A stretch of 16,472 nucleotides of DNA from contig CAYVAH010000015.1 of NCBI GenBank assembly GCA_964449215.1, forward strand, positions 1 through 16,472. Direction: 5' to 3'. Shown piece by piece: positions 1 to 16,472 of this stretch; position 1 is the first letter of the stretch; each line of letters begins with the position of its first letter. The DNA is from Candidatus Undinarchaeota archaeon. GTDB taxonomy: Archaea > SpSt-1190. The translations under genes and the position numbers were made by a program. The notes beneath the pieces are model-generated. The model did no database searches. It worked only from the letters and a program-made list of their open reading frames with translations, and was not told the origin of the DNA.

Positions 1-55
1 ACCCACGACAACTGGGTTAAAAGCCCAGCGCTCTACCAAGCTAAGCTACGGGCCC
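1..55 (-). tRNA. tRNA-Lys(UUU), 5' part; 3' end lies outside the window
   Basis: Reverse complement reads GGGCCCG-TA-GCTT-AGCTTGGTA-GAGC-G-CTGGG-CTTTTAA-CCCAG-TTGTC-GTGGG-T. This gives the acceptor 5' strand, D arm, a perfect CTGGG/CCCAG anticodon stem with anticodon TTT (19-21), variable loop and start of the T arm. No intron in the visible part. Confidence 0.95.
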
Positions 56-78
56 GGTAATGGGTATTGATTTTTCTG

Positions 79-91
79 TTTTATAAGTTTC
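79..91 (-). promoter_or_regulatory. Archaeal BRE/TATA promoter of tRNA-Lys
   Basis: Minus strand reads GAAAC-TTATAAAA, a purine-rich BRE plus TATA box about 25-30 nt upstream of the tRNA 5' end. Confidence 0.7.
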
Positions 92-95
92 CCGG

Positions 96-1685
96 TCAGC
101 CACAGGAGCCCGTTGGCTGGTCCGAGCCCTGGCTCAAAGTCTGGTTGCACCCCACCATGCCTTGATTCAAGGTGCACACAAAGCTCTTGATGCCCTCCGC
201 TCCGCTCCTTGGCATCCCACTTATGATGTATCTGCCATTCACGAGGAAGGTCGGGCTGCTCCCGAATCCGAGGGAATTGCCAAAGGCTATGTTCTCCTTC
301 AAAAGGTTCTTTCCCTCCTCTCCTTGCCAGCAGGTATCAAGCTGCTCCTTGTCTATGCCTGCCTTCTCGGCGCAGTTCTCCCACTCGTTTCCGGCGTTGC
401 GGTAAACCGGAGCGATGCAGTTCAGGTAGTCCCAGAACTTTTCGGGTTCATTATTCTCTATGCAAACCTGCCTTATGTCCTCGTTCACCTCTTCCTGCCC
501 ATGCATTGAGGAGAACCCGTCCCCTGCCTCATTTGCCAGGTACCAGACATTGACATCCAGGTCGGGAAGTGCCTTCACAATCTCGGTCATGGCTTCTGCC
601 GCTTTCATTCCAAATGGGCACTGACTCATTATGAAGAGGTCCAGCTTGCTGGTCTCCTCCGGTCTGTTGAGCACTGAAGGTCTTGTGGCCAGCACATACA
701 TGTTGTTCCCTGCAGGGGTGAGGTATCTCCCGATTGCACCATAAGCGGAACTGTTTTCAATAGCCCGGTCGAAGAGGAATATCGGGTAACCCCTTGCACC
801 GAGCATCTCGTCGAGGTTCGTCCTGTCCGGGTCGATGACCTCCAGTTTTATGTTGGTGCCATACTGTGATCTCAGGCTGTTGGCCACCCATCCCGGGTTG
901 CATATCTCATCCGGGCAGTCACCCGGGGAGATTACAACCATTTTGACCTCGGGCTCGACGATGGTCTCCCCGGTGAGCAGTTCAAATATGGTTTTGTTGA
1001 AGTCGCTGAACGGCCTTGCACCCACAATCCTGCTCTCCCCATCGTTGAAGACTATGGTTGGTGTCCCGGTGGCCCCGAGCTCCATGCTTTTCTTGTAGCT
1101 CTCCTCCAGAAGTCGCGTTCCTTCACCGTCCTTGCAGTTCTCGATCAGGTTGGTATCAATGCCGTTCTCCTTTGCGCACCCCTGAAAGTCGTTCCGTGCG
1201 TAGTGGCAGACGACAAAGTCAAGCCACTTTTCCCTGCCATATTTCTCCCATATGCACATCTCCCGAACGTTCTCATCGAGCTCTGCCTGTCCGTGCATGC
1301 TGGAGTATGTGTCCCCGTTCTTGGACGTGAGATACCAGACATGCCAGTCCATTTCGGGATACGCTTCGACTATCTGCGGGAGGGTGTCCTTCACAAATCT
1401 TTTTCCAAAGGGACAGCCGCTGAGTGTCACAACATCCATCCGCATCCCGCTGCTCCCCTCGGGAGCTTTTTGGAAAATGCCGGCAACCCGGGTCAGCAAC
1501 CTGCTTCCCAGCGAGGAGCCGAAACTCAAAGTCACAATGCTCTGGTTCTCCCCCGTTATCTGCGAGGCCTGTTCCGCCCCGATTGTCTTCAGGTGGGGAA
1601 CCGGCACAATGAAAAGCATCAGGGCAATCAGCCAGGCATATTTGGTTTCCTTCACAAAAGCCAGAACCTCGGGAACCTTTGTCAT
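96..1685 (-). CDS. Membrane-anchored/exported multi-thioredoxin-fold protein with two GILT/DsbA-like domains (CPFG active-site motif)
   Basis: 529 aa with an N-terminal hydrophobic segment (YAWLIALMLFIVPV). Two homologous domains lie ~265 aa apart (LSGCPFG...SSMHGQAE...C...GTPT and MSQCPFG...SSMHGQEE...C...SSPT), each with a cis-Pro-type motif. A central CPDEIC...GYPIFLF domain separates them. GGAGG precedes the ATG. Confidence 0.8.
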   Translation of the reverse strand: MTKVPEVLAFVKETKYAWLIALMLFIVPVPHLKTIGAEQASQITGENQSIVTLSFGSSLGSRLLTRVAGIFQKAPEGSSGMRMDVVTLSGCPFGKRFVKDTLPQIVEAYPEMDWHVWYLTSKNGDTYSSMHGQAELDENVREMCIWEKYGREKWLDFVVCHYARNDFQGCAKENGIDTNLIENCKDGEGTRLLEESYKKSMELGATGTPTIVFNDGESRIVGARPFSDFNKTIFELLTGETIVEPEVKMVVISPGDCPDEICNPGWVANSLRSQYGTNIKLEVIDPDRTNLDEMLGARGYPIFLFDRAIENSSAYGAIGRYLTPAGNNMYVLATRPSVLNRPEETSKLDLFIMSQCPFGMKAAEAMTEIVKALPDLDVNVWYLANEAGDGFSSMHGQEEVNEDIRQVCIENNEPEKFWDYLNCIAPVYRNAGNEWENCAEKAGIDKEQLDTCWQGEEGKNLLKENIAFGNSLGFGSSPTFLVNGRYIISGMPRSGAEGIKSFVCTLNQGMVGCNQTLSQGSDQPTGSCG

Positions 1686-1706
1686 AGCCCCTCCAGTCTT
1701 CCCGCA

Positions 1707-1718
1707 TTATAAATCTTT
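1707..1718 (-). promoter_or_regulatory. BRE/TATA promoter of the thioredoxin-fold gene
   Basis: Minus strand AAAGA-TTTATAA ends ~22 nt upstream of the ATG at 1685. Confidence 0.6.
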
Positions 1719-1734
1719 ACAAGTCTGGCTTGAC

Positions 1735-1747
1735 AAAACTTTTTAAA
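1735..1747 (+). promoter_or_regulatory. Possible distal BRE/TATA element upstream of the rpo operon
   Basis: AAAAC-TTTTTAAA(CCC), nearly identical to the AAAC-TTTTAAA(CCC) element upstream of fusA. Confidence 0.45.
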
Positions 1748-1792
1748 CCCGTAATTTCTCCCTAACTGGTGCTCACTCTCAACAATTTAAGT

Positions 1793-1806
1793 AGAAAGAT
1801 TTATAA
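1793..1806 (+). promoter_or_regulatory. BRE/TATA promoter of the RNA polymerase operon
   Basis: AGAAAGA-TTTATAA, followed by SD AGGTGA (1831-1836) and GTG start at 1843. Confidence 0.7.
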
Positions 1807-1842
1807 CTCACTTGATTGTGTGGAAGGAGTAGGTGAAGCTTT

Positions 1843-3348
1843 GTGAAGAATATGCTATCCTGTCTTGCTAAGGCTTTCTTTCGCGAGTACGGAGTGGCCC
1901 GTCACCACATAGATTCCTTCAACGTGTTCCTGAATGAGGGGATGCAAAGGGTGGTGAATGAGGTCGGAGCGATGGAACCCCTGATATTCCCACCCGGATA
2001 CGAGAGCTATCGTCTCCTTTTCGGGAACCTCCGCATACTGCACCCTGTCGTGAGGGAGGCTGATGGCTCTTCGAGTCTTCTGTATCCCATGGAGGCAAGA
2101 ATACGGAACCTCACTTACTCGGCACCGGTCCAGCTTGAGGTGATTCCGGAAAGGAATGGAGTGAAAGGCGAGCCGGTCTGGGCGGACATAGGTGAGATTC
2201 CCATAATGGTCCGCAGTGACAAGTGCCTTCTCCACGGGTTGAGTGACGAAGAGCTTGTGGAGGTCAGCGAGGACCCCTACGACCCCGGGGGCTATTTCAT
2301 TATCAGCGGAACCGAGCGGGTGCTCATGAGCATAGAGGACCTCGTGCCGAATGTTCCCCTGCTTGAGGTTGTCAAGTCCGGGACTTCCGAAGAAGTGGCA
2401 AGGCTGTTCAGTGAAGTTCCCGGGTTCCGGATTCCACATCTTTTCCAGCGCAGGGGAGATGGGGTGATATATGTTTCCTGGGCGAGAGTTCCGAAGATTC
2501 CGCTTGCAATAGTGCTGAAGGCTCTGGGCATGGAAACCGACCAGGAGATAGTCTCCATGATTTCTGAGGACCCGGAATTCGTTGAGGACATCATGGCCAA
2601 CATTGAAATGCTTGAGGAGGTCGAGACCCAGCAGGATGCCCTTGAATACATAGGCAAGAAGCTCAAGATAGGTCAGGGTGCACAGTACCGGATTGAGCGT
2701 TCAGCCTACCTGATAGATAACTATCTCTTGCCCCACATAGGGACCGGGAAGAGGTTCCGGCCGGACAAGGCTCTTTTCGTCGGTTCAGTTGCCGAGCGGC
2801 TGATGAAGTTCCACTACGGCAAGCTTCCTGAAGATGACAAGGACCACTACGGGAACAAGAGGCTGAAGCTTGCGGGCGAGCTCATGGAGCAGCTGTTCCG
2901 TGCCGCTTTCAAGACACTTGCCAATGACATGAAATACAGTTTTGAACGCATAGTGAAGCGGGGCAGGGAACCGAGCCCGGTCACGATCATTCGCAGCCAG
3001 TTGCTCACGAGCAGGATAGAAAGTGCCATGGCCACCGGGTACTGGATAGGTGGTCGATCAGGTGTTGCCCAGCACCTGCAGAGGCTGAATTTCTTTGACA
3101 CAATAAGTCACCTCAGGAGGGTGATGAGTCCGCTGGCCAGCGGTCAGCCCCATTTCGAGGCCAGGGAGCTCCACCCCACCCACTGGGGAAAGCTCTGCGT
3201 TGCCGAAACCCCTGAAGGGTCAAACATAGGTCTGCGTAAGAACTTTGCCCTCTTTGCCAAGCTCAGTTACAGCACCCCTGAGGAGGACGTGAGCAAGCAA
3301 CTGCAAAAAGTTCTGGAGGAGGTTGGAGTTGGTAGACATAATGCTTAA
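1843..3348 (+). CDS. rpoB2: DNA-directed RNA polymerase subunit B'' (Rpo2N)
   Basis: Motifs HHIDSFNVF, YPMEARIRNLTYSAP, DPGGYFIISGTERV, DDKDHYGNKRLKLAG, SHLRRV, ARELHPTHWG and ETPEGSNIGLRKN. SD AGGTGA. Confidence 0.97.
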   Translation: MKNMLSCLAKAFFREYGVARHHIDSFNVFLNEGMQRVVNEVGAMEPLIFPPGYESYRLLFGNLRILHPVVREADGSSSLLYPMEARIRNLTYSAPVQLEVIPERNGVKGEPVWADIGEIPIMVRSDKCLLHGLSDEELVEVSEDPYDPGGYFIISGTERVLMSIEDLVPNVPLLEVVKSGTSEEVARLFSEVPGFRIPHLFQRRGDGVIYVSWARVPKIPLAIVLKALGMETDQEIVSMISEDPEFVEDIMANIEMLEEVETQQDALEYIGKKLKIGQGAQYRIERSAYLIDNYLLPHIGTGKRFRPDKALFVGSVAERLMKFHYGKLPEDDKDHYGNKRLKLAGELMEQLFRAAFKTLANDMKYSFERIVKRGREPSPVTIIRSQLLTSRIESAMATGYWIGGRSGVAQHLQRLNFFDTISHLRRVMSPLASGQPHFEARELHPTHWGKLCVAETPEGSNIGLRKNFALFAKLSYSTPEEDVSKQLQKVLEEVGVGRHNA

Positions 3349-5141
3349 TGGGAGGGTTTTTGCGAGGGTGAAAAAGTCCCAGGCGAATCGTATTGTGAAA
3401 AAGATGGTCAATCTGCGCAGGAAGGGGAAGATCCACCCCGAGGTGACCATAGCATATATTCGAAGGAGGGAGGAGGTCAGGATAGACACCCAGGGTGGCC
3501 GTGTTCTCCGTCCCCTGATTGTTGTGAGAGCGGGGAAGCCCCTGCTGACGAAGGAAGACCTGAAGAAGCTTGAGAAGGGGAAGATAGAGTGGAAGGACCT
3601 CGTGAGTAAAGGGAAGGTGGAGTTCCTCGATGCCGAGGAGGAAGAGAATGCCCTTATAGCCGTGGATGAGAAGGACCTCACACCAAAGCACACCCATCTC
3701 GAGATACACCCGATAACCCTTCTCGGTGTCCCGGGATCGCTGATACCCTATGCCAACTACTCAAGGGGTGACAGGGTCAACTACGGGACCAGCAAGGGTG
3801 TCAAGCAAGCTGTGGGGATATACGCCCTCAACTATCCAATCCGGTTCGACACCTTCACAAACATACTTCATTACCCGCAAAGCCCCATAGTGAGGACAAA
3901 GCTGCACGACGTCCTTGGCTTTGACCATCACCCTGCCGGGCAGAACTTTGTGGTGGCAATGATGACCTGGGAAGGCTATGCGATGGAGGATGCCGTGGTT
4001 ATGAACCGGGCCAGTCTGGAAAGGGCTATGGCGAGGAGCACATATTTCCGTCCATACTCGACGATTGAAAACAGGTATCCGGGAGGGCAGGAAGACCGCA
4101 TAGAGCTTCCCGGAAAGGATGTAACGGGGTACAGTGAGGATGAGGATTATGCGAACCTCGATGAGGACGGGATAATCCACCCGGAGAGCTGGGCGAGGAG
4201 TGATTCTGTTCTTGTTGGCAAGACTTCACCCCCGCGTTTCCTCGGAGCCATGAGCATATTCCGTATGGGAGTGGAGTCCCGGAGAGACACAAGTGAAAGG
4301 GTGAGGCATGATGAACAGGGGTGGGTTGATTCCGTTCTCGTTTCTGAAAACATAGATGGGCGAAAACTTGTGAATGTGAAGGTGAGGGAGGACCGCTCTG
4401 CAGAGATAGGTGACAAGTTTTCTTCCAGACACGGTCAGAAGGGGGTAATAGGGCTGGTGGTCCCGCAGGAGGACATGCCATTCACAGAAAGTGGAATTAT
4501 CCCCGATATGATTACTGACCCTCACGGAATCCCCAGCAGGATGACATTTAACCAGTTGATTGAGTTCATCACAGGGAAGGCAGGGGCTCTTGAGGGCAAG
4601 TTCATGGATGGCACTCCCTTTGAGGGGGACCCTGTCAAGGAGGCCACGGAGATTCTGAAGAAGCACGGCTTCAGGTCCTCGGGGAAGGAAAGGATGTATG
4701 ATGGCAGAACCGGTCGCGCCTATGAGGTTGAGATATTCACAGGGGTGATATATTATCACAAGGTCAGGCACATGGTGGCAAACAAGATACATGCCCGTGC
4801 CAGGGGGCCTGTCCAGATGCTTACGCATCAGCCTACCGAGGGCAGGAGCAAGCTCGGTGGTCTGAGAATGGGGGAGATGGAAAAGGACGCCCTCGTTTCC
4901 CACGGGGCTTCACTGCTGCTCAACGAGAGGTTCAGCTCCGATAAGACAAAGGTTCCTGTGTGTACAGGATGCGGGGTTACAGCCATTAATGACTTTGTGA
5001 AGGACAGGGCATACTGCCCCATCTGCGGTGGTGAAGAAATTGAGTGGATTGAGGTCAGCTATGCCTTCCACATCCTGCTTCAGGAGCTTATTTCGATGGG
5101 GATCTACCCGAAGCTTCAGCTCAGGGACAAAGGGTGGTTTG

Positions 5142-5158
<17 letters not shown>
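3329..5158 (+). CDS. rpoB1: DNA-directed RNA polymerase subunit B' (Rpo2C)
   Basis: Motifs GYAMEDA, GDKFSSRHGQKG, HMVANKIHARARGP, QPTEGR..GGLRMGEMEKD and a C-terminal Zn ribbon (CTGC...CPIC). Start placed at TTG 3329 (SD GGAGG 3318-3322); TTG 3323 and ATG 3341 are alternatives. Overlaps the rpoB'' stop. Confidence 0.96.
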
Positions 5159-8826
<3,668 letters not shown>

Positions 8827-8828
8827 TG

Positions 8829-9083
8829 ATGGACTGGAGAAAGGAGCTGCAGGCTGCTGTTAAGGGTGGTAATTTTGTGCTCGGTGTCAAGCAGACTTTG
8901 AAGAGCCTGAAGAAGTCCCAAGGAAAGTTTGTTGTCATGATTGTTGACTGCCCTGAATCGAAGACCATAGAATACTATGCCGGGCTCGCGAAGATTCCCG
9001 TTTACACCTTTTCCGGTGGGGGGATGGATCTCGGAGCCACAGTGAAGAAGCCGTTCAGTGTTTCAGTCGTCCTGGTGAAGTGA
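8829..9083 (+). CDS. rpl30e: 50S ribosomal protein L30e (eL30), short form
   Basis: G.FVLGVKQTLK, DCP, YYAGLAKIPVY and DLGATVKKPFSVS motifs; canonical position after rpoA''. GTG 8826 is an alternative start. Confidence 0.9.
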   Translation: MDWRKELQAAVKGGNFVLGVKQTLKSLKKSQGKFVVMIVDCPESKTIEYYAGLAKIPVYTFSGGGMDLGATVKKPFSVSVVLVK

Positions 9084-9515
9084 ATGAAACTAAAGATTGA
9101 CAATGAAACGTTCCGGTATCTGAATGCTTTTGGCACCCTTACCGGCGTGTCTGCCCTTGACTGCTTCGAGCTGCGGGACGAAGTTGTTTACCTGGTTGAG
9201 CCCGGGAAGATTGGGATAGCTGTCGGGAAGGGGGGATCAAACATAAAGAAGGTTGAGAACCTCTTGAAAAAGAGCATACGGCTTGTGGAGTATTCCAGCG
9301 ACCCGGTGACCTTCATAAGGAATGTGATTTACCCCGCGAAGGTGAAGAACGTCTATATTTCCACAAAGAGTTCCGGGGAGAAGGTTATAAACATCCAGGC
9401 AGATGCAAGGCTTAAAAAGGCTCTTATGAGAGATGGAAAGAAAATCTACCGGCTCCTGTCCATGCTGGTGGAAAGGCATTTCCCCTCTTACAGGGTTGAG
9501 GTGTTGCAGGAATGA
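9084..9515 (+). CDS. nusA: Archaeal NusA-like KH-domain transcription factor
   Basis: 143 aa with a KH GxxG motif ([11 protein letters not shown]) and VEYSSDP.FI.N..P; canonical position between L30e and S12. Confidence 0.92.
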
Positions 9516-9946
9516 AGAAGACGCGCGGGTATTACGCGGCGAGGAAGCTCTTGTCCAGACGTAAGTCCAGCAGGCGTTTGCAGAAGGTCTGGCGCCAGAA
9601 TTTCTACGGGACGAAATGGAAGAGGGACCCACTTGAGAAGGCTCCGCAGGCAAGGGGCATAGTGCTCGAGAAGGTCGGTATTGAGGCCCGCCAGCCGCAC
9701 TCCGGAATCCGCAAATGCGTCCGCGTCCAGCTCGTGAAGAACGGAAAGCAGGTCACTGCCTTCGCACCCCGGGATGGAGCCGTTAACTTCATAGATGAGC
9801 ACGACGAGGTTATAATCGAAGGCATTGGCGGGCGAAAGGGAAAGAGCTTTGGTGACCTTCCAGGGGTCCGTTTTCGGGTGATAAAGGTCAATGGCGTGTC
9901 TCTGGAGATGATACGCACGGGCAAGAAGGAGAAGAAGAGGCGGTGA
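9512..9946 (+). CDS. rps12: 30S ribosomal protein S12 (uS12)
   Basis: [36 protein letters not shown] and [17 protein letters not shown] overlap with nusA. Confidence 0.97.
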
Positions 9947-10548
9947 CCATGGTTCTGGTTTTTGGCAGGTGGGGGACGGAGGGGATTGAGGTCCGCGACA
10001 AGGGACTCCAGGAGTATCTGGGTCTTTCCCCCGTTGAGGTTCCATCGACCGGTGGAAAATGGGCAAAGAAGAGGTTCGGTCGCCGGAAGTACAGTGTTGT
10101 GGAAAGGCTCGTGAACAAGGTCATGGTCACAGGCCACATAAAGGCGAGTAAGAAGCATGTTTTCACGAGCGGCCGGAACAGCGGGAAAAAGCTGAAGGCG
10201 ATGGCCATTGTCGAGAAGGCCTTTGAGCTCGTGGAGAAAAAGACAAAGAACAACCCCATTCAGATTCTGGTCAGGGCCATCGAGCACTCTGCCCCGCGTG
10301 CCGAGGTGACCACCATAGAATATGGGGGCATCCGCACGCCAGTGGCCGTCGATACCTCCCCCATACGCAGGATGGACCTCGCGTTGAGCTTCATCACCAA
10401 GGGTGCTGCCCAGAAGTCCAACCGGAGCAAGAAACCGATTCACCAGGCACTGGCGGAGGAACTGGTGGCAGCTGCCCAGAACGATGCCAAGTGTTTTTCC
10501 GTTGACCGGAAGAGCATGATGGAGAAACAGTCCGAAGCGAGCAGATAA
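9943..10548 (+). CDS. rps7: 30S ribosomal protein S7 (uS7)
   Basis: [44 protein letters not shown] and E..A.R-type end. Start is GTG 9943 (GTGA overlap) or ATG 9949. Confidence 0.97.
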
Positions 10549-10553
10549 TTGCA

Positions 10554-10591
10554 TTCTTTTCATTGTAACTTTCAGAAAGCATGTTTTTCTT
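10554..10591 (+). terminator. Putative oligo-T archaeal terminator(s) after rps7
   Basis: TTCTTTT (10554-10560) and TTTTTCTT (10584-10591) just downstream of the rps7 stop. Confidence 0.45.
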
Positions 10592-10695
10592 GAGTAGTAT
10601 CACAGGATTTCCCCGCTGTGGTGCTGTAAATGGGTGACCACGAGCAGGTGATTTCACCAACGGATTATAGATATCACAACCCTGATGAAAAAGTG

Positions 10696-10711
10696 CAGGA
10701 ATGTATATAAG
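10696..10711 (+). promoter_or_regulatory. TATA promoter of the nrdJ-cobO-DUF4430 operon
   Basis: TATATAA at 10704-10710, preceded by purine-rich CAGGAATG and ~60 nt upstream of the nrdJ GTG. SD-like GGGGTG at 10758-10763. Confidence 0.55.
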
Positions 10712-10768
10712 TCTGCCTTGCCCCTTTGCTAATGTCCGCTTTGTTTGGACTACCACGGGGGTGGGTTC

Positions 10769-13021
10769 GTGGTCTGGGTAATCAAGCGAAACAAGGAACG
10801 AGAGAAATTTGATGAGAACAAGCTTGTGCGTGCGGTTTCCAGGGCCATAGTTGACGCCCGCGAAGGGGAAGGCGGTTATGCTTCTGAGCTGGTCTCCAGG
10901 ATTGCTGCTGAGCTCGAGGGCAAGGAGGAGGTCAGGTGGGACAGGCTCAATGAGATGGTTGAGCAGTTGCTTGTGAAGGGGGGTTATGTCGAATCGGCGA
11001 AGATGTTTCTCCTCCACAGAATCTACAAGCTCTGGGCCGAGAAGCAGGGCAGTTCGCTCTTCGAGATCGACCCCCGGGACCTCGACTTCACCTATAACGC
11101 CCTGAAGGTCTGTGAGAAGAGGTATCTCCGCAGGGATGGGGAAGGTTTTGTCAGGGAAACCCCGACGGAGATGTTCAGGAGGGTCGCCCGGGCTATTGCT
11201 TCTGTCGAGACCAGATACGGTGCCACTTCGGAGGAAGCCAGGCGGATGGAGGACAGGTTCTTCAAGGCCCTCATGCTCAAGGAGTTCCTGCCGAACTCAC
11301 CAACACTTATGAATGCCGGTCTTTCCCTCGGCCAGCTCTCGGCCTGTTTTGTGCTTCCCGTGGGTGACTCCATAGAGGAAATTTACAATGCCGCGAAATA
11401 TGCGGCGCTGATACACAAGACTGGTGGTGGGACGGGCTTCAGTTTCTCCCGGCTCCGCCCGAAGGGCGACCCTGTTGGGAGCACGGGAGGTGTGGCCTCG
11501 GGGCCGATAAGTTTCATGAAGCTCTTTGATGCAGGCACGGAGGTGATAAAACAGGGTGGACGCCGCAGGGGGGCAAACATGGGAGTGCTGCGGGTCGACC
11601 ATCCGGATGTCCTGGAGTTCATCAAGGTGAAGGACCCTGAAAACCAGGTTCTCAGGAACTTCAACATTTCCCTTGCCGTCACGGACCGTTTCATAGAGGC
11701 ACTCAAGGAGGGCAAGGAGTATGAGCTGATAAACCCCCGGACCGGAAGAGTCGTGAAGAGGCTCAGTGCCGGGGAGGTTTTCGAGAAGGTCATTCACCAG
11801 GCCTGGCGGACGGGAGACCCCGGGATGATTTTTATAGATCGCATCAACACGCACCATCCCGCCAAGCACATCGGCCTCATAGAAGCAACCAACCCATGCG
11901 GTGAGCAGCCTCTCATGCCATACGAGTCCTGCAACCTCGCTTCCATAAACCTCAGCAAGATGGTTGTTGATGGGAGGGTTGACTGGGACCGTCTGCGAGA
12001 GACCACGCTCCTCGCCACACGTTTCCTTGACAATGTGATTGACGCCAACCGCTATCCAATTCAGGAGCTTGACACCATGGCGAGAAAGACGCGGAAGATA
12101 GGACTCGGTGTGATGGGATTCGCCGACATGCTTATCCGTCTGGGGATCCAGTATGACAGTGAGGAGGCTATGAAGCTCGGGCGCAAGCTGATGAACTTCA
12201 TAAACTACTGGAGTCACTACCAGTCCGTCCAGCTCGCAAGGGAGCGCGGGGCCTTCCCGGCTTTCAAGGGCAGTGACTATGAGCGTGGTCTGTTCCCTGT
12301 GGAGCTTGATGGTTTCAAGGCCGAGAACATACCCTCCCTTGGGGTGGACTGGGACTACCTCCGGGAGGAGGTGAAGAAGGGCACGAGGAACCTCACCAAT
12401 ACCACAATTGCCCCGACAGGAACCATAAGCATCTTGGCGGGCTGCTCCAGCGGGATCGAGCCGATATTTGCCATAGCCTTCCGCCGTGTCGTGCTGGAGG
12501 GCACCACTTTGCTTGATGTGCATCCGCTTTTTGAGAAGGTGACCAAGGAGATGGGCATCTACAGTGAGGAACTGATGGAGCTTGTGGCCGAAACGGGTTC
12601 GATAGCCCACCTCAACCTTCCAGAGGAGCTCAAGCGGGTTTTCCGGACAGCGCACGATATCGCTCCCGAGTGGCACGTCCGTGTGCAGGGCGAGTTTCAG
12701 AGGTATACCGACAATGCCGTTTCTAAGACCATAAACCTCCCGCATGATGCCCGGCCTGAGGATGTGGCCAAGGCTTACCTGACCGCCTATTCGCTTGGCT
12801 GCAAGGGAATCACAGTCTACAGGGACCAGAGCAAGAGCCAGCAGGTGATATACTTCGGGCTTAAGGAGAAGGAGGCCGCCAAGGAGGCAGTGGAACTTGC
12901 GAATCTCCATGTCAGGATGCCACAGGAGCCAAAGACGCCCCTGGTCGGTTTCAAGATTGAAAAGCCGAAGGTTGTTGTTGATTCGAATTATTCGGGGGGG
13001 TGCACACATTGCGACCTCTAA
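10769..13021 (+). CDS. nrdJ: Class II adenosylcobalamin-dependent ribonucleotide reductase with N-terminal ATP cone
   Basis: ATP cone (VIKRNKEREKFDENKL), FLPNSPTLMNAG, QLSACFV, GGGTG.SFS.LRP.G, QGGRRRGANM, thiyl-radical TNPCGEQPL, SCNLASINL, TIAPTGTIS, SKTINLP and CKGITVYRD, with a C-terminal CxxC (GGCTHCDL). No nrdB or nrdG nearby, and the next gene is an adenosyltransferase. Start placed at GTG 10769 behind the SD (ORF track uses TTG 10745). Confidence 0.93.
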   Translation: MVWVIKRNKEREKFDENKLVRAVSRAIVDAREGEGGYASELVSRIAAELEGKEEVRWDRLNEMVEQLLVKGGYVESAKMFLLHRIYKLWAEKQGSSLFEIDPRDLDFTYNALKVCEKRYLRRDGEGFVRETPTEMFRRVARAIASVETRYGATSEEARRMEDRFFKALMLKEFLPNSPTLMNAGLSLGQLSACFVLPVGDSIEEIYNAAKYAALIHKTGGGTGFSFSRLRPKGDPVGSTGGVASGPISFMKLFDAGTEVIKQGGRRRGANMGVLRVDHPDVLEFIKVKDPENQVLRNFNISLAVTDRFIEALKEGKEYELINPRTGRVVKRLSAGEVFEKVIHQAWRTGDPGMIFIDRINTHHPAKHIGLIEATNPCGEQPLMPYESCNLASINLSKMVVDGRVDWDRLRETTLLATRFLDNVIDANRYPIQELDTMARKTRKIGLGVMGFADMLIRLGIQYDSEEAMKLGRKLMNFINYWSHYQSVQLARERGAFPAFKGSDYERGLFPVELDGFKAENIPSLGVDWDYLREEVKKGTRNLTNTTIAPTGTISILAGCSSGIEPIFAIAFRRVVLEGTTLLDVHPLFEKVTKEMGIYSEELMELVAETGSIAHLNLPEELKRVFRTAHDIAPEWHVRVQGEFQRYTDNAVSKTINLPHDARPEDVAKAYLTAYSLGCKGITVYRDQSKSQQVIYFGLKEKEAAKEAVELANLHVRMPQEPKTPLVGFKIEKPKVVVDSNYSGGCTHCDL

Positions 13022-13560
13022 AGAAGGTAATTGAGGAGCTCCCGGGAATAGAGGGGCTCGAGAAGCCGGTTGTTCTCCTCCTGACCGGCGAGGGCAAGGG
13101 GAAGACCACGGCAGGGATAGGTCAGGTCGTGAGGGCTGCGGGTCGCGGATACAAGTGTGCCGTGCTGCATTTCCTCAAGGGCGTGAAGGTGGGTGAGGAC
13201 TATGCTCTCGAAAGACTCGGTGTGGATGTGTTTTTCAGTGGTCCTGATCACTTCATAGATGTTTACAACCCGAAGGAAGAGGAGAAGGAGCTGGTCCGGA
13301 AATTCTGGGAGGAGATGAGGGGGAGACTCAGGGAGTATGATGTTGTCCTGCTGGACGAATTCAATCTCACCGTTTTTTCCAGGATTATAGCGGCTGAGGA
13401 GATAAAGCCATTGATTGAAAAGACACCCCCGTATCTGCTAATCCTTGTGGGGAGGAGAGCCCCGCCGGAGCTGGTGGAACTCGCTTCTGTGGCGAGTGAG
13501 GTCCGGCTTATAAAACATCATTACCCGAAGGTCGGTGCTATGAGGGGGCTGGAAGCTTGA
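13009..13560 (+). CDS. cobO: ATP:cob(I)alamin/corrinoid adenosyltransferase (CobA/CobO/BtuR family)
   Basis: Short P-loop TGEGKGKTTA, RAAGRG, (Q/H)FLKG, YDVVLLDEFN, (T/V)GR and terminal SEVRLIKH..P...A.RGLE. Start probably TTG 13009 (SD GGGGTG ending at 13002), overlapping the nrdJ end; the ORF track uses GTG 13000. Confidence 0.92.
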   Translation: MRPLKKVIEELPGIEGLEKPVVLLLTGEGKGKTTAGIGQVVRAAGRGYKCAVLHFLKGVKVGEDYALERLGVDVFFSGPDHFIDVYNPKEEEKELVRKFWEEMRGRLREYDVVLLDEFNLTVFSRIIAAEEIKPLIEKTPPYLLILVGRRAPPELVELASVASEVRLIKHHYPKVGAMRGLEA

Positions 13561-14246
13561 GCTATCACCTGAGCGTGCTTGGATACGGTTACTCCCGGGA
13601 GCTTGAGGCTGAGAAACCCCTCGCGGAGGAGCTTCTCAAGCTGGATGCCCGCTTCACTTCCTTCGAGTTCGGTAGTTTCCTTCAGGAGCTTGCGGGCATG
13701 AAATACAAGGAGGTGGACGGTGGCTTCTATTCCTGGATGATATACAGGGAGGGTGCCCCTGTTCAGGAAGGTGTGAGCCTGCTCCAGCCCCGTGATGGTG
13801 AGCGCATATATGTTGTCTATCAGTTTTTCCCCTCCGCGTCCAAGATGGAACGTCGTCTTGTTCCTGTTGAGTATATGAAACCGCCCGGCGGGCCGGCGCC
13901 TCCTGACTATGAGTTTGTTCCCCCCGAGGAGTATGCGCTTCCGGAGCTTGTGGAATACAGGGAGCTTGGAGATGTGGAGGAGTGGACTCCCGAGTTTCCC
14001 GGGCAGGTGGAGGAGCGCCAGGTTGTGGAATACTCGAAGCCAAGGTTCACGGAGCCACAGCCGGAGGTTGAAACATACCAGCTGGTCCATCCGGAGCCAT
14101 CCCCCCCGGAGGAGAGGATTCCGCTCTTCGAGAGTGACTCCGAGCTGGAGCGCTTTCTCATGGAGCTGCTTTCAGTTGCAAGACTTTCATTCCTCCTGCC
14201 CGCGCCGGTTGAGGAGCAGGTTCCTCTCCCCCTGATCCGGGTATAA
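13557..14246 (+). CDS. Protein with N-terminal transcobalamin C-terminal-like (DUF4430, beta-grasp) domain and Pro/Glu-rich tail
   Basis: Residues ~35-90 (FEFGSFLQELAG..GGFYSWMIYREGAPVQEGVSLLQPRDGERIYVVY) fit the DUF4430 pattern G.f+.sI.G...yW.+y.nG....G...y...dgd.I...y. The TTG start overlaps the cobO TGA (TTGA). No signal peptide visible. Confidence 0.72.
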   Translation: MSYHLSVLGYGYSRELEAEKPLAEELLKLDARFTSFEFGSFLQELAGMKYKEVDGGFYSWMIYREGAPVQEGVSLLQPRDGERIYVVYQFFPSASKMERRLVPVEYMKPPGGPAPPDYEFVPPEEYALPELVEYRELGDVEEWTPEFPGQVEERQVVEYSKPRFTEPQPEVETYQLVHPEPSPPEERIPLFESDSELERFLMELLSVARLSFLLPAPVEEQVPLPLIRV

Positions 14247-14256
14247 ACTTTTAAAC
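14244..14256 (+). promoter_or_regulatory. BRE/TATA promoter of fusA
   Basis: TAAAC-TTTTAAA (TATA 14249-14255) overlaps the upstream stop codon. SD AGGTGA at 14279-14284, ATG at 14290. Confidence 0.65.
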
Positions 14257-14289
14257 CCCTGTTTCGAAGCGCTAAAGTAGGTGACGCTC

Positions 14290-16472
14290 ATGGCGAAGAA
14301 AAAGGACCTCAAAGAAATGCTGCTCAAGATGATGAGCAACAAGGAAAGGATAAGGAATATCGGGATAGTGGCACATATAGACCACGGGAAGACCACGATG
14401 AGTGACTCCCTGGTCGCTGCGGCGGGGATGTTGAGCGAGACCATAGCCGGCGAGGCTCGCTGGCTCGACTCCGATGAGGAGGAACAGCAGCGCGGTATCA
14501 CCATAATGTCCGGTAACGTTTCCATGGTCCATGAGGTCGGTGGAGAGGATTTCCTGATAAACCTCATAGACACGCCAGGTCACGTGGACTTCGGCGGTGA
14601 GGTTACGCGTGCCATGAGAGCTGTGGATGGGGCCGTCGTGCTCGTGGATGCTGTTGAGGGTGCCATGCCACAGACCGAAACGGTGCTCCGCCAGGCTCTG
14701 CGTGAGCGTGTCAAGCCGGTCCTTTTCATCAACAAGGTTGACCGCCTTATCAAGGAGCTGCAGCTCACTCCGGAGGAGATGTCCAATCGCTTCGCCAAGA
14801 TTATTGCCAAGGTGAACAAGCTTATTGAGCGTTACTCTCCGGAGGAATTCAAGAAGGAGTGGCAGGTTGGTGTTGAGTCGGGCACCGTGGGCTTCGGTTC
14901 TGCAGTTGACCGCTGGGCCACGAACCTCGACACGATGAAAAGCACGGGCATAGGATTCAAGCAGGTGCTTGACCTCTACCGCGAGGGGAGGGTGGAGGAA
15001 CTCCGGGAAAAGGCGCCCCTGCACAAGACGATACTCGACATGGTCATCAAGTATCTGCCCACGCCCCTTGAAGCGCAGAAATACAGGATTCCCCGGATAT
15101 GGCGGGGGGACATCAGCAGTGACGTGGGTAAGGCGATGCAGGCCTGTTCCGATGACGGGCCCCTTATGGCCGTAATCACGAAAATAGTGAATGACCCGCA
15201 CGCGGGGGAGGTTGCGAATGTCCGCATATTCTCCGGGAAGGTCAGAGCGGGGCAGGAGGTCTGTCTTGTGGGAGCCCGCTCCAGGGAGCGGGTCCAGCAG
15301 GTGGCATTCTACAAGGGACCCTTCCGCATCCAGATTGAAGAGATGACTGCCGGCAACATAGCCGCTCTGGTGGGGCTCAAGTCCGCCCAGGCCGGGGAGA
15401 CCGTTGCATATTCGCTTGAAGCCGACCCGTTCGAGGAGATAAAGCACATATTCGAGCCCGTCGTGACCAAGGCTCTGGAAGCGGAGAATCCAAAGGACCT
15501 GCCCAAGCTGGTGGAAGTCCTGCTAAAAATGAGCAAGGAGGACCCGACCATCAAGGTGCAGGTGAACCAGGAGACCGGGGAGATACTGATGAGCGGTATG
15601 GGCGAGCTCCACCTAGAGATAAAGGAGAAGTTCATCCGGCGCGACTGGAAAATACCCGTGAAGAGCTCGCCGCCCATTGTGGTTTATAGGGAGACAGTTG
15701 GGAAGCGTGCAGGTCCCTATGAAGGCAAATCGCCCAACAAGCACAACAAGCTCAAGATTACGGTGGAGCCCCTCGAGAAGGCCATATATGACAAGATAGT
15801 CGCGGGGGATATTCCTGAAGGGGTGGTCCGCAAGGGAAAGGACGAGAAGACCATTAAGGAGCTGATGGATGCAGGGATGGACAAGGCCACAGCCAAGAGG
15901 GTCGTGACGGTGAAGGGCAACAACATCCTGGTGGATGCCACCCGCGGTATAGTGCATCTGGGTGAGATAATGGAAAGCGTGATAAACGGGTTCAACGACG
16001 TGATGGAGCGCGGGCCTTTGGCCTTCGAGAAATGTTCCGGGATAAAGGTCATACTTGAAGACGCCAAGCTTCACGAGGACTCAATCCACCGCGGCCCGGC
16101 GCAGATAATTCCTGCCGTGCGCGACGGTGTGAAGGGAGCGATGGCCCATGCTGACCCGCACCTGCTCGAGCCCATTCAGACCATTCGCATAGATGTGCCG
16201 ATGGAACATATGGGTTCCGTCACATCCCTGGTGCAGGGTCGCCGCGGGCGCGTGCTTGAAGTGTTGCAGGAGGAAAGCGAGCATGTGGCCGTTGTTGCGG
16301 ACCTGCCCGTTGCAAAGATGTTCGGTTTCACCAGCGATCTCCGCTCCGCGACAAATGGCATGGGGCACTGGTCGCTTATCGACAGCCGCTTCGAGCCCCT
16401 GCCCAGGGAGCTGCAGAAAGAGACCATTCTGGCAATTCGCCGGCGCAAAGGAATGAAGGAGGAAATATTCGG
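14290..16472 (+). CDS. fusA: Translation elongation factor 2 (aEF-2), 3' end just beyond the window
   Basis: Manual translation gives MAKKKDLKE...IRNIGIVAHIDHGKTT...RGITI...LIDTPGHVDFGGEVTRAMRAVDG...FINKVDR...GMGELHLE...SPNKHNK...LHEDSIHRGPAQII...RRKGMKEEIF. The frame was checked at 15001, 16081 and 16441. It is missing from the ORF track because no stop falls in the window. Confidence 0.98.
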   Translation, partial: MAKKKDLKEMLLKMMSNKERIRNIGIVAHIDHGKTTMSDSLVAAAGMLSETIAGEARWLDSDEEEQQRGITIMSGNVSMVHEVGGEDFLINLIDTPGHVDFGGEVTRAMRAVDGAVVLVDAVEGAMPQTETVLRQALRERVKPVLFINKVDRLIKELQLTPEEMSNRFAKIIAKVNKLIERYSPEEFKKEWQVGVESGTVGFGSAVDRWATNLDTMKSTGIGFKQVLDLYREGRVEELREKAPLHKTILDMVIKYLPTPLEAQKYRIPRIWRGDISSDVGKAMQACSDDGPLMAVITKIVNDPHAGEVANVRIFSGKVRAGQEVCLVGARSRERVQQVAFYKGPFRIQIEEMTAGNIAALVGLKSAQAGETVAYSLEADPFEEIKHIFEPVVTKALEAENPKDLPKLVEVLLKMSKEDPTIKVQVNQETGEILMSGMGELHLEIKEKFIRRDWKIPVKSSPPIVVYRETVGKRAGPYEGKSPNKHNKLKITVEPLEKAIYDKIVAGDIPEGVVRKGKDEKTIKELMDAGMDKATAKRVVTVKGNNILVDATRGIVHLGEIMESVINGFNDVMERGPLAFEKCSGIKVILEDAKLHEDSIHRGPAQIIPAVRDGVKGAMAHADPHLLEPIQTIRIDVPMEHMGSVTSLVQGRRGRVLEVLQEESEHVAVVADLPVAKMFGFTSDLRSATNGMGHWSLIDSRFEPLPRELQKETILAIRRRKGMKEEIF

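Follow-up and report, generated by a model that had tools for sequence, protein, structure and literature searches.

We describe a three-gene archaeal locus, nrdJ-cobO-ORF3, that appears to be a known kind of B12 uptake cluster turned inward, with a binder that appears to stay inside the cell. An RNR, an adenosyltransferase and a DUF4430-type protein are encoded together, and the cluster lacks both a binder with an export signal and an S-component carrier. The capture-activate-use logic of such an arrangement is already known. What sets this locus apart is the ORF3 protein itself, which has no leader and carries a long tail, together with the lack of an adjoining transporter. Here, we describe the genes, the fold of ORF3, the relationship of the locus to known clusters, and possible functions of ORF3.

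Organization of the locus

The window, i.e., the whole 16,472-nt stretch of DNA that was analysed, carries three ORFs on the + strand, inserted between rpS7 and EF-2: nrdJ (10769–13021), cobO (13009–13560) and ORF3 (13557–14246). EF-2 directly follows ORF3 in all four genomes that have the module. The initial annotation described three overlapping ORFs behind one TATA box; this layout was borne out, with the cobO start moved from GTG 13000 to TTG 13009. TTG 13009 is the most likely start from sequence comparison, because the same position is ATG in genome G007 and TTG in G004, and because a G-rich ribosome-binding site lies upstream, within the 3′ end of nrdJ. With this start, nrdJ and cobO overlap by 13 nt. 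The cobO/ORF3 overlap is 4 nt and reads TTGA here, as it does in G004 and G007; G009 has ATGA. The whole stretch is present in one piece in a contig of a public run, and also in metagenome locus L062, possibly from a source shared with the window; since both span the whole stretch, the gene order is not a product of misassembly. In GC and GC3 the module agrees with neighboring genes, so recent transfer is unsupported.

Upstream of nrdJ is a conserved BRE/TATA motif (10694–10711, + strand), which, from the archaeal promoter consensus, we take to be the promoter of the operon. The TATA element, TATATAAG (10704–10711), sits in a 17-nt motif that is kept in four genomes of three genera and has a single copy in G000, the window genome, at ≤2 mismatches. 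Further upstream, a palindrome, GGTGA-TT-TCACC (10647–10658, + strand), is a candidate regulator site with conserved spacing: the distance from the pattern GTRAYYTCRY down to the promoter motif is exactly 46 bp in 4/4 module genomes. The pattern was, however, derived from those same four genomes and has 30 matches genome-wide, making it a lead only. A cobalamin riboswitch was rejected, since there was no Rfam match and the leader is short. At the 3′ edge of the module, TTTTAAA (14249–14255, + strand) is probably the promoter of EF-2 itself; G007 and G009 have similar T-run/AAA elements between the corresponding genes, and G004 has a weaker one.

NrdJ and CobO

The identities first proposed for NrdJ and CobO hold. 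NrdJ is a class II AdoCbl-dependent RNR with an ATP cone and a C-terminal CxxC. It passes TIGR02504 (740.1 bits; cut-off 399.95) and matches Pfam domains PF03477, PF00317 and PF02867. The best PDB match is the B12-dependent RNR 1xje (E 6e-131), with which the SAC, NPCGE and CNL motifs align, so that the catalytic cysteines and the NPCGE finger are in place. NrdJ is the sole RNR detected in the window genome, where NrdD was not found; the class I beta subunit (PF00268) was not detected in any of the five genomes searched.

The second gene is a predicted CobO/BtuR-type ATP:corrinoid adenosyltransferase, in an unusually diverged, clade-specific form. The protein passes PF02572 (133.3 bits; cut-off 25.7), scores too low for the NCBIfam models TIGR00708 and NF004637, and matches Salmonella CobA/BtuR (PDB 1g5r and 4hut, E 8e-16), whose P-loop (GKGKT), DE and GR motifs it retains. 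Ten residues (G31, K32, T33, R42, K57, D116, E117, G148, R149 and K169) are invariant in 38/38 sequences. In contrast to the Salmonella enzyme, CobO here carries clade-specific substitutions at position 54 (Q to H) and position 147 (T to V, G or I), both in columns that are invariant in the 34 other sequences, and its adenosylation activity is only predicted. The clade has a long stem branch in the tree, with identity to archaeal homologues outside the clade reaching ~40% at best.

ORF3 has a transcobalamin-type fold

The initial annotation linked ORF3 to DUF4430 and transcobalamin. At the level of sequence profiles, the link falls short: ORF3 scores below threshold against PF14478 (DUF4430) (15.2 bits, E 0.03, and 17.8 bits in a second search; cut-off 23.8), only two of six family members reach PF14478 at E 1 or better, and the profile-profile match between the ORF3 family and archaeal DUF4430 proteins is modest (probability 44%, E 2e-4). 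The family link is settled by the fold search. In the AlphaFold2 model, the domain starts at strand 1 with no leader before it, and has a hairpin after the helix (E3–9, E12–18, H22–28, E32–36, E39–45, E56–64, E83–92). The top Foldseek and VIA-align matches are transcobalamin, intrinsic factor, haptocorrin and 3u7z (Z 12.0–13.1, rmsd 1.7–2.0, 87–90 residues); five transcobalamin-like entries have Z 12–13, and all other folds, beta-grasps included, have Z ≤6.0. By its modelled fold, therefore, the beta-grasp formed by ORF3 residues 1–92 (13557–13832, + strand) belongs to the transcobalamin-like (DUF4430) clade of SLBB.

Four ORF3 residues, G39, F41, W60 and G72, are invariant in 6/6 rows and match the consensus of 23 archaeal DUF4430 proteins. 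Other canonical DUF4430 positions are altered, with T replaced by Q, H, Y or E at 43, the VNG turn replaced, and Y replaced by L or I at 76. With the beta-domain of transcobalamin, intrinsic factor and haptocorrin, ORF3 shares the hairpin insert after the helix, the glycines, the hairpin aromatic and the tryptophan; unlike those proteins, it has no alpha/alpha toroid and is predicted not to be secreted. Burroughs 2007 describes the hairpin aromatic as stacking on the B12 base, and F41 may be its counterpart. The beta-domain of human transcobalamin binds CNCbl and cobinamide in isolation (PMC5599065), and a review attributes high-affinity binding to the zebrafish alpha-less Tcnba/b. Corrinoid binding by ORF3, via the beta-hairpin pocket, is predicted only.

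Other searches with ORF3 gave little. An Atlas search with the whole protein returned DUF4430 clusters at 0.81, which is a lead only, and PDB sequence searches with ORF3 profiles returned only chance matches. Searches for short stand-alone relatives and for viral relatives were blank, which says little about true absence. Three candidates were rejected: P0010, a repeat-rich protein judged to be a chance match; an NCBIfam match to MmoD, at 17 bits against a cut-off of 80; and the source name “dethiobiotin synthase” for P0007, which contradicts the fold. P0012 is a genuine DUF4430-repeat protein.

ORF3 lacks an export leader and has a conserved acidic tail

Export signals were judged by a hydropathy test. 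As initially proposed, ORF3 has no signal peptide: none of the eight proteins has an N-terminal hydrophobic segment or an RR pair within residues 1–35, and a hydrophobic 14-mer of ≥2.0 is found in 0/8 ORF3 proteins versus 31/31 archaeal DUF4430 ORFs examined. Across nine of nine family members, there is no transmembrane stretch and the net charge is −10 to −32. The domain is followed by a conserved acidic tail of ~135 residues (residues 93–229; 13833–14246, + strand), which comprises a Pro/aromatic-rich linker modelled at low confidence (pLDDT <50 for residues 94–193) and a C-terminal amphipathic helix (about 195–213) carrying an LExFL motif. Identity in the C-terminal part is 40–56% across orthologues. 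An Atlas search with the tail gave no usable match, which again is a poor guide to true absence. ORF3 is intact and overlapped across three genera, at 30–43% identity. Relative to a close strain, it differs at six synonymous and six non-synonymous codons, five of the latter in the domain, versus six and zero for nrdJ; on these codon counts, ORF3 is less constrained than the neighboring genes.

Relationship to known B12 clusters

The capture-activate-use logic proposed in the initial annotation has precedents in L. delbrueckii, on a Lactiplantibacillus plasmid and in other archaea. The L. delbrueckii nrdJ-cbrS-cbrT-pduO cluster, which encodes ECF-CbrT, likewise groups a B12-dependent RNR, an adenosyltransferase and B12-acquisition genes (PMC5997447). 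Set against the cluster as described there, the locus here has no S-component/ECF module, a CobO/BtuR-type enzyme rather than PduO, and a binder without an export leader. Lactobacillaceae plasmids have DUF4430 genes within ECF operons, and on one Lactiplantibacillus plasmid an ECF operon containing a DUF4430 gene occurs together with nrdJ and an adenosyltransferase gene. In archaea, nrdJ-cobO-DUF4430-(DUF6580/ECF S-component) clusters are found in G092 and G230, the S-component of the latter matching PDB 6fnp (E 5e-4), and shorter forms in G050 and G187. The clusters of G092 (with overlaps) and G050 begin with the same three genes, ordered as here, but their DUF4430 proteins are exported. The DUF4430 proteins of these archaeal clusters pass the Pfam cut-off, have a hydrophobic leader, and either end at the domain or are fused to an alpha/alpha toroid, whereas ORF3 is leaderless with a 135-residue acidic tail added.

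Distribution and B12 supply

The linkage of nrdJ, cobO and ORF3 is kept among relatives, as the initial annotation would predict, in four genomes of three genera. ORF3 and cobO co-occur in the same 4/10 family genomes and NrdD is found in the other six, a complementary distribution. The four module genomes are one clade, and the co-occurrence therefore counts as one event. In G011, G013, G014 and G015, nrdJ and cobO are adjacent without ORF3, meaning that NrdJ and CobO function without it elsewhere. Among the best 26 non-family cobO loci, nrdJ lies within 1.5 kb at 21, and a DUF4430 gene is in that span at one.

The suggestion of a reduced genome unable to make B12 agrees with what was found: the window genome is 788 kb and 95%-complete, with neither CobS nor PduO found, and its single tetrapyrrole-methylase match is diphthine synthase. 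No searched B12 importer family was found in this genome, and there is no transporter beside ORF3. The description of the module as “self-contained” finds no support, since a cytoplasmic binder cannot carry B12 across the membrane and the operon has no importer. No DUF6580 was detected in G000, G007 or G009; in G000 the corresponding site is contiguous, with no such gene. PF20221 and PF12822 were found only in G004 and away from the module; this genome retains an unlinked DUF6580/S-component-like gene. A CbiQ match in G000 is sub-threshold.

Possible functions of ORF3

We favor, at about even chances, a scenario in which an exported B12 catcher became a cytoplasmic store of corrinoid that supplies CobO and NrdJ. 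The ancestor would be the widespread cluster of nrdJ, an adenosyltransferase, an exported DUF4430 catcher and an S-component carrier, held between rpS7 and EF-2 by one clade of a small-genome archaeal family whose other members use NrdD. On the stem of this clade, the DUF4430 gene would have lost its export leader and gained the acidic tail, and the carrier would have left the operon. ORF3 would remain in the cytoplasm and bind corrinoids through the beta-hairpin pocket, serving as a sink or reservoir for scarce cobamide that enters by an unrecognised route. CobO would then adenosylate the cofactor, and NrdJ would use the resulting AdoCbl. Translational coupling would keep the three proteins co-made, and the tail with its helix probably serves in docking or oligomerisation.

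Direct delivery of the cofactor to NrdJ, as proposed in the initial annotation, had gene order as its basis. In a fuller form of that proposal, which we consider unlikely, ORF3 is a dedicated chaperone that docks by its tail to CobO, NrdJ or both and passes AdoCbl straight to the reductase. The tight overlaps among the three genes and the conserved tail motif are consistent with this. CobO was also altered on the same stem as ORF3, gaining an N-terminal extension, and was then better conserved (72–83%) than NrdJ (61–69%), as co-adaptation predicts. However, nrdJ-cobO adjacency is common without such a gene, as the 26 best non-family loci attest, and the arrangement was passed down from the uptake cluster, so contact need not follow from it. 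A complex prediction for NrdJ(100–700), CobO and ORF3(1–215) scored 0.00 against a mark of 0.32 with controls not folded, and weighs on neither side. A bolder version, to which we assign a smaller chance, explains the lack of an importer by cobamide being taken from a host through direct contact; ORF3 would be a cytoplasmic trap and chaperone, its tail docking on a co-evolved CobO, or on NrdJ, and channelling AdoCbl to the reductase.

The divergence of ORF3 could instead mean that it is a relic, a former exported catcher that has lost B12 binding and is either drifting or doing something unrelated. The sub-threshold HMM score, the fastest divergence in the operon, the bunching of strain differences at residues 76–91 and the loss of the partner carrier all fit. 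We nonetheless regard this as improbable: the open frame and coupled start are kept in four genomes of three genera and in more metagenome proteins, the four pocket residues are invariant, and decay does not yield a new conserved tail. A sensor that tunes operon expression or activity via a partner regulator is very unlikely. Described intracellular transcobalamin-like domains are HTH fusions proposed to be B12 sensors (PMC1796856), and the conserved palindrome and the missing riboswitch would suit such a role, but ORF3 has no ArsR/AraC HTH of the kind described there, its model has a single C-terminal helix, the protein is strongly acidic, and no partner regulator was found. Least probable of all is export without a classical leader, or retention at the surface by the amphipathic helix, to feed an unrecognised carrier; the tether-like Pro-rich linker, the helix and the unlinked S-component-like gene of G004 would fit, but the eight proteins lack an N-terminal hydrophobic segment, an N-terminal RR and a transmembrane stretch, in G009 only one codon of open frame precedes the start, leaving no room for a leader, and DUF6580 was not found in the other three genomes.

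Implications

If ORF3 does not bind B12, what is left is an ordinary nrdJ-cobO pair plus a remnant. If it does bind B12 inside the cell, an uptake receptor has been turned inward, and the module offers a small, expressible three-protein system for the question of cofactor chaperones for class II RNRs. Were cobamide taken by host contact, ORF3 would be a cofactor-delivery partner dedicated to a class II RNR, and a molecular sign of theft of cytoplasmic cofactor by a DPANN archaeon. The only detected deoxynucleotide route in this organism needs a cofactor that has no visible synthesis or recognised import; the module would also point to an unrecognised route of B12 entry in small-genome archaea.

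The module and its genomic setting

The nrdJ-cobO-ORF3 module lies between rpS7 and EF-2, in an RNA polymerase-L30-NusA-S12-S7-EF-2 region where S7 and EF-2 were identified by Pfam and the remaining labels were assigned by eye. The window is one whole contig of 16,472 bases from a 788 kb genome (G000) that is 94.9% complete. The four sequencing runs compared are hydrothermal-vent metagenomes, and the module stretch is present end to end on a single public contig. The product of the first gene, nrdJ (10769–13021, +), passes TIGR02504, contains an ATP cone, and can be aligned to 1xje, a B12-dependent ribonucleotide reductase. The start of cobO (13009–13560, +; PF02572 passed) was placed by comparison with two other module genomes, G004 and G007, and its product aligns with Salmonella CobA. 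ORF3 (13557–14246, +) shares a 4-nt overlap with cobO in each of the four genomes that possess it. The promoter motif is kept across these four genomes and was not found at six nrdD loci. Conservation of the BRE/TATA motif is unusually high, and a palindrome, GGTGA-TT-TCACC, sits exactly 46 bp upstream of it in 4/4 module genomes (window 10647–10711); no regulator was found for this palindrome.

Among 10 family genomes (72–95% complete), ORF3 and cobO occur in four: G000, G004, G007, and G009. Family search found nrdJ in three of the four, and the 5′ end of the G009 nrdJ is seen at a contig end. NrdD is absent from all four; the other six genomes have NrdD and lack nrdJ, cobO, and ORF3. A tree built on four concatenated proteins of 16 genomes (omitting G003, which has no S7 match) places the module genomes in one clade, with support of 95 in the raw tree before re-rooting. 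Module presence reflects one event, not four. The linkage of ORF3 to nrdJ/cobO in related genomes, whose complete lack would have counted against the initial annotation, holds across this one clade. NrdJ may have replaced NrdD, or the reverse; five class relatives from two other families also carry NrdJ.

The rpS7/EF-2 gap (window 10549–14280; also loci L032, L033, L035, and L036) is an insertion hot spot in the family. It holds no gene in G002, and unrelated genes in G001 (a pair resembling HEPN/nucleotidyltransferase, judged by eye), G005 (two unknown ORFs), and G008 (two paralogous ORFs). Elsewhere, the window includes a tRNA truncated by the contig end (1–55, −) and a 529-aa protein (96–1685, −) with a hydrophobic N-terminal stretch, two DsbA/GILT-like thioredoxin domains, CPF/CPD motifs, a C-terminal cysteine, and a weak selenolipoprotein family match.

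CobO of the module clade has a long stem branch and changes at columns nearly invariant elsewhere; Q54H, T147V/G/I, and V162A fall at columns invariant in 34/34 other sequences, and the protein (window 13009–13560) has an N-terminal extension. The extension and substitutions may indicate an altered substrate or partner. Within-clade identity is 72–83% for CobO versus 61–69% for NrdJ. The G009 contig start (L026:1–150) duplicates an internal cobO piece in a different frame, probably a misassembly. The nrdJ match in genome G016 (L014–L016) is interrupted by ~1.2 kb inside one long frame, probably an intein.

Fold and location of ORF3

ORF3 matches DUF4430 in Pfam with an E value of only 0.03. 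AlphaFold2 (8 sequences; block pLDDT 56–82) models residues 1–92 as a beta-grasp with a hairpin after the helix, followed by a linker of low confidence and then a single helix (195–213). The best Foldseek ranks went to transcobalamin, 3u7z, intrinsic factor, and haptocorrin; VIA-align gave these Z scores of 12.0–13.1, with all other chains at ≤6.0. The hairpin after the helix defines the transcobalamin-like clade, whose members are mostly secreted and often adjoin ECF-type genes (Burroughs 2007, PMC1796856). In a comparison of 6/7 rows of the ORF3 alignment, G39, F41, W60, and G72 agree with the archaeal DUF4430 consensus, and other consensus positions differ. By spacing, F38 and F41 would correspond to the bulky haptocorrin residues 359 and 362 (PMC4350170); F38 is not invariant. 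The beta-domain alone can bind cobalamin (PMC5599065; PMC10778862), and in rat transcobalamin its interface with cobalamin ranked most favorable (PMC11107200).

PF14478 matches occur in 119/401 archaeal genomes. A hydropathy test covered the best-scoring 30 loci, a set that may favor exported members, plus that of G011, a class relative. A hydrophobic 14-mer scoring ≥2.0 was present in 31/31 of these, within the first 45 residues in 28/31 (ORFs called mechanically), and in 0/8 ORF3 proteins; ORF3 itself starts at strand 1 of the domain. Export of ORF3 by a non-classical route is the least probable of the readings considered.

Precedent clusters

In four class relatives, nrdJ and cobO are adjacent without ORF3. 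For 21 of the best 26 non-family cobO loci (from 90 at E 1e-20 or better), nrdJ lies within 1.5 kb. Four archaea outside the family were picked because their cobO and DUF4430 matches lie near each other, and are not a sample. Their gene orders are nrdJ-cobO-DUF4430-DUF6580 (G092), nrdJ-cobO-S-component-DUF4430/toroid-DUF4430 (G230, L135:3087–8875), and nrdJ-cobO-DUF4430 (G050); G187 has nrdJ, cobO, and DUF4430 with two genes intervening. An ArsR-family HTH gene immediately follows the G092 cluster (L134:7052–7435). The G230 cluster is complete for the archaeal type; its 719-aa DUF4430 and alpha/alpha toroid protein unites both transcobalamin domain types, and its second DUF4430 is small. In bacteria, Lactobacillus delbrueckii has nrdJ-cbrS-cbrT-pduO, and on plasmid pMF1298-5 (PMC6722938), nrdJ and an adenosyltransferase gene accompany an ECF operon that includes DUF4430. 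The logic of the module was already known. The first three genes and their order are those of the G092 and G050 clusters; relative to the known uptake cluster, ORF3 lacks a leader and the carrier is gone. We met no description of a leaderless binder or NrdJ delivery partner in a mostly record-level literature search outside subscription journals.

B12 economy and the role of ORF3

PF01497 (BtuF-type), PF01032 (BtuC-type), CbiQ above cut-off, CobS, PduO, and PF06472 were not found in the module genomes or G011, nor was the PF02310 B12-binding domain in the four module genomes. The single PF00590 match in G000 is diphthine synthase. The suggestion that this archaeon cannot make B12 is supported for the synthesis families searched. 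An unrecognized importer may lie among the 32 small membrane ORFs with several spans that a rough screen of G000 picked out. DUF6580 was found in 1/17 class genomes, G004, unlinked to the module, and is a candidate B12 carrier. This lone S-component-like gene (L063:1504–2025) has topoisomerase VI-like and metalloprotease-like neighbors (by eye); in G000, the same neighbors are contiguous and the gene is missing. From genome size and lineage, we infer host dependence; the DPANN-HV paper has 0 mentions of cobalamin or B12 in its main text (PMC8091004).

Direct hand-over of the cofactor by ORF3, as originally proposed, would fit its place beside nrdJ and cobO; it ranks second among the readings, and we consider it unlikely. 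ORF3 has the lowest within-clade identity of the module (domain 34–66%, linker 18–46%, C-terminus 40–56%), and a close-strain comparison, with small numbers, gave equal counts of synonymous and non-synonymous codons (6 each), whereas the counts for nrdJ were 6 and 0. A relic of the exported catcher, to which such divergence might belong, is improbable for a gene whose 4-nt overlap is kept in every genome possessing it. The strain differences concentrate at residues 76–91 (window 13782–13829), and four changes (L76F, Q77R, K20R, and A23V) are found repeatedly, in several members of the cluster. A sensor role is slightly less probable again; intracellular members of the transcobalamin-like clade are HTH fusions (Burroughs 2007, PMC1796856), and the ORF3 model has a single helix beyond the linker.

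The module is real and B12-centered. It derives from a known uptake cluster: the catcher has shed its leader and acquired a tail, and the carrier is absent. The best reading of ORF3, held with moderate confidence, is a cytoplasmic corrinoid reservoir.
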